Positions 1 to 64,000 of a stretch of 64,000 nt of DNA are shown one piece after another (positions within the stretch are counted from its first letter, which is position 1; every line of letters starts with the position of its first letter). The stretch covers positions 21,876-85,875 of the forward strand of contig JANWYV010000009.1 in the NCBI GenBank assembly GCA_025055075.1, written 5' to 3'. The position numbers were made by a program, and so were the translations under genes. This stretch comes from Blastocatellia bacterium (GTDB lineage Bacteria > Acidobacteriota > Blastocatellia > HR10). Under the pieces are notes generated by a model. It had not been told where the DNA came from, did no database searches, and saw nothing but the letters and a program-made list of their open reading frames with translations.

Positions 1-1248
1 GCCGGCCGCGCAGACGACGACGTCGCGCGGACCAGCGAACCGATTGAGGATACCGATGACCTCACTCTGCGCCATCGGCGGGCCATGGCGGAGATCGAAT
101 AGGCGCTCGACTTCGGCCTCCCATTCCGCCTTCAGGCGCCCGATTGTCGCCGCGTAGTCAGTCGAGACGCGATAGTCCACGAGCGCTTCTCGTAACTCTT
201 CGAGAGTGACTCGCGCATCAGCCACCAACGGTAGCGCGGCATGCTTATGAGCATCCATCTCCGCGACATTGATCGCGAGAAAGCGCACATCGGGATGTTG
301 AAAAGCCGTCTTCGAGGCTGTCGGAAAATCCCCCAACCGCGTGCCGATGGCGATGACCAGATCGGCCTCGCGGGCGATCACATTAGCCGCGCGCGTGCCC
401 GTCACGCCGATGGCGCCGAGATTCTGCGGATGATCGAAAGGAAGCGAACCCTTGCCGGCCTGCGTCTCGGCGACGGGAATCCCCGTCTGCTCGACGAAGC
501 GCGCTAGCGCTTCGGTCGCCTCACTGTAGATGACGCCACCACCAGCGATCACAAGCGGTCGCCGCGCCGCGCGAATCCATTGCACGGCCCGACGCAGCCG
601 CTCGCGATCGGCAGGAGGACGAGGAATATGCCAAACGCGCTTTTCAAAAAGCTCTTCCGGATAGTCCCAAGCCTCTGCTTGCACATCCTGAGGCAGGGCG
701 AGCGTCACGGCGCCCGTGTCCGCCGGCGAAGTCAAGACGCGCATGGCTTCCAGCAGCGCGAACGGTAATTGGTCGGGGCGCGAAAGGCGATCCCAATAGC
801 GAGAGACGGGCCGAAAGGCATCGTTCACCGAGATGTCCAGCGTGTGCTCGGATTCGAGCTGTTGCAGGACAGGAGCCACATTCCGTCGGGCGAAAATGTC
901 TCCCGGCAAGAGGAGAACTGGCAGGCGATTGATCGTGGCCGTCGCCGCTCCCGTGAGCATATTCGTTGCTCCTGGCCCGATCGAGGAGGTGCAGGCGAAG
1001 GTGCGCAGCCGATTGTGCATCTTGGCGAAGGCCACGGCGATATGCACCATCGCTTGCTCGTTGCGCGGCAGGTAGTATGGGAAATCGGGATTTTGTTGAA
1101 GCGCTTCACCTATCCCCGCCACGTTCCCGTGCCCGAAGATCCCCCATATGCCGGCGAAGAAGGGGATCTCGCGTCCGTCTCGCTCGACGTATTGATTCTT
1201 CAAAAACGCGATGAGCGCTTGTGCCATCGTCAAGCGTCGCGTTCGCAT
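1..1248 (-). CDS. iolD: 3D-(3,5/4)-trihydroxycyclohexane-1,2-dione acylhydrolase (IolD), TPP-dependent; C-terminal part runs off the window
   Basis: Not in the ORF track because it is open at the window edge. My reverse-strand translation from ATG 1248 reads MRTRRLTMAQALIAFLKNQYVERDGREIPFFAGIWGIFGHGNVAGIGEAL...YYLPRNEQAMVHIAVAFAKM...SSIGPGATNMLTGAATATINRLPVLLLPGD, uninterrupted to position 1. This is a typical IolD/acetolactate-synthase-like TPP enzyme N-terminus. Synteny with iolC and iolB. Confidence 0.8.
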   Translation of the reverse strand, partial: MRTRRLTMAQALIAFLKNQYVERDGREIPFFAGIWGIFGHGNVAGIGEALQQNPDFPYYLPRNEQAMVHIAVAFAKMHNRLRTFACTSSIGPGATNMLTGAATATINRLPVLLLPGDIFARRNVAPVLQQLESEHTLDISVNDAFRPVSRYWDRLSRPDQLPFALLEAMRVLTSPADTGAVTLALPQDVQAEAWDYPEELFEKRVWHIPRPPADRERLRRAVQWIRAARRPLVIAGGGVIYSEATEALARFVEQTGIPVAETQAGKGSLPFDHPQNLGAIGVTGTRAANVIAREADLVIAIGTRLGDFPTASKTAFQHPDVRFLAINVAEMDAHKHAALPLVADARVTLEELREALVDYRVSTDYAATIGRLKAEWEAEVERLFDLRHGPPMAQSEVIGILNRFAGPRDVVVCAAG

Positions 1249-1274
1249 CACCCCCCTCCCTTCCTCATCCCCTG

Positions 1275-2288
1275 CTAAAATCCTCCATGCGTCTCGATGA
1301 ACGACAAGACCTCGGCCTCATACGGCATGAAGTTCGCGCAGCCGTGGCGCGTGACGATGATCGCCCCGCAGGCGTTTCCCATGCGCGCCGCGCGATACCA
1401 ATTCCACCCCTTCAGGTAGCCGTAGAGGAACCCGGCGGCGAAGGCATCTCCAGCGCCGAGGACATTGAGGACCTCGACGGGAAACGCGGGAGCGACGATC
1501 ACGTCTCCTTGAGCCAGATGAACGGTCGCGCCTTCGGCCCCGCGCTTCACGATGAGCGCTCGTGGGCCGCGCTCCAGAAGCATTCGAATCGCTCGGTCCA
1601 CTTCGCCTGCGACGTGAGATTCGGAGATCTGCGCATGCTCGATGTGGACGTCTTCCGCTTCCACAAGAGCCGCCGCTTTCACCTCATTCACGGTCCCGAG
1701 CACCACGTCCACAAGCGGCAGGACCAGGCGGATCGTCACTCCATACCCGCGCACATCGTGCCAGAGCGTGGGGCGAAAATCCAGGTCGAGGAAGACCTCC
1801 GTGCCGTGCGCTCGCGCGCGCTCGGCGGCAAAGAGCGTCGCGCTGCGGCTGGGTTCCCGGCTGAGACCCGTTCCGCTGATGAGCAACACGCGGCTCTCCG
1901 CGATCGGAGCTGCCAGGACATCATCAATGGTCAGCTCCATATCCGCGCAATTGTCGCGATAGTAGACCAGCGGGAAGCGATCCGGTGGCTCGACGCCCAG
2001 CAACACGGCGCTCGTTCGACGCCCCGGCTTTCGCGGAATGAACCGCGTCTCGACTCCCTCTCGCTCCAGGAAGCGCAAGACGAAATCCCCCACAAGATCG
2101 TCTCCGACAGCCGTCAGCAATGCGGAACGTAATCCCAATCGTCGCGCCCCCACGCTGATGTTGGTCGGACATCCCCCGACATAAGCCGCGAAGCTCTTGA
2201 TCTCCGGGAACGGCGCGCCGATGTCGGCGGCATAGAGATCAATCGAGCTGCGCCCCATGGCGAGAAGATCGTACCGACGCTCCGTCAT
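1275..2288 (-). CDS. iolC: 5-dehydro-2-deoxygluconokinase (PfkB family)
   Basis: 337-aa ORF with PfkB ribokinase-like features (DLLAMGRSSIDLY..., C-terminal GAGDAF motif). Sits between iolB and iolD. Confidence 0.8.
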   Translation of the reverse strand: MTERRYDLLAMGRSSIDLYAADIGAPFPEIKSFAAYVGGCPTNISVGARRLGLRSALLTAVGDDLVGDFVLRFLEREGVETRFIPRKPGRRTSAVLLGVEPPDRFPLVYYRDNCADMELTIDDVLAAPIAESRVLLISGTGLSREPSRSATLFAAERARAHGTEVFLDLDFRPTLWHDVRGYGVTIRLVLPLVDVVLGTVNEVKAAALVEAEDVHIEHAQISESHVAGEVDRAIRMLLERGPRALIVKRGAEGATVHLAQGDVIVAPAFPVEVLNVLGAGDAFAAGFLYGYLKGWNWYRAARMGNACGAIIVTRHGCANFMPYEAEVLSFIETHGGF

Positions 2289-2306
2289 CGCATTCCTCTT
2301 CGTCTT

Positions 2307-3158
2307 TCACCGCACGAGCGGGACGCGCGGATCTTTCTCCGTCCATGTCGTGCGCACCCACGCATGGGTTGGATCATCGGAGGCCGCCATCGAACGCGCG
2401 CTTCCGGCCAGCGCGTTCAAGTAATAGACGTTGTACCCATGCGCGGCTACGACCGGATGATACCCTTCCGGAATCAACACCAGGTCGCCATCCCGGACCG
2501 TGAGCGTCACGTCCCGTCGTCCGTCCGCCGTGTAAATGCGTTGGATGGCATACCCCTCCGGACGGTCCACCTTGTAGTAGTAAATCTCCTCCAGGTCGAC
2601 TTCCTCCGGCGGGTTGTGGACATCGTGCTTGTGCGGAGGATAGCTCGACCAGTTCCCGCTGGGCGTGTAGACCTCGACGATCATCAGCCGATCGGCGGGA
2701 AAGTCAGGTGTGAGGATGTGATTGATCTGTCGAGTCGCGTTTCCACCACCCCGAATTTCGATCTGGACATCTTCGGGAGAGATCAGTCGAGCTGGAAAGG
2801 CCTTTTCAGCGCGGGCTCGACAAAAGGCCAACTCGCCATCGGTCTCGGCCATGACCGTGTAGGAGGTGCCGATGGGGAGATATAGGGCCGTCGGGAGCCC
2901 ATCGAAAACGTGTGCACGCGCGCCAATGTGCGACCACGAACCCACCGAAGAGTGAACCGTGAAGCGCCCGCCCAGGATCACGATCCCCAATTCATCGCGC
3001 CCTGTCTGCCCAGAGACCGTCTCTCCAGCAGTGAATGCGCGCACGGAGAAGCTCAGGTACTCGAATCCTACGGCTTCCGGAGTGATGGAGATGCGTTCTC
3101 CCGTCTTTCCCTCCAGAGGACGCGGCCGGATGAGCAAATCATGAGCGAGGGTGGACAT
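2307..3158 (-). CDS. iolB: 5-deoxy-glucuronate isomerase
   Basis: 283-aa ORF with an IolB-like cupin region (SSYPPHKHD...EEIYYYK). Adjacent to iolC. Confidence 0.8.
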   Translation of the reverse strand: MSTLAHDLLIRPRPLEGKTGERISITPEAVGFEYLSFSVRAFTAGETVSGQTGRDELGIVILGGRFTVHSSVGSWSHIGARAHVFDGLPTALYLPIGTSYTVMAETDGELAFCRARAEKAFPARLISPEDVQIEIRGGGNATRQINHILTPDFPADRLMIVEVYTPSGNWSSYPPHKHDVHNPPEEVDLEEIYYYKVDRPEGYAIQRIYTADGRRDVTLTVRDGDLVLIPEGYHPVVAAHGYNVYYLNALAGSARSMAASDDPTHAWVRTTWTEKDPRVPLVR

Positions 3159-4173
3159 GCTCCTCCTCCTTTCGTGGCGGGGCCGTCGAATTTCGAATGA
3201 TCAACTCGCCTTGCACCCAAATCGTCTGCTGGGAGTTCTCTCCCTTGAGGAGTTGCAGCAGTAGTGACATCGCTCGCCGTCCCATCTGTCGTTTCGGTTG
3301 GCGGATTGTCGTCAACGGGGGCTCCGTGTATGAAGCGATGAAGAGATCGTCGAATCCGACGAACGAGATGTCCTCTGGAACGCGAAGTCCTCTCATGCGC
3401 GCGACGCGCAACGCGCCAAGAGCCGTCATGTCGTTGTAGCAGAAGACGGCCGTCGGCATCGGAGCGAGTGCCAGCAATTGCTCCATCGCCCGCATCCCCC
3501 CTTCTGGCTTCCCGTCACCGTGAACAACCAGTTCCGGTTGAAACGTGAGCCCCGCGCGCTCGAGCGCCTGACGGTATCCGGCGAACCGTTCAGTGTCGGA
3601 TTGATACCCGAATTGATCGCCGATGTACGCGATGCGTCGGTGGCCAAGCTGAATGAGATGCTCGGTGGCCACTCGACTGGCCGTGACGTTATCAATCATG
3701 ACCGAATGAACGAATTCGCCAGGGTGTTGATTATTGATGAGCACGATCGGGACCTTCATCTCGCTCAAATGGTCTATATAGAGTGCCCCGACGCGCGAAG
3801 CCGTGACCAAAATCCCATCCACACGTCGTTCGTGAAACGAATGAACGACCTTGATCTCGCGATCCGGATCGGCATTGGAATTCGCCAAGAAGACCGAATA
3901 GCCATGATCATTGGCGACCTCCTCAATGCCGCTGACGACCTCGGCGATGAACGGATCAGCGATCGTCGTGACCACAACCCCAATGGTCCTGGTCTTCTTA
4001 GTGACCAGGCTGCGAGCGACGGCGCTCGGCCGATAGCCCATCTCCTCGGCAATTCGGCGAATGCGTTCGGCCGTCTCGCGGTTGACGAGTGGGCTATTGT
4101 GCAGGGCCCGCGAGACCGTTGAGTGAGAGACCTTCGCTACGCGCGCGATATCTTTGATCGAGACCGTACTCAT
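3139..4173 (-). CDS. LacI/GalR-family transcriptional regulator (likely regulator of the iol genes)
   Basis: N-terminal HTH MSTVSIKDIARVAKVSHSTVSRALHN followed by a periplasmic-binding-protein-like sugar-binding core. The track start (4185) is a GTG. ATG 4173 gives the canonical LacI N-terminus. The 3' end overlaps the iolB start by 20 bp. Confidence 0.85.
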   Translation of the reverse strand: MSTVSIKDIARVAKVSHSTVSRALHNSPLVNRETAERIRRIAEEMGYRPSAVARSLVTKKTRTIGVVVTTIADPFIAEVVSGIEEVANDHGYSVFLANSNADPDREIKVVHSFHERRVDGILVTASRVGALYIDHLSEMKVPIVLINNQHPGEFVHSVMIDNVTASRVATEHLIQLGHRRIAYIGDQFGYQSDTERFAGYRQALERAGLTFQPELVVHGDGKPEGGMRAMEQLLALAPMPTAVFCYNDMTALGALRVARMRGLRVPEDISFVGFDDLFIASYTEPPLTTIRQPKRQMGRRAMSLLLQLLKGENSQQTIWVQGELIIRNSTAPPRKEEEHVHPRS

Positions 4174-4180
4174 GGCCGGT

Positions 4181-4194
4181 TGCACACGTTTTCA
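4181..4194. promoter_or_regulatory. Candidate LacI-family operator (imperfect 14-bp palindrome with central CG)
   Basis: TGCACACGTTTTCA lies 8 bp upstream of the regulator ATG. 5 of 7 half-site pairs are complementary. It resembles the generic LacI/GalR operator TGnAAnCGnTTnCA. Confidence 0.35.
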
Positions 4195-4270
4195 GCCATC
4201 GGCTAAAGAAAAACTTCGAGAATTACTCGCTGAGACCGTTTCCTCACCGCGCCCTCCGTAAGAGCCCCTT

Positions 4271-4298
4271 ATCATACTCCGAATCTCTGGCTTGTCAA
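4271..4298 (-). promoter_or_regulatory. sigma70-type promoter for the LacI-iolBCD unit
   Basis: Minus strand reads TTGACA (4298-4293), a 16-bp spacer, then TATGAT (4276-4271). Confidence 0.5.
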
Positions 4299-4312
4299 GG
4301 CCGAAAAAATCC

Positions 4313-4340
4313 TTGACATCGAGCGGGATTCGTCTATAAT
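4313..4340 (+). promoter_or_regulatory. Consensus sigma70-type promoter for the TPR-HTH / mini-protein unit
   Basis: TTGACA (4313-4318), a 16-bp spacer, then TATAAT (4335-4340). It sits back to back with the divergent promoter 14 bp away. Confidence 0.6.
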
Positions 4341-4348
4341 TCTCCTTG

Positions 4349-4380
4349 CGATCGTTGAGGTCAATGATCGTGAACGATCG
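4349..4380 (+). promoter_or_regulatory. 8-bp inverted repeat in the leader of the TPR-HTH gene (operator or leader hairpin)
   Basis: CGATCGTT (4349-4356) and AACGATCG (4373-4380) are perfect reverse complements separated by 16 nt. The repeat lies just upstream of RBS GAGGGGAG. Confidence 0.4.
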
Positions 4381-4392
4381 TCGAGGGGAGTC

Positions 4393-5817
4393 ATGAGGGC
4401 GACGAAGGTTCGAGAGATCACGCTGTTAGAGCAGGCCATCTTCTCCGGGCGATTCCGGGAAGCGGAGCGGATAGCCGAGGAGGTCTCGCCGGCTGACTTG
4501 CGGTCAGCGGCTGCAAAGGCGCAGGTTTTGATCTACAAAGGGGAGTTAGAGGAGGCGGGGAAGCTTTTCGAAGCGTTCGAGAAGCGGCTTACGGAAGCGA
4601 GTCTGAAGGAGGCAGCCGAATTCGGTCTAGCGAAAGCGGAGTGGCACTATTGGCGGGGCGAGTACGAAGAGGCCAAGCGGCAGGCGCAAGTCGTCTTCGG
4701 GATCTACAGTCTCAATCGCGATCATTTCGGACTGGCACGCGCACTCTATGTGTTGGGGCGGGTGTATCGGCGTCAGGGCGATTACGAGCAAGCGCGGCAG
4801 GAGATGCTGCGTGCCCTGGAGGAGACGGAGGCCGTTGCGGATCGGCCGACGACGTTCCTAATCGGGCTCATCACTTTCAACCTGGGCGTCGTTCATTATT
4901 TTCTGGGGGATCTGGTTCGGGCGGAGGAGGAGTTACTGGCGGCCATTCGTGCTCTTGAGGTGGAGCGAGGTCGGTATTATGGCAATGCCTTGAACTTCTA
5001 CGGGACGCTGCTGATCGGAAAAGGAATGTACGAGGAGGCAGCGCGAATCATTCAAGCGGCGTACGAATGCTTGGCCGAGAGCGCGTTCTTCGACGACTTG
5101 GCGCATGCGACGAATAACCTGGCCTACGCGTGCCTCCGTATGGGGCAGTTCGAGCGCGCGGCGCGGTTGCTGGAGGAGAGTCTGGAGCTGCGCCGCCGGT
5201 CGAAAGATATTGCTGGAGAGTCGGCGACGCTGGAGCTTTTCGGACGGCTGCGCTTCGAGCAGGGGCAGTTATCCGAGGCGGAGGCCATCCTTCGGCAAGC
5301 CATCGAGTTGGCGGAGTTGGGGAAGAATCCGCACGAGAAGGCAGTCGCCGCAATCACTCTGGGGCGTGTGCTTATGGCGCAGGGGCGATGGGAGGAGAGC
5401 CAGCAGCTTCTGGAAGAAGCCTTGGACCTAGCTCTGCAATTGAAGAATAAGTCGCTTCAGGCCGAGAGCCATGCGTATCTGGCGGAGCTATGGGTGCATC
5501 GAGGCAACGGGATGCAGGCGCTTGAACATCTCAGGCGGACGAAGACGTTGATCAACGGATATCGCGATGCCTATCTGTTCGCGCAGATCGAGCGAATCGA
5601 ACAGTTAGTGCAACAGCAGCGGATCAAGGCCGAGGAAGGGATCTTCATGATCCGAAGCAGCTTCTTACCCACATGGCGAGAGGCCCACGAGATGCTGGGG
5701 AAGTTCCTCTTGGCGGAAGCGTTGCGGCATGCTGGTGAGAACCAGACGAAAGCCGCCGAGCTGCTCGGCGTCACGAAAGCCTATATCACGATGCTGCGGA
5801 AGAAGTATGGGATTTGA
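4393..5817 (+). CDS. TPR-repeat protein with C-terminal Fis/NtrC-type HTH (HTH_8); no AAA+ or receiver domain
   Basis: 474 aa. TPR-like helical repeats throughout (e.g. ARALYVLGRVYRRQGDYEQARQEMLRALE). The C-terminus GENQTKAAELLGVTKAYITMLRKKYGI aligns with the Fis C-terminal HTH (GNQTRAA...KKYG). RBS GAGGGGAG. Confidence 0.75.
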   Translation: MRATKVREITLLEQAIFSGRFREAERIAEEVSPADLRSAAAKAQVLIYKGELEEAGKLFEAFEKRLTEASLKEAAEFGLAKAEWHYWRGEYEEAKRQAQVVFGIYSLNRDHFGLARALYVLGRVYRRQGDYEQARQEMLRALEETEAVADRPTTFLIGLITFNLGVVHYFLGDLVRAEEELLAAIRALEVERGRYYGNALNFYGTLLIGKGMYEEAARIIQAAYECLAESAFFDDLAHATNNLAYACLRMGQFERAARLLEESLELRRRSKDIAGESATLELFGRLRFEQGQLSEAEAILRQAIELAELGKNPHEKAVAAITLGRVLMAQGRWEESQQLLEEALDLALQLKNKSLQAESHAYLAELWVHRGNGMQALEHLRRTKTLINGYRDAYLFAQIERIEQLVQQQRIKAEEGIFMIRSSFLPTWREAHEMLGKFLLAEALRHAGENQTKAAELLGVTKAYITMLRKKYGI

Positions 5818-5832
5818 AAGGAGGGCTCAGGT

Positions 5833-6198
5833 ATGAGGAAGCTTCTCGGGATCGCGTTCCTCGTGTTCTTGCTTGGAACTCTCACCGTGCCTGCGGATGC
5901 AGGGGTCACGGCTGGTGGAAGACCGTATCTTCCTGGAGAAGACTTGCCGGTTGGGGGAGTGACGGCTGGAGGCCGACCTTTCGTCCCCGGTGGGGGAGTA
6001 TTCACCCCAACGGGCTTCGGCTTTGGCGCCCAGTTCTATGATGAGGGATGGGAGGCCGAATCGAATCCCTATTGGGGCGGGGGCGGATGGAGTGATCTGA
6101 TATGGTGGCCCTCTTGGTCTTGGTTCGGATGGGGACTATTTGGTGTCCTCGATTTCCTCTTTGGTCTTCCCGCCAGCTTTTTCTTCTTCCTCTACTGA
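5833..6198 (+). CDS. Small secreted/membrane-tethered repeat protein (hypothetical)
   Basis: 121 aa. Strong RBS AAGGAGGG 7 nt upstream. Signal peptide MRKLLGIAFLVFLLGTLTVPADA. Two tandem 18-aa units follow, then a Gly/Trp/Phe-rich hydrophobic tail (WWPSWSWFGWGLFGVLDFLFGLPASFFFFLY). Confidence 0.6.
   Translation: MRKLLGIAFLVFLLGTLTVPADAGVTAGGRPYLPGEDLPVGGVTAGGRPFVPGGGVFTPTGFGFGAQFYDEGWEAESNPYWGGGGWSDLIWWPSWSWFGWGLFGVLDFLFGLPASFFFFLY
5902..6009 (+). repeat. Tandem 54-bp (18-aa) coding repeat, 2 copies
   Basis: GVTAGGRPYLPGEDLPVG (5902-5955) and GVTAGGRPFVPGGGVFTP (5956-6009). The first unit starts exactly after the predicted ADA signal-peptidase site. Confidence 0.8.
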
Positions 6199-6202
6199 AG
6201 GA

Positions 6203-6240
6203 GGCGCGGTTCCGAGAGTGGCCCCCCTCGGGGCCGCGCC
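6203..6240. terminator. GC-rich hairpin between convergent genes (possible bidirectional terminator)
   Basis: GGCCCC (6220-6225), loop CCTC, GGGGCC (6230-6235). Flanked by GGCGC (6203-6207) and GCGCC (6236-6240). Lies between the mini-protein stop and the phoR stop. Confidence 0.4.
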
Positions 6241-6246
6241 CGAGAT

Positions 6247-7383
6247 TTATCCACTCATTGCCGCATCGGTTGAGGCCTCTGCCTGCGCAGCTTTTGGCTC
6301 AGGAGCTGCCCTCAAGCTGAGGATGAATTCCGAACCGACTCCCGGTTCGCTCCTGACGCGAATTTCCCCTCCATGGAGTTGGACGAGATGCTTCACAATG
6401 GCCAGGCCAAGGCCGCTTCCTCCGGTCTCCCGGGATCGGGACTTCTCACTCCGATAGAAGCGCTCGAAGATCCGAGGTTGATCGGCTGGAGGGATGCCGA
6501 TCCCTGTGTCGGCGATCGAGATCTCTATATGCTCCCCCAGGCGGCGTGCGCGAACCCAAACATGACCGCCGGGGCGGTTGAACTTCACGGCATTATCCAA
6601 AAGGTTCTGCAGGATCTGGGTCAAGCGGAAGGGATCGGCCAGCACGTGAATCTGTTCGGGGACTTCGTTCACGATCGTAATGCCGCGCTCTTGCGCTTGC
6701 AGCCGAGTCAACTCCAGGACTTCCTCAACGGAGGCATGCAATGGAATCGCCTCTAGCGAAAGCGTGATCGCGCCTGACTCGATCTCTGCCAAGTCAGTGA
6801 TATCCCGCACCAGGGCATGGAGCCGTTGCGCCTGACGAAAGAGACCATCTAGGCAACGGCGCACGTGCTCGGGATCATCCAGTCCGGTCTCCTGTAACGT
6901 CTCAACGTAAGCGAGAATGGCCGCCAGCGGCGTACGCAGCTCGTGTGAGAGGTTAGCGAAGAAGTCGCGCCGTATACGTTCCAATCGCTCTAAAGCGGTG
7001 ATCTCTACGAAGACGCCCAAGGCAGCTTGCGGCATGTTGGAAACGATGCGGAGCGGGGCAATCCTGGCCTGAAATGTACGCGGTTCGCCGCGGCGCAGCT
7101 CGAAGCGCAACTCGACGGAGGCGCCATGCTCGAGCGCTTGTTGGAAGCCCTCGTGCAGCGTGGGATCGCGGGTGAGATCAATCAATCGAATGGGACGAGA
7201 GGAGAGCGGCGGTGGGGGGAAGATCTCAGCCGCTGCCGGATTTTGAACGAGGACGGTCATCTCCCGGTCCACGACAAGCACCCCTTCCCGCATGGCAGCC
7301 AGAATGGTCCGCCACACGGGATGGGCGGCATGGACCAACTCGTGAAAAAGCTCACGATCAGCGCTTTCTTCGGCAAGGCTCAC
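6247..7383 (-). CDS. phoR: Phosphate-regulon sensor histidine kinase (PAS + HisKA + HATPase_c)
   Basis: H-box FFANLSHELRTPL, N-box LLDNAVKF, G-boxes DTGIGI and GGSGLGLAIV. GTG start overlaps the phoB stop (GTGA). Confidence 0.8.
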   Translation of the reverse strand: MSLAEESADRELFHELVHAAHPVWRTILAAMREGVLVVDREMTVLVQNPAAAEIFPPPPLSSRPIRLIDLTRDPTLHEGFQQALEHGASVELRFELRRGEPRTFQARIAPLRIVSNMPQAALGVFVEITALERLERIRRDFFANLSHELRTPLAAILAYVETLQETGLDDPEHVRRCLDGLFRQAQRLHALVRDITDLAEIESGAITLSLEAIPLHASVEEVLELTRLQAQERGITIVNEVPEQIHVLADPFRLTQILQNLLDNAVKFNRPGGHVWVRARRLGEHIEISIADTGIGIPPADQPRIFERFYRSEKSRSRETGGSGLGLAIVKHLVQLHGGEIRVRSEPGVGSEFILSLRAAPEPKAAQAEASTDAAMSG

Positions 7384-8086
7384 AGCGAAGTATCGAAAGG
7401 TCCTTGTGATCGGGGGCGGAAGCGATAGCCGATGCCGACGACCGTCTCGATGTACCCTTCAACGCCGAGCTTCTTCCGCAGATTGCGCACGTGCACATCG
7501 AGCGTGCGCGTATCGCCATAGTAGGCGAGACCCCAGATGCGATCCAGCAGATATTCGCGCGTGAGCGTGCGACCGGGATTGCGCGCCAAAAGGGCGAGTA
7601 ACGCGAACTCTTTTCGGGTCAACCGGATCTCGCGCCCCTCGACCTTCACGATGAAATGCGCCGGATCCAGATAGAGCGTCCCATCATCATAAACGAACGC
7701 CGGCTCTTCCTCCTCCTGAGTCCGGCGCAGCAGGGCTTGCAGTCGCGCCTCCAGCTCGCGCAGGCTGAAGGGCTTGGTCACGTAGTCGTCCGCTCCGAGG
7801 TTCAACCCGAGGACCTTATCTGATTCGCTCGTCCGCGCTGTGAGCAAGAGGATCGGCAACCGGCGCGTCGCGCTCTCTGAGCGCAGGCGGCGGCACAGTT
7901 CGAATCCATTCATCTCCGGGAGGTTCACGTCGAGAATGAGCGCGTTTGGGCGCCGTCGAGCGAGGGCCCGCAAGCCTTCCTCGCCCGTCAGGGCGATCTC
8001 CACCTCATATCGCCCTCCGCGTTCCAAATGTTGCTTGAGCAGATGAGCCAGTTCGGCGTCGTCCTCGATGATCAAGATCGTCGGCT

Positions 8087-8090
<4 letters not shown>
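7380..8090 (-). CDS. phoB: OmpR/PhoB-family response regulator
   Basis: Receiver MKPTILIIEDD...LDVNLPEMNG plus a winged-helix C-terminus (...IETVVGIGYRF). ATG 8090 overlaps the phoU stop by 4 bp (ATGA). The track start 8102 is also possible. Confidence 0.9.
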
Positions 8091-8764
<674 letters not shown>

Positions 8765-8787
8765 GCTGCCCTCTCCTTCCTTCCCCT

Positions 8788-9630
8788 TCATCCGAAGCGC
8801 CCCGTGAGATAATCTTCGGTCAACTTCTCACGCGGCACCGTGAACAATTTCTCCGTTTGATTGAATTCTACAAGACGGCCCAACCAAAGGAAAGCCGTGT
8901 AATCGGAGACGCGAGCGGCCTGTTGCATATTGTGCGTGACGATGATGATCGTGTAGTAGCGCTTCAACTCCGCGATCAACTCCTCGATCTTCTCGGTGGC
9001 GATCGGATCTAGGGCCGAGGCCGGTTCATCCAGGAGCAAGACCTCCGGTCGCACGGCCAGCGCTCGGGCAATGCAGAGCCGTTGCTGTTGTCCTCCGGAG
9101 AGCGTGAGCGCCGATTCGTGTAACCGATCCTTGACCTCATCCCAGAGGGCGGCTTGACGCAAGCTCTCCTCGACGCGCTCATGCAGCTCTCGCTGATTGC
9201 GCACCAGCCCGTTCACTCGCAAGCCATAGGCGACGTTCTCAAAGATCGTCTTCGGGAAGGGATTCGAACGCTGAAAGACCATGCCCACGCGTCGCCGCAA
9301 GCGCACGACATCTACCTGCGGATCGTAGATGTTCTCTCCGTCCAAGAGGATGCGTCCTTCCGCGCGCGTGTCTGGAATGAGATCGTTCATGCGATTGATG
9401 GCGCGCAACAACGTCGTCTTCCCGCATCCTGAGGGGCCGATGAGGGCTGTCACCTTGTTCCGCGGGAACCCCAACGTGATGTCGTGCAAGACCCGGGCGT
9501 CCCCATAGTAGAAGCTGAACCGCTCGACCTGGACTTTCACCGGCATCGTTTGCTGCTCGGCCGCGTGCATCTCAGCGGCCCCCGATCTCGAAGCGTTCTC
9601 TTTGAGCAGCTCGACTCTTGGCCGCACCAT
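8788..9630 (-). CDS. pstB: Phosphate ABC transporter ATP-binding protein
   Basis: Walker [10 protein letters not shown], signature LSGGQQQRL, Walker B LLLDEP. The true start may be an internal Met (MHAAEQ...). Confidence 0.9.
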
Positions 9631-9666
9631 TCTCCTCCTGCCTGACGAGACCTCAGCCTTCGCTCC

Positions 9667-10713
9667 TCAGGCGCGAGCCCGCAATCGCCGTCGAACGCGG
9701 GCGCGAATGAGCACGGCGATGACGTTGAGGGCGAACGTGAGCAGGAGCAGGACGAGGACCGTCCCATAGAGCAAAGGCTTGGTCTTCTCCACGTCCGGAG
9801 ATTGCGTCGAAAGGATGAAAACGTGATAGCCGAGCTCCATGAACTGATCGTTCAGCCGACTCGGCAGATAAGGAAGGAAGTACGCGGCGCCTGTGAAGAG
9901 AACTGGGGCGACCTCTCCAGCCCCACGGCTGACAGCGAGAATGGCGCCGGTGAGGATCCCGGGCAGTGCCTCCGGCAAGACGACGCGCCAAATCGTCTGC
10001 CAGCGCGTGGCGCCTAGCGCTAAACTCGCCTCGCGCAATTCGCGCGGCACGGCGCGCAGCGCCTCATCGGTGGAGACGATCACCACGGGCAACGTGAGCA
10101 ATGCCAGCGTCAGCGCCGCCCAGAGGATGGCCGGTTGCCCATAGGTCAATTCTCCTCCGTAGAACAGTCGGTCAATGCTTCCACCTACGAATTGCACGAA
10201 GAACCCGAGTCCGAAAAGGCCGAAGACGATGGAGGGAACGCCAGCCAAGTTGTTGACGGCAGCGCGCGTCGCTCGTGCGAGGAGGATCTCAAGAACGTGC
10301 ATCCCCTCCAGAAGGCGCGCGCGCCAGGACGACGCTGCGCGAGCGCGGGCCCACGCGTAGGAGAGATTCGATCCGGGGATGAATTCGCGTAAGTACACCG
10401 CTGTCGCTACGCCGATCGGAACGGCGGCGATGGTCATCAGGATGACGAGCGCTACCGTCCCGAAGATCGCCGGGAAAATTCCCCCTTCAGTCATGCCCGC
10501 GCGCGGCGCAGTCGTCAGAAAGTCCCATGTGATCTGTCCGGCTCCGTTCCAGACGATGTTCCCCAAGATGATCCCGAGCATCGCTACGATGATCGCGCTC
10601 GCCACGGCGAGCAATCCGATGGGAATCTGTTCGCGGAAGCGCTCCCAAAACAATGCCCGTCGCGAGATGATCAGCGAGGTCGTCCGCTCCTCCAAACGAG
10701 GCCCGGCGCTCAT
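9667..10713 (-). CDS. pstA: Phosphate ABC transporter permease PstA
   Basis: Permease with an EAA-like loop (EASLALGATRWQTIWRVVLP). Start trimmed to ATG 10713, which overlaps the pstC stop by 4 bp. The upstream 109 codons of the track ORF overlap pstC and are Arg/Gly-rich junk. Confidence 0.85.
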   Translation of the reverse strand: MSAGPRLEERTTSLIISRRALFWERFREQIPIGLLAVASAIIVAMLGIILGNIVWNGAGQITWDFLTTAPRAGMTEGGIFPAIFGTVALVILMTIAAVPIGVATAVYLREFIPGSNLSYAWARARAASSWRARLLEGMHVLEILLARATRAAVNNLAGVPSIVFGLFGLGFFVQFVGGSIDRLFYGGELTYGQPAILWAALTLALLTLPVVIVSTDEALRAVPRELREASLALGATRWQTIWRVVLPEALPGILTGAILAVSRGAGEVAPVLFTGAAYFLPYLPSRLNDQFMELGYHVFILSTQSPDVEKTKPLLYGTVLVLLLLTFALNVIAVLIRARVRRRLRARA

Positions 10714-11672
10714 AGCCCTCCTCGCAATCGGTGTTGGACGCGGTGGATGATGTACATCCCCACCGAATTCACGATGAACGTGACGACAAAGAGCAATGCC
10801 CCGATGAAGAAGAGGACGTGATAATGCGGGCTCCCGAAGACGACCTCCCCCAGTTCGGCGGCGATCGTCGCCGCCAGCGTGCGCACCGAATCCGTGAACT
10901 GCCAGGACGTGATCGCGGCATTCCCCGAGGCCATCAACACGATCATCGTCTCCCCGACGGCGCGCCCGAAGCCCAAGATGAGGCTGGCGAAGATGCCGGG
11001 CAAGGCGGCTGGCAGGACGACGCGCGTCGCCGTTTGCCAACGCGTGGCACCCAGCGCCAAACTCGCCTCACGCAGACTTTGCGGAACGGCGTTCAACGCG
11101 TCCTCGCTCACCGTGTAAATGATCGGGATCAACGCCAAGGCGAGCGCTGTCCCCGCCGTGATCGCGTTCAATCGCGTCTCGAGTCCGAACAGTTGCTGTA
11201 TCCATGTCGCGAGGACGATCAACGCGAAGAACCCGAGGACCACCGAAGGGATGCCGGCTAAAAGCTCGATGGCTGGCTTGATTGTTTCTCGAACCCGCGC
11301 GGGCGCGAATTCGGACGTGTAAAGCGCCGCGGCGATGGCCAACGGCGCCGCAATCAGCAGAGCCACCAGTGTCGTCTTCAGCGTCCCCAGGATGAGGGGA
11401 ATGAGGCTATATTTGGGCACCAACGCGATGGGTTGCCACATGTATCGGCTCGCCAGATCCGGCCCCTCCGTCGGACGGAAGAAGTGACGAAGGCTCGCTT
11501 CCCGCTGGATCTCCGGATCGGTGAGGATCGGCAGCGCTTCTCGAAAGATGAAGATGAAGATGAGAACGATCGTCGCAATAGCCGTGAGCGAGAGCAAAAG
11601 GATCACACGGCGCGCCCATCGGTCGGCCCACAAACGTCTCCGATCATCTCCGATCTTCATCTCGCGCCTCAT
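10710..11672 (-). CDS. pstC: Phosphate ABC transporter permease PstC
   Basis: Multi-TM permease with EASLALGATRWQTATRVVLPAALPGI. Follows pstS directly. Confidence 0.85.
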   Translation of the reverse strand: MRREMKIGDDRRRLWADRWARRVILLLSLTAIATIVLIFIFIFREALPILTDPEIQREASLRHFFRPTEGPDLASRYMWQPIALVPKYSLIPLILGTLKTTLVALLIAAPLAIAAALYTSEFAPARVRETIKPAIELLAGIPSVVLGFFALIVLATWIQQLFGLETRLNAITAGTALALALIPIIYTVSEDALNAVPQSLREASLALGATRWQTATRVVLPAALPGIFASLILGFGRAVGETMIVLMASGNAAITSWQFTDSVRTLAATIAAELGEVVFGSPHYHVLFFIGALLFVVTFIVNSVGMYIIHRVQHRLRGGL

Positions 11673-11673
11673 C

Positions 11674-12585
11674 TCACGAATCGCGTTCCCATTGTTGGGC
11701 GACTTCTCGGCGCTTCTCCTCCGGCAGCGGATAATACCCGACGTCCTTCACCACCGCCTGTCCTTCGGGCGAGAGAATCCATCGGATGAAGTCGCGCGCC
11801 ACCGGATTGCTCGGCTTCCCCACCGTGTAGAAGTATAACTGCCGACTGATCGGATACTGACCCGAAATGACATTCTCCAGAGTCGGAGCGATCGCCGGAG
11901 CCGTCGCGTCCTTCTTGATCTTGAGCGCCTTGATTCCCGCTCCGTAGGCGATCCCGCCGTAGCCGATGGCCTTCGGATCCTTCGCCACGGCGTTGATGAC
12001 CGCCGCCGTCCCCGGAAGCGTCTGCGTCTCCGGAGCAAAATCGGCGTTTTCCAGCACGTGCTCCTTGAAGTAGACGTAAGTGCCCGAATTATTCTCTCGG
12101 CTGTAGAGGACGATGGGGAGATCCGGTCCACCGACATCCTTCCATCTCGTGATTCGTCCCGTGTAGATGGCTTTGAGTTGTGCCAACGACAGCTCGCTCA
12201 CGGGGTTCGACTGATGGACGTACACGGCCAAGCCATCGAGAGCGACCGGCGTCTCGATCACCTCCACGCCGAATTTGGCCTTCACTTGTTCGGCCTCGGC
12301 AGGCTTGATCGGACGCGAACTTTGCGCGATGTCCGTCGTCCCGTTGATCAACGCCGCGATCCCAGTCCCTGATCCCCCGCCCGTGACCTGAATCACCGTG
12401 CCCGGATGCTTCTGCATGTAGATCTCAGCGAATCGCTGGCCCAGGATGACCATCGTATCCGAGCCTTTGACGGTGACCGCGCGCGCGCGGTCCGACGGCG
12501 CGCGCGAAGAGCAAGCGAGGCTCCAGAGAATGAGGACACCGCACCCAATGGAAAGCCATCGGTTCGTTCCACGAACGTCTCTCAT
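11674..12585 (-). CDS. pstS: Phosphate-binding protein PstS
   Basis: Lipoprotein/signal-like N-terminus and a PBP-like fold (GSDTM..., GGGSGTGI). Strong RBS AAGGAGGGAG spans the porin stop codon. Confidence 0.85.
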   Translation of the reverse strand: MRDVRGTNRWLSIGCGVLILWSLACSSRAPSDRARAVTVKGSDTMVILGQRFAEIYMQKHPGTVIQVTGGGSGTGIAALINGTTDIAQSSRPIKPAEAEQVKAKFGVEVIETPVALDGLAVYVHQSNPVSELSLAQLKAIYTGRITRWKDVGGPDLPIVLYSRENNSGTYVYFKEHVLENADFAPETQTLPGTAAVINAVAKDPKAIGYGGIAYGAGIKALKIKKDATAPAIAPTLENVISGQYPISRQLYFYTVGKPSNPVARDFIRWILSPEGQAVVKDVGYYPLPEEKRREVAQQWERDS

Positions 12586-12595
12586 ACTCCCTCCT

Positions 12596-13999
12596 TCAGA
12601 AAGCGAATTGCAGCCGCGTGAGCACGGAGACGGAGCGCTCCGCGCGGCCCCACGGCGGCGCTGGGAAACGCTCCATGGAGAGATCGAGCATATACTTGAC
12701 GAACGGCGTCAGATACCAATTCAGCCCCCATGTGATCGTCTCAGCCCGCGCCGACTCCATCCCGTCCGAGAGCTGCAACACCGAGTATCGGATCTTCGCC
12801 TCCCACGCGCCCCACCCGCGTTCTCCCGGTCTAAAGGAGAGGAAGGCGCGGCGAGGGATGACCGGACCATTCTCCGGCTTCTTCTCCCCCGTGAGCACAT
12901 AGGTGGCTTGCGCGGCGTAGCCTTTCGCGACTACGGCTGGCAGCGTCGTTTTGTTCGGCCCCAACTGATATCGGTCTTGAGCCATTTGGTTGTACTCGGC
13001 ACGCAGAGCGAAGGGACCAGCCAGATAGGTCAATTCCCCATTGGCGCGCAGCAGTTGTCCATTCACCGGGCGCGGAGCGAAGAACGTGGCGCTCTGACTC
13101 TCCGTCTGTCCACTCAGGCTCATCCCCCCTCGCTGCCGACCGAGCGCTATGGCTCCCCCAAAGCTCAAGTGACGTCCATTATGGCCGTTTCGCTCCGGCC
13201 ACGGTGAGATGTGCACGCGCACGACACCTTCCGGCGTGCGCGTCGTATTCAACGCGAGGTTCCCCTTCCCATTGAAAGCGCCGATTTGATAGGCGATCTT
13301 CCCTCCGGCGATCTCTCCCGCCAGCTGCAGACCAGGGCTTCGGCTCGGCGCGATCCGCGTCGCCATCGCCCGCTCCACGAAATCTATGTGCATGGCGCTG
13401 CGCAGTTCTTCTTGCGAGAAAGGCTCCTTGAAGTGGCCAACTTGCAGGTTCAATCCCGGGCGCACGTGTACTCGCAACCATCCATCTCGGAGCAGTCCAG
13501 TGCCGCGCTCCGCGAAATCCGCTTGAATCCGATACTCGTAGCGAGAGAGCACTCGCCCAGAAGCGGCCAGCCGAAATCGGCGCACGAGGAATGTATTCGA
13601 TGGTGCGAACGGCTCTTGCCGATAGGCGCGAAAGTCAAACTGCCCTTCTCCGGAGAGAGCCAGTTCGAAATCTCCGTCCGAGCTTCGGAATATTGGACGT
13701 CCGTTCGACCAAAGGAATTGCGCGGTCGTCGAAGAGAGGCGCTCTCCCGATACGGTCCCGCTTTCCGAAGCGCGATTCGCCACTTCGGGCGCGTCGCCAG
13801 CTCGGCGCGCCAGCGCCCGCACCTCTTGGCGAAGCTCTTCGAGGAGCCGGCGCTGTTCGGCTAGCTGTTGCTTCAGATGTTCGATTGTCTGCTCTTGTTC
13901 TCGCACCCGCTTTCGCAGCGCCTCCAACTCCGTCGAAGACTCCGACTGTGGCGGATTTGCTAGAAGCAGGGGGGTGAAAAGCAGGAGAAGGATCCACAT
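12596..13999 (-). CDS. Phosphate-selective porin O/P-like outer-membrane protein with N-terminal coiled coil
   Basis: Signal peptide MWILLLLFTPLLLA, then a coiled coil (ELEALRKRVREQEQTIEHLKQQLAEQRRLLEELRQEV). The beta-rich body ends in an aromatic residue (...RLQFAF). ATG 13999 has a GGAGAGGG RBS; the track start is 14047. Only 10 bp upstream of pstS. Confidence 0.7.
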   Translation of the reverse strand: MWILLLLFTPLLLANPPQSESSTELEALRKRVREQEQTIEHLKQQLAEQRRLLEELRQEVRALARRAGDAPEVANRASESGTVSGERLSSTTAQFLWSNGRPIFRSSDGDFELALSGEGQFDFRAYRQEPFAPSNTFLVRRFRLAASGRVLSRYEYRIQADFAERGTGLLRDGWLRVHVRPGLNLQVGHFKEPFSQEELRSAMHIDFVERAMATRIAPSRSPGLQLAGEIAGGKIAYQIGAFNGKGNLALNTTRTPEGVVRVHISPWPERNGHNGRHLSFGGAIALGRQRGGMSLSGQTESQSATFFAPRPVNGQLLRANGELTYLAGPFALRAEYNQMAQDRYQLGPNKTTLPAVVAKGYAAQATYVLTGEKKPENGPVIPRRAFLSFRPGERGWGAWEAKIRYSVLQLSDGMESARAETITWGLNWYLTPFVKYMLDLSMERFPAPPWGRAERSVSVLTRLQFAF

Positions 14000-14152
14000 C
14001 TGGAACCCTCTCCGAACGAGCGTCCACTGCGCCCCATGATCGCTCATCGCACTGTGCTCTCCTGGTGGTCTCGCTTAGCTATGGACTTTACTCGATCCGG
14101 CGGCGCTTGTCCACATTCCCCCCTGGGTTCGGCGATGCCCATATGCCCCTCC

Positions 14153-14205
14153 AGTGTAGGAGGGGGAGGTAAAAGGCGTGTAAGCGACAGGTTAAATCTG
14201 TGTAA
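14153..14205 (-). promoter_or_regulatory. Pho-box-like array: four direct hexamer repeats at about 11-bp phasing plus candidate -10
   Basis: Minus strand carries TTACAC (14205-14200), TTAACC (14195-14190), TTACAC (14183-14178) and TTACCT (14172-14167). After 8 nt comes TACACT (14158-14153). The hexamers resemble the TT(A/T/C)ACA PhoP/PhoB-type direct repeats that replace a -35 element. Confidence 0.4.
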
Positions 14206-15235
14206 AATTTCGACGCGCGCGCAGGCGAGCGACCAATTCATCGAAGTGCTCCGTCGAGAGGGCGACTTCGGAGAAGATGCGCTCCAGATCCTGGGCCGTG
14301 ACTCTCTCGAAGTGTTCCCGAATGGGAACGATCACGAATCCCGCCAGATCAATAGCCGCCGGGCTGATCACCAAGCGCTTTGGCTCCTCAGCGAAAAAAC
14401 AGCTCGGACGATGGCGGGCGCGGGGAAAGACCAACACCGTCCATTCTGTCGAGGTGACATGCCAATCTCCCGGCGCCATCTCCGCAAAGACGATGAGGTT
14501 GAGCATGGGTTCCTCAGAGGAGCCAGTTATATCCGCGAGTGCGGAGAGCGTCTCGGCAATCCAGAGGCACAATTGCTGGCGATCTGTCGCTCGGTAGATC
14601 AAAGTTGGCACCGGGTAGGAGACGGTGCGGGAGATCGTGATCCCCGGCGCACTCATCACGAGCTGCTGATCGGCGAAATTCCGTCCAATGGGCAAAGGGG
14701 CGCGCACGGCAGCCTGAAAATGCAAGTGATCCGGAGCTGATGCGCCGCACTTCGGCCCATTGTAGAGGAGGAAGAAATCCGGCGAGAGCGCGGCCGCCAT
14801 ATCGAGCAGGACGTCGAATCTCCCGGCAAGGGCTTGAGGGATGTGCTCGCGGTGAACGATCGTCACGTGCTTATCGAGAATGGGATAAGGGTTGCAAAGG
14901 ATCACGTACTCGCGTCCATAGGCGAGCCCGCGCTCTTCGTCTGGGAGGTGTTCGGGACAAAGGAAGCACGGGCGCCGGCGCACAGCTTCATCATCCACGG
15001 CGGCTGTCGTGCTCGTCAGCCGAAGTGGATTATGTTGTAGGAGGATCGTGACCGGTCCCAACGGAACCTCCCTGACGAGCACTTGAGCAAGCGCTTCCCG
15101 ACCTCGAGCGAGGGCTGGCCAGCGCGCGCTCTGTTCCCGGAAGAGCGCATCCACGCGGGCGCGCCAAGTCGTGTCCGCAGCCGGGAGCGCGAGTTCCTCA
15201 TCGCGCAGCAGACGTTCGTCCCATGCTCGTGACAT
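14192..15235 (-). CDS. HIT/GalT-superfamily nucleotidyl phosphorylase/transferase-like protein (DUF4922-like)
   Basis: CFLCPEHLPDEE...NPYPILDKHVTIV followed by the HxHxQ motif (APDHLHFQA) typical of the GalT/Ap4A-phosphorylase branch. ATG 15235 has a GAGGGA RBS. The track start 15274 is a GTG inside a TATAAT box. Confidence 0.55.
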   Translation of the reverse strand: MSRAWDERLLRDEELALPAADTTWRARVDALFREQSARWPALARGREALAQVLVREVPLGPVTILLQHNPLRLTSTTAAVDDEAVRRRPCFLCPEHLPDEERGLAYGREYVILCNPYPILDKHVTIVHREHIPQALAGRFDVLLDMAAALSPDFFLLYNGPKCGASAPDHLHFQAAVRAPLPIGRNFADQQLVMSAPGITISRTVSYPVPTLIYRATDRQQLCLWIAETLSALADITGSSEEPMLNLIVFAEMAPGDWHVTSTEWTVLVFPRARHRPSCFFAEEPKRLVISPAAIDLAGFVIVPIREHFERVTAQDLERIFSEVALSTEHFDELVARLRARRNFTQI

Positions 15236-15345
15236 ACGTCCCTCGATTGACAGAGGAAGGCCGCCATTATACACCTAAAGGCTGTTTCGGTCACACGCTG
15301 TGGCGTGCCCTTGAGCGCTCGACGAGAAAGCGAAGGGAGTGGAGG

Positions 15346-16323
15346 ATGCCTGTCTTGAGCCTAGCGTCGTCGGATGAGATGCGCGCGATCCTCGCGGAGA
15401 CGCATGTCCTCTGGGGGGAAGGGATGCAGTTCGACGACTACCTCGCCTTCGTATGGGCGCAGATGGAGAGTCCGTGGGGGCGGGAGAACTTCCGATACCT
15501 CGTGTGGAAGGAAGGGGCGCTTGTCCTGAGCAGCCTGAAACTCTACCGATTGCATGCGCGGTGCGGTTCACGGCATGTGATCCTTGGCGGGATCGGCGCC
15601 GTATACACCCCTCGAGCGCATCGCGGCCACGGCCATGCGCGCGCGATGCTCGCCGCCGTCCTGGAACGCTTGCGGGCGGAAGGGGTTCATGGTGCGCTCC
15701 TCTTCTCGGACATTGGGACGGCGTACTATCAACGGCTCGGGTTTCGCCCACTTCCCTCGCACGAATTCGTTGTGCCGCTGGCCGCCATTCCGGTGCGCGA
15801 AGGTTCCCTTCTTGAGGTCGAGCGGATTCAGGACGCGGATTGGTCAGACGTCGAACGCCTCTATGAGCGAGCGACGGCTTCGGATCCGTTCGTCCTGTCT
15901 CGATCCCCGACCTATTGGGCGCATTGGCGGCAGAAGGAACAGGAGCGCATGAGGCACTTGCCTGCGGGCATGAAGTCGCCGCGACACTGGATCGCGCGAC
16001 GCGAGGGAGAGAGTGTGGGATACGCACTGACGGTCGTGGAGCCGCCCACGCTCGTCCTCAAAGAGCTGATCGTCGCCGATGAGGCTCAAGAGACCGCTGA
16101 GGCTCTTCTGGCGGCGATCCGACGAGATGGAGAAGCGCTCGGCGCCGCGCAACTCATCGGATGGTGGCCGCCGCTGGCGTGGTCGCGCTTTCTCGTGAGC
16201 GAACACATTCGCCCGCGTCCGCGAGTGCGGGAGCTGACGATGATGGCTTCTCTCGATCCCACGTTCGATGTGGAGCGGCTCACCGCTTGGGGGGACTTAT
16301 TCTGGGGGACTGATCACTTTTAA
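15346..16323 (+). CDS. GNAT-family N-acetyltransferase with C-terminal extension (Eis-like layout)
   Basis: GNAT core (ILGGIGAVYTPRAHRGHGHARAMLAAVLERL...FSDIGTAYYQRLGF). RBS GGAGTGGAGG precedes ATG 15346. Confidence 0.7.
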   Translation: MPVLSLASSDEMRAILAETHVLWGEGMQFDDYLAFVWAQMESPWGRENFRYLVWKEGALVLSSLKLYRLHARCGSRHVILGGIGAVYTPRAHRGHGHARAMLAAVLERLRAEGVHGALLFSDIGTAYYQRLGFRPLPSHEFVVPLAAIPVREGSLLEVERIQDADWSDVERLYERATASDPFVLSRSPTYWAHWRQKEQERMRHLPAGMKSPRHWIARREGESVGYALTVVEPPTLVLKELIVADEAQETAEALLAAIRRDGEALGAAQLIGWWPPLAWSRFLVSEHIRPRPRVRELTMMASLDPTFDVERLTAWGDLFWGTDHF

Positions 16324-16338
16324 GCAGGTCCGGGCGGA

Positions 16339-17112
16339 TCACCGAACCTTGTCTGGGCTCGGCGGCTTCTCGAAGAGCTTGGGATCAATGGAAATGTTCA
16401 CCTGCACATCTTCGAAGCTCGCGCGGGAGACCTGGACATTGCCCTTGTAGCGGTCAATTCGCAAGGGGAGCTTGATCCCGTCGAAGTCCTGATAGAGGTG
16501 GAAACGCTCCTCCTCGTCCTCGTAGGCGAGCTTCACCGGCAGATACGTCTGAGGGTCGAAATAGACCTGGATGCGGTCCACCTCCTCGCCCTCAAGGGGA
16601 ACGATCAGCTCCACGCCGACGCCGCGTTGCCGAAACCAGAGTTCGCGTTCGCCCAAATAGCGCAACTTCACATCGGATCGCCGCCAGAGGTCGCGCATGA
16701 CCGTCTCCAAGCTCCGCCGTTGCGCCGTGCGGAAGCGGGCGATCTCCTCTTCTTTTTGGTCGCGGAGGTTGCGCGAGGGGCCATCGTAGATCCAACCGCG
16801 GGCGCCGACGTTGACCTGAATGAACCGATCCTTGCCGCGTCCGAATTCGACGCGCTCCCGATCGGGGTAGACGATGTAGACGGTGAAGGGGAGAAGGGCT
16901 TGCAATTGCTCTCGCTCGTTGAATTGCGAATAGAGTCCGCGTCCCATGATGGATTTGAGCGCGAGATACTTCTCGCCGCCGAGCGCGCGCGTGGCCGCCT
17001 CAAAGAGCGCGCGCGCGCGATCTTCTTGAGTCGGGGCGGGGGACAGAAGCCCGAGAAGAAGCACGAGGCTCAATTTACAACGAATCAGCGTCCGAAAAGG
17101 CCCGCTCGACAT
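16339..17112 (-). CDS. Secreted hypothetical protein (LolA-like/lipoprotein-sorting-like guess)
   Basis: Signal peptide (LSLVLLLGLLSPAPTQE) and a beta-rich body. Lies 10 bp downstream of the clp gene. Family assignment is a guess. Confidence 0.45.
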   Translation of the reverse strand: MSSGPFRTLIRCKLSLVLLLGLLSPAPTQEDRARALFEAATRALGGEKYLALKSIMGRGLYSQFNEREQLQALLPFTVYIVYPDRERVEFGRGKDRFIQVNVGARGWIYDGPSRNLRDQKEEEIARFRTAQRRSLETVMRDLWRRSDVKLRYLGERELWFRQRGVGVELIVPLEGEEVDRIQVYFDPQTYLPVKLAYEDEEERFHLYQDFDGIKLPLRIDRYKGNVQVSRASFEDVQVNISIDPKLFEKPPSPDKVR

Positions 17113-17122
17113 GGATCGTCCG

Positions 17123-19405
17123 TCACACGACGACGGCTTCCAAGGGATGCACCTGGATCTCGTTCTCCTTCACGTCCACGAGGAAGTGATCGGCCTCCTT
17201 CCACATCTGCGTGATCGGGAGCTTCACGTGTTCATCAATCGTGCGCTTGAGGAAGCGAGCCCCGAACTGAAGGCTGTACCCCATCTCGACGAGCCGATCC
17301 AAGGCGGCTTCGGTCACGGTCAGGCTCTTGTTGTACTTGGCCATCTGCGCGCGCGTCTTCTCCAGATACAGGCGCGCGATCTCGCGCACCTCCTCGCGCG
17401 TGAGCGGGGAGAAGACGATGATCTCGTCAATGCGATTGCGGAACTCGGGGGAGAAGTGATCTTCCGCCGCCTTGATGATTTCTCGCTTGATCTGCTCCAA
17501 TGTGTCCTTGTTCTGCGGAGCGAAGCCCAGCGGATTCAAGTACTTCTTGTACCGATCGCTCCCCAGGTTCGAGGTCATGATGACGATGGCGTCCGAGAGA
17601 TAGACCTTCTTCCCGCGCCCGTCGGTGATCCAGCCCTCGTCGAAAGCTTGGAGGAAGAGCTGCATGAGATAGATGGACGCTTTCTCGACTTCGTCAATGA
17701 GGAGGACCGTGAAGGGGTTGTCGCGCAGCGCTTCGGTGAGGATGCCGCCGCGCTCGCTCCCGACGATGCCGCGCGGCATGCCGATGAGCTTCTCGATACC
17801 GATGGTGCCGTCCTGATATTCCGAGCAATCAATGCGGATCATCTTGTTCTCGTCGCCGAACATGAATTCGGCGACGGCCTTCGCCAGTTCCGTCTTCCCG
17901 ACGCCCGTCGGACCGAGGAAGAGCAAGACGCCATCGGGACGATAGAAGTTCTCCTTGAGCGGGCCCTTATTCAGTCGAAGGCGACGGGCGACGGCGCGAA
18001 TGGCTTCTTTCTGGCCGACGACGCGACGGCTGAGGGCCTCCTCCATCTCCTTGAAACGCTCGGTCGTGTCGCGGAAGATCATGTCCTTGGGGATGCGGGA
18101 ATCTTGGGAGATGACCTCGATGACGTGCTCAGGACGAACGATCCGCTCCTCCGGCTGCTCGATCTCGACCTTGACGGCCGCCGTGTCCAACCAGCCGATG
18201 ACCTTATCCGGCAAGTGGAGCCCGCGCAGGTATCGCGGCGCCATCTCCAGGGCCGTCTCAATGGCTTCCTCGGAGATCGTCACCGAGTAGTTGCGTTCCA
18301 ATCGGGGCTTGATCCCTTTCAGGATCTGGCGCGTCTCTTCGAGCGTCGGTTCCTCGACTTTGACAACGCGGAAGCGGCGGGCGAGGGCTTCATCCTCGGC
18401 GATGTACTCCTTGTATTCGGTCATCGTCGTCGCCCCGATGATGCGGATCTCGCCTCGAGCGAGAGCACCTTTGAAGATATTGGCGGCGTCATTGGAGACG
18501 CCCAGCGCCGCACCCGCGCCAATGATCGTGTGCGCTTCGTCAATAAAGAGGATGATGTTCTCGCGCTCTTTGACCTCGTTGATGATGCCGTGCAAACGTT
18601 CCTCGAACATTCCCCGCAGCATCGTCCCGGCGACGACGCCCGACATCTGCAAGCCCACGATGTGGGCATTCCGCAAACGCGGGGGGACGCGTTCGGGGTG
18701 GAATTCGATGAGCTGCGCGAGCCCTTCGACAATAGCCGTCTTCCCAACGCCCGGATCTCCGACGAGCATGACGGAATTAGCGCGCTCGCGGTGGCAGAGG
18801 ATCTCCATCACCTGCCGCAGCTCCTTCTCTCGACCGATGAGCGGTGGCAGCTTATCCTCGCGAGCGAGCTTATTGAAGCTGACGCCGAAATGCTTCAGAT
18901 AGGGAGGCAATTCGTAGCGACGACGGAAGCGTTCTTCCCGCTCCTCGCGCGAGCGCACGCGCGTGATGATCTTTTGCAAGACGACGTCCGGGTCTGCGCC
19001 GAGCCGCCGCATCAGCTCCACGGGCACGCTATCGCGATCTTGGAAGAGAGCGACGAAGAGATCCGAGGAGTCAATCTCATTGCGCCCCATGGAGCGAGCG
19101 CGATCCAACGCCAACTTCAAGATCGTGCGACAGGAAGGATCCAGGCGTACGCCGCGCCCGGTGAACTGACGCGCGACCGACAATTGCTCGTTCAAGGCGC
19201 GGATGACGGCCTGCGGATCAATGTTGAGGCTTTGCATGACCTCGTTGAAGAGTGAACGCTCGACCTCGATGAGAGCTGCCAAGAGGTGCTCGGGCGCGAC
19301 GATATTGTGATCCCGGTGGCGAGATTCCTCGATGGCTCGCCCCATGACGCGGCGTCCGCTCTCGGAGAACTTGTCTTGGAATGGTCCCAGGTCAATCATA
19401 GCCAT
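17123..19405 (-). CDS. ATP-dependent Clp protease ATP-binding subunit (ClpA/ClpC family, two AAA+ modules)
   Basis: Clp_N repeat at the N-terminus. Walker A GDPGVGKT (D1) and GPTGVGKT (D2). PLGF loop sits at the position of the ClpP-docking IG(F/L) loop. 760 aa, with no long ClpB-type middle domain. Confidence 0.9.
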   Translation of the reverse strand: MAMIDLGPFQDKFSESGRRVMGRAIEESRHRDHNIVAPEHLLAALIEVERSLFNEVMQSLNIDPQAVIRALNEQLSVARQFTGRGVRLDPSCRTILKLALDRARSMGRNEIDSSDLFVALFQDRDSVPVELMRRLGADPDVVLQKIITRVRSREEREERFRRRYELPPYLKHFGVSFNKLAREDKLPPLIGREKELRQVMEILCHRERANSVMLVGDPGVGKTAIVEGLAQLIEFHPERVPPRLRNAHIVGLQMSGVVAGTMLRGMFEERLHGIINEVKERENIILFIDEAHTIIGAGAALGVSNDAANIFKGALARGEIRIIGATTMTEYKEYIAEDEALARRFRVVKVEEPTLEETRQILKGIKPRLERNYSVTISEEAIETALEMAPRYLRGLHLPDKVIGWLDTAAVKVEIEQPEERIVRPEHVIEVISQDSRIPKDMIFRDTTERFKEMEEALSRRVVGQKEAIRAVARRLRLNKGPLKENFYRPDGVLLFLGPTGVGKTELAKAVAEFMFGDENKMIRIDCSEYQDGTIGIEKLIGMPRGIVGSERGGILTEALRDNPFTVLLIDEVEKASIYLMQLFLQAFDEGWITDGRGKKVYLSDAIVIMTSNLGSDRYKKYLNPLGFAPQNKDTLEQIKREIIKAAEDHFSPEFRNRIDEIIVFSPLTREEVREIARLYLEKTRAQMAKYNKSLTVTEAALDRLVEMGYSLQFGARFLKRTIDEHVKLPITQMWKEADHFLVDVKENEIQVHPLEAVVV

Positions 19406-19416
19406 CGCAAGTGCGA

Positions 19417-19446
19417 ATTATACACAGCCGCTTCATCCCGACTCAA
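19417..19446 (-). promoter_or_regulatory. Candidate internal promoter for the clp gene (very short leader)
   Basis: Minus strand reads TTGAGT (19446-19441), an 18-bp spacer, then TATAAT (19422-19417). The -10 lies only 11 nt upstream of ATG 19405. The element overlaps the grpE stop. Confidence 0.4.
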
Positions 19447-20152
19447 GGCGAGGCCCTTCATTGGCCGCCGTCGCTTCGACGGCGACCTCCTTGCGCGCGC
19501 GTCCGACGCGCACGCGCGCCGGACGGATGAGCGTCGTCTCGCCCAGGCGATATCCGGGCTCTACGACGTCGAGGACGAGACCATCGTGCTCGGGCTCGAC
19601 CTCCACGACCTCAACGGCCTCGTGCAGCGACGGATCGAAGGGCTGGTTCTGAGGCGCGATGACCGTGATCCCACATTGTTGGAGACGGCGTTCGAACAAC
19701 GCGACAATAGCCCGCATGCCCTCCAAAAGGGCCTGGGCGTTCTCCGTTTGTTGAGCGGCGCGCACCGCTCGCTTCAACTCATCGAAGACATCGAGCACAG
19801 GACCGAGGATATGAGCGACGCGTTGCTCGACGCGCTCTTCCAACAGGCGCGTCTGTCGCTGGCGGAAGGCTTCGATCTCCTCCCGCATGCGCTCGCGCGC
19901 TTCCTGGAATGCCCGTTCGAGAGCTTGGGCACGTTCTTCGCTCAGGCGGAGCCGAGTCTGCAGCTCCTCCACATACGAGGGGTAACGAGGGACTTCTTCA
20001 GGGGGCGCCTCGGCCGGAGCTCCTTCTTCCAGCCAGCGCGTGAAGCGCCGCTTATCCACGACGCGGGGATGCGCGTCGTCCGGCGTAGACTCCTCGGCGG
20101 TCGGCTCCACGGGAGACTCCGTCGGCTCTTTGAACTCTTCTGGTCGCTTCAT
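19433..20152 (-). CDS. grpE: Nucleotide exchange factor GrpE
   Basis: Coiled-coil N-terminal half and a GrpE beta-domain (FDPSLHEAV...VEPGYRLGETTLIRPARVRV). RBS AGGAGGAG. Confidence 0.9.
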   Translation of the reverse strand: MKRPEEFKEPTESPVEPTAEESTPDDAHPRVVDKRRFTRWLEEGAPAEAPPEEVPRYPSYVEELQTRLRLSEERAQALERAFQEARERMREEIEAFRQRQTRLLEERVEQRVAHILGPVLDVFDELKRAVRAAQQTENAQALLEGMRAIVALFERRLQQCGITVIAPQNQPFDPSLHEAVEVVEVEPEHDGLVLDVVEPGYRLGETTLIRPARVRVGRARKEVAVEATAANEGPRLESG

Positions 20153-20194
20153 CGCGCTCCTCCTGACGTCACCTGAGAATTCCCTGCAGTGCGG

Positions 20195-21046
20195 TTACAT
20201 GCGCGCCGCATGCTCCAGCAAGCGGCGAATCCGCTCGCGAATGGGCGGATGCGTGCTGAAGAGCGACATCAGCGTCTCCCCAGCCAAGGGATTGACGATC
20301 ATCATGTGTGCCGTGGCGGGATTCGCTTCCAGCATTGGGACGCGCGCGACTCCGCGTTCCAGCTTCTCTAAGGCGCGTGCCAACCCGTAGGGATTTCCGG
20401 CGATCTCCGCGCCCGTGGCATCCGCTTGGAATTCCCGCGCGCGAGAGATAGCCATCTGAATCAAGAGCGCCGCCAGCGGCGCGAGGATGAAGAAGAGCAG
20501 GCCCGCCAGGCCCCGCAGCGGATTATCGCGCTCATCGCGCCCCATGCCGCCGAAGAACAATCCCAATCGCGCGAGCAGCATGATCGCGCCCGCGATCGTA
20601 GCCGCCACCGACTGGATGAGGATGTCGCGATTCTTCACGTGAGCCAGCTCGTGGGCGAGGACACCTTCCAACTCCTCTCGGTTCAAGATCTGGAGCAATC
20701 CTTCGGTGACGGCGACAGCCGCATGCTCCGGATTGCGCCCCGTGGCGAAGGCGTTCGGCGAGAAGCTGGGGATGATATAGAGCCGCGGCATCGGCAATCC
20801 CGCTCGCGCCGAAAGTCGGCGGACGATCTCGTACAACTCCGGCGCTTCCGCTTCGCTCACCGGACGCGCCCCATAGCTCATGAGCGCGATCTTGTCCGAG
20901 AAGTAGTAAGCGCCGAAGTTCATCAGCGCGGCGAAGAAGAAGGCCACGATCAACCCGTGCTGGCCTCCGATCAATTCGCCCGCCAGGAGAAAGAAGGCCG
21001 TAAGCAGCGTCAGCAGCAGAATCGTCCGAACGGTGTTTCCTGTCAT
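20195..21046 (-). CDS. htpX: Zinc metalloprotease HtpX (M48)
   Basis: [10 protein letters not shown] zinc motif, 4 TM segments, C-terminal [13 protein letters not shown] 21046 has a GGAGGTGA RBS. The track start 21067 is a GTG. Confidence 0.9.
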
Positions 21047-21084
21047 CGCCTCACCTCCACGTTCCACTGACTGTCCGGTACATA

Positions 21085-21113
21085 AGTATGGCCTCGCTGG
21101 GGCGAAAATTCAA
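21085..21113 (-). promoter_or_regulatory. Candidate promoter of the htpX-grpE-clp unit
   Basis: Minus strand reads TTGAAT (21113-21108), a 17-bp spacer, then CATACT (21090-21085). Confidence 0.4.
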
Positions 21114-21189
21114 CTCTCTCGCTTGACGGAATCCGGTCCGCTCGGCAAAATCAAAGCAGCACTGAAGATGCTGGTGTCCGAGGTGCACA

Positions 21190-21528
21190 ATGATGCGACG
21201 ACAGAAAGCGCAGGAGAGGCACGTTCCACTCATGACGGCGGTCATCGGAGTGCCGTTCTACACCCGGGAGGAGTTCCAGAAGCAGCAGCAATATGCTGAG
21301 GATCGGTTCAGCTACGAGAGCTACGACCATTGGATGCGCTCGCATCGCGAGCTCCGACGTAAGCTGGAGGCCCTGGGGATCATCGTGATCGAAGTTCCGA
21401 TCAACGTCGAGGAGATGCAGCAGTATTTCCTGCAGCACGGACTGCGGAACGATGCCGCGAATCGGAGCCAGTACGTTGCGCGAAAGCTCTTCGAGCAACG
21501 CGATCTCGTGTCGCCCGTTCTCCGATGA
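21190..21528 (+). CDS. Hypothetical small protein
   Basis: 112-aa ORF, with a possible start at MTAVIG (21232). The stop overlaps the start of the next gene by 4 bp (ATGA). No family recognised. Confidence 0.45.
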   Translation: MMRRQKAQERHVPLMTAVIGVPFYTREEFQKQQQYAEDRFSYESYDHWMRSHRELRRKLEALGIIVIEVPINVEEMQQYFLQHGLRNDAANRSQYVARKLFEQRDLVSPVLR

Positions 21529-22589
21529 TCTCTGACGCCGTGGGGAGAAGCATGTCGCCTGCCTTCGCTGTCGGAAAGCTCCCACCGAGCGTTCTTCAAC
21601 GAGTGCTCGCGCGAGTTCCTATTGAAGACGAGCGCGTGAGGATCGGACCGCGAGTCGGCGAAGACGCCGCGGCCATTGCCTTCGGCCAGACGTATCTCAT
21701 CGCGAAGACCGATCCGATCACGTTCGCTACCGACCACATCGGCTGGTACGCTGTGCACATCAATGCCAACGACGTCGCCGTCATGGGAGCGCGCCCGCGA
21801 TGGTTCCTGGCCGCGCTGCTGTTGCCGGAAGGGAAGACCGACGCGGCGTTTGTGGAGCAGATCTTCCAGGATATCGTGAGCGCATGTCAAGAGCTGGGGA
21901 TCACGCTCTGCGGGGGACACACGGAGATCACCTATGGCCTGGACCGTCCGGTGATCGTCGGCCACATGCTCGGCGAAGTGCCGCGAGAACGGCTCGTCGA
22001 AAAGCGGATGGAGCCTGGAGATCATATCCTCTTGACCAAGGGGATCGCCATCGAAGGGACAGCGATCTTGGCGCGAGAAAAAGCCGCAGAATTGGCGTCG
22101 GGCGGCGAGGCGCTTCTTGTGGAGCGTGCAATGCGCTTCCTCTTCGACCCGGGCATCAGCGTGGTGCGCGAAGCGCTACGCGCCGTCGAAGTCGCGCGCG
22201 TGCACGCCATGCACGATCCGACCGAGGGGGGCTTGATTGGTGGCCTGTGGGAATTGGCCGTTGCCGGAGACGTGGGGATGCACGTCTGGAAGGAACGCAT
22301 TTGCATCTGGCCGGAGACCGAAGCTCTCTGTCGTCGCTTCGGGCTGGATCCGCTTCGTCTCATCGCTTCGGGGGCGCTTCTGATCGTCGCCCCGCCGCAG
22401 GAGTGCGCGAAGATCATCGAAACGCTCCAACAAGAGCACATCGCAGTGGCTCAGATCGGCGAGGTGAGAGAGAAGGCCTATGGTCTCAAGCTGGAAGTAG
22501 AAGGAGCGCTCATCGAGCTAACTCCCCCCGAGCGGGATGAGATCGCGCGAGTCTTCGAAGTCGCCTCGCCAGAATCCTCGGGAGGGTAA
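21525..22589 (+). CDS. AIR-synthase-related (PurM/HypE/ThiL superfamily) protein lacking the HypE C-terminal Cys motif
   Basis: GEDAAAIAF...AKTDPITFATDHIGWYAVHINANDVAVMGARPRWFLAALLLPEG matches the PurM-like ATP-binding N-domain. The C-terminus ends ...ASPESSGG, not the HypE PRIC-type motif. Confidence 0.75.
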   Translation: MISDAVGRSMSPAFAVGKLPPSVLQRVLARVPIEDERVRIGPRVGEDAAAIAFGQTYLIAKTDPITFATDHIGWYAVHINANDVAVMGARPRWFLAALLLPEGKTDAAFVEQIFQDIVSACQELGITLCGGHTEITYGLDRPVIVGHMLGEVPRERLVEKRMEPGDHILLTKGIAIEGTAILAREKAAELASGGEALLVERAMRFLFDPGISVVREALRAVEVARVHAMHDPTEGGLIGGLWELAVAGDVGMHVWKERICIWPETEALCRRFGLDPLRLIASGALLIVAPPQECAKIIETLQQEHIAVAQIGEVREKAYGLKLEVEGALIELTPPERDEIARVFEVASPESSGG

Positions 22590-23498
22590 ATGCAGGGCGT
22601 TCATCATCGTCCGACCGCGAAGCGTCAGGCGTATCGGCTCATCTTACGGGACCGCGTGCTCGAGCTGGGCACGCGCACACTGCTCATGGGCATCCTCAAT
22701 GTGACGCCTGATTCGTTCTCCGATGGAGGGGAGTTCTTCTCGCTGGAGCGAGCGGTTGAACGCGCCCTGGAAATCGAAGCCGAGGGTGCTGACATCCTCG
22801 ACATTGGTGGAGAGTCCACGCGTCCGGGGGCGAAGCCCGTCCCCGTCGAGGAGGAGTATCGTCGCGTCCTCCCGGTTCTCGAACGTCTGCAGGGACGACT
22901 CCGCATCCCGATCTCCATAGATACGACCAAATACGAGGTCGCCCGCGCGGCTTTGGAAGCTGGCGCTGCGCTGATCAATGATGTGAGCGGTCTTCGCCGC
23001 GATGAACGATTGGCTGATTTAGCCGCTGAATTCGGTGCCGCCTTGGTCCTCATGCACTCGCGGGGGACGCCCGAGACCATGCAGCAGTTGCCCCCGAGTT
23101 CGGACATCCTGCGGGAGATCTCGGATTATTTCGCCTGGGCGCTCGCCCGCGCCCAGGCGCGAGGAGTGGCCGCCGAACAGATCCTACTCGATCCTGGACT
23201 TGGATTCGGCAAAACCATCGAGGACAATCTGCTCATCTTGAATCGGCTCGACACCTTCGCTCAGTTCGGGCGTCCGCTGCTTGTGGGTCCCTCGCGCAAG
23301 TCTTTCATCGGCCATCTCACGGGAAGAGCGCCGCGCGAACGCGCCTTCGGCACCGCGGCCGCTGTCGTTGCGGCGATCTTTCGAGGCGCGCACATTGTCC
23401 GTGTTCACGATGTGCGGGAAATGCGCGACGTCATCCGCGTCGCCGATGCCATCCTTCACTCTGAAGAGTCCTGGGCCTTGTCCGAGCCCGCTCGTTGA
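22590..23498 (+). CDS. folP: Dihydropteroate synthase
   Basis: Pterin-binding motifs (GILNVTPDSFSDGG, DIGGESTRPG, DPGLGFGK). The ATG immediately follows the upstream TAA. Confidence 0.9.
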   Translation: MQGVHHRPTAKRQAYRLILRDRVLELGTRTLLMGILNVTPDSFSDGGEFFSLERAVERALEIEAEGADILDIGGESTRPGAKPVPVEEEYRRVLPVLERLQGRLRIPISIDTTKYEVARAALEAGAALINDVSGLRRDERLADLAAEFGAALVLMHSRGTPETMQQLPPSSDILREISDYFAWALARAQARGVAAEQILLDPGLGFGKTIEDNLLILNRLDTFAQFGRPLLVGPSRKSFIGHLTGRAPRERAFGTAAAVVAAIFRGAHIVRVHDVREMRDVIRVADAILHSEESWALSEPAR

Positions 23499-23504
23499 GA
23501 ACTC

Positions 23505-24272
23505 CTATGAGGGAAGATGAGTACGGGCGGGTGCGTTTGGACGCCCGGTGGGTGGATTGGGAGGTAAAGGAGGATGGGGCATGTTAGGAGGTACCCGCCC
23601 GTACGATTCGCAGTTAGGGTGGAGCTTGACCAAAAGCGATGGGAGGCCGGCAAGGGAAAAGGTTGTGCTTGCCGTTCTATAGAAAGCCGCCGCTTGAAGA
23701 TCGTCCAACTCACCGGCCTTATCCCAATTCGTCCGATGGATCCTTCGGACTTCATCCATTTTCGCTGGGAGAGAAGGGCGGATGAAGGAAAGATGGCCCT
23801 GCCATTTATCAGCACGTGAGCCCGCACATCTTGGAACCGCCGCGTCCGCTTCTGCTCGGAAGGGGACATGCTGCAACCACTCGCGCTTTCGCCAGCGCAC
23901 GAACGCTCGCTCCCACACGTGCCACTTCACGCAGATATCCTCGCCGGAGGTCGTTACTTGAACGCCCACCCGATCAGGAGCGAAGAAAGCACCCACCACT
24001 TGGTCTCCCGCTCGATCCATCGCAATGGCAGGGCCAATCCTGGTAAGGAGGGTGGAGCACGATCCGAGAGAAGAGAGATGCCGCAGCTCAGCCTGCCTTC
24101 GGTTCGCTGGAACTGTCGCCCTCATCTTCATGAGCCGGACATCCGCATTCGCACGAGCCTCGACCTGAGCGTGAACCGTCGCTTCCGCTCGCCCACGCGC
24201 ATGTGCATCGAAAGCGTCCATCATGAGCCTCAGCTGCATCTTTCGCTCGAACCAATCAGAATGCGCATCCAT
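23505..24272 (-). CDS. Orphan hypothetical protein (Trp/Arg-rich core, Pro-rich tail); coding status uncertain
   Basis: Only one frame is open here. ATG 24272 has an AAGGGAG RBS. An alternative GTG at 24434 has a GGAGGT RBS. The track start 24548 is a TTG that coincides with a -35 box. Codon usage is less GC3-biased than in neighbouring genes. No family recognised. Confidence 0.35.
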   Translation of the reverse strand: MDAHSDWFERKMQLRLMMDAFDAHARGRAEATVHAQVEARANADVRLMKMRATVPANRRQAELRHLSSLGSCSTLLTRIGPAIAMDRAGDQVVGAFFAPDRVGVQVTTSGEDICVKWHVWERAFVRWRKREWLQHVPFRAEADAAVPRCAGSRADKWQGHLSFIRPSLPAKMDEVRRIHRTNWDKAGELDDLQAAAFYRTASTTFSLAGLPSLLVKLHPNCESYGRVPPNMPHPPLPPNPPTGRPNAPARTHLPS

Positions 24273-24519
24273 GCGATCGCTCCCTTGAACTCGCGCCCTC
24301 ACATTCGAATCAGACGGAGCTGCGGCAATTCCGCCAGGCTTCTCCGGAGGCGAGCCGCTCGTGAAGGCCCTGAGACTATTCTTGGGCCCCACTCCTTTTA
24401 TCCCGGTCTCTTCTCCGGCCCGAGCTAACGTCACCCTGCACCTCCGGAAAAAGCCGCTCGATCTGTTTCGCCTCTTGCTGCCCGCCGTCTCAAAGATCAC
24501 CTTGCTGACGGTCGCGCAT

Positions 24520-24548
24520 GTTATACCACGAGTCCCGCCAGAAGTCAA
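24520..24548 (-). promoter_or_regulatory. Near-consensus extended -10 promoter driving the orphan locus
   Basis: Minus strand reads TTGACT (24548-24543), a 17-bp spacer whose last three bases are TGG, then TATAAC (24525-24520). This gives the TGnTATAAC extended -10 form. Confidence 0.5.
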
Positions 24549-24868
24549 GAAAAAAGTTCAAGTGATTTCTCAACTCGGCCCAACTAACGCTCGGCGAATT
24601 AAGGACTAATATTGGCGGGGGGAAGGCCATCTCGACCCTAACTCATCTCTTTGCTTCAACTTAATTGAGCCCGAGGCCTATTCTGGACCGGCGTGGCCTT
24701 GCTATTTCGCCAACCGAAAAAATTTTCTAAGCTGGCTCCGAATATGGTCCTTCCGGTGAGCTGGGATGGTCATAAGGGCCTTTTCGAGGCGGGCCACTCG
24801 CAGCACGTTCACCTGCTAACATGGTGAATATCAAAAAGTTGCATGAGGCCGGGCGCGCGCTCTGCCGC

Positions 24869-26191
24869 CTAGCGGCCAAGGTAGACGATGACTCGACCGG
24901 CTCCTCGTAAACCCCCGGGCTCTCCAACAGCTAGATCCGGTTTTCCATCCCGGTTCAGATCCCCGATAGCTATGGCCGTTCCGAACTCACCATTAACCTC
25001 CGGACTCGGCGGATCGAGGATCAGATTGGCATTCGGGCCGATAGTGCTTCCCCCTTGGAAGACGTACACCCGTCCGGCCTCTTGACGATTGCCCACCACT
25101 GCTCCGATGGCGCCGACAGCCAGGTCAGCGATACGATCGCCATTCAGATCACCGGTGGCCACGGCATACCCGAACCGAGAATCGAGTTGTGGAGCGGGGG
25201 CCTCTAAAATGAGATTGGGGTCATTACTCATCGCGGGTCCACCAAAATAGATGTAAACTCGTGGCGGTTGGGATTGGATCGAATCTCCGACGACGATGTC
25301 CGCATAGCCATCACCGTTGAGATCGGCCACAGCAAGCGATGATGCGAATGTGGGATCAATCAGCGGGCCGGCCGGAGGACGAGGATTGAGGAGCGTCAGA
25401 TTGGGCCGACCACTCATGGACTTCCCTCCAAAGAAGACATAAATGGCGCCATTTCCGTTCGTCCCCCCCAGCGGTGCGCCCACGACGACGTCAGCGAATC
25501 CATCTTTATTGATATCTCCGGCTGCGACAGCTAAGCCGAATTGCTCTCCGAGAGTTCCCCGTAGGGTCGTACGCCGAGACCCGATCGTGCTCCCCCCATA
25601 GAGAATGACCACGGCGTCCAGCAACCAAGCTCCAGCGATCAGATCGCTCGCTTGATCACCGTCCACATTGCCACTGGCCAGGGAATCTCCGAAGAACCCA
25701 CCGATTAGGGTATCGGGATCCGGGGGGAGCGGGCTCCGTATGGTCACCGGACTGATCCCGAAATTCGATGCTCCACGATAGATGAAGACTCTCCCATCGA
25801 AGGAAGAATCCTCGCTATTGCTGGCCTCGGGAGCGCCGATAGCCAGATCGGTTCGATTATCCCGATTCCAATCGCCGGAGGCGAGGGCACTTCCGAAAGC
25901 AATTCCCGCCTCACGCGTGGAGAGCGTCCGATCGGGCGTCTGTCGAAGCGTCGGACGCCCGTAGAAGACGAAGACGCGCTCGCGGCGATTGGAGACGGCG
26001 AGATCCAAGATACCGTCGCCGTTGAAATCTCCAATAGCTAGAGCCGAGCCAAAGAACGTATCGACCGTCGGCCGCGATTCGGTCAAAATGAGAGGCGATT
26101 GTTGGAAAGATTGGGGGACGACGGGGCTCCCTATCAAAAAGAGCCAAAGCATGAGATGCGAAAGGCGACGTGGGACTCTCCCTGTCATCAT
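24869..26191 (-). CDS. Secreted FG-GAP/integrin-alpha-like repeat protein (beta-propeller)
   Basis: Signal peptide, then about seven repeats of the FG-GAP type (FGSALAIGDFNGDGILDLAV, FGSALASGDWNRDNRTDLAIGAP, FGLAVAAGDINKDGFADVVVGAP, FGYAVATGDLNGDRIADLAVGA, FGTAIAIGDLNRDGKPDLAVGEP). Confidence 0.8.
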   Translation of the reverse strand: MMTGRVPRRLSHLMLWLFLIGSPVVPQSFQQSPLILTESRPTVDTFFGSALAIGDFNGDGILDLAVSNRRERVFVFYGRPTLRQTPDRTLSTREAGIAFGSALASGDWNRDNRTDLAIGAPEASNSEDSSFDGRVFIYRGASNFGISPVTIRSPLPPDPDTLIGGFFGDSLASGNVDGDQASDLIAGAWLLDAVVILYGGSTIGSRRTTLRGTLGEQFGLAVAAGDINKDGFADVVVGAPLGGTNGNGAIYVFFGGKSMSGRPNLTLLNPRPPAGPLIDPTFASSLAVADLNGDGYADIVVGDSIQSQPPRVYIYFGGPAMSNDPNLILEAPAPQLDSRFGYAVATGDLNGDRIADLAVGAIGAVVGNRQEAGRVYVFQGGSTIGPNANLILDPPSPEVNGEFGTAIAIGDLNRDGKPDLAVGEPGGLRGAGRVIVYLGR

Positions 26192-26467
26192 GGCTCACTC
26201 CTCATCAGGCCATATATCCGATCCATAGATCCGATGCCCAGGCTCTCGCCACTCTCCACATGCCTCCAGTGAGCGTCCGACGGGTCATTGAAGCCTCCAG
26301 CCACTTTCCCAAGGACATCCTCTGGAGACTCTACGATTTCGCATGCGCCTTTTTTAGCTCATCTTCCGAGCCATGGCAAGGGGAGAAATCCTTCACGAAC
26401 GAGCGCCTCTCATATCACTGGCACTTTCCCGCGACATGTGGTGCACTAATCCTCGGAGGGAGCCGCT

Positions 26468-27886
26468 ATGGAGAGAATCGAACGGGACAGTCTCGGAGAG
26501 CGAGCCATTCCGGCCGACGTCTACTATGGCATTCAGACGGTGCGGGCGCTGGAGAATTATCCGATCAGTGGCTGGCGTCCATTTCCCGAGATGATTCGGG
26601 CGATGGTCCGGATCAAAAAGTGTGCGGCTCGGGTCAATGCGGAGCTGGGGCTTGTGGAGGAACCCATCGCGCGCGCGATCATCATGGCGGCCGATGAAGT
26701 GCTGGCCGGGCGGTTCGATGATCAATTCGTTGTGGACGTTTTCAATTCCGGCGCTGGGGTGTCCTTTCACATGAACGTGAACGAGGTGTTGGCGAATCGG
26801 GCCAACGAGATCCTCGGCGGACGTCGAGGGGAGTATTCGTTCGTGCATCCGAACGACCATGTGAATCGGGGGCAGTCCACGAACGATGTCATGCCGACGG
26901 CAATGCGTCTGGCGGCGCTGGAGGTCGCGCGTCCTTTGCTCGAGCATCTGGAGGAATTGGCTCGCGCGTTCCGTGGCAAAGGGGAGGAATTCCGTGACGT
27001 CGTGAAAGCTGGACGCACGCATCTTCAGGATGCTGTTCCGGTTCGTTTGGGACGAGAGTTTCATGCCTATGGGCGCATTGTCGAGGAGCACGCTCGGCGC
27101 CTGCGACAGGCTCTCGAAGAATTGCGCGTGCTGGGCATCGGGGGCACGGCCGTCGGGACGGGGTTGAACGCGCATCCGGCCTTCCGCTTCCGCGTCATCG
27201 AGGAGTTGAAGCGAGAGACGGGAGAGGAGCTGAGTCCTGCCGAGGATTTGATGGCGGCGATGCAAAGTATGGCGCCCTTTGTCGCTGTCTCCGGGGCGAT
27301 GCGAGGGTTGGCGCTGGATATGATCAAGATCTGCGACGATCTGCGGCTGATGGCCTCGGGGCCGATCGCGGGATTGGCGGAGATCGAGCTACCGGCGCTT
27401 CAGCCGGGCTCCTCGATCATGCCGGGCAAGGTCAATCCCGTCATGCCCGAGATGATGACGATGGTGTGCTTTCAAGTCATTGGGAACGATACGACCATCG
27501 CGCTGGCGGCCGCTCACGGGGAGTTCGAGTTGAACGTGATGATGCCGGTGATCGCCTTCGATCTGCTCCTCTCGGCGAAGCTCTTGACCAATGCCGTGCG
27601 CGTTTTTACCCAGAAAGCCGTCGTGGGGATTCGCGCTCATGCGGAACGCTGCCGGTATTATGCCGAGGGCAGTCCTGCTTTGGTGACGGCGCTCGCCCCA
27701 CGTCTCGGCTACGAACGCGCTGCTCGCGTGGCGCGCGAGCTGCTCTCGACGCGTAAGACCATTCGGGAGATCGTTCGAGAATGGGGATGGATGAGCGAGG
27801 AGGAACTCCGTCGCGCGCTCGATGTCGAAGCGATGGCCGAGGGGGGACCCGTGGGGGCGGAATCCGAGCCTTCGTCGGGAGCATGA
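26468..27886 (+). CDS. aspA: Aspartate ammonia-lyase (class II fumarase/aspartase family)
   Basis: Signature GSSIMPGKVNPVMPE. NPV(V/M)PE is the aspartase variant rather than the NPTQ variant of fumarase. N-terminus MERIERDSLGERAIPADVYYGIQT. Confidence 0.8.
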   Translation: MERIERDSLGERAIPADVYYGIQTVRALENYPISGWRPFPEMIRAMVRIKKCAARVNAELGLVEEPIARAIIMAADEVLAGRFDDQFVVDVFNSGAGVSFHMNVNEVLANRANEILGGRRGEYSFVHPNDHVNRGQSTNDVMPTAMRLAALEVARPLLEHLEELARAFRGKGEEFRDVVKAGRTHLQDAVPVRLGREFHAYGRIVEEHARRLRQALEELRVLGIGGTAVGTGLNAHPAFRFRVIEELKRETGEELSPAEDLMAAMQSMAPFVAVSGAMRGLALDMIKICDDLRLMASGPIAGLAEIELPALQPGSSIMPGKVNPVMPEMMTMVCFQVIGNDTTIALAAAHGEFELNVMMPVIAFDLLLSAKLLTNAVRVFTQKAVVGIRAHAERCRYYAEGSPALVTALAPRLGYERAARVARELLSTRKTIREIVREWGWMSEEELRRALDVEAMAEGGPVGAESEPSSGA

Positions 27887-27889
27887 CCG

Positions 27890-29428
27890 CTATCGTTCCG
27901 GCCGCATGTGGGGGAAGAGGATGACGTCGCGGATCGAGCGTTGATTGGTCAGGAGCATGACGAGCCGATCAATACCGATCCCTTCGCCCGCCGTTGGGGG
28001 CATGCCGTAGCCCAAAGCGCGAATGAAGTCTTCATCCATGACCATGGCCTCCTCATCCCCGCGCTCGCGCAGGCGCATCTGTTGCTCGAAGCGCCGATAT
28101 TGCTCTGCCGGATCGTTCAACTCGCAGAAGGCATTGGCGATCTCCAGGCCACCAATGTACAACTCGAAGCGGTGCACGATGGCCGGATTCTCTTCGCTCT
28201 GCTTCGCCAGTGGACTCAGCTCCGTCGGATAGCCCACGATGAACGTGGGCTGAATGAGCTTCTCCTCGGCGATATATTCGAAGAGCTTCCCGAGCATCTG
28301 CGCATGATTCCATCGCGGGTCGCAACGTCCGCCGACGGCGTGCAGTAACTCCGGTAAGCGCTCGGGCGCGTCTAAATCCTGGGGCGTCGGCGCCGGCACC
28401 GTTTCGGGCCAATATTGCAGGATCGCGTCTTTGATCGTCAGGCGACGCCAGGGGCGCGTGAGGTCTATGCGATGTCCGGCGTATTCAATGATGAGCGAGC
28501 CGCAAACGGTGCGCGCCAAATGCGTGAGCAGCTCTTCGGTCAGCTCCATGAGGTCTTCGTAATCACTGTAGGCCTCATAGAATTCGAGCATCGTGAATTC
28601 CGGATTGTGCTTAGTGGAGAGGCCCTCGTTCCGGAAATTCCGATTCAGCTCGTACACCTTCTCGAATCCTCCAACGATCAACCGCTTCAGATACAGCTCC
28701 GGAGCGATGCGCGCGTAGAGATCCATATCGAGCGCATTGTGGTGCGTAATGAAAGGACGAGCGGCCGCTCCCGTCGCCAATGGCGTGAGCATCGGCGTCT
28801 CCACCTCGATGTATCCCCGTTCGTCGAAGAAGCGCCGAATCTCCTTGATGATCTGCGCGCGCCGCACGAAGACCTCGCGCGAAGCACGGTTCGCGATCAG
28901 GTCGAGATACCGTTGCCGATATCGCGTCTCGATGTCCTGAAGGCCGTGCCATTTCTCCGGCAGCGGAAGGAAGGCTTTCGCCAGGAAATGGAGCCGTTGG
29001 ACGTGGACGGTCAGTTCTCCCGTGCGCGTCACAAATAGGTATCCTTCGGCGCCGATGATATCGCCCAAATCGAGATGGTTGTACAACTGCCACTCCCGCT
29101 CGCTCACCTCATTGCTTCGAATGTAGATCTGGAGCCGCTGGTCACCATCGGAGAGATGCGCGAAGGCCGCGCGTCCCATCAAGCGCGTCGTCATCATCCG
29201 ACCGGCGATGCGCACGGCGATCTGTCGCAGCTCAGCATTCACTCGCTCCAACTCCTCAGGCGGCTTCGCTCCCGCGTAGTGACCGTAAGTCCGGACGATC
29301 TCGGTGATCGTATGCGTGCGCTCGAATTTGTGGGGATACGGATCGAACCCGAGCGCACAAATCACCTCGAAGTTCTTCCGCCGTTGCACGATCAGCTCAT
29401 TCTCTTCGCCGAAAATTCCCCGACGCAT
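27890..29428 (-). CDS. lysS: Lysine--tRNA ligase (class II)
   Basis: OB-fold N-domain plus class II motifs (FRNEG, ...[15 protein letters not shown]..., [11 protein letters not shown]). ATG 29428 has an AAGGAGG RBS. The track start 29455 is also possible. Confidence 0.9.
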
Positions 29429-29520
29429 TCGGTTGATGCCTCCTTTGGTTTTCATCCTCCTGGGCAGCGAGAGGGATGATGCTAGTCAGGGGGGGTGAAC
29501 TGGTCAAGGACGCCTGCATG

Positions 29521-29769
29521 TTATTCTCGTTCGATCCACAGGTTCAGCGGGCGCCCCAGCAAGGCATATTTCTCGCGTAGGCAGCGCACCCGCTCAGCGT
29601 ATTCCCCCTTGGGAAACTCTCCCGCGCGCCGCCGATCGCGCAGCCGTCGCAGCTCGTAGCAGTAGAGATCGTTGAGCTGCTCGCGCACAAGCTCCGGCGG
29701 CGTCCGGTCCGTCGGAAGTAGTCCGAAGCGTTTCAGCTCCTCCATGACTTCCGCCCGATAGCGTCCCAT
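29521..29769 (-). CDS. Hypothetical small protein
   Basis: 82-aa basic ORF with no recognised family. Only ORF-level evidence. Confidence 0.35.
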   Translation of the reverse strand: MGRYRAEVMEELKRFGLLPTDRTPPELVREQLNDLYCYELRRLRDRRRAGEFPKGEYAERVRCLREKYALLGRPLNLWIERE

Positions 29770-29836
29770 CGCCGTCTCCGGTAAGGACTATAGCACGACG
29801 CGCGTCTTGAGAGCGACCCCGCATCTGGGGATGACG

Positions 29837-29865
29837 TTGACCTGCCTCGAGGGCAGTGGTATTTT
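29837..29865 (+). promoter_or_regulatory. Candidate extended -10 promoter for ftsY
   Basis: TTGACC (29837-29842), a 17-bp spacer ending in TGg, then TATTTT (29860-29865). Confidence 0.45.
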
Positions 29866-29899
29866 TGCTCCTTTGGATATCGAGGAAGGGCGACAAGCT

Positions 29900-30925
29900 A
29901 TGGGATTCTGGCGAAGAGAACGAGAGGAGATCACGAGTTTGTTCTCAGGGGGCGTGGAGGCTTCCTCCGAAGGGTCGGACCAAGCGTCGGGATTACTCCA
30001 GCGATTCAAGCGCGCCGTCGCGCGCACCCGCCAGCAGCTGATCGAGCGGTTTCAAGACCTCGCGCAGGGGAAGCGGGCGATTGATCCGGCTGTGCTGGAA
30101 GAATTGGAGGAGACGCTCATCGCCACCGACATGGGGCCGCGCACGGTGATGGAGATCCTCGAGAAGGCGCGGGTCGCCCTCGATCGAGAAGCGTTGCGCG
30201 ACTTGGATGCCTTGAGGGGATTCATCCAGTCGGAGTTGCTCGCCGTTTTGAAGAACACCGTTCGAGGCGAGAGCCCATTCCCTGAAGAGCGTCTGCGACG
30301 CTCGGATGTGCGTCCGTATGTGATCCTGGTCGTCGGCGTCAATGGGACGGGGAAGACGACGACCATCGGCAAGCTCGCGTATCGGTTGAAGCGTCAGGGG
30401 TTCGGCGTGTTGCTCTGCGGCGCCGATACATTTCGTGCGGCGGCGACGGATCAACTGGAGATTTGGGCCGAACGTGCGGGCGTCCCGATGATCGGGCAAC
30501 AACCGGGGGCTGATCCGGCCGCTGTGCTCTTCGATGCGCTGCGCTCGGCCAAGGCTCGTCAAACGGATGTGGTGATCGCGGATACGGCCGGACGCTTGCA
30601 CACGAAGGTCAATCTCATGCAAGAGCTTCAAAAGATGTGCCGCGTCGCTGCGCGCGAAGTCGAAGGCGCTCCGCATGATGTTTTGCTCGTGCTGGATGCC
30701 GTGACGGGGCAAAACGGCTTGGAGCAAGCGCGGCGCTTTCTGGAGGCCGTTCGGGTCACGGGGTTGGTCCTGACCAAGCTCGACGGAACGGCCAAGGGGG
30801 GGATTGTCATCGCCATTGCGAAAGAGTTGGGACTACCCATTCACTACGTGGGCGTCGGCGAGGGGATAGAGGACCTCATCGAATTCTCTCCAGAGGCGTA
30901 CGTCCGCAGCCTCTTCGAGGGATGA
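29900..30925 (+). CDS. ftsY: Signal recognition particle receptor FtsY
   Basis: NG domain with GVNGTGKTTT, DTAGRL, TKLDGTAKGG. ATG 29900 (MGFWRRE...) follows GAGGAAGGG. The upstream part of the track ORF is probably leader. Confidence 0.9.
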   Translation: MGFWRREREEITSLFSGGVEASSEGSDQASGLLQRFKRAVARTRQQLIERFQDLAQGKRAIDPAVLEELEETLIATDMGPRTVMEILEKARVALDREALRDLDALRGFIQSELLAVLKNTVRGESPFPEERLRRSDVRPYVILVVGVNGTGKTTTIGKLAYRLKRQGFGVLLCGADTFRAAATDQLEIWAERAGVPMIGQQPGADPAAVLFDALRSAKARQTDVVIADTAGRLHTKVNLMQELQKMCRVAAREVEGAPHDVLLVLDAVTGQNGLEQARRFLEAVRVTGLVLTKLDGTAKGGIVIAIAKELGLPIHYVGVGEGIEDLIEFSPEAYVRSLFEG

Positions 30926-30936
30926 GCGGCGTGAGT

Positions 30937-31644
30937 TCAGAAGAGCCGCCCCGTCATTGGCGTCGGACCTTCACCTCGGCGGAGGCGATTGACGAGCAGA
31001 TGCGCCTGACGCGTCGGCTCCGGTTGGCGATGTCCGGCAACGCAGCGTAAGACCAGCCGAATTGCGCTCTCCAGATCTACCTTGTGGCCGGGCGAGACGA
31101 ACATCGGACTCGTGTTGTCTTTCGTCCGCAGGGCGACGCCGACGACTTCCCCACGGTCGAGCAAAGGCGAAAAGCTGCCGGCCTCTGGAGCTGGTTCTTG
31201 ATAGGTGCCGATCAGCAAGCTCTTCGCGCATCCGACGGCCGGTAGATCGAGCAACAACCCCAAATGGCAAGCCAGACCCATGCGCCGTGGGTGCGCTAGC
31301 CCTTGACCGTCCAGCAGCAGCGCGTCCGGCCATCGCGTCAGCTTCTCGAACGCTCGCAGCACGGCCGGCGCTTCTCGAAACGAGAGCAGGCCCGGAATGT
31401 AGGGGAATCGTGTCACTGTCGTCACTGCTGCTTCCTCGACGACCGCCAGATGCGGCAGCTCCAACACGACGACGGCAGCGAAGATCGTATCCGAGCCTTT
31501 GTCGAAGGAGACGTCAGCGCCGGCGACCCATCGCACGCGCTCGAGCGCAAGCGGCGTGAAGCGCAACTGCTCGCGCAGCTGAAGCTGAATCTCCATGGCT
31601 TCACGCGGCGAGACGTCCCACGGGTGCAGGTCCCTGATTCTCAT
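30937..31644 (-). CDS. nfi: Endonuclease V
   Basis: AGADVSF...YIPGLLSFREAP...DGQGLAHPRRMGLACHLG motifs. ATG 31644 overlaps the terC stop by 4 bp. Confidence 0.85.
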   Translation of the reverse strand: MRIRDLHPWDVSPREAMEIQLQLREQLRFTPLALERVRWVAGADVSFDKGSDTIFAAVVVLELPHLAVVEEAAVTTVTRFPYIPGLLSFREAPAVLRAFEKLTRWPDALLLDGQGLAHPRRMGLACHLGLLLDLPAVGCAKSLLIGTYQEPAPEAGSFSPLLDRGEVVGVALRTKDNTSPMFVSPGHKVDLESAIRLVLRCVAGHRQPEPTRQAHLLVNRLRRGEGPTPMTGRLF

Positions 31645-32645
31645 CGCACCGATTTCTCCGGCGAGGAGGTATAGGGCTGAGTCGCTTCCTCGGAGATCGT
31701 CTCCGGCGGATCGGCCGCGACAGCCGGAACGGCCTTCGCCGGCCGCCAAATCGAGAGGAGGACCGAAACGGTCAGGACGGTGGCGACGACGCCCAGCGCG
31801 ATGCCGATGGGAATCTTGTAGAGGTCCGAGATGAGCATCTTCACCCCGACGAAGACGAGGATGATCGAGAGGCCGTAGTGCAAATAGTGGAAGATGCGCA
31901 TGAGCCCGGCCAGCGCGAAATAGAGTGCTCGCAGGCCCAGAATGGCGAAGACGTTCGACGTGTAGACGATGAAGGGATCGTGCGTGATGGCCAGAATCGC
32001 CGGAATCGAGTCCACAGCGAAGACGAGGTCAGTCGTCTCAACGACGATCAGGACGACGAACAGTGGAGTCGCGAACGTCCGTTTCATCCTGCGGATGAAG
32101 AATCGTCCATCCACATAGCGCCGCGTGATCGGGACGAGTCGGCGGGCGAGTCGAAGGACGGGATTCCGCTCCGGATGAATCTCCTTCTCCTTCTCGCGGG
32201 CCATGCGCACACCGGTCACGATGAGGAGAGCGCCGAAGACGTAGATCATCCAGTGGAACTTCTGGATCAGCGTGACCCCTGCGAGGATGAAGAGGAACCG
32301 CATGATTAACGCTCCGAGGATGCCCCAGAAGAGGACCTTGTGCTGATAGAGCGCCGGGACGCGAAAATACGTGAAGATGAGCGCGAAGACGAAGACGTTA
32401 TCCATGCTGAGCGACTTCTCGATGAGATAGCCCGTGAGGAATTCGAGCGCAGAGACTCGACCGAACCAGAAGTAGACGCCGATGTTAAAGAGCACGGCCA
32501 AGACGATCCAGAACGCGCTCCAACCGAGCGCTTCCTTCAACTCGATGACGTGCGCTCGACGGTGGAAGACGCCGAGGTCGAGCGCGAGCATGGCGATCAC
32601 GAAGAGATTGAAGGCGATCCAGAGCCACAGCTCATGTCCCATCAT
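31641..32645 (-). CDS. TerC-family integral membrane protein
   Basis: Multi-TM protein with TerC-type EKSLSMDNVFV and AVDSIPAILAIT motifs. ATG 32645 directly abuts the nadB stop (32642-32644). Confidence 0.85.
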   Translation of the reverse strand: MMGHELWLWIAFNLFVIAMLALDLGVFHRRAHVIELKEALGWSAFWIVLAVLFNIGVYFWFGRVSALEFLTGYLIEKSLSMDNVFVFALIFTYFRVPALYQHKVLFWGILGALIMRFLFILAGVTLIQKFHWMIYVFGALLIVTGVRMAREKEKEIHPERNPVLRLARRLVPITRRYVDGRFFIRRMKRTFATPLFVVLIVVETTDLVFAVDSIPAILAITHDPFIVYTSNVFAILGLRALYFALAGLMRIFHYLHYGLSIILVFVGVKMLISDLYKIPIGIALGVVATVLTVSVLLSIWRPAKAVPAVAADPPETISEEATQPYTSSPEKSVR

Positions 32646-34201
32646 TGCGAGAAGACCTCCGTTCCAATGGGATGAGTGAAGATGCCGCGATCGCGGTGTT
32701 GGATGGAATGGCAGCGCCAATGAGCATCATCCGGAGTAGGGAAATCGGCGCGGAAGTGCGCGCCGCGACTCTCTTCTCGGAAGAGAGCGGCGCGAGCGAC
32801 GAGCCAAGCGACCGTGGCGATATGGCGTGCGGCGAGCGTGGGCGCGGTCATGCGCAATCGCTCCAATTCATTTATGGCCGAGCGTAGCGCGTCACCGTGG
32901 CGGATGAGGCCGACGGCTTCCCACATGAGCGTTCGGATGCGCTCAGCGATCGCCCGATCTATGGCGGCCTCCTCAGGATTCAGCTCCGGCCACGTCAAGG
33001 GAGCCGGTGTCGAAGCAGGTGGAGTCGCCAGCGCGCGACGAGCCGCGCGCGCGCCGAAGACCAGGCCTTCGAGCAGCGAGTTGCTGGCTAAGCGATTGGC
33101 GCCGTGCACGCCCGTGCAGCTCACCTCGCCGGCTGCGAACAAGCCCGCGATCCCCGTCCATCCGTCCAGATCCGTGCGCACGCCACCCATGAAGTAGTGC
33201 GCCGCTGGACTGACGGGGATCCATTCGCGCGTCAGGTCCAGGCCATAGCGTCGGCACGTCTCGTAGATGCGTGGGAACCGCTCGCGCAGGAAATGGGACG
33301 GCAAATGCGTGAGATCGAGATAGACGCACGCGGCTTGCGTCCGCTGTAGCTCGCTCACAATGGCGCGCGCGACGACATCGCGCGGAGCCAACTCAGCCTG
33401 CTCATGGTATCGCGGCATGAAGCGTTCGCCGAAGCGGTTGCGCAAGACGCCGCCTTCGCCCCGCAGGGCTTCGCTCAGGAGAAAGCGCGGTGCTCCCTCC
33501 CAATGCAGTGCCGTCGGATGGAATTGAACGAACTCCATGTCGGCGAGGAGAGCGCCGGCCTCATACGCCATCGCCATCCCTTCACCGGTGACGACATCGG
33601 GGTTGGTCGTTTGCGCGTAGATGTGTCCGGCGCCTCCGGTGGTGAGGATGACCGCATGCGCCCGGACCGTATGGGACGTGCGTGCGCGCGTATCCACATA
33701 CTGTACGCCCACACACGTTCCTTCCTGAATGAGCAAACGTAGGGCGAAAGCATGAGGGAGAATTTCGACGTCCGGCAAATCGTGCAGGCGCTCAAGCAAG
33801 GTCCGCACGATCTCGCGTCCGGTCGCATCTCCTCGCGCGTGAACGATGCGGCGTCGGGAGTGCGCGGCCTCTCTTCCGAATTCCAGCCGATCGCCCGTTC
33901 GGTCGAAGCGACAGCCCCATTCGATCAGCTCCTGCACGTAATGCGGTCCTTCCTCGACGAGCACGCGCACGGCCTCGGGATCGCACAGGCCAGCGCCCGC
34001 GCGCAGCGTGTCCTCGAAATGCAAGGCGATCTCATCGTCGTCGCTCAAGGCGACGGCGACCCCCCCTTGGGCGTACCTCGTGCTCGATTCGGTCAGCTCG
34101 TCTTTGGTGAGAATGAGGACCGATCCCGCTCGCCCTAATTCCACTGCCGCGCGCAGGCCGGCGATCCCACTGCCGATCACGATGAACTCGGTCTCGCGCA
34201 T
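32642..34201 (-). CDS. nadB: L-aspartate oxidase
   Basis: FAD-binding GSGIAGL N-terminus, succinate dehydrogenase/fumarate reductase flavoprotein-like core, RGAHFRADFP near the C-terminus. Confidence 0.9.
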   Translation of the reverse strand: MRETEFIVIGSGIAGLRAAVELGRAGSVLILTKDELTESSTRYAQGGVAVALSDDDEIALHFEDTLRAGAGLCDPEAVRVLVEEGPHYVQELIEWGCRFDRTGDRLEFGREAAHSRRRIVHARGDATGREIVRTLLERLHDLPDVEILPHAFALRLLIQEGTCVGVQYVDTRARTSHTVRAHAVILTTGGAGHIYAQTTNPDVVTGEGMAMAYEAGALLADMEFVQFHPTALHWEGAPRFLLSEALRGEGGVLRNRFGERFMPRYHEQAELAPRDVVARAIVSELQRTQAACVYLDLTHLPSHFLRERFPRIYETCRRYGLDLTREWIPVSPAAHYFMGGVRTDLDGWTGIAGLFAAGEVSCTGVHGANRLASNSLLEGLVFGARAARRALATPPASTPAPLTWPELNPEEAAIDRAIAERIRTLMWEAVGLIRHGDALRSAINELERLRMTAPTLAARHIATVAWLVARAALFREESRGAHFRADFPTPDDAHWRCHSIQHRDRGIFTHPIGTEVFSQ

Positions 34202-34213
34202 GCTTGGGAAGCG

Positions 34214-35281
34214 TCACTCCGCCTTCTTCGCTTTCGCCGAAGGCATCACTTCCGATTCCGGCGTCCGTGCCGCCTCGCGCCGCGGCAAGCCGAGCGCTTG
34301 TCGGATCTCGTTCTCGATGGTGAGCGCCAGATCGGGATTCGACTTCAGAAAGAGGCGTGCGTTCTCCCGACCCTGGCCGAGGCGTTCACCTTTGTAGGAA
34401 TACCACGCGCCGCTCTTCTCGATGATGCGATGCTCTACGCCCAGATCCAGGATCTCTCCCTCGCGCGAGATGCCTTCGCTGTAGAGCATGTCGAACTCGG
34501 CCTCTTTGAAGGGCGGCGCGACCTTGTTCTTGACGACGCGCACCTTCACGCGATTGCCGATGATCGTCTCGCCATCTTTGAGGGCATTGGTCCGGCGCAT
34601 GTCCAGACGCACGCTCGCGTAGAATTTCAGGGCCTGACCACCGGTCGTCGTCTCCGGCGAGCCGAACATGACGCCGATCTTCTGCCGCATCTGGTTGATG
34701 AAGATGAGCGCTGTGTTGGAGCGGTAAACGGCTCCCGCCAATTTCCGCAGGGCTTGCGACATAAGGCGAGCTTGCAATCCCGGAAGGGCATCCCCCATCT
34801 CGCCCTCTAACTCCGCGCGGGGCACCAGCGCCGCGACCGAATCAATGACGAGCACATCCACGCCGCCGGATCGGACGAGCGCTTCGGCGATCTCCAAGGC
34901 TTGCTCGCCACTGTCGGGTTGAGAGACGAGCAAGTCGTCAATGCGCACGCCGATCTTCTCGGCGTATGCGGCGTCCAGGGCATGTTCAGCATCTATATAC
35001 GCGGCCACGCCCCCGAGCCGCTGGGCTTCGGCAGCCACATGCAAAGCCAGGGTCGTCTTGCCGCTGGCCTCCTGCCCGAAAATCTCCGTGATGCGCCCAC
35101 GCGGGATGCCGCCAACGCCCAGCGCGGCATCCAGACTGAGGCTCGTCGTCGAGATGACTGGAATCTCCTCGACTTTTCGGTCACCGAGCCGCATGATCGC
35201 CCCCTTGCCGAATTGCTTCTCGATCTGGGCGAGGGCGATCTCGATGGCTTTGGCCTTCTTCTCCAATTCGCTCATACCCAT
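34214..35281 (-). CDS. recA: Recombinase RecA
   Basis: [11 protein letters not shown], Walker [32 protein letters not shown]. Start at MGMSELEKK (35281 or 35275) with a GGGAGAG RBS. The track ORF start 35353 overlaps fdhD. Confidence 0.95.
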
Positions 35282-35296
35282 CTCTCCCAGAGGGGT

Positions 35297-35326
35297 TCGC
35301 CCCAGCGGAAGTTTACTTCGGGGCGA
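35297..35326 (-). other. 7-bp-stem hairpin between fdhD and recA
   Basis: On the + strand, TCGCCCC (35297-35303) and GGGGCGA (35320-35326) are separated by 16 nt. There is no T-tract, so the function is unknown (attenuator or processing site?). Confidence 0.3.
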
Positions 35327-35349
35327 GCTGAGAAGTCCAGCACGCATGC

Positions 35350-36237
35350 TCATGGTCCCGAGGAGAACGCCAGCCGTTCGGCGCCAGCATAGACGTTGAA
35401 GCGTCCATCTCGGAGGAAACCGATGAGCGTGAGGCCGAACTCGCGAGCAACGGTCACAGCCAAGCTGCTCGGCGCTCCGACGGCAGCCACGATCGGAATA
35501 CCGGCCACGAGCGCCTTCTGCACCAATTCGAAGCTCGCGCGCCCGCTGAGGAAAACGAGCAGGTGAGATGCCGGAATCCGCTCGGCGAGCACCAAATGTC
35601 CGATCACCTTATCCATGGCGTTGTGACGACCGACATCTTCGCGCACCAGCAGCAGTCGCCCTTGCTCGTCGAAGAGCGCCGAGGCGTGGACACCTCCAGT
35701 GCGAGCGAAAAGCGTTTGCGCGCGTCGCGCCAGATCCGGCAGGGCGAGGAGCACTTCGCGAGAGACCGAAACGGGTTCCGCGAGCGATCCTCGGACGAGT
35801 GCGCGCACGAGTTCCAGCGACGCCTTCCCACAGATGCCGCAGCTTGAGGTCGTGTAGAAGTTCCGGCTGAGGCGCGCTGGATCCACTTTCACGCCTTCGG
35901 CCAGGACGACGTCCACGACGTTGCAGCGTTCATGTTCGGAAGAGTAACGGACGTCGCGAATGTCTTGGCGGCTTCGAATCACGCCTTCCGCGAAGAGGAA
36001 GCCGATGGCCAGCTCGAAATCATGGCCCGGCGTGCGCATGGTCACAGCCAGGCTATGCGCGACCCATGTCCCTCCCTCGTGCTGGAGCACGCGCACTTCC
36101 ATCGGTTCTTCGACGGCCAACATTTCTTCCCGCGCGCGGACGCCATCTCGGCCGACCACGAGCGCAGCAGTGCTACAGAGGAGATCCAGCGTCTCCCTCG
36201 TCATTGTCTCCGAAGGGAGTAGACCGAATTCCTTCAT
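35350..36237 (-). CDS. fdhD: Formate dehydrogenase accessory sulfurtransferase FdhD
   Basis: SSCGICGK motif and FdhD-like fold. ATG 36237 abuts the stop of the upstream molybdoenzyme gene. Confidence 0.85.
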
Positions 36238-38423
36238 GCCGTTCGCCCCAAATCCGGGAGGATTTCGACGATCGCGCTGCGAAAGGCTGGCATGCCGCAT
36301 TCGGGATCATGCGCACCGCGTGGGATGAGTACGTTCGCTTCAGGCCAATACATCATCGCCGTGCCGGGATAGATTGGTCCCGAGCGCGCGCGCCCATGAA
36401 ATTCGCCAACCTCCGAACGCACCAGGACGGGGTCACCATCGCGAAGGCCGAGACGCTGCATGTCCTCCGGCGCGAGGATGACGTCCTCGCGATGTGCCTC
36501 AGCAAGCACATCGCGAGGATGGAAGACCATGCTGTTGAATTGCTTCCCCCGACGAGTCGTCAGGTGAAAACGGCCTTCGGGAACCTCGCGCTCCGGCGGC
36601 ACAAGCGGTGTGAAACGCGCTCTTCCACTCGGCGTGGGGAATTGACCTCCCTCGCCAAGCCGCGGGCCGCCCCATTGAATTTGATCCCCGCGCTGTCGCA
36701 GGTCTTGAATTCCACCGTAGAACGGAACGATGCGCGCGATCTCCGCTCGAATCGCTGCGGTTGAAGGGAAGGCGATCTTCGCCGCCCATTCCGGGCGAAC
36801 GCGCTGAGCGATCCCCACCAGCGCGCGCCATTCATCGCGAGCTTCGGGCAGGCGCGGTCCCGGGATCTCAGGATTGAAGAGGATGCGCCGTTCGGTCGTC
36901 GTCTCCGTATTGCCGCCCGCCATCTCATAGCGCGTCGTCGCCGGAAGGATCAGGACCGTATCGGCTGGCTCCACGAACATCTGTGGGTTGAGGACGATGT
37001 CATGATGCACGCGCAGGGGGATGCGAGCGAGCGCTTCTCGAACGAATTGGCTTTCGGGGAGAATGCCCGTGAGATTGCTGCCAATGAGATAGAACACGTC
37101 CAACTCCCCCCGATGCGCCGCCTCGATCATCTCCGCGACGAAATATCCCCGCCAGGCGGGGACGGGGAATCCCCATTCCGCGGCCAATTGCTCCGCGCTC
37201 TGCTCGGTGATCGGGAGGCCACCCGGAAATTGATTGGGGACAGCGCCCATCTCCGCACCTCCTTGGACACCGGAGTGGCCGCGAATGGCGACGAGCCCAC
37301 AATGCGGACGTCCGATCATCCCACGCGCCAGCGCCAGATTAACAATGGCCTTCACATTGGCCACGCCGTGCTCATGCATGGTCACTCCCATGGACCAGAT
37401 GAACACGGCCGTTTGCGCGCGAGCATACAGGCGCGCGAAATCCAACATGCACTCGCGCGTCGTGCCGGAGAGGCGTTCCAGGTGCTCAAAGCGCTGCTCG
37501 TCCAGCGCGCGCACCAACTCTTCCCAGCCTTCCGTATGTTCCGCGATGAACGCGCGGTCCACCCATCCGTTCGCGATGAGATGTTTGAGGACGCCATTCA
37601 AAAAGGCGATGTCGCCGCCGACGCGAATCTGGAAGAACGCGTCGGCGACCCGCGTCCCGAAGAGCGCGGAGTCGAGCGAGGAAGGGACCCAATATTTCTC
37701 CAACCCCGGCTCGCGATAGGGATTGATGACGACGACGCGGGTGCCTTGCTTCTTCGCCAGATGAATGTACTTCATCGCCACCGGTTGATTGTTGGCGATG
37801 TCGCTGCCGATGAGCACGAGCAGGTCCGTCCCGATCCAATCTCGGTAGCTGCAGGTCGAGGCCGCGTAGCCGATCGTCTGTTTGAGCGCCGTCGTGCTCG
37901 GCGCGTGGCAGACGCGCGCCGAATTATCGATATGATTCGTGCCCAACAAGCGCGCGACCTTCTGAGCCACGTAGTAAGTCTCGTTCACTGTGCCGCGCGA
38001 GGCCACGTAAAAGGCGAGACGCTCGGGCGTGGTCGCACGCACGCGTTCGGCGATCAGCTCCAGCGCTTCGTTCCATGAGATCGGTTGGAATCCAGTATCG
38101 CCTCGCCGACGCACAAGTGGCCTCGGGATACGCCCCAATCCGCGCAACTCGGGTTCGCTCATTGCCTGCAGCCGCGTCACGTCGTCGAGAAGCCGTATAT
38201 CGAGCGGCCCCATCGTATTCAGGCGGAGGAGACGGAGTCGAATCCAGCAGAGGTGAATTCCAGAGATCGTCCAATCGCGCAGGCCGCTAGTGCCGAGCGC
38301 GCATCCATCGCAGACGCCCTGGGTCAGAATCCGCCACGCATAGCCGAGCCGATCGCGGTTCTCCCAAACGGCGCGAAAGACTTCCAGATAGGACGCGATC
38401 TGTCGCTTCCGCTCGCCTCGCAT
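36234..38423 (-). CDS. Molybdopterin oxidoreductase, FdhF-related YdeP-like alpha subunit
   Basis: 729 aa. N-terminal Cys cluster ([12 protein letters not shown]), MopB catalytic core and C-terminal molybdopterin dinucleotide-binding domain. No in-frame TGA. Confidence 0.8.
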
Positions 38424-38555
38424 TCCGCCTTCCTGTCGAGGAAGAGTTTACCGGCGGTGATCGGCATGGTCAACGCACGAAGGGACCGCCGGGGACGACG
38501 AGCGGAAATCATTCGTCCACACTCTCCGGCGAAAGGCGGCTCGGTGAGGCGCCGA

Positions 38556-39257
38556 CTACAACTCCCCATGCTCGGCGAAGCTCCAATAGCGGTTGGAGCC
38601 GACGACGAGATGATCGAGGAGCGAGATCTCCATCAAGCGACAGGCCTCTTTCAGCTCGCGCGTGATCCGACGGTCTTGGGGACTCGGTTCAGGATTTCCC
38701 GATGGATGATTGTGCGCACAGATGATGGCCGCGGCGCCGTGCTGGAGGGCGCGCTTGATGACTTCGCGCGGATGAACGGAGCTGGCGTTGATGGTGCCGC
38801 GGAACATTTCCTCAATGGCCAGGATCTCGTTCTTGCTGTTCAGAAAGAGCACGGTGAAGACCTCGTGATCGAGGTCGCGCATCGAATGGGCTAAGAGCTG
38901 GTAAACATCGTCGGGATTTCGAATGGCGCGCCGCTCGCCGAGTTGCTCGCGCAGATAGCGCTTGCTCAGCTCGATGGTGGCCAGCAGGGTCGCGATCTTG
39001 GCATCGCCGAGTCCCTTGACGGCGCGCAGCTCGCGATAATCGGCGGAGAAAAGCCCGCGCAGTCCTTGGAAGCGTTGCAAGAGCGCGCGCGCCAGATCCA
39101 CAGCACTGCGACCACTCACGCCCGTTCGCAAGAAGATGGCCAGCAGCTCCGCATCCGACAGCGCTCCAGGCCCTTGCTTGAGCAAGCGTTCGCGCGGCCG
39201 CTCATGCTGCGGCCAATACTTGATGGCATCTTCGCGGAGTGGTTCTTTCGTCTCCAT
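38556..39257 (-). CDS. radC: RadC-family JAB-domain protein (UPF0758)
   Basis: HhH-like N-terminus (ERPRERLLKQGPGALSDAELLAIFLRTG) and JAMM motif HNHPSGNPEPSPQD. ATG 39257 chosen (METKEPL...). Confidence 0.8.
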   Translation of the reverse strand: METKEPLREDAIKYWPQHERPRERLLKQGPGALSDAELLAIFLRTGVSGRSAVDLARALLQRFQGLRGLFSADYRELRAVKGLGDAKIATLLATIELSKRYLREQLGERRAIRNPDDVYQLLAHSMRDLDHEVFTVLFLNSKNEILAIEEMFRGTINASSVHPREVIKRALQHGAAAIICAHNHPSGNPEPSPQDRRITRELKEACRLMEISLLDHLVVGSNRYWSFAEHGEL

Positions 39258-39304
39258 ACGAGGCGAGCGAAGGGGGGATCCGCATTCGGATCCCCCCTCG
39301 AGGT

Positions 39305-40387
39305 TCACGATCGCACGCCGGCTTGATACCGCCGGTACCACTCTGGCCCTTGATGCTGGAGGCGGAGATTGGTGCGGCCACCGAAGCGACGGTGCTCGAA
39401 CCAGGGCGTCGCGCGCTCGGCGATTTCGTTGAGCTGACGGAAATTCTCTCGCGCCTGCGTCTCCAACGCCTGCACAAGCTTCGCCTCATCCGGGTAGAGG
39501 GCCACGGCGTCTTTCCAAATCGCGCGTCCACAGAGGAAGCCGTTGGCGCCGGCCTCGACGGCGAGCTTCGTGTTCTCGAGGAATTCTTCGATGTCTACGC
39601 CTGCGCTCAAGAGGACCCACGGAACGCCCGCCGCTTCATTCAACTCCCGACAGTACGCCTTCACCTCTTCGAGCGTGTACACGGGCTCGGCGTCCTTCTT
39701 CCCGAAGGGAGCCGATTGGAACTCGCGGCAATATTTCAGATTCGCCGGGAATTCCAACTTCAGCACGTCCACCCGATATTCGGGCTTGGAGAATTCCTGC
39801 GCACTTCGGATGACGATCCCAGGTTTCTGCCGCGCATATTCGGGCGTGTTCGTGCCGCCGCCATCGAGCGCGTAACCGACTGTCTCCAGGAGGAACGGGA
39901 TGTCCAACTCAGCGCACTCTTGACCGACGCGTCGCACGAGGTCCTGCTGGTGCTGGCGCGCTTTCTCATCGGCGTCCGGGTGATAGTAGAGCAGGAGCTT
40001 CACGGCATCCGCTCCCGCCGCGCGCGCCTTCCACGCGCTCCACCCATCAATCAGCTTCGTGTACCGGCTTTTCCCGATGGCTTCGTATCCGGTCTCCTCA
40101 TAGGCCAGCAACAACCCGACGTGCCCCGGGATGTAAGCGATCGAGTGCGGGTATCCGTAGATCGGATCCGTGAGCACGGCCGTCGCCATCGGCGCGAGGA
40201 TCTTCGTCACCAGTTGTTTCACGCGCGCGATCTCTTCGAACGTCACTTGCTCTTTCGGCTTGCCCGAAGAGCGAGCGAGGGATTCAATGAGTGAGCCGCG
40301 TTGATCAATGGCCATCATCTTGAATCGGCCAGCCGCGTCGGCCAGCCGCATGAGCCCGCGAAGTTTTCCCGCCGAGATCTCTGTCAT
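39305..40387 (-). CDS. Class I aldolase of the tagatose-1,6-bisphosphate aldolase (LacD)/sulfofructosephosphate aldolase family
   Basis: MTEISAGKLRGLMRLADAAGRFKMMAIDQRGSL...DAVKLLLYYHPD...VDVLKLEFP matches the LacD-like TIM-barrel pattern. The track ORF (to 40726) has a 113-codon non-coding-looking extension. Confidence 0.7.
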   Translation of the reverse strand: MTEISAGKLRGLMRLADAAGRFKMMAIDQRGSLIESLARSSGKPKEQVTFEEIARVKQLVTKILAPMATAVLTDPIYGYPHSIAYIPGHVGLLLAYEETGYEAIGKSRYTKLIDGWSAWKARAAGADAVKLLLYYHPDADEKARQHQQDLVRRVGQECAELDIPFLLETVGYALDGGGTNTPEYARQKPGIVIRSAQEFSKPEYRVDVLKLEFPANLKYCREFQSAPFGKKDAEPVYTLEEVKAYCRELNEAAGVPWVLLSAGVDIEEFLENTKLAVEAGANGFLCGRAIWKDAVALYPDEAKLVQALETQARENFRQLNEIAERATPWFEHRRFGGRTNLRLQHQGPEWYRRYQAGVRS

Positions 40388-40445
40388 GCTCTCCTCCCTG
40401 ATCGTGTGATGAACGAACAAGAATAGCGAAAGCGCGGCGCTCTCC

Positions 40446-41486
40446 TCAAGGACGCTGGGCGAAGGGGGCGTCATCCGTATCGCTCGGCTTCGCGCGCGGT
40501 GCAGATGGCTCGTTGGAGCTTTGCGCGCCGTCCCAATGAGCGCGCCACAGCTCCAAGAGTTCGTGGAATTCTTTCGGCGGGGGGGAGTGAAAAGCGAGCC
40601 ATTCACCCGTGCGCGGATGGTGAAAGGCGAGTGAAGCGGCGTGCAGGAAATGGCGCTCGAAGCGGCGGCCCACGCATCGCATCCACGCTTCGAACGCGGC
40701 GTGAGCCTCCTTCCCGTAGAGGGCATCGCCGACGAGGGGATGTCCGATCGCGGCCAGATGGATGCGAATCTGGTGCGTGCGTCCGGTGTGCGGTCGCGCT
40801 TCCAGAAGCGTGAGGCCGCGCGCGGCGTCCAGCACGCGTATCTCGGTGAGCGCTTCTCGGCCCGAATCCATCACCCGCCAATGCGGATACTGCTCAGGGT
40901 CCCATCCGATCGGCTGCGCGATCCGAAGCGTCTTCTCGGACAGCTCACCGTGAACGATGGCGAGGTAGGTTTTCTCGACGCGACGTTCGCGGAAGTGGCG
41001 CGCCAGGACGCGATGCGCCGATTCGGTCTTCGCGATCACGAGGAGTCCCGAAGTGAGGCGATCGAGGCGATGGACTAGTCCGGGACGCGTCCCCGGCGCT
41101 TGTTGACTCAGATGGTGACAGAGCGCATTCAGCAACGTGCCCGAGGTCACGTCGCGGTTCGGATATACGAGCATGCCCGCCGGTTTCTCCACGATCAGGA
41201 TCGCGTCATCCTCGAAGAGGATATTGAGCGGAATGGGTTCGGGGACGAGCGCCGGCGTCGGCCGAGGATCGATCTCGACGGTCACGAGATCGCCCGCTCG
41301 CAATCGGTAGTTCGAGCGCGAGGGGTGACCATTGACGCGCACGCGCCCATCGGCCGTCGCGCGCCGTAACACCACGCGGCTCACCTGCGGGAACGCGCGC
41401 GCCAGAAAGTGGTCGAGCCGTTGACGCGCTTCGGCTTCCCCGATCGGGAAGACGAAGCGAACGGTTTGCTCCACCTTCTCCCCCAT
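40446..41486 (-). CDS. rluD: RluA-family 23S rRNA pseudouridine synthase (RluD-like, S4 domain)
   Basis: S4 domain (RLDHFLARAF...), catalytic motif HRLDRLTSGLLV and GRTHQIRIHLA. Confidence 0.85.
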   Translation of the reverse strand: MGEKVEQTVRFVFPIGEAEARQRLDHFLARAFPQVSRVVLRRATADGRVRVNGHPSRSNYRLRAGDLVTVEIDPRPTPALVPEPIPLNILFEDDAILIVEKPAGMLVYPNRDVTSGTLLNALCHHLSQQAPGTRPGLVHRLDRLTSGLLVIAKTESAHRVLARHFRERRVEKTYLAIVHGELSEKTLRIAQPIGWDPEQYPHWRVMDSGREALTEIRVLDAARGLTLLEARPHTGRTHQIRIHLAAIGHPLVGDALYGKEAHAAFEAWMRCVGRRFERHFLHAASLAFHHPRTGEWLAFHSPPPKEFHELLELWRAHWDGAQSSNEPSAPRAKPSDTDDAPFAQRP

Positions 41487-41576
41487 CGTCGCCAAGTATA
41501 CGAAGAGGACGGCCTCAGAAGGAACGCGCGACGGAGCGACCGCGAGCGTCCGTTTCTGGAGGTTGCTCTCGACGCG

Positions 41577-41605
41577 TGGCTTCCTCGCCCATTTCTCGGT
41601 ATAAT
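41577..41605 (+). promoter_or_regulatory. Candidate promoter for moaA (short leader)
   Basis: TGGCTT (41577-41582), a 17-bp spacer, then TATAAT (41600-41605), 20 nt before ATG 41626. Confidence 0.4.
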
Positions 41606-41625
41606 GCCTCACCGCGAGAGCGGAC

Positions 41626-42636
41626 ATGAGCGTGCGCGATCAATATCAGCGTCCGGCGAAGGACCTGCGCATCTCGGTCACCGACCGATGCAATTTCCGC
41701 TGCCTCTACTGCATGCCGTTGCCGGAGTACGCATGGGTGGAGCGAAAGGAACTGCTCACCTTCGAGGAGATCACGCGCCTGACACGTCTGTTCGTTCAGC
41801 TCGGCGTAGAGAAGATCAAGTTGACGGGCGGCGAGCCGCTGCTTCGACGCGACCTCGAAGATTTGATCGCGCGGCTGGCGGCGATCCCTGGGGTGCGCGA
41901 TCTCTGTCTGACGACCAATGGAGCGCTGCTGGCTGAGAAGGCCGAACGATTGCGCGCGGCCGGGCTCCATCGCGTGAATGTGAGCTTAGACACACTCGAT
42001 GCCGAGAAGTTCCGACGGATCACGCAATGGGGCCAGCTCGAGCGGGTGCTCGAAGGGCTCTTCGAGGCGAAGCGCGTCGGTCTGCATCCGGTGAAAATCA
42101 ATGCTGTGATCGAGCGTGGGATGAACGAGGATGATATCGTCCCACTTGCCCGATTCGCGCTCGAGCATGGCTTCGCGCTGCGATTCATCGAGTACATGGA
42201 CGTCGGGACGACGAACAACTGGCGATGGGAGAAGGTCCTCCCGAAGGCGGAGATCGTGCGCATCCTGGCGCGGGAATTCCCGCTTCGGGAGATCGGGCGG
42301 GAACGGGAGAGCGATACGGCCGTGCGCTACCAATTGGCCGATGGGCGCGGAGACATCGGCATCATCGCATCCGTGACCGAGCCGTTCTGTGCTGGATGTA
42401 CGCGCGTGCGCCTGACGTCGGACGGGAAGCTCGTGACGTGCCTCTTCTCCGCCGGGGGCTATGATGTGAAAGCGTTGTTGCGAGGGAATGCTTCGGACGA
42501 AGAGATCCTCGCCGCCATCTCTCGCGTATGGATGGCCCGCCGCGATCGCTATTCGGAGGAGCGATGGGAAGCGCTTCGCGCCGGACGCCTGCTCTCAGCG
42601 CAGTCCCGCTGGGAGATGATCCAATTGGGGGGATGA
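41626..42636 (+). CDS. moaA: GTP 3',8-cyclase (radical SAM)
   Basis: CNFRCLYCMP radical-SAM cluster, C-terminal CAGCTRVRLTSDGKL second cluster, terminal GG. Confidence 0.9.
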   Translation: MSVRDQYQRPAKDLRISVTDRCNFRCLYCMPLPEYAWVERKELLTFEEITRLTRLFVQLGVEKIKLTGGEPLLRRDLEDLIARLAAIPGVRDLCLTTNGALLAEKAERLRAAGLHRVNVSLDTLDAEKFRRITQWGQLERVLEGLFEAKRVGLHPVKINAVIERGMNEDDIVPLARFALEHGFALRFIEYMDVGTTNNWRWEKVLPKAEIVRILAREFPLREIGRERESDTAVRYQLADGRGDIGIIASVTEPFCAGCTRVRLTSDGKLVTCLFSAGGYDVKALLRGNASDEEILAAISRVWMARRDRYSEERWEALRAGRLLSAQSRWEMIQLGG

Positions 42637-42648
42637 GCGGCCCCTCCC

Positions 42649-43176
42649 TCACTGCGACTTCGGTTGAGGGTGCGTGAGAATCCGCTCGCCCGCGAAGGCA
42701 TTGAGGGCTTCAAAGCGCAACCGCGTCGCTGTCTTGAGGACGCGCTCGGCCTCGGAGGCCAAGCTCATTGGGAATGCGCGCACGGTGGGCTCCAAGTCCT
42801 TGAGGTGTTGTCGCACATGGAGATCGAAATCCTTGTAAGCGCCCTTTCGTCGCCCTCCAGGGGGGACCGTTTCGATCTGCGCAAACGCGTGTTCGAGGAG
42901 CGCCTGATAGGCGAGCAGCACCGATAGAGCCGAATCGAAGCTCTCTTGGTCGGTGAGGCGCTTGGCGTCGCGAAGGCGATTCTCCGCAATTTTCAGAAGC
43001 AGACGAACCTGTTTGGCCGGGTTCCTCTCTCGGGCGAATTGCGCTCGTTCCTCGGGTGTCAAAAGGGCGGAGAGGTCAGCCCCTTGTCGGAAGGGGCCAG
43101 CTCCCCCTTCCACCGGAAGGGCGATGAGCGCTGCGAGCGCTCCCAGGCGAATCCATCGTGCGAGGCGAGAGCGCAT
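42649..43176 (-). CDS. Secreted hypothetical protein
   Basis: Signal peptide (LGALAALIALPVEG) and a helical body. Lies 21 bp downstream of the TPR gene. No family recognised. Confidence 0.45.
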   Translation of the reverse strand: MRSRLARWIRLGALAALIALPVEGGAGPFRQGADLSALLTPEERAQFARERNPAKQVRLLLKIAENRLRDAKRLTDQESFDSALSVLLAYQALLEHAFAQIETVPPGGRRKGAYKDFDLHVRQHLKDLEPTVRAFPMSLASEAERVLKTATRLRFEALNAFAGERILTHPQPKSQ

Positions 43177-43197
43177 CCCTGTTGGCTCACAGATCTC

Positions 43198-44655
43198 TCA
43201 CCGCCGGCGCTTCTTGGCTTCCTCGATTTGCCGTCGCAACGCGGGCAAGCGGAATTGCACGCTCTCGATCTCCGTTCGGTGTTTCGTCGGATCAGCGAGC
43301 GTAAGGAAGCGTTCGTAGAGCGGAAGCGCGCGCTCGTAGTCGCGCAGCCGATCGTAGCAGATGGCGAGGAAGTAATAGGCGACGGCGGTCTCCGGTCGGC
43401 GCTCGATGACCCACGTGAATTCGCGAGCCGCTTGCGCGTAGTCCTTCAGCTCGAAATAGGCCGTCCCCAGTCCCGCGCGCGCCGGATAGTTGTTCGGATC
43501 GCGAGTGAGAACACTCGCGAAGACTTCGATCGCTTCGGGAAAGCGGCGAAGCTTCAAGAGCGCCGCACCCAGATTCGTGCGGTGGTTGAGGTTCTCCGGA
43601 TCGAACCGTGCGGCTTGCTCGAAAGCGCGCGCTGCCTTCTCCGGATCGTTCGGAAGGAGCAATTCGCCGAGCAGCGCCTGCGCCTTCGGATCCTGGGGAT
43701 GCGTTTCGGCGAGCTGCTGCGCGTGCGCGAGGGCCTCGGCCGTGCGTCCGGTTCGCTCCAACAGCGCGATCAAGAGTTCCCGGGCCTCTCGGTGAGTCGG
43801 TTCGCGCGCGAGGATTTGCTGAAAGAGTGCGATGGCGTCTTCCGTTCGTCCGGCGAGGGCATAGGCTTCGGCCAATCGCTGCTCAGCGACCGTCGTCTTG
43901 CGGACGCGCGCCAGGACTTCTAAGTCTTCGAGCGCGCGGGCGTAATCTTTTCGCGCCAAGAGCAATCGGCTGCGCGCCTCGCGCGCAGCCAGAGCGTTCG
44001 GATCGAGCGCGAGAGCGCGCGCGTAGGCCTGCAGGGCGGCTTCGGGATTATCCTTTTGCTCCTCGGCCAGGCCGAGCAAGATGTAGAACGCCGCTGTCGG
44101 CGGACCGAGTTCCGCCGCGCGATTCAATTCGGCAATCGCTTCATCGGGAGCTTTCCGCGCTAAAGCGAGAGACGCCCGCACAATGCGGACCCGTTGAAAC
44201 TGAGGATCGAGCGCCTGCGCGCGCTCCAGGTGTGCCTCGGCTTCCGCGAGGCGACGACGATGCAGGAGGACTTCCGCAAGCAACGTGTGGACGCGGGCGA
44301 AGAAAGCTGCCAGTGTCGGCTCAGCCGTTGTGTCATCCAGCAGCTCGCGCTCGCGTTCGAGCACGCGAAGGAGGTCCTTTTCGCTCTCCTCCCATCGGTC
44401 GAGGGCGAAATATGCCGCCGCACGTTGATAAAGGGCTTCGGGGAAATCCGGCAGATGCTCCAAAGCCGCCGTGTAGAGCGCGATCGCCTCCGTCAATCGC
44501 CCCTGTTCGTGAGCGGCCTGTCCCGCCTCGAATTTCGCGATGGCTTCTTCCCGCGCGCGCGCTTCGGCGGTCGGTTGCTGCAGGCGCTCGGAGGCGCCCA
44601 GACCGACTCGGATGAGCAGAAGCAGAAGGATGATCGCGATGTGACCGTTCCTCAT
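43198..44655 (-). CDS. Exported/anchored TPR-repeat protein
   Basis: Start trimmed to ATG 44655 (MRNGHIAIILLLLLIRVGLGA...). About ten TPR units follow (AIALYTAALEHLPDFPEALYQRAAAYF...). The 215 upstream codons of the track ORF overlap rnj and look non-coding. Confidence 0.75.
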   Translation of the reverse strand: MRNGHIAIILLLLLIRVGLGASERLQQPTAEARAREEAIAKFEAGQAAHEQGRLTEAIALYTAALEHLPDFPEALYQRAAAYFALDRWEESEKDLLRVLERERELLDDTTAEPTLAAFFARVHTLLAEVLLHRRRLAEAEAHLERAQALDPQFQRVRIVRASLALARKAPDEAIAELNRAAELGPPTAAFYILLGLAEEQKDNPEAALQAYARALALDPNALAAREARSRLLLARKDYARALEDLEVLARVRKTTVAEQRLAEAYALAGRTEDAIALFQQILAREPTHREARELLIALLERTGRTAEALAHAQQLAETHPQDPKAQALLGELLLPNDPEKAARAFEQAARFDPENLNHRTNLGAALLKLRRFPEAIEVFASVLTRDPNNYPARAGLGTAYFELKDYAQAAREFTWVIERRPETAVAYYFLAICYDRLRDYERALPLYERFLTLADPTKHRTEIESVQFRLPALRRQIEEAKKRRR

Positions 44656-44950
44656 CGTTCGTCCTCGTCCGCGTGGGGAAATCGTAGCACAATTTCTGGG
44701 CTGCCGCATCTTTTCCCGGACGTGGCTCGGCGCTGGGATAGAAAGAGGCCTTCGCAGGAGGAGTAGAAGATGGCGTTTGGACGCTTCGGGCGTGATCGAG
44801 ACGCGAAGATTCGTGGTCGGGTGATCGAAGCCGCTGATGCCATGGTCAGGGCGGCGAACGCGCATCATCGGCCGCGCGCGATCTGGGCGATGCGCATGAC
44901 GTCTTCGCGCGCGAGCGAGCGCGACCGATGCCCCCTTGTTCTTCTCTCGC

Positions 44951-44980
44951 TTGCTCTTCCTCGCGGGGGGGATGTAGAAT
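44951..44980 (+). promoter_or_regulatory. Candidate promoter for rnj
   Basis: TTGCTC (44951-44956), an 18-bp spacer, then TAGAAT (44975-44980). Implies a leader of about 110 nt. Confidence 0.4.
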
Positions 44981-45094
44981 GTCCCTTGTTCATCTGCCGA
45001 TGTGGGGACGAGCGAAGACGTCCGTGGGAGTCGCGCCATCGGGTGGGGGACGACACGGCGCATCCCAAGATTCTCCCAAGGAGAGAGGGCAACC

Positions 45095-46756
45095 GTGAGG
45101 GCGAAGCTGGAGATCATTCCGCTCGGCGGGCTAGGAGAATTCGGGATGAACATGCTGGCCTTGCGCTTTGGGGAGGACATCCTCCTCATTGATGCGGGCC
45201 TGATGTTCCCCGACGAGAGCTTGCACGGCGTGGACGTCGTCATTCCGGATTTTCGATTCATCGAGGCGAATGCGGCGCGCGTGCGCGCCCTCATCCTCAC
45301 GCACGCGCACGAGGATCACATTGGCGCTTTGCCCTATTTGCTGAAGCTCGCCAACGTTCCCGTCTATGGAGCGCGCTTCACGCTGGCCGTGGCCCAGCAC
45401 AAGCTCCTCGAACATGGTCTCCTCAACGAGGCCGAGCTGCATGTCGTCGAACCGGGCGATTTCGTGGAGACGGGGCCTTTCGAGATCGAGTTCATCGGGG
45501 CCGCGCATTCGACCATAGATTGCTTGGCGCTGGCCATTCGAACGCCGGTGGGGATCCTCGTGCATCTGACCGATGTGAAGTTGGATGAGGATCCGGTCAT
45601 TGGCGAACCGACCGATCTCACGCGCTTGCGCCAATACGGCGATCGCGGCGTGCTCGCGCTGCTAGCGGATTCGACGAACGTCGAGCGCAGTGGGCGCACG
45701 CCCTCGGAGCGCGCCGTCCTCCCGGCCCTTGAAGAGATCTTCGAGCAAGCGCCCGGGCGCTTGATCTTCAGTTGTTTCGCCTCTTCGATCCATCGGATTC
45801 AGCTCATCATGGATCTGGCCTACGAATACGACTGTCGGCTCGCGCTGGTGGGTTCGACGATGGTGCGCATGGTGGAGACGGCCATGGCCGAGCGGTATCT
45901 CGATGTGCCGCCGGGGCTCCTCGTCTCGCCTCACGATGTGCCGCGGTTGCCGCGCGAGCGCGTGGCCATGCTCGTCACGGGATGCCAGGGAGAGCCGATG
46001 GCAGCGCTCGCCCGCATGGCGACGGGCTCGTACAAACAGTTGCGGATCGAACCCGAGGACACGGTCGTCCTCTCGGCGCGCATCATCCCCGGGAATGAAC
46101 GAGCGATCTCGCGGCTCATGGATCACATCTATCGGCGCGGCGCGCGCGTCGTGGATGAGACGATCAAACGGGTGCACGTCTCCGGGCATCCGTCGCAGGA
46201 CGATCTGCGGGAATTCTACCGCGTCTTGCGCCCGAAGTATCTCATCCCGATTCACGGCGATTATCGGCGACTCTGCCGCCATAAGGAGTTCGCCTGCGCG
46301 GTCGGTTTCCACCCCGATCAAGTCCTCGTCGTCGAGAATGGTCAGATCATCGAGCTGGATGGCGAGGGCGCGCGCATCAGCGGGGCGACGGTTCCGGTCG
46401 GGCGCACGTTCATTGACGGAGCGGGCTTTGAGGAGATCGAGGAGTTCGTCATCCACGATCGGCGACATCTGGCCGAGGATGGCTTCGTCCTCCCCATCGT
46501 CGTCATTAATAAGACGACGGGAGAATTGGAAGCTCCCCCGGAGATCGTCACCCGCGGATTCATCGCCTCGGAGAACGGCGAGGAATTGCTCGAGCGGGCG
46601 CGCGAACGAGTGATCGAGACGATCGCCGCGGCTGATCTCGATGAACGGACCGATGGCGCCGTCATGAAAGAGAAGATTCGGATCGAGTTGAAGCGGATGA
46701 TCGCGCGCCAGACCGAGCGCCATCCGATGATCATCCCGGTGATCATCGAGATTTGA
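45095..46756 (+). CDS. rnj: Ribonuclease J (metallo-beta-lactamase/beta-CASP)
   Basis: LEIIPLGGLGEFGMN..., HAHEDHIGALP zinc motif, beta-CASP and C-terminal domains. GTG 45095 follows RBS AAGGAGAGAGGG. The track ATG 45002 would add a non-conserved extension. Confidence 0.9.
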   Translation: MRAKLEIIPLGGLGEFGMNMLALRFGEDILLIDAGLMFPDESLHGVDVVIPDFRFIEANAARVRALILTHAHEDHIGALPYLLKLANVPVYGARFTLAVAQHKLLEHGLLNEAELHVVEPGDFVETGPFEIEFIGAAHSTIDCLALAIRTPVGILVHLTDVKLDEDPVIGEPTDLTRLRQYGDRGVLALLADSTNVERSGRTPSERAVLPALEEIFEQAPGRLIFSCFASSIHRIQLIMDLAYEYDCRLALVGSTMVRMVETAMAERYLDVPPGLLVSPHDVPRLPRERVAMLVTGCQGEPMAALARMATGSYKQLRIEPEDTVVLSARIIPGNERAISRLMDHIYRRGARVVDETIKRVHVSGHPSQDDLREFYRVLRPKYLIPIHGDYRRLCRHKEFACAVGFHPDQVLVVENGQIIELDGEGARISGATVPVGRTFIDGAGFEEIEEFVIHDRRHLAEDGFVLPIVVINKTTGELEAPPEIVTRGFIASENGEELLERARERVIETIAAADLDERTDGAVMKEKIRIELKRMIARQTERHPMIIPVIIEI

Positions 46757-46832
46757 CGACTTCATCCGCACGGCGAAGGGCGAGGAAGGAAATTCAACCA
46801 CGCGGCGAAGCGAGGGGGGCAATTCGGCGCAT

Positions 46833-47672
46833 ATGACGATGGTGGAAGCGATCGTGCTCGGGCTCGTGCAGGGACTCACGGAGTTTCTCCCCATCAGCAG
46901 CACGGCGCATTTGCGCATCATCCCCGCCCTTTTGAAAGAGCTTGACCCGACGCGACCGTGGAACGATCCGGGAGCGCCCGCGTCCGCAGTGATCCAACTG
47001 GGGACGCTCGCGGCCGTGCTCAGCTATTTTCGGCATGAGGTCGGCGAGTTGACCGGCGCCTTCGTGCGCGCTCTCGTGCGCGGCCGTCCGTTGGAGACGT
47101 TCCCGGCGCGGTTGGCTTGGCTCATCGGATTGGGGACGATTCCGATCATCATCGGAGGGCTCGCCTTTGAACCGTTCATCCTCACGGGCGCTCGGTCGCT
47201 CGTGGTGATCGCAGGGGCGCTGATCGGACTGGCCCTGCTTTTGCTGGTGGCCGAGTGCGTGTCCTCCCGTCGTCGGGAGTTGACGGAAGTGACCGCGCGC
47301 GACGCCGTGATCATCGGGATCGCGCAAGCGCTCGCTTTGATCCCCGGCTCCTCGCGCTCGGGGACGACGATCACGGCGGGGCTGTTCCTTGGCTTCACGC
47401 GCGAGGCGGCAGCGCGCTTCTCCTTCCTGCTGAGCATTCCCTCGGTGACCTTGAGCGGGCTCTACGAGCTCTATACCATTCGCCATCAGCTCGTGGGGGC
47501 CTACAGCGTGCCGCTTCTTGTGGCGACGCTGCTGGCCGGGATAAGCGGCTATCTCGCCATCGAGTTCCTCCTCCGCTACCTGCGGACGCACACGACCTAT
47601 CTCTTCGTCGTCTATCGGTTGGTGCTCGGTTCTCTGTTGCTCGTGTTGGTGAAGCTCGGGCTCATCGAATGA
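46833..47672 (+). CDS. uppP: Undecaprenyl-diphosphate phosphatase
   Basis: GLTEFLPISSTAHL and PGSSRSGTTI motifs. 8 TM segments. Confidence 0.9.
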   Translation: MTMVEAIVLGLVQGLTEFLPISSTAHLRIIPALLKELDPTRPWNDPGAPASAVIQLGTLAAVLSYFRHEVGELTGAFVRALVRGRPLETFPARLAWLIGLGTIPIIIGGLAFEPFILTGARSLVVIAGALIGLALLLLVAECVSSRRRELTEVTARDAVIIGIAQALALIPGSSRSGTTITAGLFLGFTREAAARFSFLLSIPSVTLSGLYELYTIRHQLVGAYSVPLLVATLLAGISGYLAIEFLLRYLRTHTTYLFVVYRLVLGSLLLVLVKLGLIE

Positions 47673-47689
47673 GCGAGGGAAGGTGCGCG

Positions 47690-49858
47690 TCATCCAATGG
47701 ATGTGAGACCATATTGCGGTTGGCGACGAATCTGGTCGAGCAAGGGCGCGAGTTCGGGAAGCTGCGATCGCCGGGTTAAGAGCCGACGGGCTTCGTGCCG
47801 CGCCAGCTCCAGCAGATGACGATCCCGAACGAGATGACCGATGCGAAAGACCGGCGCGCCGGATTGTCGCGTCCCCATCAGTTCACCCGGACCGCGAATC
47901 TCTAGGTCTTTCTCCGCGATCTTGAATCCGTCGGTGGTCTCGACCATCACTCGCAGGCGTTCGCGGGCTTCGGGGGTCGTCAGATCATGCGCCAGAAGGA
48001 TGCAATAGGATTCGGCCGCGCCTCGGCCCACGCGTCCGCGCAGTTGATGCAACTGCGCCAATCCGAAGCGCTCCGCATGCTCGATAAGCATGACCGTGGC
48101 ATTGGGTACATCCACGCCGACTTCGATGACGGTCGTCGCGACGAGAATGTCGATCTCCCCCGCGAGGAATCGGCGCATGACCTCGTCCTTCTCGGCCGGG
48201 CGCATCTTCCCATGCAAGAGACCGACGCGGAACTCGGGGAAGACGACCCGTTGCAAATGGTCGGCCATCTGCGTGGCGTTCAGCAGGTCCATCTTCTCGG
48301 ACTCTTCGACGAGGGGATAGACGATGTAGGCCTGGCGTCCGGCGCGGACTTGCGCGGCGATGAATTGGTAGATCGCCGGTCGCGCTTCCTCGGTTCGAAG
48401 GAAGGTCCGGACGGGCGTTCGCCCCGGCGGGAGATCGCGAATGATCGAGATGTCGAGATCTCCGTAGACGGTCATCGCCAGCGAGCGCGGGATCGGCGTG
48501 GCCGTCATCACGAGGACATCGGGGTTATAACCGCGCCGGATCAGTTCCGCCCGCTGCAAGACGCCGAAGCGATGCTGTTCGTCAATGACGACGAGGCCGA
48601 GGTTATGAAAGCGCACGCCTTCTTGGATGAGGGCGTGCGTGCCGATGACGATTTGAATCTCGCCGCGAGAGAGGGCCTCGTACAGCTCGCGCTTCTCAGC
48701 GTTGCGCAGACTACCCGTGAGCAGCTCGACGCGATAGGAAGTTTGGGCGAGCCATCGCTTCACATTGCGCGCGTGTTGTTCGGCCAGGATCTCGGTGGGC
48801 ACCATCAGCGCCGCCTGATAGCCGTTCTCGACGGCGACGACCATCGCCAGAAGCGCGACGATCGTCTTGCCACTGCCGACATCCCCCTGCAAGAGGCGAT
48901 TCATCGGCCGCGGGGAGCACATATCCCGCACGATCTCGCGGAGCGCGTGGCGCTGCCCTTCGGTCAAGCGAAAAGGTAAGATCGCGCGCACGATCTCGCG
49001 GATGCGGTCGTCCACGCGGATGTGCGGACCTTTCGGCGAATGCTCGCGCTCTTCTCGGCGCAACCCAAGAGCGAGTTGAAGGCGGAGGAATTCCTCGAAG
49101 ATCAATCGGCGATGGGCCGGTGATCGCGCTTCGTTATAATCCTCTAGCGGCGCCTCGTCCTCCGGAAAGTGGACGTATCGCAGTGCCTCGTATCGTGGAA
49201 TGAGGTGCAAGCGCCGTCGCGTCTCTTCCGGCAGCATCTCGGGCACGTTCTCCGCCGTGAGTTGTTGCACCAGATGGTGGAGGATTGCGCGCAGCGGTCG
49301 CGTCGTGAATGGTCCCAGCTTGCGATAGATGGGGACGCGCCGCCCGGTGTGGATGGCCGCGGCGACGTCGTCTTCTTCGGTGAGGACCTCGAAGTCCGGG
49401 TTCTCAGCTTCGAAGCACCGTCGAGCAGCGTTGTACCGCCATTGTCCGTAGAGGATCACGCGCGCGCCGCGCGGAAAGGTCTTCTCCAACCACGGGCGAT
49501 TCCACCAGAAGGCGCGAATTTGTCCCGTCTCGTCGGTGGCCGATAGCTCGAAGATCGTCAACTGACCACCCTTCACGGCATAGCTGCCGGTGACGCGCAC
49601 GACGACTTCAAGGGAAGCCCACATGTTCTCGCGCAATTCGACGATGCGCGCCAGGTGCGAACGATCCTCATATCGCATGGGCAGATAGAGGAGAAGATCT
49701 TCGACCGTGACCTGGTGTGGATCGGAGAGGCCGAGGAAATGGGCCATGGCGGCAGCCAGCGCGCGCGCCCGCTGTGGTCCCACACGCGGAATCCGGCACT
49801 GATGCAAGCGAGCGAGCGGCATCTGAAGCGAGAACACGCTCATCTTCGATTCCGCCAT
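47690..49858 (-). CDS. recG: ATP-dependent DNA helicase RecG
   Basis: Wedge/OB N-domain, Walker A GDVGSGKT, DEQHRFG, TATPIPR, and RecG-specific HQLRGRVGRG. Confidence 0.9.
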   Translation of the reverse strand: MAESKMSVFSLQMPLARLHQCRIPRVGPQRARALAAAMAHFLGLSDPHQVTVEDLLLYLPMRYEDRSHLARIVELRENMWASLEVVVRVTGSYAVKGGQLTIFELSATDETGQIRAFWWNRPWLEKTFPRGARVILYGQWRYNAARRCFEAENPDFEVLTEEDDVAAAIHTGRRVPIYRKLGPFTTRPLRAILHHLVQQLTAENVPEMLPEETRRRLHLIPRYEALRYVHFPEDEAPLEDYNEARSPAHRRLIFEEFLRLQLALGLRREEREHSPKGPHIRVDDRIREIVRAILPFRLTEGQRHALREIVRDMCSPRPMNRLLQGDVGSGKTIVALLAMVVAVENGYQAALMVPTEILAEQHARNVKRWLAQTSYRVELLTGSLRNAEKRELYEALSRGEIQIVIGTHALIQEGVRFHNLGLVVIDEQHRFGVLQRAELIRRGYNPDVLVMTATPIPRSLAMTVYGDLDISIIRDLPPGRTPVRTFLRTEEARPAIYQFIAAQVRAGRQAYIVYPLVEESEKMDLLNATQMADHLQRVVFPEFRVGLLHGKMRPAEKDEVMRRFLAGEIDILVATTVIEVGVDVPNATVMLIEHAERFGLAQLHQLRGRVGRGAAESYCILLAHDLTTPEARERLRVMVETTDGFKIAEKDLEIRGPGELMGTRQSGAPVFRIGHLVRDRHLLELARHEARRLLTRRSQLPELAPLLDQIRRQPQYGLTSIG

Positions 49859-49918
49859 GAGGGGGAAAGTATATCCGACGGCGGTGGTGATCCTCCACTG
49901 CGCTCTCCTTCGGGCTCG

Positions 49919-49946
49919 TTGACATCCCCCCCAAGCAGTGTAGAAT
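49919..49946 (+). promoter_or_regulatory. Near-consensus promoter for the GT2 synthase gene
   Basis: TTGACA (49919-49924), a 16-bp spacer, then TAGAAT (49941-49946). Confidence 0.55.
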
Positions 49947-49994
49947 TAATCGCGGCGTGAGCGGGTGTGCCGAGATTCGGAGAATGGGAAACAT

Positions 49995-51602
49995 ATGGGG
50001 GATGTCGGGTTCTCTGCGTTCGCGGATCAAGGGGAATTGATGCCGCCGGAGCCGATTCCGGAGATCGTGCGGCGCGTACTTGGGGAAGGAGGCGCTCGCC
50101 CGAACATCAGTTATCTCTACCACGCGGATGCCTTCGATTGGGTGGTGATGGGCATCTACTTCGGCATCCTGCTGCTGCTCTCGATCTACGGCATCTATCG
50201 GTTCCGCCTCGTGTATCTCTTCCTCCGATATCGTCACTATCGGCCACAGCCCCGCGGAACTTTCTCCGAAGCGGAGCTGCCGCGCGTGACCGTGCAATTG
50301 CCCATCTACAACGAGATGTACGTCGTCGAACGACTCCTTCGCGCCGTGACGCAGTTGGATTATCCCCGCGATCGGTTGGAGATTCAGGTCCTCGATGATT
50401 CGACCGATGAGACGTCGGAGATCTGCCGACGCTTGGTCGAACAGTATCGAGCTGAGGGGTATGACATCGTCTACCTTCGACGGGGAGATCGTCAGGGCTT
50501 CAAAGCCGGAGCGTTGGCGTATGGCTTATCGTTCGCTCGCGGAGAACTGATCGCCATCTTCGATGCCGATTTCATCCCCCGCTCCGATTGCTTGCGCAAG
50601 ATGGTGCCTTACTTCACGGACCCGCAGGTCGGCATGGTCCAGATGCGCTGGAGCTACATCAACGCCGATTACAATCTCCTGACGCGCCTTCAGCAGATCA
50701 TGCTCGATGGCCATTTCGTCGTGGAGCAAACGGCGCGCAGTGGCTCCGGCAGCTTCTTCAATTTCAACGGCACAGCAGGGATGTGGCGGCGCACGGCCAT
50801 CGAGTGGAGCGGAGGATGGCAGTGCGATACATTGGCCGAAGATACCGATCTCAGCTACCGCGCGCAGCTCTTCGGGTGGAAGTTCATCTACTTGCTCGAT
50901 GAAGACGTCCCTTCGGAATTGCCCGTGGACATGAACTCCTTCAAAGTCCAACAACGCCGGTGGGCCAAGGGCGTGCTGCAGGTGGGCTTCAAATTGATCG
51001 GGCGCATCTTCCGCAGCCCGCTCCCCTGGTCCGTCAAACTCGAACTGTTCTTTCGATTCACCAACAACGCGAACGCTCCCCTGGTCATCCTTCTCAGTTT
51101 GCTCCATTGGCCGGTCCTAATCGCGCGGTACAATCAAGGATGGTTCCACCTGCTCGTCCTGGATGTGCCGATCTTGCTTTTCGCCACCGTGTCGGTGCTC
51201 GCCTTTTACGGCGTGGCCATCTGGCATCTCTATCCCGATTGGAAGCGGCAGGTGAAATATCTCCCGCTGGTGATGGCCGTGGGGATCGGACTGGCGCTCA
51301 ATAACGCCCGCGCGGCGCTGGAGGCGTTCCTCGGCATTCGCTCGGCGTTTGCGCGCACGCCGAAATTCAAGATCGAGTCTCGGCGCGATGAGTGGAAGAG
51401 CAAGCGCTATACGTTCCGTCATGATCTCACCCCGTTCCTCGAATTAGCGCTCGCCGTTTACTTCGTCTTCGTCGTCTCCTATGCGACTCAGATGCAGATT
51501 TATGGGACGATCCCCTTCCTCGTCCTCTTCTTTCTGGGGTATGGATTCACGGGAGCGTTCTCCGTCATCCAAGGGCGCGCAGTCGCGCGCGCGACCCGAT
51601 GA
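49995..51602 (+). CDS. Processive family-2 glycosyltransferase (cellulose-synthase/CslA-like)
   Basis: DDSTDET, FDADF, AEDTDLSYR and QQRRWAKG (QxxRW) motifs with flanking TM helices. Start is uncertain (ATG 49995 or 50040; the track start 49965 is a GTG upstream of the predicted TSS). Confidence 0.8.
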   Translation: MGDVGFSAFADQGELMPPEPIPEIVRRVLGEGGARPNISYLYHADAFDWVVMGIYFGILLLLSIYGIYRFRLVYLFLRYRHYRPQPRGTFSEAELPRVTVQLPIYNEMYVVERLLRAVTQLDYPRDRLEIQVLDDSTDETSEICRRLVEQYRAEGYDIVYLRRGDRQGFKAGALAYGLSFARGELIAIFDADFIPRSDCLRKMVPYFTDPQVGMVQMRWSYINADYNLLTRLQQIMLDGHFVVEQTARSGSGSFFNFNGTAGMWRRTAIEWSGGWQCDTLAEDTDLSYRAQLFGWKFIYLLDEDVPSELPVDMNSFKVQQRRWAKGVLQVGFKLIGRIFRSPLPWSVKLELFFRFTNNANAPLVILLSLLHWPVLIARYNQGWFHLLVLDVPILLFATVSVLAFYGVAIWHLYPDWKRQVKYLPLVMAVGIGLALNNARAALEAFLGIRSAFARTPKFKIESRRDEWKSKRYTFRHDLTPFLELALAVYFVFVVSYATQMQIYGTIPFLVLFFLGYGFTGAFSVIQGRAVARATR

Positions 51603-51643
51603 AGAGATTTCCAGCGATGTGTGATCCCGTGGGAGGTGTGACC

Positions 51644-53002
51644 ATGCGACGACATCTCATCCTTCGGATTCTGATCCTCAGTGCCGTGTTGGTGGGATCC
51701 CTCGTCCCCTTCGGCGCCACCGGGACAGCTGTGCAGAAAGCGAGCCCGAAGGGGAAGACGCTGCTGGGGATTCCGCTCGAAGAATATCGGCAGCGGCGCG
51801 AACGTTTGATGGAGCTCATCCCCGAAGGGATCGTGCTCCTTTCGGGAAAGACGGAGGAGGAGGATAACGAGGTCGAGCAGAAGTTTCGCCAGCGAAGCTA
51901 CTTCATGTATCTGACAGGCGTGGAGGTACCGGGAGCGATCCTCGCGTTGATCCCCAAAGGCTATGGTCCCAACGGAGTGCGAGAGGTACTCTTTCTGCCG
52001 CCGCGCAATCCGGCGCGCGAGCGATGGACGGGGCCCAAGGTCGGACCTGAGGAGGCCGTATCGGAATTCGGCGTCGAACGCGCGTTGCCGACGACGGCGT
52101 TCGAGAGCGAGTTGCCGAAGATGCTCGAGTCCGCGAAAGTCGTTTACACGGTCATCCCTTCGGGGCCGTCGGCGCGATTCAGTCGCGAGCAGGCGTTCCT
52201 CGAGCGCTTTCGCCACGGGGTCGAAGTGCGCGATGTTCGACCGCTGCTCGCTGAGCTTCGGCGGATCAAATCGCCGGCCGAAATCACGCTCTTGCGCGAG
52301 GCCGCGCGCATCACAGCCGATGCGCATCGCGAAGTCGCGCGCGCGTTGCGACCCGGGATGTTCGAATACGAACTGGAAGCCATCGTCATGGCCACATTCT
52401 TGAAGAATGGAGCGCGGCGCGCGGGCTTCCCCCCGATCATCGGATCGGGTCCGAATTCCACGATCTTGCATTATCAGGCGAATCGTCGCCAGATCGCCGC
52501 GGGCGATCTGGTCGTCGTGGACATCGGAGCCGAATACGAGTACTACACGGCTGACATCACGCGCACATATCCGGCCAGCGGTCGCTTCACCGAACGGCAA
52601 CGGCAGATTTACGCGGTGGTGTTGGGAGCACAGAAGGCGGCCGAGGCCGCTTTCCGTCCCGGTCAGACGACGATGCGCGAGCTGCAAGAGGTCGCGCGTC
52701 GCTTCATGCGAGAGAGCCCCGTGCGCGCTCGCGATGGGCAGACGCTCGATCGCTTCTTCCTTCATGGTTTGGGCCACTACGTCGGACTCGATGTCCATGA
52801 TGTCGGGGATTACAGCAAGCCGCTCGTTCCGGGGGTGGTGATCACCATCGAACCGGGCATTTATCTGCCCGATGAACACATCGGCGTGCGCATCGAGGAC
52901 ATGTATCTGGTCACGGAGACCGGATTGGTGAAGCTCTCGGCCAATATCCCGAGCGCGCCCGATGAAGTCGAGCGATGGATGGCGAGGCGAACAGCGCGAT
53001 GA
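51644..53002 (+). CDS. pepP: Exported Xaa-Pro aminopeptidase (M24B)
   Basis: Signal peptide MRRHLILRILILSAVLVG. Creatinase-like N-domain. M24 metal ligands in DIGAEYEYYTADITRT, HGLGHYVGLDVHD and IEPGIY...RIED. RBS GGAGGTG. Confidence 0.8.
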   Translation: MRRHLILRILILSAVLVGSLVPFGATGTAVQKASPKGKTLLGIPLEEYRQRRERLMELIPEGIVLLSGKTEEEDNEVEQKFRQRSYFMYLTGVEVPGAILALIPKGYGPNGVREVLFLPPRNPARERWTGPKVGPEEAVSEFGVERALPTTAFESELPKMLESAKVVYTVIPSGPSARFSREQAFLERFRHGVEVRDVRPLLAELRRIKSPAEITLLREAARITADAHREVARALRPGMFEYELEAIVMATFLKNGARRAGFPPIIGSGPNSTILHYQANRRQIAAGDLVVVDIGAEYEYYTADITRTYPASGRFTERQRQIYAVVLGAQKAAEAAFRPGQTTMRELQEVARRFMRESPVRARDGQTLDRFFLHGLGHYVGLDVHDVGDYSKPLVPGVVITIEPGIYLPDEHIGVRIEDMYLVTETGLVKLSANIPSAPDEVERWMARRTAR

Positions 53003-55380
53003 CGCCCTTGACTTTCGAGTCGCTCGAATACGAAGCGTTGTTGGCGCTACTGGCGGAGCGGACGCAGACGCCGCAAGGCCGGCGTTTGGTCGAACAACTG
53101 CGGCCAATGACTGATCCGGAGGAGATTCGGCGTCAGCTTCGACTCGTGAGCGATGCCGCGCAGTATCTCAGCGCCCATTCGGGGTTCGGATTAAGTGGGC
53201 TGGCCGATCCGACGGAAGCGCTGCAGTTGTTGCGGATCGAGAATGCCACCCTGTCGCCGACGCAGATTTTGGATCTGATTGCGCTCATCGAAGTGGGACA
53301 GGATGTCCGAACCTCCGTCCTCGGGCAACGGCGCCAATACCCGCATCTGGCGGCGTTCATTGCGGAGATCCCGGACCTGCGCCCCGCGCTTCGACATCTG
53401 CGGGGGAAAATCTTGCCGGGCGGCGAAATTGATGATCATGCGAGTCCGGAATTGGCCGAGATCCGGCAGCACATCCACCGACTGCGCGCGCGCATTTATC
53501 GGCGGCTGGAAGAGATCATGCGCGCCAGCCCCGAAGGCATCGTGCAGGATGAGTTGGTGACGCTGCGCAACGAGCGCTACGTGATCCCCGTTCGGGCATC
53601 GCATCGCACGCAGGTGCCGGGCGTCGTCCACGCCGTCTCCTCCAGCGGCGCGACCGTCTTCATCGAACCGCTCGAAACGATCGAGTTGAACAACGAGCTG
53701 GTGCGATGGCGCGAGGAGGAGCAAGCGGAGATCGCCCGCATCTTGCGCGAGATGAGCGAGCGATTGCGTTGGGAGCTGCCGCTGTTGGAGAAATTGGCCC
53801 GACTCATCGCGGAGCTGGACGTGCTCAGCGCTAAGGCGCGATTAGCCCTCGACTTCCGATGCGTGGAGCCGGAGTTGGTGAGCGATCGTGTGACGCTCGT
53901 GCTCGAAGAGGCGCGGCATGTGCTTCTTGAACACGTCCTGCGGCAGCGCGGGGAGCCGATCGTCCCGATCTCCGTCGCCCTCGATGACGCACATCGCGTC
54001 TTGATCATCAGCGGGCCGAATGCGGGGGGAAAGACCGTAGCCGTGAAGACGATTGGCCTCCTCGCCCTGATGGCGCAATCGGGAATGCTCATCCCAGCGC
54101 GCGCGGCGACGCTCTCGGTCTTTCGGAGCATCCTCGCCGACATCGGCGATCGGCAATCGTTAGTGGCCAACCTTTCGACCTTCACGGCGCATATCACGAG
54201 CGTGCGGGAGATGGCCGAGCAGTTGCAGCAGCCGGCGCTCGTGCTCATTGACGAAGTGGGCACGGGGACGGATCCGGAGGAGGGAGCAGCATTGGCGGTC
54301 GCCATTGTGGACTATTTCCGACGACGCGGCGCGATGGTCGTCGCCGCGACGCACTACTCGGCGCTGAAAACCTACGGGTATCTCACCCCCGGCGTCGTGA
54401 ATGCGGCGGTCGAATTCGACGAAGTGCGCTTGCAGCCGACGTATCGCTTGCAGCAAGGCGTGGCCGGAGCCTCAAGCGCGTTGGAGATCGCGCGCCGCGT
54501 CGGGTTGCCGGAGGAGATCCTCGCAGAAGCGCGGAAGCAATTGGGGGCTTCCGAACAGGAGGCGAATCGTTATTTGAATCGGTTGCGAGAAGAGCTGGAG
54601 CAGCAACGCGCGGCGCGCATGGCCTTGGAGGAAGAACGCGCGGCCCTCGCCGAGCGCTACGAGCAGTTGCAGCGCGAGTTCTTCGCCCGCGAGCAGCAGC
54701 GGCAGCGGCAGTTCGAGACAATGCTGCGCGAGTTCCTGGCGACCGTCGCTCAGCGGGCTGAGGAATTGCTCGGTCAGATCACCGACGAACAGGCGCGCCG
54801 ACAGGCACGGCGTCTCATCGAGCGTCGCATGGCGAAGTTCAAATCGGATGTATGGCAGCGCGCGCGCGCTGTCTCGTTCGAGACGCCTCCGACGAGCGCG
54901 CCAACGCCTCACATGCTTCCCGCCGAGGAAGTCGCTTTGAAACCCGGTGATCGCGTGCGCGTCCGGAGCTTGAATCAGATTGGCGTGGTGGCGGAAGTCG
55001 AACCCGAGCAGGTGCTCGTGCACCTCGGTCCCCTGCGCGTGCGCGCGAGTGTGAGCGATCTCGATGTGCTCCTTGAGCCGACGCCGGAGACTATCGAGCG
55101 ACCGAGTGAGCGCGTTCGACTGCAGCTCGCCGCCCGCGCGGATGTGCCCTCGGAGCTGAATCTCATTGGGAAGACGGTCGAAGAGGCGCTCGAGTTGACG
55201 GATCGGTTCTTGGACGCCGCGTATCTGGCCGATCGGCGCGAGGTGACGATCATTCATGGTGCCGGCTCGGGAGCGTTGCGTCGAGCCGTGCGCGAGTTCT
55301 TGTCCCGACATCCCCACGTCGCGCGATTTCGACCGGCATCGGCCGATGGCGCGACGCTCGTTGAGTTGAACGAGCGCTGA
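52999..55380 (+). CDS. mutS2: Endonuclease MutS2 (MutS ATPase + Smr domain)
   Basis: Walker A GPNAGGKT, DEVGTGTDP, long coiled coil, C-terminal Smr (LNLIGKTVEEAL...IIHGAGSGALRRAV). ATG 52999 overlaps the pepP stop by 4 bp. Confidence 0.9.
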   Translation: MTPLTFESLEYEALLALLAERTQTPQGRRLVEQLRPMTDPEEIRRQLRLVSDAAQYLSAHSGFGLSGLADPTEALQLLRIENATLSPTQILDLIALIEVGQDVRTSVLGQRRQYPHLAAFIAEIPDLRPALRHLRGKILPGGEIDDHASPELAEIRQHIHRLRARIYRRLEEIMRASPEGIVQDELVTLRNERYVIPVRASHRTQVPGVVHAVSSSGATVFIEPLETIELNNELVRWREEEQAEIARILREMSERLRWELPLLEKLARLIAELDVLSAKARLALDFRCVEPELVSDRVTLVLEEARHVLLEHVLRQRGEPIVPISVALDDAHRVLIISGPNAGGKTVAVKTIGLLALMAQSGMLIPARAATLSVFRSILADIGDRQSLVANLSTFTAHITSVREMAEQLQQPALVLIDEVGTGTDPEEGAALAVAIVDYFRRRGAMVVAATHYSALKTYGYLTPGVVNAAVEFDEVRLQPTYRLQQGVAGASSALEIARRVGLPEEILAEARKQLGASEQEANRYLNRLREELEQQRAARMALEEERAALAERYEQLQREFFAREQQRQRQFETMLREFLATVAQRAEELLGQITDEQARRQARRLIERRMAKFKSDVWQRARAVSFETPPTSAPTPHMLPAEEVALKPGDRVRVRSLNQIGVVAEVEPEQVLVHLGPLRVRASVSDLDVLLEPTPETIERPSERVRLQLAARADVPSELNLIGKTVEEALELTDRFLDAAYLADRREVTIIHGAGSGALRRAVREFLSRHPHVARFRPASADGATLVELNER

Positions 55381-55404
55381 GCGCGATTCGCTCGGCGCAT
55401 TCCC

Positions 55405-55434
55405 TTGCTTTTTGCGCGACGGCTCATCTAGAAT
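55405..55434 (+). promoter_or_regulatory. Candidate promoter for dnaG-rpoD
   Basis: TTGCTT (55405-55410), an 18-bp spacer, then TAGAAT (55429-55434). Confidence 0.4.
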
Positions 55435-55490
55435 CGCTTGCCGAGAGGAGAACGCGGCAGCGCCAGGGCACGCGCCGAAGGAGCCGAAGA

Positions 55491-57290
55491 ATGACGCCAC
55501 GAGAATTCGCCGAACGCGTGCGAGAGCAAACGGACATCGTTCGAATCATCTCCGACTACATCGCGTTGCGCAAGCGCGGGAGCAACTACATGGCCCTTTG
55601 TCCCTTTCATCGCGAGCGCACGCCCTCGTTCGCCGTTCATCCGGTCAAACAGATCTTCAAATGCTTCGGTTGCGGCCAAGGCGGCGATGTCTTCGCCTTC
55701 GTCATGCGGATGGAAGGATGCTCTTGGTGGGAGGCCGTGCGTCTCGTCGCGGAGAAGCAGGGCATCCCCATCCCTTCCTTTGCGGAGCGCGAAGGTGCAT
55801 CGGATCGGCAGGCACGGATCGAATGGCAGCGTCGTCTCGCTCAGATCAACGCCTGGGCATGTGAGTTCTTCGAGCGCTGTTTGCGCGAGCCCAGAGGGGA
55901 GGCGGCGCGCGCCTATCTGACCGCGCGCGGCGTCTCCTCGGAGGCGATCCGTCGCTTTCGCTTAGGCTATGCCCCGGAGAGTTGGACGACGTTGTCGGAA
56001 TATTTGCTGGCTCGCCAGGTGACGCGCGAGGAGCTGGAGCGCAGCGGACTCGTCACGCTGCGCGAGGATCGGCGCGGGTTCTATGATCGGTTCCGGCATC
56101 GGCTCATTTTCCCGATCCGAGACGTTCACGGGCGGATCGTGGGCTTCGGCGGGCGCGCGCTCGGGACGGAAGAGCCCAAGTATGTGAACTCTCCCGAGAC
56201 CGCGCTCTATGCCAAGGGGCGACATCTCTTCGGCCTGTTCGAAGCGCGCGACGCTATTCGCCATGTGGGGCAGGCGATCCTTGTGGAAGGATATTTCGAC
56301 TGGCTCGCGCTGTTTGAACACGGCATCGAGAACGTCGTCGCCACGCTGGGGACCGCGCTCACCGATGAGCAGGTGCGTCTTCTCCGGCGATATGCCGAGC
56401 GCGTCGTGCTTAATTTCGATGCCGATACGGCTGGGCGGCAGGCCATGTCGCGCAATCTGGAGAAACTCCTTCACGGCGGGCTAGAGGTCTCTATCGTGAG
56501 CTTGCCTGAAGGTGAAGATCCCGATTCCTTCGTCCGGCGCTTTGGAGCTGCGGCCTATCGGGAACGCGTCGCTGCGGCCGCGCATTATCTCGATTTCCTG
56601 TTGAACGAAGCCCTGCGGGGCGCATCGTTCCCTCTCTCGCCTTCTGTTCAAGCGCGCGCGCTCAAGATGGTCCTTCCCTACATCGCTGCGATTTCCGACG
56701 CGATTGAGCGCGCGGCGAGCGCCGATCGCGTGGCCGGTCGGCTGGGAATGGAGAGCGCGTTGGTTCGAGAAGCCGTGAAGCGATACCGTCGGACGCTGAG
56801 CGGCAGCGATCGGAGCGAGGATCCCCTGGAGCGGATTTCGACGGGAGTCGCGCACGAGGTGACGGAATCTGAGCGGCTTTTGCTCGAAGTCCTCCTGCAT
56901 GCGCCCGACGACGTGCGGGCGCAGATCTTGGCCGAACTGGAGCCAGACGATGTGCGGGGCCTAGTGAGCGAGCGCATCTTCGATGCACTGCGCGTCCTCC
57001 ATCCGATAGATGTGAGCTATGCCGCGTTGGCGGAGCGGTTCGCCGAAGATCCAGTCACGCTCGATCTTCTGGAGCGCATCCTGGTGACGGAGGTGTCGGG
57101 AACCTCCGGGGAATTATTGGAACGAGCGCGTGGGAGCTTGCGCGGATTGCGCCGACGCCGCTTAGAGCGCGAGCTGTTCGCGTTGCAGGCGGAGATCGAG
57201 CAGCTCCCTCCGGGCGAGGAGGAACGTTTGAAGGAGCTGCTCCGGCGAAAATGTGAAGTAGCGGCGGCTTTAGCGAAGCCGGGGGGTTGA
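55491..57290 (+). CDS. dnaG: DNA primase
   Basis: Zinc ribbon CPFHRERTPSFAV...FKCFGCGQGGD, RNA-polymerase core, TOPRIM (ILVEGYFDW...NFDADTAG). Confidence 0.9.
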   Translation: MTPREFAERVREQTDIVRIISDYIALRKRGSNYMALCPFHRERTPSFAVHPVKQIFKCFGCGQGGDVFAFVMRMEGCSWWEAVRLVAEKQGIPIPSFAEREGASDRQARIEWQRRLAQINAWACEFFERCLREPRGEAARAYLTARGVSSEAIRRFRLGYAPESWTTLSEYLLARQVTREELERSGLVTLREDRRGFYDRFRHRLIFPIRDVHGRIVGFGGRALGTEEPKYVNSPETALYAKGRHLFGLFEARDAIRHVGQAILVEGYFDWLALFEHGIENVVATLGTALTDEQVRLLRRYAERVVLNFDADTAGRQAMSRNLEKLLHGGLEVSIVSLPEGEDPDSFVRRFGAAAYRERVAAAAHYLDFLLNEALRGASFPLSPSVQARALKMVLPYIAAISDAIERAASADRVAGRLGMESALVREAVKRYRRTLSGSDRSEDPLERISTGVAHEVTESERLLLEVLLHAPDDVRAQILAELEPDDVRGLVSERIFDALRVLHPIDVSYAALAERFAEDPVTLDLLERILVTEVSGTSGELLERARGSLRGLRRRRLERELFALQAEIEQLPPGEEERLKELLRRKCEVAAALAKPGG

Positions 57291-57364
57291 AAGTGACATC
57301 ATTCCGATTTCGATGGGGGTGCGATCAAGAACGCGAATTCTTGGCAACGAGGTGAGTGGTACCT

Positions 57365-59086
<1,722 letters not shown>

Positions 59087-59112
59087 GCGCCGCGTATCGG
59101 GAACTCGCCGTC

Positions 59113-59132
59113 GCCCTTCCTCGTAGAAGGGC
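59113..59132 (+). terminator. Hairpin downstream of rpoD (weak terminator candidate, no T-tract)
   Basis: GCCCTTC (59113-59119), a 6-nt loop, GAAGGGC (59126-59132). Confidence 0.25.
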
Positions 59133-59273
59133 AGTGTGGGGTGCAGCATCGAAGAGAGAGAAGCGTTCGTAAGACCTTGGAGCGCGCCGCGGCGCGACCG
59201 ACGGAAGTCCTTCGCGCGCCTCATTCGCAAGAGCGCCGCTTAGCGAAGCGCTCACCCGTGAGGAAGGGACGCC

Positions 59274-59777
59274 ATGATCTATTGTCCGCGCTGTGGACGA
59301 CTGGCTAGCTCGACGCAAAAATTTTGCACCGGGTGCGGGCTTCATCTGCTCGTTGTCCTTCAGGCGCTCGCCAGTCAGGCGGCGACGGAGGAGCTGGAGG
59401 CTCTCGAACGACGCGTGAGGACCTTGCGGCGTGGGGTGCAGCAGATGTTCTCCGGCCTCGGTCTCGCGTTCTTCTTCTATTTTTTCTTCGGCCATAGCAT
59501 CGGATTCGCGTCCATCGGGCTAATGATGTTCTTCATCGGCCTGGGGCAGGTTCTGAACGCTATGCTCTTCGCCTCTCCCGCTCTACGCATCGAATGGCGC
59601 ATTCCGTCACTTCCTCGCGAAGGGGAGAGGCACTCGATGTCCGCTCCCCGGCCCGAGGAAGGGGCTACGGTACGCGCTCGCGATCTCCCGGAATCCCGCC
59701 CTTCTGTCACGGAATCGCCGACACTCCCTCTTGATCCATCGCAGAGGTTCGCCAATGGTGATATGGTCCGACGATGA
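59274..59777 (+). CDS. Zinc-ribbon membrane protein (paralog A)
   Basis: N-terminal CPRCG...KFCTGCG ribbon, two hydrophobic helices (GLGLAFFFYFFFG..., IGLMMFFIGLGQVLNAMLF), Pro-rich tail with RPSVTESPTLPLD. RBS GAGGAAGGGA. Confidence 0.6.
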   Translation: MIYCPRCGRLASSTQKFCTGCGLHLLVVLQALASQAATEELEALERRVRTLRRGVQQMFSGLGLAFFFYFFFGHSIGFASIGLMMFFIGLGQVLNAMLFASPALRIEWRIPSLPREGERHSMSAPRPEEGATVRARDLPESRPSVTESPTLPLDPSQRFANGDMVRR

Positions 59778-59802
59778 GGCGTGAAGACTTCAGGAGCGTG
59801 GG

Positions 59803-60324
59803 ATGATGTATTGCCCGAGATGCGGAACGCTAGCCCCCGAAGGACGAAAATTCTGCACGATGTGTGGGATGAATCTCGACCTCATTGCAGAAGCGCTTGC
59901 TGGCCGGAGTGCGACGAAGGGATTACGCTCGCTCCTGGAGTGGATCTTCGCACCACGGCCCGAACCGACGCCTGAGCAAAAGCGCCTGCACGATATTCGG
60001 AGCGGTGTGCTGACGATCTCCGTTGGAATCGGCCTCTCTCTGCTCCTCTTCCTCCTTTTGAACGCCGTGGCCCAGCATCCCCATGTGGACCCGGCGGCCG
60101 CGCGGATCATTCGGGCAGTTTGGACTTGTGGCCTCATTCCCATCTTTGTGGGAATCGGGCAGATCGTGAATGGCCTCTTCTTTTGGAGGCCACTGGGTCG
60201 GTCGGAACCACGAGCCCATGAACTTCTGCCCCCTTCCGTGACGATGCCGCTTCCTTCGGAGATGCCGGAGTCTCCGACTCGGCTCCTGGATGACATTCGC
60301 GCTCATCGTCATGACCCCCGTTGA
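59803..60324 (+). CDS. Zinc-ribbon membrane protein (paralog B)
   Basis: Same layout as paralog A: CPRCG...KFCTMCG, two TM helices, tail PPSVTMPLPSEMPESPTRLLDD. Lies 25 bp after paralog A. Confidence 0.6.
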   Translation: MMYCPRCGTLAPEGRKFCTMCGMNLDLIAEALAGRSATKGLRSLLEWIFAPRPEPTPEQKRLHDIRSGVLTISVGIGLSLLLFLLLNAVAQHPHVDPAAARIIRAVWTCGLIPIFVGIGQIVNGLFFWRPLGRSEPRAHELLPPSVTMPLPSEMPESPTRLLDDIRAHRHDPR

Positions 60325-60349
60325 CGCGTGCCCTCTGGCGTGAGGTTCA

Positions 60350-60378
60350 TTGACTTCACCCGGAGAGACCGATAAAAT
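60350..60378 (+). promoter_or_regulatory. Promoter of the metalloprotease-cohesin-dockerin gene
   Basis: TTGACT (60350-60355), a 17-bp spacer, then TAAAAT (60373-60378). Confidence 0.5.
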
Positions 60379-60430
60379 CGGGTCCATCCTTACGCGATGA
60401 TAGGAAATGTGGGCGATGAGGGAAGCGACC

Positions 60431-63400
60431 ATGAGGAACGCTCGAAAAGTCATATCGCATTGGTTCCTGGCGGTCCTTGTGCTCAATGCGCTTGGACCCG
60501 GTCTGCTGGCGTGGGGAGCGGATCGCTCCGCTCGATCTCATGCAGTCCGGGCGTCGCATTTCTTGATCTCGAAGACCCAGGATCTCATTCAGCACCAAGA
60601 TTTCACTCAACACCAGGACCTTACCGAACATCTGACGGCGCATGGCGAAGGTGGAGGGTTCGTTATTGTGCAGGGAGAAGACGGAAGCGCTACATGCCGC
60701 GAAGCGACGCCGGAGGAGCTGCTTCAGATGCGGCCGGATCCGAACGTGCCGCTGCATGTGATCACCCCTCTTCAAGCGAGCCAGCAGCAAACAGGACTTC
60801 GGATCATCTTGCGCGGAACGCCACAACTTGAGCAATTTCCTCAAGCGAAAGCGGCTTTCCTGCGCGCCGCGCAAACGTGGGAGCGCCTCATTCAAAGCCC
60901 GATCACCGTTGTGATCGATGTGGATTTCGGGCCCACGCGATTTGGACGGCCTTTTTCACCGCGCACTATCGGTTCTGCGATCACACAAGAAGTCGGAGGA
61001 TCCGTTTACTCGGGCGTTCGATCCCAACTACTCGCTGGGGCCTCCTCTGCATCCGAGACGACCATTTACACGGCGCTGCCGCAGGGACAAGTGCCAACCG
61101 ATCTCGGCGCGACTGAACGAATATTGGCTCCTTCGGCTGTCTTTCGCGCGCTCGGCCTAATCAACCCTGTCGCCGATCCCGATGGTGAGCGCAGCCGGTT
61201 CGGCGATCCACCATCTATCGGCTTCAATTCGAACATGCCGTTCGATTTCAATCCCAATGATGGGATTGATCCGGACAAGCTGGACTTCGATGCTACGGCC
61301 GTGCATGAGATCGGCCATGTCTTGGGGTTCACCTCTCTGGTCGGATATCGGGAATTAGATGCTTCTTCTCCCGTCGCCGTGAGTGTATGGGATCTCTTTC
61401 GCTTTCGCCCGGGAGTTACACAGGCGACCTTCTCGACAGCCCAACGGATCTTGTCTTCAGGTGGAGAGCAGGTTTTCTTCGCCGGACCTCCAGCGCTTCC
61501 GCTCTCCACTGGGCGGCCGGATGGTTCTGGAGGGGATGGAAATCAAGCGAGTCATTGGAAGGACGACGATTTGACCGGGCAGTACATCGGCATTATGGAT
61601 CCAACGGCTCGCCCCGGAGAGCGGAACGAGATCACGGAGAACGACTTGAAGGCTCTTGACTTTTTCGGATATCGGGTAAGTGCGCAAACGCAACCTCCGC
61701 CAAGCGGCGACGTTGTGGATTTGACCTCTGGGGTACCGCAGCAGGGTTCTATTCCGGCGCCGTCTCAACCCGGTCGGGGTGTGCTGGGCGAGACACAGTA
61801 TCGGATCCGGGTTCCGGCTGGGGCGACACAATTGCGAGTGGAGTTGCGCGCCAGCGGGACTCAGGACGTGGATCTCTACGTCCGATTCGGCCAAAGGGTC
61901 GAGCTTCAGGGGGGGCGCGTCGTCGCCGATTACATCTCGGAATCTCCGGCGGGTGTCGAGACCATCACGGTGACGCCGTCAAGCTCTCCTCCCTTGCGGG
62001 AAGGGGCATATTTCATCGCCGTTGGAAACTTCGGGCCAGGAGCAGCGACCTTCACGGTGACGGCGACAGTAAGCGGTGGCGCGCAACCTCCGCCTGCGCA
62101 GCCCGATATAGATGTGCAGCCAATGGCGCTCGATTTCGGTAACGTCACGGTCGGTTCGACGGCCGATCGAACGGTGACGGTGAGAAACGTGGGGAATGCA
62201 CCGCTCACGGTTACCGCTTTGAGCATTGACAATCCGCGGTTCACGGTCACTTCTCCCTCGGCACCATTCACGGTGAGTGCTGGAGGACAGCAGACGATTA
62301 CCGTGCGATTCGCGCCGACGGCGGCGGGAGCGCAAAGTGGGACTTTGCGCATCCAGAGCAATGACCCCGATGAAGGCACAGTCTCGGTGAGCTTGACCGG
62401 TCAGGGAGTGGCCGCCCCTCCACCGGCTCCAGGACGAACGCTCAGCGTGCCGAACGCTTCGGGAGAGCCCGGGCGCACGGTCACGATCGCCGTGAACCTC
62501 TCCGAAGGGAGCGGAATTTCGGCCCTCTCCTTCACGTTGAGCTTCAATCCGTCTGTGCTCTCGGTTTCCGGACCGTCGGCCGTCTCACGTGGATCGCTCG
62601 TGCCGGACACTTTCTCGGTCAGCCCGAATACGGCGACGGCGGGGCAAGTGCGGATCGTCATCTCTCCGCCGCTTCAGACGCCGCTGCCGACGTTCCGAAG
62701 TGGAAGCGGCTCGGTCGTCACGATCACTTTTCAGGTGGCCTCCGGCGCATCCTCGGGGGCGACGAGTCCACTTGCGCTCTCGGACATTTCGGCGTCGGAT
62801 CCAAATGCTGGCTCTGTTCCCATCACGCCGCAAAACGGGACATTCACGGTCGGCGTCGCTCGAACGTTGACCGTGGCCAGCGTCCAGGGAGCTGCGGGTT
62901 CGACCGTGACTATCCCGATTACGCTCTCGGAGGGAGCGGGCATCTCGGCCTTGCAATTCACGCTCAGCTTCAATTCCGCGATTCTGACGCCGGCGGCAAA
63001 TCCCGTCGCATTGGGCTCGCTTGTCCCGAGCGCCTTCACCGTGAGCGCGAATACGGCGACGACGGGGCAAATCACGGTTGTGATCTCGCCGCCATTGACG
63101 TCGCCATTGCCGACGTTCAATTCGGGAAGCGGGACGATCGTCACGCTCACGTTCCAGGTCGCGAGCGGAGCGAGCCCGGGGGCGACCAGCCCGCTCGCGC
63201 TGTCGAACATCTCGGCGTCAGATCGGAATGCGAACTCCGTGGGGATCACGGCGCAGAATGGAACGTTCACGGTCTTGGCGGTGCGGCGGGGCGATATCAA
63301 TCAGGATGGGGTGATCAACGTCCAAGACCTGATCCTGTTGATCCGGCATTTGACGGGAGAGAGTCCGCTGACGGGAGCCGCTTTGCAAGCGGCGGACGTC

Positions 63401-63910
63401 AATGGCGATGGGCAGGTGAACGTGCAAGATGTCGTGCGCCTGATTCAGCATTTGACGGGGGAGCGTCCGCTCTCTATTCGCGTGCCCGGTGAGGAAGAGA
63501 CAGCGCGTTGGGTGGCGCTCGGCGAGCGATTTTGGACCCAGGGGATGTTGGTCGTGCCAGTTCTGATCAATGAGGCGAGCGATGTGGCTGCCGCCGAGTT
63601 GATCGTCGAATATGATGCGGCGAAGTTGCAGCCGGATCTCGCGGAACCTGTGAGAGCTGTCGGACTCCCGGCAGGATTCCAGTGGCATGCGCGCGTGATC
63701 GAACCGGGACGCCTCGGGCTTGTGCTTGTGCCTCCAGTGGGAGCACCGATTCCGACGTTGCCGGGTGGCATCCGAGTTCTCACTCAGATGCGGTTTCTCC
63801 CAGTGCCGGGCGTTGGGGCTGAGGAAGCTGCTGCAGCGCTCGTGCGCGTGCGCCATGTTGGGCTCGCGGATCGCGAGGGACGCGCGATTCCAGCGAAAGA
63901 GATTCCATGA
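60431..63910 (+). CDS. Secreted multidomain protein: HExxH metalloprotease + PPC domain + Ig-like (choice-of-anchor-D-type) domain + 2 cohesin-like modules + dockerin-like module + third cohesin-like module
   Basis: ATG 60431 (MRNARKVISHWFLAVLVLNALGPGLLAWGA signal peptide) follows RBS GAGGGA. Domain evidence is listed in the sub-features below. No recognisable cell-anchoring C-terminal signal. Confidence 0.85.
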   Translation: MRNARKVISHWFLAVLVLNALGPGLLAWGADRSARSHAVRASHFLISKTQDLIQHQDFTQHQDLTEHLTAHGEGGGFVIVQGEDGSATCREATPEELLQMRPDPNVPLHVITPLQASQQQTGLRIILRGTPQLEQFPQAKAAFLRAAQTWERLIQSPITVVIDVDFGPTRFGRPFSPRTIGSAITQEVGGSVYSGVRSQLLAGASSASETTIYTALPQGQVPTDLGATERILAPSAVFRALGLINPVADPDGERSRFGDPPSIGFNSNMPFDFNPNDGIDPDKLDFDATAVHEIGHVLGFTSLVGYRELDASSPVAVSVWDLFRFRPGVTQATFSTAQRILSSGGEQVFFAGPPALPLSTGRPDGSGGDGNQASHWKDDDLTGQYIGIMDPTARPGERNEITENDLKALDFFGYRVSAQTQPPPSGDVVDLTSGVPQQGSIPAPSQPGRGVLGETQYRIRVPAGATQLRVELRASGTQDVDLYVRFGQRVELQGGRVVADYISESPAGVETITVTPSSSPPLREGAYFIAVGNFGPGAATFTVTATVSGGAQPPPAQPDIDVQPMALDFGNVTVGSTADRTVTVRNVGNAPLTVTALSIDNPRFTVTSPSAPFTVSAGGQQTITVRFAPTAAGAQSGTLRIQSNDPDEGTVSVSLTGQGVAAPPPAPGRTLSVPNASGEPGRTVTIAVNLSEGSGISALSFTLSFNPSVLSVSGPSAVSRGSLVPDTFSVSPNTATAGQVRIVISPPLQTPLPTFRSGSGSVVTITFQVASGASSGATSPLALSDISASDPNAGSVPITPQNGTFTVGVARTLTVASVQGAAGSTVTIPITLSEGAGISALQFTLSFNSAILTPAANPVALGSLVPSAFTVSANTATTGQITVVISPPLTSPLPTFNSGSGTIVTLTFQVASGASPGATSPLALSNISASDRNANSVGITAQNGTFTVLAVRRGDINQDGVINVQDLILLIRHLTGESPLTGAALQAADVNGDGQVNVQDVVRLIQHLTGERPLSIRVPGEEETARWVALGERFWTQGMLVVPVLINEASDVAAAELIVEYDAAKLQPDLAEPVRAVGLPAGFQWHARVIEPGRLGLVLVPPVGAPIPTLPGGIRVLTQMRFLPVPGVGAEEAAAALVRVRHVGLADREGRAIPAKEIP
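61304..61318 (+). other. Zinc-binding HExxH motif of the protease domain
   Basis: The codons encode HEIGH within DFDATAVHEIGHVLGFTS. A conserved SHWKDD lies about 75 aa downstream. Confidence 0.75.
61706..62085 (+). other. Pre-peptidase C-terminal (PPC)-like beta-sandwich domain
   Basis: GETQYRIRVPAGATQLRVELRASGTQDVDLYVRFG...EGAYFIAVGNFGPGAATFTVTATV follows the PPC pattern (Y.f.v..g..l.v.l....D.DLyv....G.Y.i.V). Confidence 0.6.
62104..62406 (+). other. Ig-like domain of the choice-of-anchor-D / ASH type
   Basis: DIDVQPMALDFGNVTVGSTADRTVTVRNVGNAPLTVTALSIDNPRFTV...FAPTAAGAQSGTLRIQSNDPDEGTVSVSLTGQG. Confidence 0.6.
62435..63274 (+). repeat. Tandem duplication of a 423-bp (141-aa) cohesin-like module, 2 copies
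   Basis: Copy 1 spans 62435-62857 (RTLSVPNASGEPGRTVTIAVNLSEGSGISALSFTLSFNPSVL...QNGTFTV). Copy 2 spans 62858-63274 (RTLTVASVQGAAGSTVTIPITLSEGAGISALQFTLSFNSAIL...QNGTFTV). About two-thirds of residues are identical by eye. Confidence 0.8.
63290..63465 (+). other. Dockerin-like module (two Ca-binding EF-hand-like segments)
   Basis: GDINQDGVINVQDLILLIRHLTG and DVNGDGQVNVQDVVRLIQHLTG. This is the duplicated D.N.DG.vn..D + helix pattern of type I dockerins. Confidence 0.75.
63509..63907 (+). other. Third, divergent cohesin-like module
   Basis: MLVVPVLINEASDVAAAELIVEYDAAKLQP...GGIRVLTQMRFLPV follows the cohesin pattern (v.vpv.l.....v.a.ef.l.YD...l). Confidence 0.55.
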
Positions 63911-64000
63911 AGGCACGGCAATAATGACCCGCTCGTTCGCTTCGCGAAGGCTTTCGTGCGCGCTCGCGCGTTCCCTCTTTCTCATCTTTTGCGGATTTGC

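Follow-up and report, generated by a model that had tools for sequence, protein, structure and literature searches.

Within the window, the whole 64,000-nucleotide stretch of DNA analysed here, two plus-strand genes of a hot-spring acidobacterium form a unit consisting of a TPR-HTH regulator (ORF 4393-5817, 474 aa) and a small, predicted-exported mini-protein (ORF 5833-6198, 121 aa). Both ORFs and their coordinates reproduce those of the original prediction, which had been made from the sequence alone. The elements of the locus are as follows:

4271..4298, minus strand: divergent, back-to-back promoter TTGACA-16-TATGAT, facing a LacI-family gene (promoter scan, 11/12).
4313..4340, plus strand: sigma70-type promoter of the operon, with TTGACA at 4313-4318, a 16-nt spacer and TATAAT at 4335-4340 (promoter scan, 12/12).
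4341..4392, plus strand: leader with the inverted repeat CGATCGTT (4349-4356) / AACGATCG (4373-4380), the box TTGAGGTCAA...GTGAAC (4355-4375) and the Shine-Dalgarno sequence GAGGGGAG (4383-4390) (folding, alignment).
4393..5622, plus strand: TPR superhelix domain of the regulator, residues 1-410, about 10 helix pairs (Pfam, AF2, Foldseek, alignment).
4888..4890, plus strand: codon of V166 in the motif FNLG-V, candidate specificity residue (column comparison of orthologues).
5623..5817, plus strand: predicted DNA-binding module of the regulator, residues 411-474, ending ...LLGVTKAYITMLRKKYGI, then the stop codon (AF2, profiles).
5818..5825, plus strand: Shine-Dalgarno sequence AAGGAGGG of the mini-protein gene (direct sequence reading).
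5833..5901, plus strand: predicted Sec signal peptide of the mini-protein, residues 1-23, MRKLLGIAFLVFLLGTLTVPADA (n/h/c pattern, AF2).
5902..5937, plus strand: repeat 1, GVTAGGRPYLPG, residues 24-35, the predicted mature N-terminus (ortholog alignment).
5956..5991, plus strand: repeat 2, GVTAGGRPFVPG, residues 42-53 (ortholog alignment, codon comparison).
5992..6111, plus strand: Gly/aromatic-rich region, predicted to be disordered, residues 54-93 (AF2).
6112..6198, plus strand: hydrophobic aromatic helix, residues 94-120, SWSWFGWGLFGVLDFLFGLPASFFFFL, then the final Tyr121 and the stop codon (AF2).
6203..6240, plus strand: GC-rich hairpin with a 14-bp stem between the convergent mini-protein and phoR-like genes (folding).

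The consensus promoter ascribed to the pair was recovered in the scan, and both of its hexamers, together with the upstream GAAAAAATCC, are conserved in the aligned loci of the window clade. The place of the divergent promoter at 4271..4298 is held in relatives by the promoter of a tiny-peptide gene (see below), and its GTCAAG-A-rich arrangement is also found at loci L012, L013, L014 and L021. The leader does contain the anticipated inverted repeat, which folds into a hairpin of -26.7 kcal/mol (z=-4.1), but as a structure it is not conserved beyond the nearest relatives: RNAalifold on nine clade members gave -0.28 kcal/mol and no conserved RNA structure. We therefore rejected the leader as a conserved RNA element and regard the inverted repeat as lineage-local. 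The box TTGAGGTCAA...GTGAAC is conserved in DNA sequence among the clade loci and is possibly an operator. The GC hairpin expected after the mini-protein gene is likewise present (-29.3 kcal/mol, z=-2.96); because no T run follows its stem, and the transcript accordingly has no U tract, we do not call it an intrinsic terminator.

TPR repeats extend almost throughout the regulator, as the original reading held (Pfam TPR_12, E=1.6e-32; TPR_MalT, 1.3e-17), and the AF2 model (pLDDT 91) contains about 21 helices across residues 1-410. The regulator is a cytoplasmic protein whose TPR domain carries neither a signal peptide nor a transmembrane segment, and Pfam and NCBIfam profile searches matched no AAA+, receiver or sigma54 module, also in agreement with the first reading. 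Its invariant polar residues in the ortholog alignment include R116, R123, N163, H238, N241, N242 and E281. In Foldseek searches with the TPR model, generic TPRs (LGN, OGT) rank above others by E-value; by TM-score the best global superpositions include NprR and Rap (TMt 0.73-0.74), which stand at rank 39 and below. The full-length regulator profile, compared with solved structures, retrieved only generic TPR proteins and no Rap, NprR, PlcR or AimR. Two curated sensor-regulator models score far below their cut-offs: NCBIfam SusR, which matches the TPR part at 9e-9 (35 bits against 480), and MalT NF003420, with 13 bits against 537; of MalT, the TPR_MalT region alone gave a match. The regulator was also considered as a descendant of TPR-AAA+-HTH_8 enhancer-binding proteins (P0026, P0037), a derivation rejected because the likeness is limited to the TPRs and the C-terminal profile did not align.

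The regulator does end in an HTH, as claimed, but its typing as Fis/NtrC is weak: Pfam HTH_8 (PF02954) scores 16.1 bits (E=0.0097), below its gathering score of 22, and the NCBIfam Fis model NF001659 scores 18.8 bits (E=0.002) against a cut-off of 99. The homologues P0008-P0010 all have a precomputed PF02954 match. Compared with structures, the C-terminal profile matched 1ntc, the DNA-binding domain of NtrC (E=1.5e-3), and 6m10, which is Fis-like (0.04), while the XRE-like HTH 2a6c, at 8e-4, stands about level with or slightly better than 1ntc. AF2 models a beta-hairpin (411-420) followed by helices 428-446, 451-458 and 462-472, of 19, 8 and 11 residues, reaching the last residues of the protein, with the recognition helix last, at the extreme C-terminus of the 474 residues. 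This module is the most conserved block in the alignment of the regulator family. Its last ~45 residues match Fis/NtrC DNA-binding domains weakly but consistently, with the terminal pattern ...AA.LLG[IV]t+..l..lRKKyGI-COOH and the beta-hairpin ahead of the helices. The weak profile scores thus suggest, weakly, that the HTH is best described as Fis/NtrC-like, and by analogy with the Fis and NtrC domains it would probably dimerise.

The mini-protein gene begins with the ATG at 5833, behind the strong ribosome-binding site AAGGAGGG at 5818-5825 and after a gap of 15 nt, as had been noted. A basic n-region, a hydrophobic h-region and an AxA directly ahead of repeat 1 are common, by inspection, to all 20 orthologues (102-128 aa), and AF2 models residues 2-17 of the predicted signal peptide as a helix. 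The two repeats were found as described, with an 8-12 aa core (GVTAGGRP...) starting at residues 24 and 42. For residues 18-96 the AF2 pLDDT is below 50, and the Gly/aromatic-rich region is conserved only within the window clade. The hydrophobic tail also stood up to comparison: AF2 places a helix at 94-120 (pLDDT 60-68), hydrophobic character is kept at the C-terminus of all orthologues, and the last residue is aromatic in most. Given this conserved helix, the protein may be membrane-anchored, the modelled tail serving as a probable inner-membrane anchor with no cytoplasmic extension. Pfam and NCBIfam searches matched the mini-protein to no family. Sorting signals of the PEP-CTERM kind and an outer-membrane-protein beta-signal were both ruled out from the sequence, since the uniformly hydrophobic tail has neither a signature motif nor a basic cluster. 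An anchored mini-protein leans towards the outcome that the original prediction had named as speaking against itself, a stable integral membrane protein.

Pairing of the two genes across genomes, a check named beforehand, was confirmed. Among Blastocatellia-type Acidobacteriota with regulator identities of 46-100%, counting only loci with enough downstream sequence (n=28), the mini-protein gene lies immediately 3' of the regulator gene in 28/28, down to 46% identity, with a gap of 4-258 nt. The order is kept though the neighbours vary (pho, CBS/POR, a TonB-type receptor or NAD kinase). No Opp-type permease or protease is conserved in the neighbourhoods of the compared loci. The family is narrow: the regulator has about 20 clusters, and the mini-protein has 8 representatives among 1.84 billion, a profile search of which returned members of common architecture.

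Codon comparison of the two motif copies gave 108 synonymous and 15 non-synonymous differences, with 37 codons identical. In the window mini-protein the 8-aa cores of both repeats are identical, yet 6/8 codons differ synonymously. Such identity despite mostly synonymous codon differences indicates that selection, rather than gene conversion, keeps the copies alike. Across the family there are 13 distinct cores, and core identity averages 7.1/8 between copies within one protein vs 4.4/8 between proteins; the two most distant orthologues have a single motif copy. Since the copies are held identical by selection while changing in parallel, both have to fit one co-evolving partner. These comparisons support the view that functional constraint on the mini-protein falls on its repeat region, whose copies co-evolve, and the codon pattern marks the ORF as a genuine gene subject to purifying selection. 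That the small ORF or its repeat might be a chance feature or an annotation artefact, as the missing Pfam/NCBIfam match and the low AF2 confidence could suggest, has a negligible chance and is refuted by conservation with 28/28 pairing, by the excess of synonymous over non-synonymous changes, by the strong ribosome-binding site and by the family members of the same architecture among the 1.84 billion representatives.

On covariation of the motif with the TPR surface, which the original prediction proposed to look for, one lead emerged. Residue 166 of the regulator tracks motif residue 4, with the pairings A/V, M/G, N/E, H/A and Q/A (motif/regulator), as in GVTMGGKP with G166 and GVTNGGRP with E166. 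No other column is at once constant within the A-type class and within the M-type class, different between the two and present in at least four states (V/G/E/A/A). V166 occupies TPR position 9, adjoining the invariant N163, a canonical groove position as deduced from the TPR register, not from coordinates. Yet the lead is post hoc and confounded by phylogeny, and three regulator columns separate the A-type from the M-type classes; residue 166 is put forward as a candidate determinant of specificity for the motif.

The description of the pair as an isolated two-gene module between the iol and pho clusters holds in this window, but the arrangement is derived from a larger cassette. In relatives below 70% identity the pair sits together with 1-4 tiny Cys-peptide genes of 32-39 aa (...GSCPIPGISQ), which adjoin the regulator gene divergently in every such locus having upstream sequence, and an ECF sigma gene is usually present in the same divergent half, co-oriented with the tiny genes. 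The peptides share a basic N-terminus, an invariant G-Q-x-D, a hydrophobic helix and then C-P-I-x(1-5), with a non-canonical lipobox, and form a family of 39 clusters that includes HR08 and HR10. In these two close relatives of the window genome, the half with the tiny-peptide and ECF genes lies at another locus of the same genome; tblastn and a regex scan in all six frames revealed neither kind of gene in the window. Within the window clade, linkage of the tiny peptides to the regulator is dispensable vs that to the ECF sigma gene, which is usually kept. The best explanation is that pair, tiny Cys-peptides and ECF sigma gene formed one ancestral cassette, which a rearrangement split in the window lineage. 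A resemblance of tiny-peptide tails (PGVTQ) to the start of the repeat (GVTAGG) fails across lineages and was judged coincidental.

Signalling by genetically encoded peptides through cytoplasmic TPR receptors is considered characteristic of Bacillota and their phages, the RRNPP members Rap-Phr, NprR-NprX, PlcR-PapR, PrgX, AimR-AimP and Rgg-SHP belonging to Bacillota and to phages and plasmids. The RRNPP signature comprises a receptor of 250-500 aa whose gene directly neighbours that of the propeptide at -60 to 400 bp (PMC10075063). Propeptides span 10-100 aa (validated ones 21-50 aa), are exported by Sec or PptAB and usually release a C-terminal mature peptide, and duplication of the signal motif within the precursor has been reported for Phr propeptides (PMC10075063). 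The module described here resembles this layout in its cytoplasmic TPR receptor fused to an HTH, with an adjacent co-directional gene for a predicted Sec-signal protein, in the duplication of its putative signal motif, as in Phr propeptides, and in the superposition of its TPR superhelix on NprR and Rap (TMt 0.73-0.74). The receptor length of 474 aa and the intergenic gap in all 28 loci also lie inside the RRNPP ranges. In contrast, the HTH sits at the C-terminus and resembles Fis/NtrC, where the DNA-binding RRNPP members have an N-terminal HTH of XRE type; the partner, at 121 aa (orthologues 102-128), exceeds the propeptide range, has a conserved, predicted C-terminal membrane helix and bears its motifs at the mature N-terminus, not the C-terminus; the module comes from an Acidobacteriota lineage, and its ancestral cassette adds an ECF sigma factor and tiny Cys-peptides; and at the sequence level generic TPRs score better, no relationship with the regulator being found and no RRNPP-specific Pfam or NCBIfam model matching it. 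Because the HTH differs in type and position, and because the mini-protein is oversize and apparently membrane-anchored, RRNPP membership does not hold: the module is analogous to RRNPP, neither homologous to it nor a member, and an RRNPP-like peptide-sensing logic is possible.

Other known systems share parts of the architecture. MalT/LAL regulators and SusR likewise combine N-terminal sensor repeats with a C-terminal DNA-binding domain, but the regulator has no STAND/NOD ATPase, LuxR/GerE HTH or membrane segment. It differs from the NtrC family in having no receiver, AAA+ or sigma54-interaction module and no GAFTGA; neither Sigma54_activat nor AAA matched, and TPR helices fill the model as far as residue 410. 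No prior description came to light, and literature searches on TPR regulators with a Fis-type HTH and on RRNPP-like systems of Acidobacteria or diderms returned nothing relevant. The module falls outside every described family, and it resembles a peptide-signalling pair.

Short extended peptides are ligands of TPR grooves, and a small partner encoded in the same transcript usually modulates its regulator. Against this background, we propose that the module is a signalling operon particular to one lineage, the Blastocatellia-type Acidobacteriota, derived from an ancestral cassette with an ECF sigma factor, in which the mini-protein is the regulator's cognate partner and the TPR groove reads the duplicated motif and sets the output of the HTH. 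This is our best explanation, held tentatively and at somewhat short of an even chance. It would comprise the following hypothetical steps, in which (i) the product of gene 1 acts as a cytoplasmic one-component transcription factor, with its ~410-aa TPR superhelix as sensor; (ii) gene 2 is co-transcribed from the consensus sigma70 promoter and its product is exported by Sec, largely disordered and held in the inner membrane; (iii) the duplicated GVTAGGRP... motif at the mature N-terminus serves as a short linear element for the TPR groove, read either after proteolytic release and re-uptake, as in RRNPP systems, or on the precursor before export; (iv) occupancy of the groove sets how the HTH acts at its own promoter region and at further targets. 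As the co-evolution of identical motifs needs a partner, the adjacent regulator is the most parsimonious candidate. However, the motifs would be exported while the regulator is cytoplasmic, so that release, passage across the inner membrane and, for true quorum sensing, passage across the outer membrane have to be assumed, with no protease or Opp-type permease conserved nearby. The C-terminal anchor and the length of the mini-protein are unlike those of known propeptides, the motifs could co-evolve with some unlinked protein of the periplasm, and the post hoc, phylogeny-confounded signal at residue 166, the single motif copy of the two most distant orthologues and an HTH assignment below curated thresholds weigh in the same direction.

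Several of these points suit a resident envelope protein instead. The mini-protein may be only co-expressed cargo whose motifs dock onto an unlinked periplasmic partner and give no feedback. In that case the TPR-HTH protein would respond to a different input, for instance a metabolite, the tiny peptides or another protein partner. The conserved hydrophobic C-terminal helix with its disordered periplasmic region, and the lack of a linked transporter or protease, fit this arrangement; regulators commonly adjoin their targets, and the gap widens to 98-258 nt in more distant loci, so that the mini-protein gene may have its own promoter there. Nevertheless, the gene order is kept in 28/28 loci despite repeated rearrangement and even loss of the other cassette half, a groove residue covaries with the motif, and the parallel evolution of the copies calls for a partner, most parsimoniously the adjacent regulator; we consider simple cargo possible but somewhat unlikely.

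Returning to the cognate-partner explanation, its most explicit form would be convergent, RRNPP-analogous signalling in Acidobacteriota, in which a two-copy pro-pheromone is clipped, re-imported and read by the TPR-Fis factor, with residue 166 setting specificity and with ancestral wiring to the ECF sigma factor and to a set of tiny Cys-(lipo)peptides. In this complete form we regard it as unlikely.

The true ligands might instead be the tiny Cys-peptides, which the window's genome would encode at a distant locus together with the ECF sigma factor. They could act as exported and processed 5-8 aa peptides or lipopeptides, or as N-in membrane proteins that tether the regulator through a cytoplasmic N-terminal tag, with the mini-protein an accessory or output. 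Measured against the RRNPP propeptide signature, the 121-aa ORF is a poorer match than they are in size, neighbourhood and basic-then-hydrophobic layout, secretion being judged by eye. Their genes, in 1-4 copies, adjoin the regulator divergently in all the loci below 70% identity that have upstream sequence, the family's 39 clusters include HR08 and HR10, and close relatives of the window genome retain them after the cassette split. On the other hand, conservation lies in the N-terminal GQxD and the Cys, not in the C-terminal tail, which varies in length and sequence among the copies of one locus (CPIPAR, CPISF, CPIAFGR and CSIVP at L016) and therefore does not fit one receptor and one pheromone. 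With a non-canonical lipobox and a linkage to the regulator that is dispensable in the window clade, where linkage to the ECF gene is usually kept, this is distinctly doubtful.

The topology problem would vanish without re-import if the TPR domain bound the unexported precursor and export freed the regulator for DNA. TPR proteins of comparable function are the class II type III secretion chaperones IpgC and SicA, which bind translocators; both genes would be co-translated from one mRNA, and a probably dimeric regulator would face a mini-protein with two motifs. Sec substrates, however, are exported quickly, and the first motif abuts the signal-peptidase site and therefore suits a free mature N-terminus. 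We know of no precedent for secretion-coupled control with a Fis-type HTH fusion and consider it very improbable here.

The Acidobacteriota, generally considered diderm, are abundant and little studied. If the convergent-signalling form of the cognate-partner explanation is true, the regulator would count, as far as is known, as the first cytoplasmic TPR receptor for a cognate encoded peptide outside Bacillota and their mobile elements. A functionally similar module in this phylum would extend the range over which peptide communication is known, and the 13 motif variants, each with its matching regulator, would constitute a natural series of ligand/receptor specificity. If the mini-protein is partner or cargo only, the TPR and Fis-type HTH architecture without AAA+ would still be undescribed, as would selection holding the two motif copies alike within a protein while they diverge between lineages, and a linked tiny Cys-peptide/ECF sigma unit. 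As the family is narrow, at about 20 regulator clusters, the impact would be conceptual rather than broad.

The ECF sigma factors of the relatives gave generic ECF matches only, the reclassification paper offered no matching group context, and no canonical anti-sigma gene adjoins them. Their co-orientation with 1-4 tiny single-helix peptide genes recalls ECF modules that have small membrane-protein partners, such as SigY-YxlCDE and ECF31. In contrast to those modules, the tiny peptides have only about 10 residues ahead of the helix, which leaves no room for an anti-sigma domain, and the window contains no ECF sigma gene. The promoter of the tiny-peptide/ECF half carries GTTAATTT repeats.

The pair is a TPR one-component regulator with a putative cognate partner, a predicted exported repeat protein, from a narrow acidobacterial lineage, not previously described in the literature found: our search returned no description of the regulator/mini-protein family. 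The observation behind the original prediction is confirmed and its interpretation partly supported. Both ORFs lie exactly where they had been placed, and the promoter, leader inverted repeat and GC hairpin assigned to them are present.

1275-4185: left flank, ordinary genes (PfkB-family kinase, IolB, LacI-family repressor)
4298-4271, leftward: promoter TTGACA-16-TATGAT, in the tiny-peptide promoter's place in relatives, now serving the LacI-family gene
4313-4340, + strand: consensus promoter TTGACA-16-TATAAT, score 12/12
4355-4375: box TTGAGGTCAA-N5-GTGAAC, between -10 hexamer and RBS, conserved across the clade
4393-5817, + strand: ORF1, TPR-HTH regulator, 474 aa, TPR throughout
5833-6198, + strand: ORF2, mini-protein, 121 aa, 15 nt past the ORF1 stop codon behind the RBS AAGGAGGG, as claimed
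3' of the small gene: 14-bp GC hairpin, -29.3 kcal/mol, z=-2.96, without a U tract
6247-9630, convergent: right flank, ordinary genes (PAS-HisKA kinase, PhoR-like; OmpR-type regulator, PhoB-like; PhoU; PstB)

The regulator is cytoplasmic and combines TPRs with a C-terminal HTH. As predicted, TPRs run through its whole length (Pfam TPR_12, E=1.6e-32; TPR_MalT, 1.3e-17), and the Pfam scan found no AAA+, receiver or sigma54 module. The AlphaFold2 (AF2) model, obtained from 18 homologues, is confident (pLDDT 91.3, pTM 0.83) and comprises about 21 helices across residues 1-410, then a beta-hairpin (411-420) and helices 428-446, 451-458 and 462-472 reaching the C-terminus. The C-terminal block, the most conserved of the family, is the HTH that had been called Fis/NtrC-type; its presence held, and its type is weakly established, with 16 bits against Pfam HTH_8 (E=0.0097), under the gathering score of 22, and E=0.002 against NCBIfam Fis. 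A profile built on the C-terminal 63 residues matched an XRE-like HTH (2a6c) at 8e-4, the NtrC DNA-binding domain 1ntc at 1.5e-3, a Fis-like protein at 0.04 and Fis at about 0.5. Its place at the terminus and its ...LLGVTKAYITMLRKKYGI ending agree with Fis/NtrC, so the HTH is probably Fis-type. The protein is not an enhancer-binding protein, since it has no AAA+ domain, nor a MalT/LAL or SusR regulator, since its scores are far below the cut-offs.

ORF2 matched no Pfam or NCBIfam family. Its N-terminus runs from basic to hydrophobic and ends, as described, in ADA, followed by the two repeats (residue 24, GVTAGGRPYLPG; residue 42, GVTAGGRPFVPG), a stretch rich in Gly and aromatic residues and a hydrophobic tail; the AF2 model, of low overall confidence, shows a helix (2-17), disorder (18-93) and a helix (94-120). 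The mini-protein is probably co-transcribed with the regulator and probably carries a C-terminal anchor besides its predicted signal peptide. In its orthologues, the first motif copy always begins right behind the AxA site. The 8-aa cores of 18 two-copy orthologues share 7.1/8 residues within a protein versus 4.4/8 between proteins, and 13 distinct cores occur, including GVTAGGRP, GVTMGGKP, GVTNGGRP, GQTHGGRP, GQSQGGRP, RESHAGRP, REGHTGRP and RDTHAGRP. Between copies 1 and 2 at 20 loci, 108 codon changes are synonymous and 15 non-synonymous, with 37 codons identical, and this synonymous excess excludes gene conversion as the cause of the identity. The codon pattern indicates that selection keeps both copies identical at the protein level while they drift jointly between lineages, which requires a single co-evolving partner; the repeats are a constrained, co-evolving element. 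The two most distant orthologues (regulator identity 46-48%) carry one copy only, GDTHGGGP, which points to an origin of the duplication inside the family:

L018:2070-2417: single-motif mini-protein orthologue
L033:4499-4840: single-motif mini-protein orthologue

ORF1 and ORF2 (4393-6198) lie in the same reading frame, with one TGA and five codons (K-E-G-S-G) between them. The same holds in the related loci L001, L003, L005 and L013 and is absent in L012 and L021, so that the common frame is probably incidental.

Since searches returned few relatives, the family is narrow: among 5.8 billion proteins there are 19 close relatives of the regulator (46-94% identity; named sources 'bacterium HR08/HR10', 'uncultured Blastocatellia' and 'Acidobacteriota'), beyond which only generic TPR matches appeared. 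The small protein forms 8 clusters, and its profile found only 8 matches, one spurious, among 1.84 billion representatives. The gene pairing is strict, so the outcome named first as refuting the original prediction, a pairing not conserved across genomes, did not arise. Among 30 loci gathered from genomes and metagenomes, all 28 whose downstream sequence extends for 700 bp or more (28/28) have a 102-128 aa ORF of the same architecture 4-258 nt past the regulator, and the genes flanking the pair vary (pho, CBS/POR, TonB-type receptor or NAD kinase). One subclade carries, 3' of the mini-protein gene, a gene for a large CarboxypepD_reg/TonB-dependent-receptor-like outer-membrane protein (L014:8606-12016, L016:8610-12104), not conserved elsewhere, which may have a bearing on uptake through the outer membrane.

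All loci with upstream sequence and a regulator less than 70% identical have, divergent and before the regulator, 1-4 tandem genes for tiny Cys-peptides, usually followed in the same direction by an ECF sigma gene. These peptides (32-39 aa; for example MRTQHGQLDLAVLLLALLALIPLITSGSCPIPGISQ and MKKISNQIGQADLILLILAVVLALSTLVGCPIAP) start with basic residues and continue through an invariant G-Q-x-D into a hydrophobic helix; a small-residue site leads to the terminal C-P-I-x(1-5), in which the Cys never varies. The L033 copy is degenerate. Their profile gathers 39 clusters, all tiny and annotated as 'hypothetical' at most, including HRbin08_00668 and HRbin10_00658. They could be lipopeptides, pheromone precursors or mini membrane proteins.

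Tiny-peptide ORFs outside the window (L035, HR10; L038, HR08)
L012:5450-5754
L013:5345-5782
L016:5209-5754
L021:5346-5781
L035:6001-6111
L038:6001-6255

The window holds no tiny-peptide or ECF copy. HR08 and HR10, members of the window clade, keep both cassette halves in their genomes, with the tiny gene(s) and ECF sigma between groES/groEL and DHOase-yceD-rpmF-plsX-fabH-fabD. Their left flank is the one adjoining the complete cassette in L012, L013 and L021, and the pho genes to the right of L012 are common to the window. From these common flanks it follows that the window arrangement is derived, a rearrangement having broken the divergent intergenic region and brought iol/LacI genes beside the regulator; the supposed two-gene module between iol and pho has the flanks described and is a derived arrangement of a larger cassette. 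The four-part cassette was thus split, in the window clade, inside its divergent promoter region (window 4186-4392 versus 5755-6000 in L012/L013/L021 and 5764-6000 in L035/L038). A 93%-identical metagenome contig (L024:1-179) has yet another upstream context, with the change directly upstream of GAAAAAATCCTTGACA; this points to a second rearrangement there, independent of the first.

The RRNPP signature comprises five points (PMC10075063), and the proposed RRNPP-like layout stands in part. ORF1 has the length of a receptor and the pair the gene adjacency of that family (PMC10075063); TPRs are present and may bind peptide, and Sec export of the mini-protein is plausible from its sequence. The mini-protein does not have propeptide size (PMC10075063), the HTH differs in type and position, and profile searches of solved structures gave no homology signal to RRNPP. 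Foldseek of the TPR model ranked LGN and OGT first, with NprR and Rap among the best global TM-scores (0.73-0.74). We therefore reject RRNPP membership on propeptide size, HTH type and position and absent homology signal, although it may function in an RRNPP-like way. A more far-reaching reading, that Acidobacteriota evolved peptide signalling convergently, is unlikely.

Our leading reading, given somewhat less than an even chance, is that the mini-protein is the regulator's partner or ligand: it would be the cognate partner, and the duplicated motif the element read by the TPR groove. The main obstacle is topology, since an exported motif would need release and re-uptake, as in RRNPP systems, or recognition before export, and no protease or permease is linked to the regulator/mini-protein loci. 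By TPR register (position 8: A80, G122, G165, G204, A244, G284, G324, A364), residue 166 takes position 9 and N163 position 6, which we take to be canonical groove positions, as in Hop TPR-peptide complexes. Within the GVTA class and within the GVTM class column 166 does not vary, and no other column combines this with a difference between the two and at least four states across classes; V occurs with A at motif residue 4, G with M, E with N, and A with either H or Q. The A and M types are also told apart by columns 383 and 407. This covariation, post hoc and confounded by phylogeny, is a lead for groove reading. The conserved anchor supports a rival reading, the mini-protein as co-expressed cargo of the regulator, which we consider rather doubtful. 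That the tiny Cys-peptides are the regulator's ligands is improbable: their size, adjacency and basic-then-hydrophobic layout match RRNPP propeptides (PMC10075063), but what they conserve is the N-terminal tag and the Cys, with tails that differ even within one locus. A chaperone-like role before export is very improbable.

The TTGAGGTCAA-N5-GTGAAC box is a candidate operator. The leader inverted repeat around it is real (z=-4.1) and, unlike the box, not conserved in the clade; GTCAA...AAACGA in L012 resembles the box. Just 5' of the -35 in the tiny-peptide/ECF promoter, HR10 (L035:5890-5960) and HR08 (L038:5885-5960) have three direct GTTAATTT(T) repeats, a possible activator site, in a region that is A/T-rich in distant loci.

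Follow-up and report, generated by a model that had tools for sequence, protein, structure and literature searches.

In classical cellulosomes, a scaffoldin's dockerins are as a rule not partners for the cohesins of that scaffoldin; thus, their co-occurrence in the same chain is no proof of cognate pairing. The cohesin-dockerin pairs known in Clostridium perfringens join distinct enzymes and not members of a single family. Non-cellulosomal cohesin/dockerin proteins of Archaeoglobus fulgidus were reportedly described by Bayer in 1999 and by Voronov-Goldman in 2011. In the amylosome of Ruminococcus bromii, Amy4 multimerises through binding of its dockerin to its own cohesin, which recruits further enzymes with a dockerin as well (PMC4611034; Ze et al. 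2015). The same paper cites R. flavefaciens and A. fulgidus as comparable, the A. fulgidus proteins as a case of presumed multimerisation (PMC4611034). Cellulosomal bacteria are also known to possess peptidases with a dockerin (PMC12484212, PMC2930009).

Here we analysed a gene within a 64-kb stretch of DNA (the window) from a diderm soil or mat acidobacterium of the Blastocatellia type. Its predicted product is a Sec-type secreted zinc metalloprotease of about 120 kDa from the NF038122 family, which ends in a non-cellulosomal, type-I-like cassette of two cohesins, a dockerin and a third cohesin (Coh1-Coh2-Doc-Coh3). We suggest, with a probability of roughly 45%, that the protease with this cassette self-associates outside the cell.

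Gene and module composition

The open reading frame was listed as 60407..63910 on the + strand (1167 aa), with an in-frame alternative ATG at 60407. The start at 60431 has a Shine-Dalgarno-like GAGGGA motif about 9 nt upstream and agrees with the N-termini of the orthologs; residue numbers are counted from this start (Table 1). One match such as the sigma-70-like promoter candidate was found in the 5-kb region, as expected by chance, and it is suggestive by its position alone.

Table 1. Features of the metalloprotease gene and its upstream region (window coordinates)
Feature	Residues	Position	Strand	Evidence
Sigma-70-like promoter candidate, TTGACT-17-TAAAAT		60350..60378	+	10/12 consensus positions; 29-53 nt upstream of start codons
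Secreted multidomain metalloprotease gene, complete		60431..63910	+	1159 aa; coordinates include stop codon
Signal-peptide-like N-terminus (MRNARK, hydrophobic core, AWG/AD)	1-29	60431..60517	+	Kyte-Doolittle
Three imperfect hexapeptides, QDLIQH/QDFTQH/QDLTEH	50-67	60578..60631	+	Pattern QD[LF][IT][QE]H
NF038122 ('metallo_LGF') zinc metalloprotease domain	138-414	60842..61672	+	NCBIfam 219.7 bits, cutoff 80
HEIGH zinc-binding/catalytic motif	H292/E293/H296	61304..61318	+	At least 97% conserved, 119 relatives
SHWKDD motif	374-379	61550..61567	+	H375-W376-K377 at least 97% conserved, 119 relatives
PPC-like (pre-peptidase C-terminal) beta-sandwich	457-531	61799..62023	+	PF04151 25.0 bits
Choice-of-anchor-D / ASH-type Ig-like domain	554-648	62090..62374	+	NF012200 86.2 bits, cutoff 45
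Cohesin 1, type-I-like	670-807	62438..62851	+	PF00963 60.3 bits
Cohesin 2, type-I-like	812-948	62864..63274	+	PF00963 57.8 bits
Type I dockerin	954-1008	63290..63454	+	PF00404 54.4 bits
Cohesin 3, divergent	1026-1158	63506..63904	+	hhalign, AF2, Foldseek

The modules follow each other in the order signal-peptide-like N-terminus, NF038122 protease, PPC-like domain, choice-of-anchor-D domain and cassette. An earlier note had listed a signal peptide, a His/Gln-rich repeat, a protease with HExxH and a downstream SHWKDD, a PPC-like domain, an Ig-like choice-of-anchor-D domain, two tandem cohesin-like modules, a dockerin-like module with both Ca-binding segments and a third, divergent cohesin, with no obvious anchor at the C-terminus. 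Every item proved correct, the domain identities by profile searches, hhalign and structure prediction.

The sole strongly hydrophobic stretch of the protein is at residues 7-30 (the Kyte-Doolittle maximum), with an AWG/AD site; no lipobox Cys is present at this N-terminus, and the orthologs have equivalent N-termini. The His/Gln-rich repeat lies in an N-terminal region with 42% identity among orthologs, which carry a single hexapeptide unit only (approximately QDLTEHL), and TRF finds no tandem repeat there at the DNA level. The triplet is specific to this lineage, having expanded in a linker or pro-region of low conservation.

The NF038122 family is uncharacterised, and among PDB sequences the protease domain gave one weak match only, to karilysin (M10), around HExxH. 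Because H375-W376-K377 is invariant in the family, we infer that the third zinc ligand may be H375; downstream of SHWKDD, GIMDP is a candidate Met-turn, with M389 conserved in at least 97% of the 119 relatives. Behind the catalytic domain are two beta-sandwich spacer or binding domains. The first, PPC-like, is borderline (gathering score 25.9), and the equivalent domain clearly passes in relatives; the second also matches PF15780 and PF22544. At the C-terminus, searches for a TM segment, LPXTG, PEP-CTERM and sorting-domain profiles were all negative.

Cohesin and dockerin modules

The top PDB sequence match of Coh1 was a C. acetobutylicum cohesin (6kgc, E = 7e-9). Coh2, with 67% identity to Coh1, was modelled by AF2 with a pLDDT of about 95, and Foldseek matched it to type I cohesins (TM 0.81-0.84, rmsd about 2 Å). 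Coh3 is weak in Pfam (16.4 bits only); hhalign aligned it with Coh1/2 (probability 97.6%, E = 3.5e-12), and AF2 gave a beta-sandwich (pLDDT about 90). The Foldseek matches of the Doc+Coh3 model were cohesins, those of C. perfringens at the top (PDB 2jh2, 2vo8, 2w1n). The dockerin consists of two near-symmetrical segments (17/26 identical), each with one Ca loop (residues 955-966, DINQDGVINVQD; residues 989-1000, DVNGDGQVNVQD). Three helices are predicted by AF2, and the closest PDB sequences are 8x39 (E = 1.2e-14) and 6kg9.

These features bear on a reading in which the modules do not pair: the cohesins would serve as spacers of Ig-like type or bind a ligand (a glycan or protein substrate, for example), and the dockerin would be a Ca-binding stabiliser or an export or sorting signal. 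A targeting signal was considered because the dockerin position is invariably C-terminal. Like a sorting domain, the cassette always sits at the C-terminal end of secreted proteins that are otherwise unrelated, and most non-cellulosomal cohesin/dockerin modules are without known function (PMC9012536). However, the scores of both module types lie well above the thresholds of their families, the type-I-like fold is shared with cohesins whose crystal structures include a bound dockerin, the dockerin has its two Ca loops and its helix positions intact and symmetrical, no variant has one module type without the other (see below), and no known sorting profile was matched. We regard this reading as very improbable.

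Conservation and cassette variants

About 20 positional orthologs in Acidobacteriota/Blastocatellia retain the architecture; ortholog identity over the full length is 73-82%, and the gene order dnaG-rpoD-DUF6249-gene is conserved in many MAGs. The dN/dS was well below 1 in every domain: 0.07-0.08 in the protease domain, 0.09-0.18 in Coh1/2, and 0.18-0.28 in Coh3, the fastest evolving module (61% identity). For the dockerin, which is about 98% identical among orthologs, it was 0.009-0.018 at a dS of about 0.75. Purifying selection on the dockerin is extreme, and its constraint is about 8-10 times that of the catalytic domain.

Natural variants of the cassette were Coh1-Coh2-Doc-Coh3, Coh1-Coh2-Doc, Coh-Doc-Coh3 and Doc-Coh3, all with at least one cohesin and exactly one dockerin per chain. 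Doc-Coh3 terminates a minimal protease, and Coh-Doc-Coh3 terminates an S8 subtilase and several non-protease secreted proteins. Because the dockerin is still about 98% identical in a lineage that lost Coh3, its constraint does not come from Coh3.

This observation argues against an intramolecular clasp, in which the dockerin would fold back on Coh3 or Coh2 of its own chain and stabilise the protein, auto-inhibit it or cap the dockerin until release. Doc-Coh3 is indeed a recurrent C-terminal unit, which also occurs as the minimal protease-Doc-Coh3 protein, and the flexible, indel-rich linker of 12-25 residues before Coh3 could permit fold-back. However, two lineages without Coh3 retain the dockerin, and Coh3 evolves fastest while the dockerin is frozen. 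The Coh2-dockerin junction, 3-4 conserved residues (FTVxAxRRGD), is probably too short to let the dockerin contact the 8-3-6-5 face of Coh2. When Coh2, dockerin and Coh3 were modelled together by AF2, all three folded (mean pLDDT 87.7), the Doc-Coh3 linker was disordered (pLDDT < 50), and no confident docking was seen (pTM 0.50, a soft argument as pTM came without PAE or coordinates). We consider such a clasp improbable.

In each of six reference genomes, close relatives of the dockerin (at least 74% identity) were confined to a single locus; in metagenomes, they were found only on these proteases. Two peptide patterns revealed no second carrier of this dockerin type and no other cohesin or dockerin gene in the six reference MAGs, which are incomplete and in which a divergent dockerin protein or a separate anchor with cohesins could escape. 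The ORFs examined in the window included no GH or CBM gene and no further cohesin or dockerin gene, in line with the earlier statement that no cellulosomal enzymes are nearby, and the 6-10 kb flanks of orthologs L001-L010 contained no other cohesin or dockerin gene. These results weigh against external docking, in which the frozen dockerin would attach the protease to another, conserved protein with cohesins, an anchor or scaffoldin on the outer membrane or in the matrix, while its own cohesins would act as an adaptor for other dockerin proteins in a hierarchical, cellulosome-like 'peptidosome'. Such docking is the usual logic of scaffoldins with both module types (PMC12484212), the extreme conservation of the dockerin could equally reflect a conserved external partner, and the cassette is found on several different secreted proteins. 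Multi-cohesin scaffoldin-like proteins also exist in uncultured non-cellulolytic bacteria, such as P0150, with seven Pfam cohesin stretches (eight against the Doc+Coh3 profile), beta-helix-like repeats and Big_1. However, P0150 is from an unrelated MAG without a link to the present organism, and no genome with two different cassette carriers came to light; one candidate pair, L086 and L087, was rejected, as they belong to two species. External docking, with both its parts, seems rather unlikely to us.

Proposed self-association and comparison with known systems

The comparative data fit cohesins and a dockerin of one polypeptide that would work together. We favour self-association because no variant lacks a cohesin in the chain that bears the single dockerin, because close relatives of this dockerin occupy one locus per reference genome, and because purifying selection on the dockerin is extreme and AF2 shows no confident intramolecular docking. 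The canonical dockerin-binding sheet 8-3-6-5 of Coh2 also speaks for it, since this sheet is more conserved than the other one (0.933 versus 0.859, p = 0.014; no such excess in Coh1 and Coh3) and Coh1 and Coh2 are more alike there (24/31 identical positions versus 28/48 on the other sheet). Amy4 provides the precedent (PMC4611034).

Once exported, one molecule would plug its Ca2+-loaded dockerin into a cohesin of another, mainly Coh1 or Coh2, and extracellular dimers, daisy chains or branched oligomers would form. With three sockets and one plug per chain, spare cohesins would be left for cross-linking, and the near symmetry of the dockerin could allow two binding orientations. A fit to several cohesins at once would explain the near-frozen dockerin sequence. 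Co-assembly might extend to other secreted proteins with the same cassette, where such exist. Within such an assembly, a scavenging protease would stay concentrated close to its producer or on the substrate. The earlier note's proposal of head-to-tail self-polymerisation or recruitment of other dockerin proteins is plausible, and the module assignments behind it all hold. Its 'protease lattice' is too narrow a wording, as the cassette also ends non-protease secreted proteins, and the novelty that it implied was overstated: Amy4, with both modules, self-binding and multimers, was already documented (PMC4611034).

Like Amy4, the present protein is a secreted non-cellulase enzyme with a catalytic module, cohesin and dockerin in one chain. 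Amy4, a GH13 amylase, comes from a Gram-positive Firmicute and has a single cohesin and its dockerin at the C-terminus, whereas here a metalloprotease of a diderm acidobacterium has three cohesins and a dockerin between cohesins. The Amy4 genome encodes 26 dockerin proteins and sortase-anchored scaffoldins, while no other cohesin/dockerin gene was detected here; self-binding is documented for Amy4 and proposed for the present protein. The A. fulgidus proteins are likewise non-cellulosomal, from a non-cellulolytic organism, with cohesin and dockerin on the same polypeptide, and their cohesin 2xdh resembles our model (TM 0.82), but they are archaeal, with a different domain context and distant sequence (23% identity).

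Cellulosomal scaffoldins and adaptor scaffoldins with both module types, such as C. thermocellum CipA and A. cellulolyticus ScaA, are likewise secreted proteins in which a dockerin comes after type-I-like cohesins in tandem, with the canonical cohesin fold and dockerin Ca loops. However, the scaffoldin dockerin differs in specificity from its own cohesins and leads to an SLH- or sortase-anchored partner, and scaffoldins have CAZyme partners and CBMs; none of these was found here. The C. thermocellum S8 double-dockerin protein (PDB 8x39) and the R. flavefaciens peptidases also fuse a protease to a type I dockerin, but these are serine or cysteine peptidases of Firmicutes, without cohesins, that dock on existing cellulosomal scaffoldins. 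The toxin/glycosidase complexes of C. perfringens similarly have non-cellulosomal cohesins inside large secreted enzymes, through which enzymes are linked to one another; unlike the present protease, these are glycoside hydrolases of a Gram-positive pathogen. The present protein would thus represent a non-cellulose variant of a known assembly principle, the principle itself not being new.

A metalloprotease gene at a fixed chromosomal position

The start adopted for the gene (see the table of coordinates) is preceded, about 9 nt upstream, by a Shine-Dalgarno-like motif, GAGGGA, and agrees with the N-termini of the orthologs. The resulting protein has a signal peptide-like N-terminus, a protease domain, a PPC-like domain, a choice-of-anchor D domain, two cohesins (Coh1 and Coh2), a dockerin, and a third cohesin (Coh3). 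The earlier note had listed these modules from the DNA alone, and profile searches bore the list out, with NF038122, NF012200, PF00963, and PF00404 all scoring above their cutoffs. The metalloprotease domain (NCBIfam NF038122) scored 219.7 bits against a curated cutoff of 80, and covered positions 2-273 of the 274 in the profile. The HEIGH and downstream SHWKDD motifs pointed out earlier correspond to H292-E293-x-x-H296 and H375-W-K; these and M389, a candidate Met-turn in GxMxP, are all present, and in a set of 119 relatives their conservation is 97% or higher. Judged by its sequence, the gene product is a secreted-type metalloprotease that looks catalytically intact. The sole PDB sequence match to this domain was karilysin, and it was weak. 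We found no characterised member of NF038122 and no paper naming it.

The choice-of-anchor D domain (NCBIfam NF012200) scored 86.2 bits against a cutoff of 45. The PPC domain (PF04151) is borderline, with 25.0 bits (E = 3.7e-5), just under the gathering threshold of 25.9; the label "PPC-like" is fair because relatives reach 40-110 bits in the homologous domain. The proposed signal peptide, the sole hydrophobic stretch of the protein, was judged by eye and hydropathy only. The His/Gln-rich "repeat" consists of three imperfect, lineage-specific hexapeptides, in which TRF found nothing. The absence of a C-terminal anchor was upheld: the 1159-aa protein has no lipobox, LPXTG, PEP motif, or C-terminal transmembrane segment or hydrophobic C-terminus, no NCBIfam or Pfam match to C-terminal sorting signals (PEP-CTERM, LPXTG, T9SS CTD), and, in profile searches, no SLH anchoring module.

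The window is ordinary chromosomal DNA of about 61% GC that encodes TPR proteins, a phosphate-selective porin, a class II tRNA synthetase, RNase J, RecG, GT2, an M24 peptidase, MutS2, DnaG, and RpoD. The porin indicates that the organism is diderm. Relatives of the protease are annotated as Blastocatellia or Acidobacteria MAGs, and in every long contig examined dnaG and rpoD are followed by one or two genes for small membrane proteins of the zinc-ribbon/DUF6249 kind and then by the protease gene, which is a positional ortholog. In most orthologs, a conserved protein of about 800-870 aa with faint BNR/sortilin-Vps10 repeats follows immediately downstream; the window ends 90 nt past the protease stop codon, before the position of this neighbour. 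The sister lineage (L080) has a thermolysin-like peptidase of family M4 at that position instead.

In the window, the two genes between rpoD and the protease gene are tandem paralogs; each encodes a small protein with a zinc ribbon (CPRCG...C..CG) at the N-terminus and membrane segments of the DUF6249 type. As one or two such genes keep this position in every ortholog locus examined, including those with nearly saturated synonymous sites, these proteins may be functionally linked to the protease, for example as a membrane sensor or regulator.

Several further observations concern the locus. The protein P0001 (locus L001, GCA_033578955.1, JAVQWP010000025.1) is 100% identical, and its gene is interrupted after codon 1035 by the contig end at 85410. 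Two long ORFs of the window, of 714 and 760 aa, overlap on opposite strands; the former had no Pfam match at E <= 1e-5. Another window protein, of 440 aa, is little more than a series of FG-GAP repeats (6 stretches, 189 bits), which also occur in P0128, a non-protease protein described below; the 440-aa protein showed neither a cohesin nor a dockerin. Scanning the window for tRNAs and Rfam families gave no matches.

Coordinates of features in the window (nt), in the 1159-aa protein (residues), and in related loci (nt)
Feature	Location	Remark
Protease gene	60407..63910 (+)	ORF; start at 60431, 1159 aa
Sigma-70-like promoter candidate	60350-60378	placement good; count no higher than chance
Zinc-ribbon/DUF6249 genes	59274-59777 (+); 59803-60324 (+)	
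Opposite-strand ORFs	17111-19255 (+); 17123-19405 (-)	
FG-GAP protein	24869-26191 (-)	
Hydrophobic stretch	residues 7-30	putative signal peptide
His/Gln hexapeptides	residues 50-67	
NF038122 protease	residues 138-414	
Choice-of-anchor D	residues 554-648	
Coh1	residues 670-807	
Coh2	residues 812-948	
Dockerin	residues 954-1008	
Dockerin Ca loop 1	residues 955-966	DINQDGVINVQD
Dockerin Ca loop 2	residues 989-1000	DVNGDGQVNVQD
Dockerin helices in AF2	model residues 155-166, 173-179, 189-200	
BNR/sortilin-like neighbour	L002 13632-16076; L004 13610-16012; L005 6558-9182; L081 6264-8861	
Coh3 lesion	L081 ~5700-6600; L089 7001-7900; L090 4576-5476; L093 4994-5894	
Minimal protease	L010 4741-6630 (+); L095 5741-7630 (+)	630 codons
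S8 subtilase	L009 1432-6663 (+)	1744 codons
P0113	L082 3001-6219	
P0150	L084 26-6593	

Three cohesins and a dockerin in one chain

The Pfam Cohesin profile matched the whole protein in three stretches (E = 4.6e-31). In the same whole-protein search the type I dockerin gave 54.4 bits (PF00404, gathering threshold 22.9). When the segments were scanned separately, Coh1 and Coh2 gave 60.3 and 57.8 bits (PF00963, gathering threshold 24.1). Coh3, described earlier as a divergent third cohesin, reached 16.4 bits, below the threshold, but a profile built from ten orthologs aligned with that of Coh1/Coh2 (hhalign probability 97.6%, E = 3.5e-12, 115 columns), AF2 predicted a beta-sandwich with nine strand elements in Coh3 (pLDDT about 90) as in Coh2 (about 95), and Foldseek returned cohesins. 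For a first model of the dockerin and Coh3, the top 26 Foldseek matches were all cohesins (TM 0.5-0.59); this run used 10 near-identical sequences (pLDDT 64), and the model is adequate for a fold match, not for geometry. The better model, of Coh2, the dockerin, and Coh3, was obtained from a more diverse alignment of 19 sequences and matched the type I cohesins 6kgc_A, 5nrm_A, 4uyp, and 2xdh, the last a non-cellulosomal cohesin of A. fulgidus, with TM 0.81-0.84 and an rmsd of about 2 Å. Because the profile alignment, the modelled fold, and the structural matches agree, the identity of Coh3 as a cohesin is settled despite its low Pfam score. The cohesins of the protein are type-I-like and, like the dockerin, look canonical.

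Both Ca-binding segments attributed to the dockerin are present. They are identical at 17 of 26 positions, and each has an EF-hand-like Ca loop (D-x-N/D-x-D-G...D) followed by a helix, as in the duplicated segments of about 22 residues that define type I dockerins. Both carry V-Q at the canonical recognition positions 10/11 (V964/Q965 and V998/Q999); in dockerins, identical residues at these positions of the two segments point to a possible dual mode of binding. Cohesins bind dockerins through the 8-3-6-5 sheet, which in Coh2 was more conserved than the opposite sheet (p = 0.014). Because this excess was absent in Coh1 and Coh3, the test provides weak evidence.

If the dockerin sat on a cohesin of its own chain, it would form an intramolecular clasp. 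However, the better model (mean pLDDT 87.7) had a pTM of 0.50 and a disordered linker between the dockerin and Coh3, and AF2 thus gave no confident intramolecular docking; we consider such a clasp improbable.

A near-invariant dockerin in a variable cassette

Among the orthologs, the modules differ widely in conservation (see the table of module conservation). Because the codon-level analysis gave the dockerin a substantial dS and a very low dN/dS, its near-invariance reflects selection at the protein level, not recent exchange. By the same estimate, the dockerin is the most constrained element of the protein, with a dN/dS about 10 times below that of the catalytic domain. Its helices (…QDLIRLIQHLTGExPL…) are the best-conserved part across all proteins carrying the C-terminal cohesin-dockerin cassette. 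The junction from the preceding cohesin to the dockerin is conserved, at 3-4 residues; the linker from the dockerin to Coh3 has 12-25 residues, with indels.

Module conservation: identity among 11 full-length orthologs, with the window protein as reference, and dS and dN/dS from a codon-level analysis of three genes
Module	Identity	dS	dN/dS
Dockerin	98%	0.73-0.81	0.009-0.018
PPC	84%		
Coh1	84%	0.63-0.97	0.09-0.11
Choice-of-anchor D	83%		
Coh2	82%	0.79-1.09	0.12-0.18
Protease	81%	about 1-1.9	0.07-0.08
Coh3	61%	1.1-1.5	0.18-0.28
N-terminal region	42%		

When species-representative genomes were scanned with dockerin patterns, only six contained close relatives (74-98% identity), each of them at a single locus: four full orthologs, a minimal protease (L010), and an S8 subtilase (L009). 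The subtilase, a Peptidase_S8 protein from Acidobacteria MAG J050 (RFHM01000302.1), ends in Coh-Doc-Coh3 (186 bits with the cohesin profile and 88 bits with the C-terminal module profile built here), and its dockerin is 79% identical to that of the window protein. The assembly module has therefore also been acquired by a protease of a different class. The minimal protease (L010 and L095, Blastocatellia MAG JALSQX01; P0130 is of the same type) consists of a signal peptide, the NF038122 protease, a dockerin, and Coh3, and lacks PPC, Ig, Coh1, and Coh2. With one plug and one socket, it is the simplest version that occurs naturally. In a metagenome scan, ten loci had dockerins 74-100% identical to the window dockerin, all on proteases of the present family. 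When 1.84 billion representatives were searched exhaustively by HMMER with a Doc+Coh3 profile, 9282 matched, mostly dockerin-only; the whole dyad occurred in only about ten clusters. Coh-Doc-Coh3 also follows DUF11 and six Ig domains in P0127, FG-GAP, beta-helix, DUF11, and Ig domains in P0128, and an unknown N-terminal domain in P0129. The "protease lattice" of the earlier note is too narrow, in that the cassette is also found on non-protease proteins.

Every natural variant has a single dockerin and at least one cohesin in the same chain, and the series includes one, two, or three cohesins, with or without Coh3. As read from these sequences, Coh3 is shown to be dispensable, with two lineages lacking it. 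In the P0013-P0018 group of proteins, the chain stops directly after the dockerin. We rejected the idea that these are paralogs: P0018 lies at the same rpoD-DUF6249 position, and the group therefore represents divergent positional orthologs without Coh3. In the other lineage (P0012/L081/L089/L090/L093), a frameshift and a deletion have destroyed Coh3, leaving only a "VRWMAIGESFWSEG" remnant in another frame; Coh1-Coh2-Doc is intact, and the dockerin is still about 98% identical. The lesion is real because it is identical in four independent assemblies.

Other candidates were rejected or set apart. L086 and L087, two loci of one assembly with 100% identical dockerins, are not two carriers in one genome but orthologs from two species, because both have rpoD-DUF6249 upstream and they are 76% identical. 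P0122 is not a stand-alone Doc-Coh3 adaptor but a fragment of a gap-broken full-length ortholog. In the more distant NF038122 proteases P0103 and P0113, a cohesin is followed by a duplicated "GNGSVxxADWVQxGRxxAGLD" segment and another cohesin; by eye, the segment resembles a divergent dockerin-like pair flanked by cohesins, and Pfam calls no dockerin there. The N-terminally truncated P0150 (2189 aa, GCA_025055355.1) has seven Pfam cohesin stretches and no dockerin; eight stretches match the Doc+Coh3 profile. It also has a Big_1 domain and repeats that by eye look beta-helix-like. It appears scaffoldin-like, and its uncultured host is presumably non-cellulolytic; no link to the organism of the window was established, and it was not retained as a partner of the protease.

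Self-assembly and comparison with known systems

Because a single dockerin is kept with at least one cohesin, Coh3 is dispensable, and AF2 gave no confident clasp, we consider the most likely reading, with a probability of about 0.45, to be pairing between molecules, with each dockerin bound to Coh1 or Coh2 on a different chain. Ca-dependent oligomers or networks would result, possibly mixed with other carriers of the cassette, and the dockerin would have been frozen by having to suit several cohesins, possibly in either of two orientations. The self-assembly or recruitment proposed in the earlier note is thus partly supported: it is plausible, has precedent, and is circumstantially strengthened, and is unproven. 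The dockerin might instead dock onto an external cohesin anchor or scaffoldin encoded elsewhere, but no further cohesin or dockerin ORF was found in the window or in the scanned ortholog flanks (L001-L010), and we regard this as unlikely. That the modules do not pair at all seems quite improbable.

Beyond self-assembly of the protease in trans, we tentatively suggest that Coh-Doc-Coh could be a general self-complementary assembly module of Blastocatellia-type Acidobacteriota. The near-invariant dockerin would be the common plug of a Ca-dependent extracellular "peptidosome" network joining NF038122 metalloproteases, the S8 subtilase, and beta-helix/FG-GAP and Ig-repeat proteins. This wider reading is doubtful; if it is true, the network would be the first cellulosome-like system to serve protein scavenging, as well as the first from a diderm phylum.

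Cellulosomes are classically held together by high-affinity cohesin-dockerin pairs, which synthetic biology has also adopted widely. To our knowledge, little is established about their role outside plant-fibre degraders. The principle of cohesin-dockerin enzyme self-assembly is already known, and the present locus, with both partners on one protein, is a compact case that lends itself to experiments, from a phylum that has been little studied; its near-invariant dockerin and the naturally occurring variants should attract cellulosome specialists. If the modules pair, cohesin-dockerin enzyme self-assembly would serve protein scavenging in diderm soil or mat bacteria, and a new orthogonal pair would become available for protein engineering. 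If they do not, the locus would be a clear counter-example to inferring "cellulosome-like" function from cohesin and dockerin domains.

The key survey of non-cellulosomal modules, by Peer et al. in 2009, reportedly found them widespread and mostly without assigned function. Such modules are also described in this way elsewhere (PMC9012536), and dockerin-bearing peptidases are known in cellulosomal Firmicutes (PMC12484212, PMC2930009). The best PDB sequence match to the window dockerin was 8x39, an S8 double dockerin of C. thermocellum. We found no paper that joins cohesin, dockerin, Acidobacteria, and protease, and none that describes the family or the cassette. Unlike in a cellulosome, the catalytic head is a protease, and, in line with the earlier note, which saw no cellulosomal enzymes nearby, no GH or CBM was found in the protein or in the window ORFs examined. 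The locus is not a cellulosome, because the searches yielded no CAZyme, CBM, or anchoring module.

In function, the nearest precedent is Amy4 of R. bromii. This GH13 enzyme carries both a cohesin and a dockerin, and the dockerin binds the enzyme's own cohesin, suggesting multimerisation; comparable cases have been noted in R. flavefaciens and A. fulgidus (PMC4611034). As in Amy4, a catalytic module, cohesin, and dockerin are combined in one secreted chain. That the dockerin of the window protein may likewise bind its own cohesin is supported circumstantially by the strict co-occurrence of cohesin and dockerin in all variants, the single locus per genome, and the lack of an intramolecular clasp in AF2. 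In contrast to Amy4, the window protein belongs to a different phylum and cell envelope, has a protease head and three cohesins with the dockerin embedded between them, and has no other cohesin or dockerin genes apparent nearby in its locus; what further sets it apart is that its Coh-Doc-Coh cassette is portable and the dockerin in it unusually invariant.
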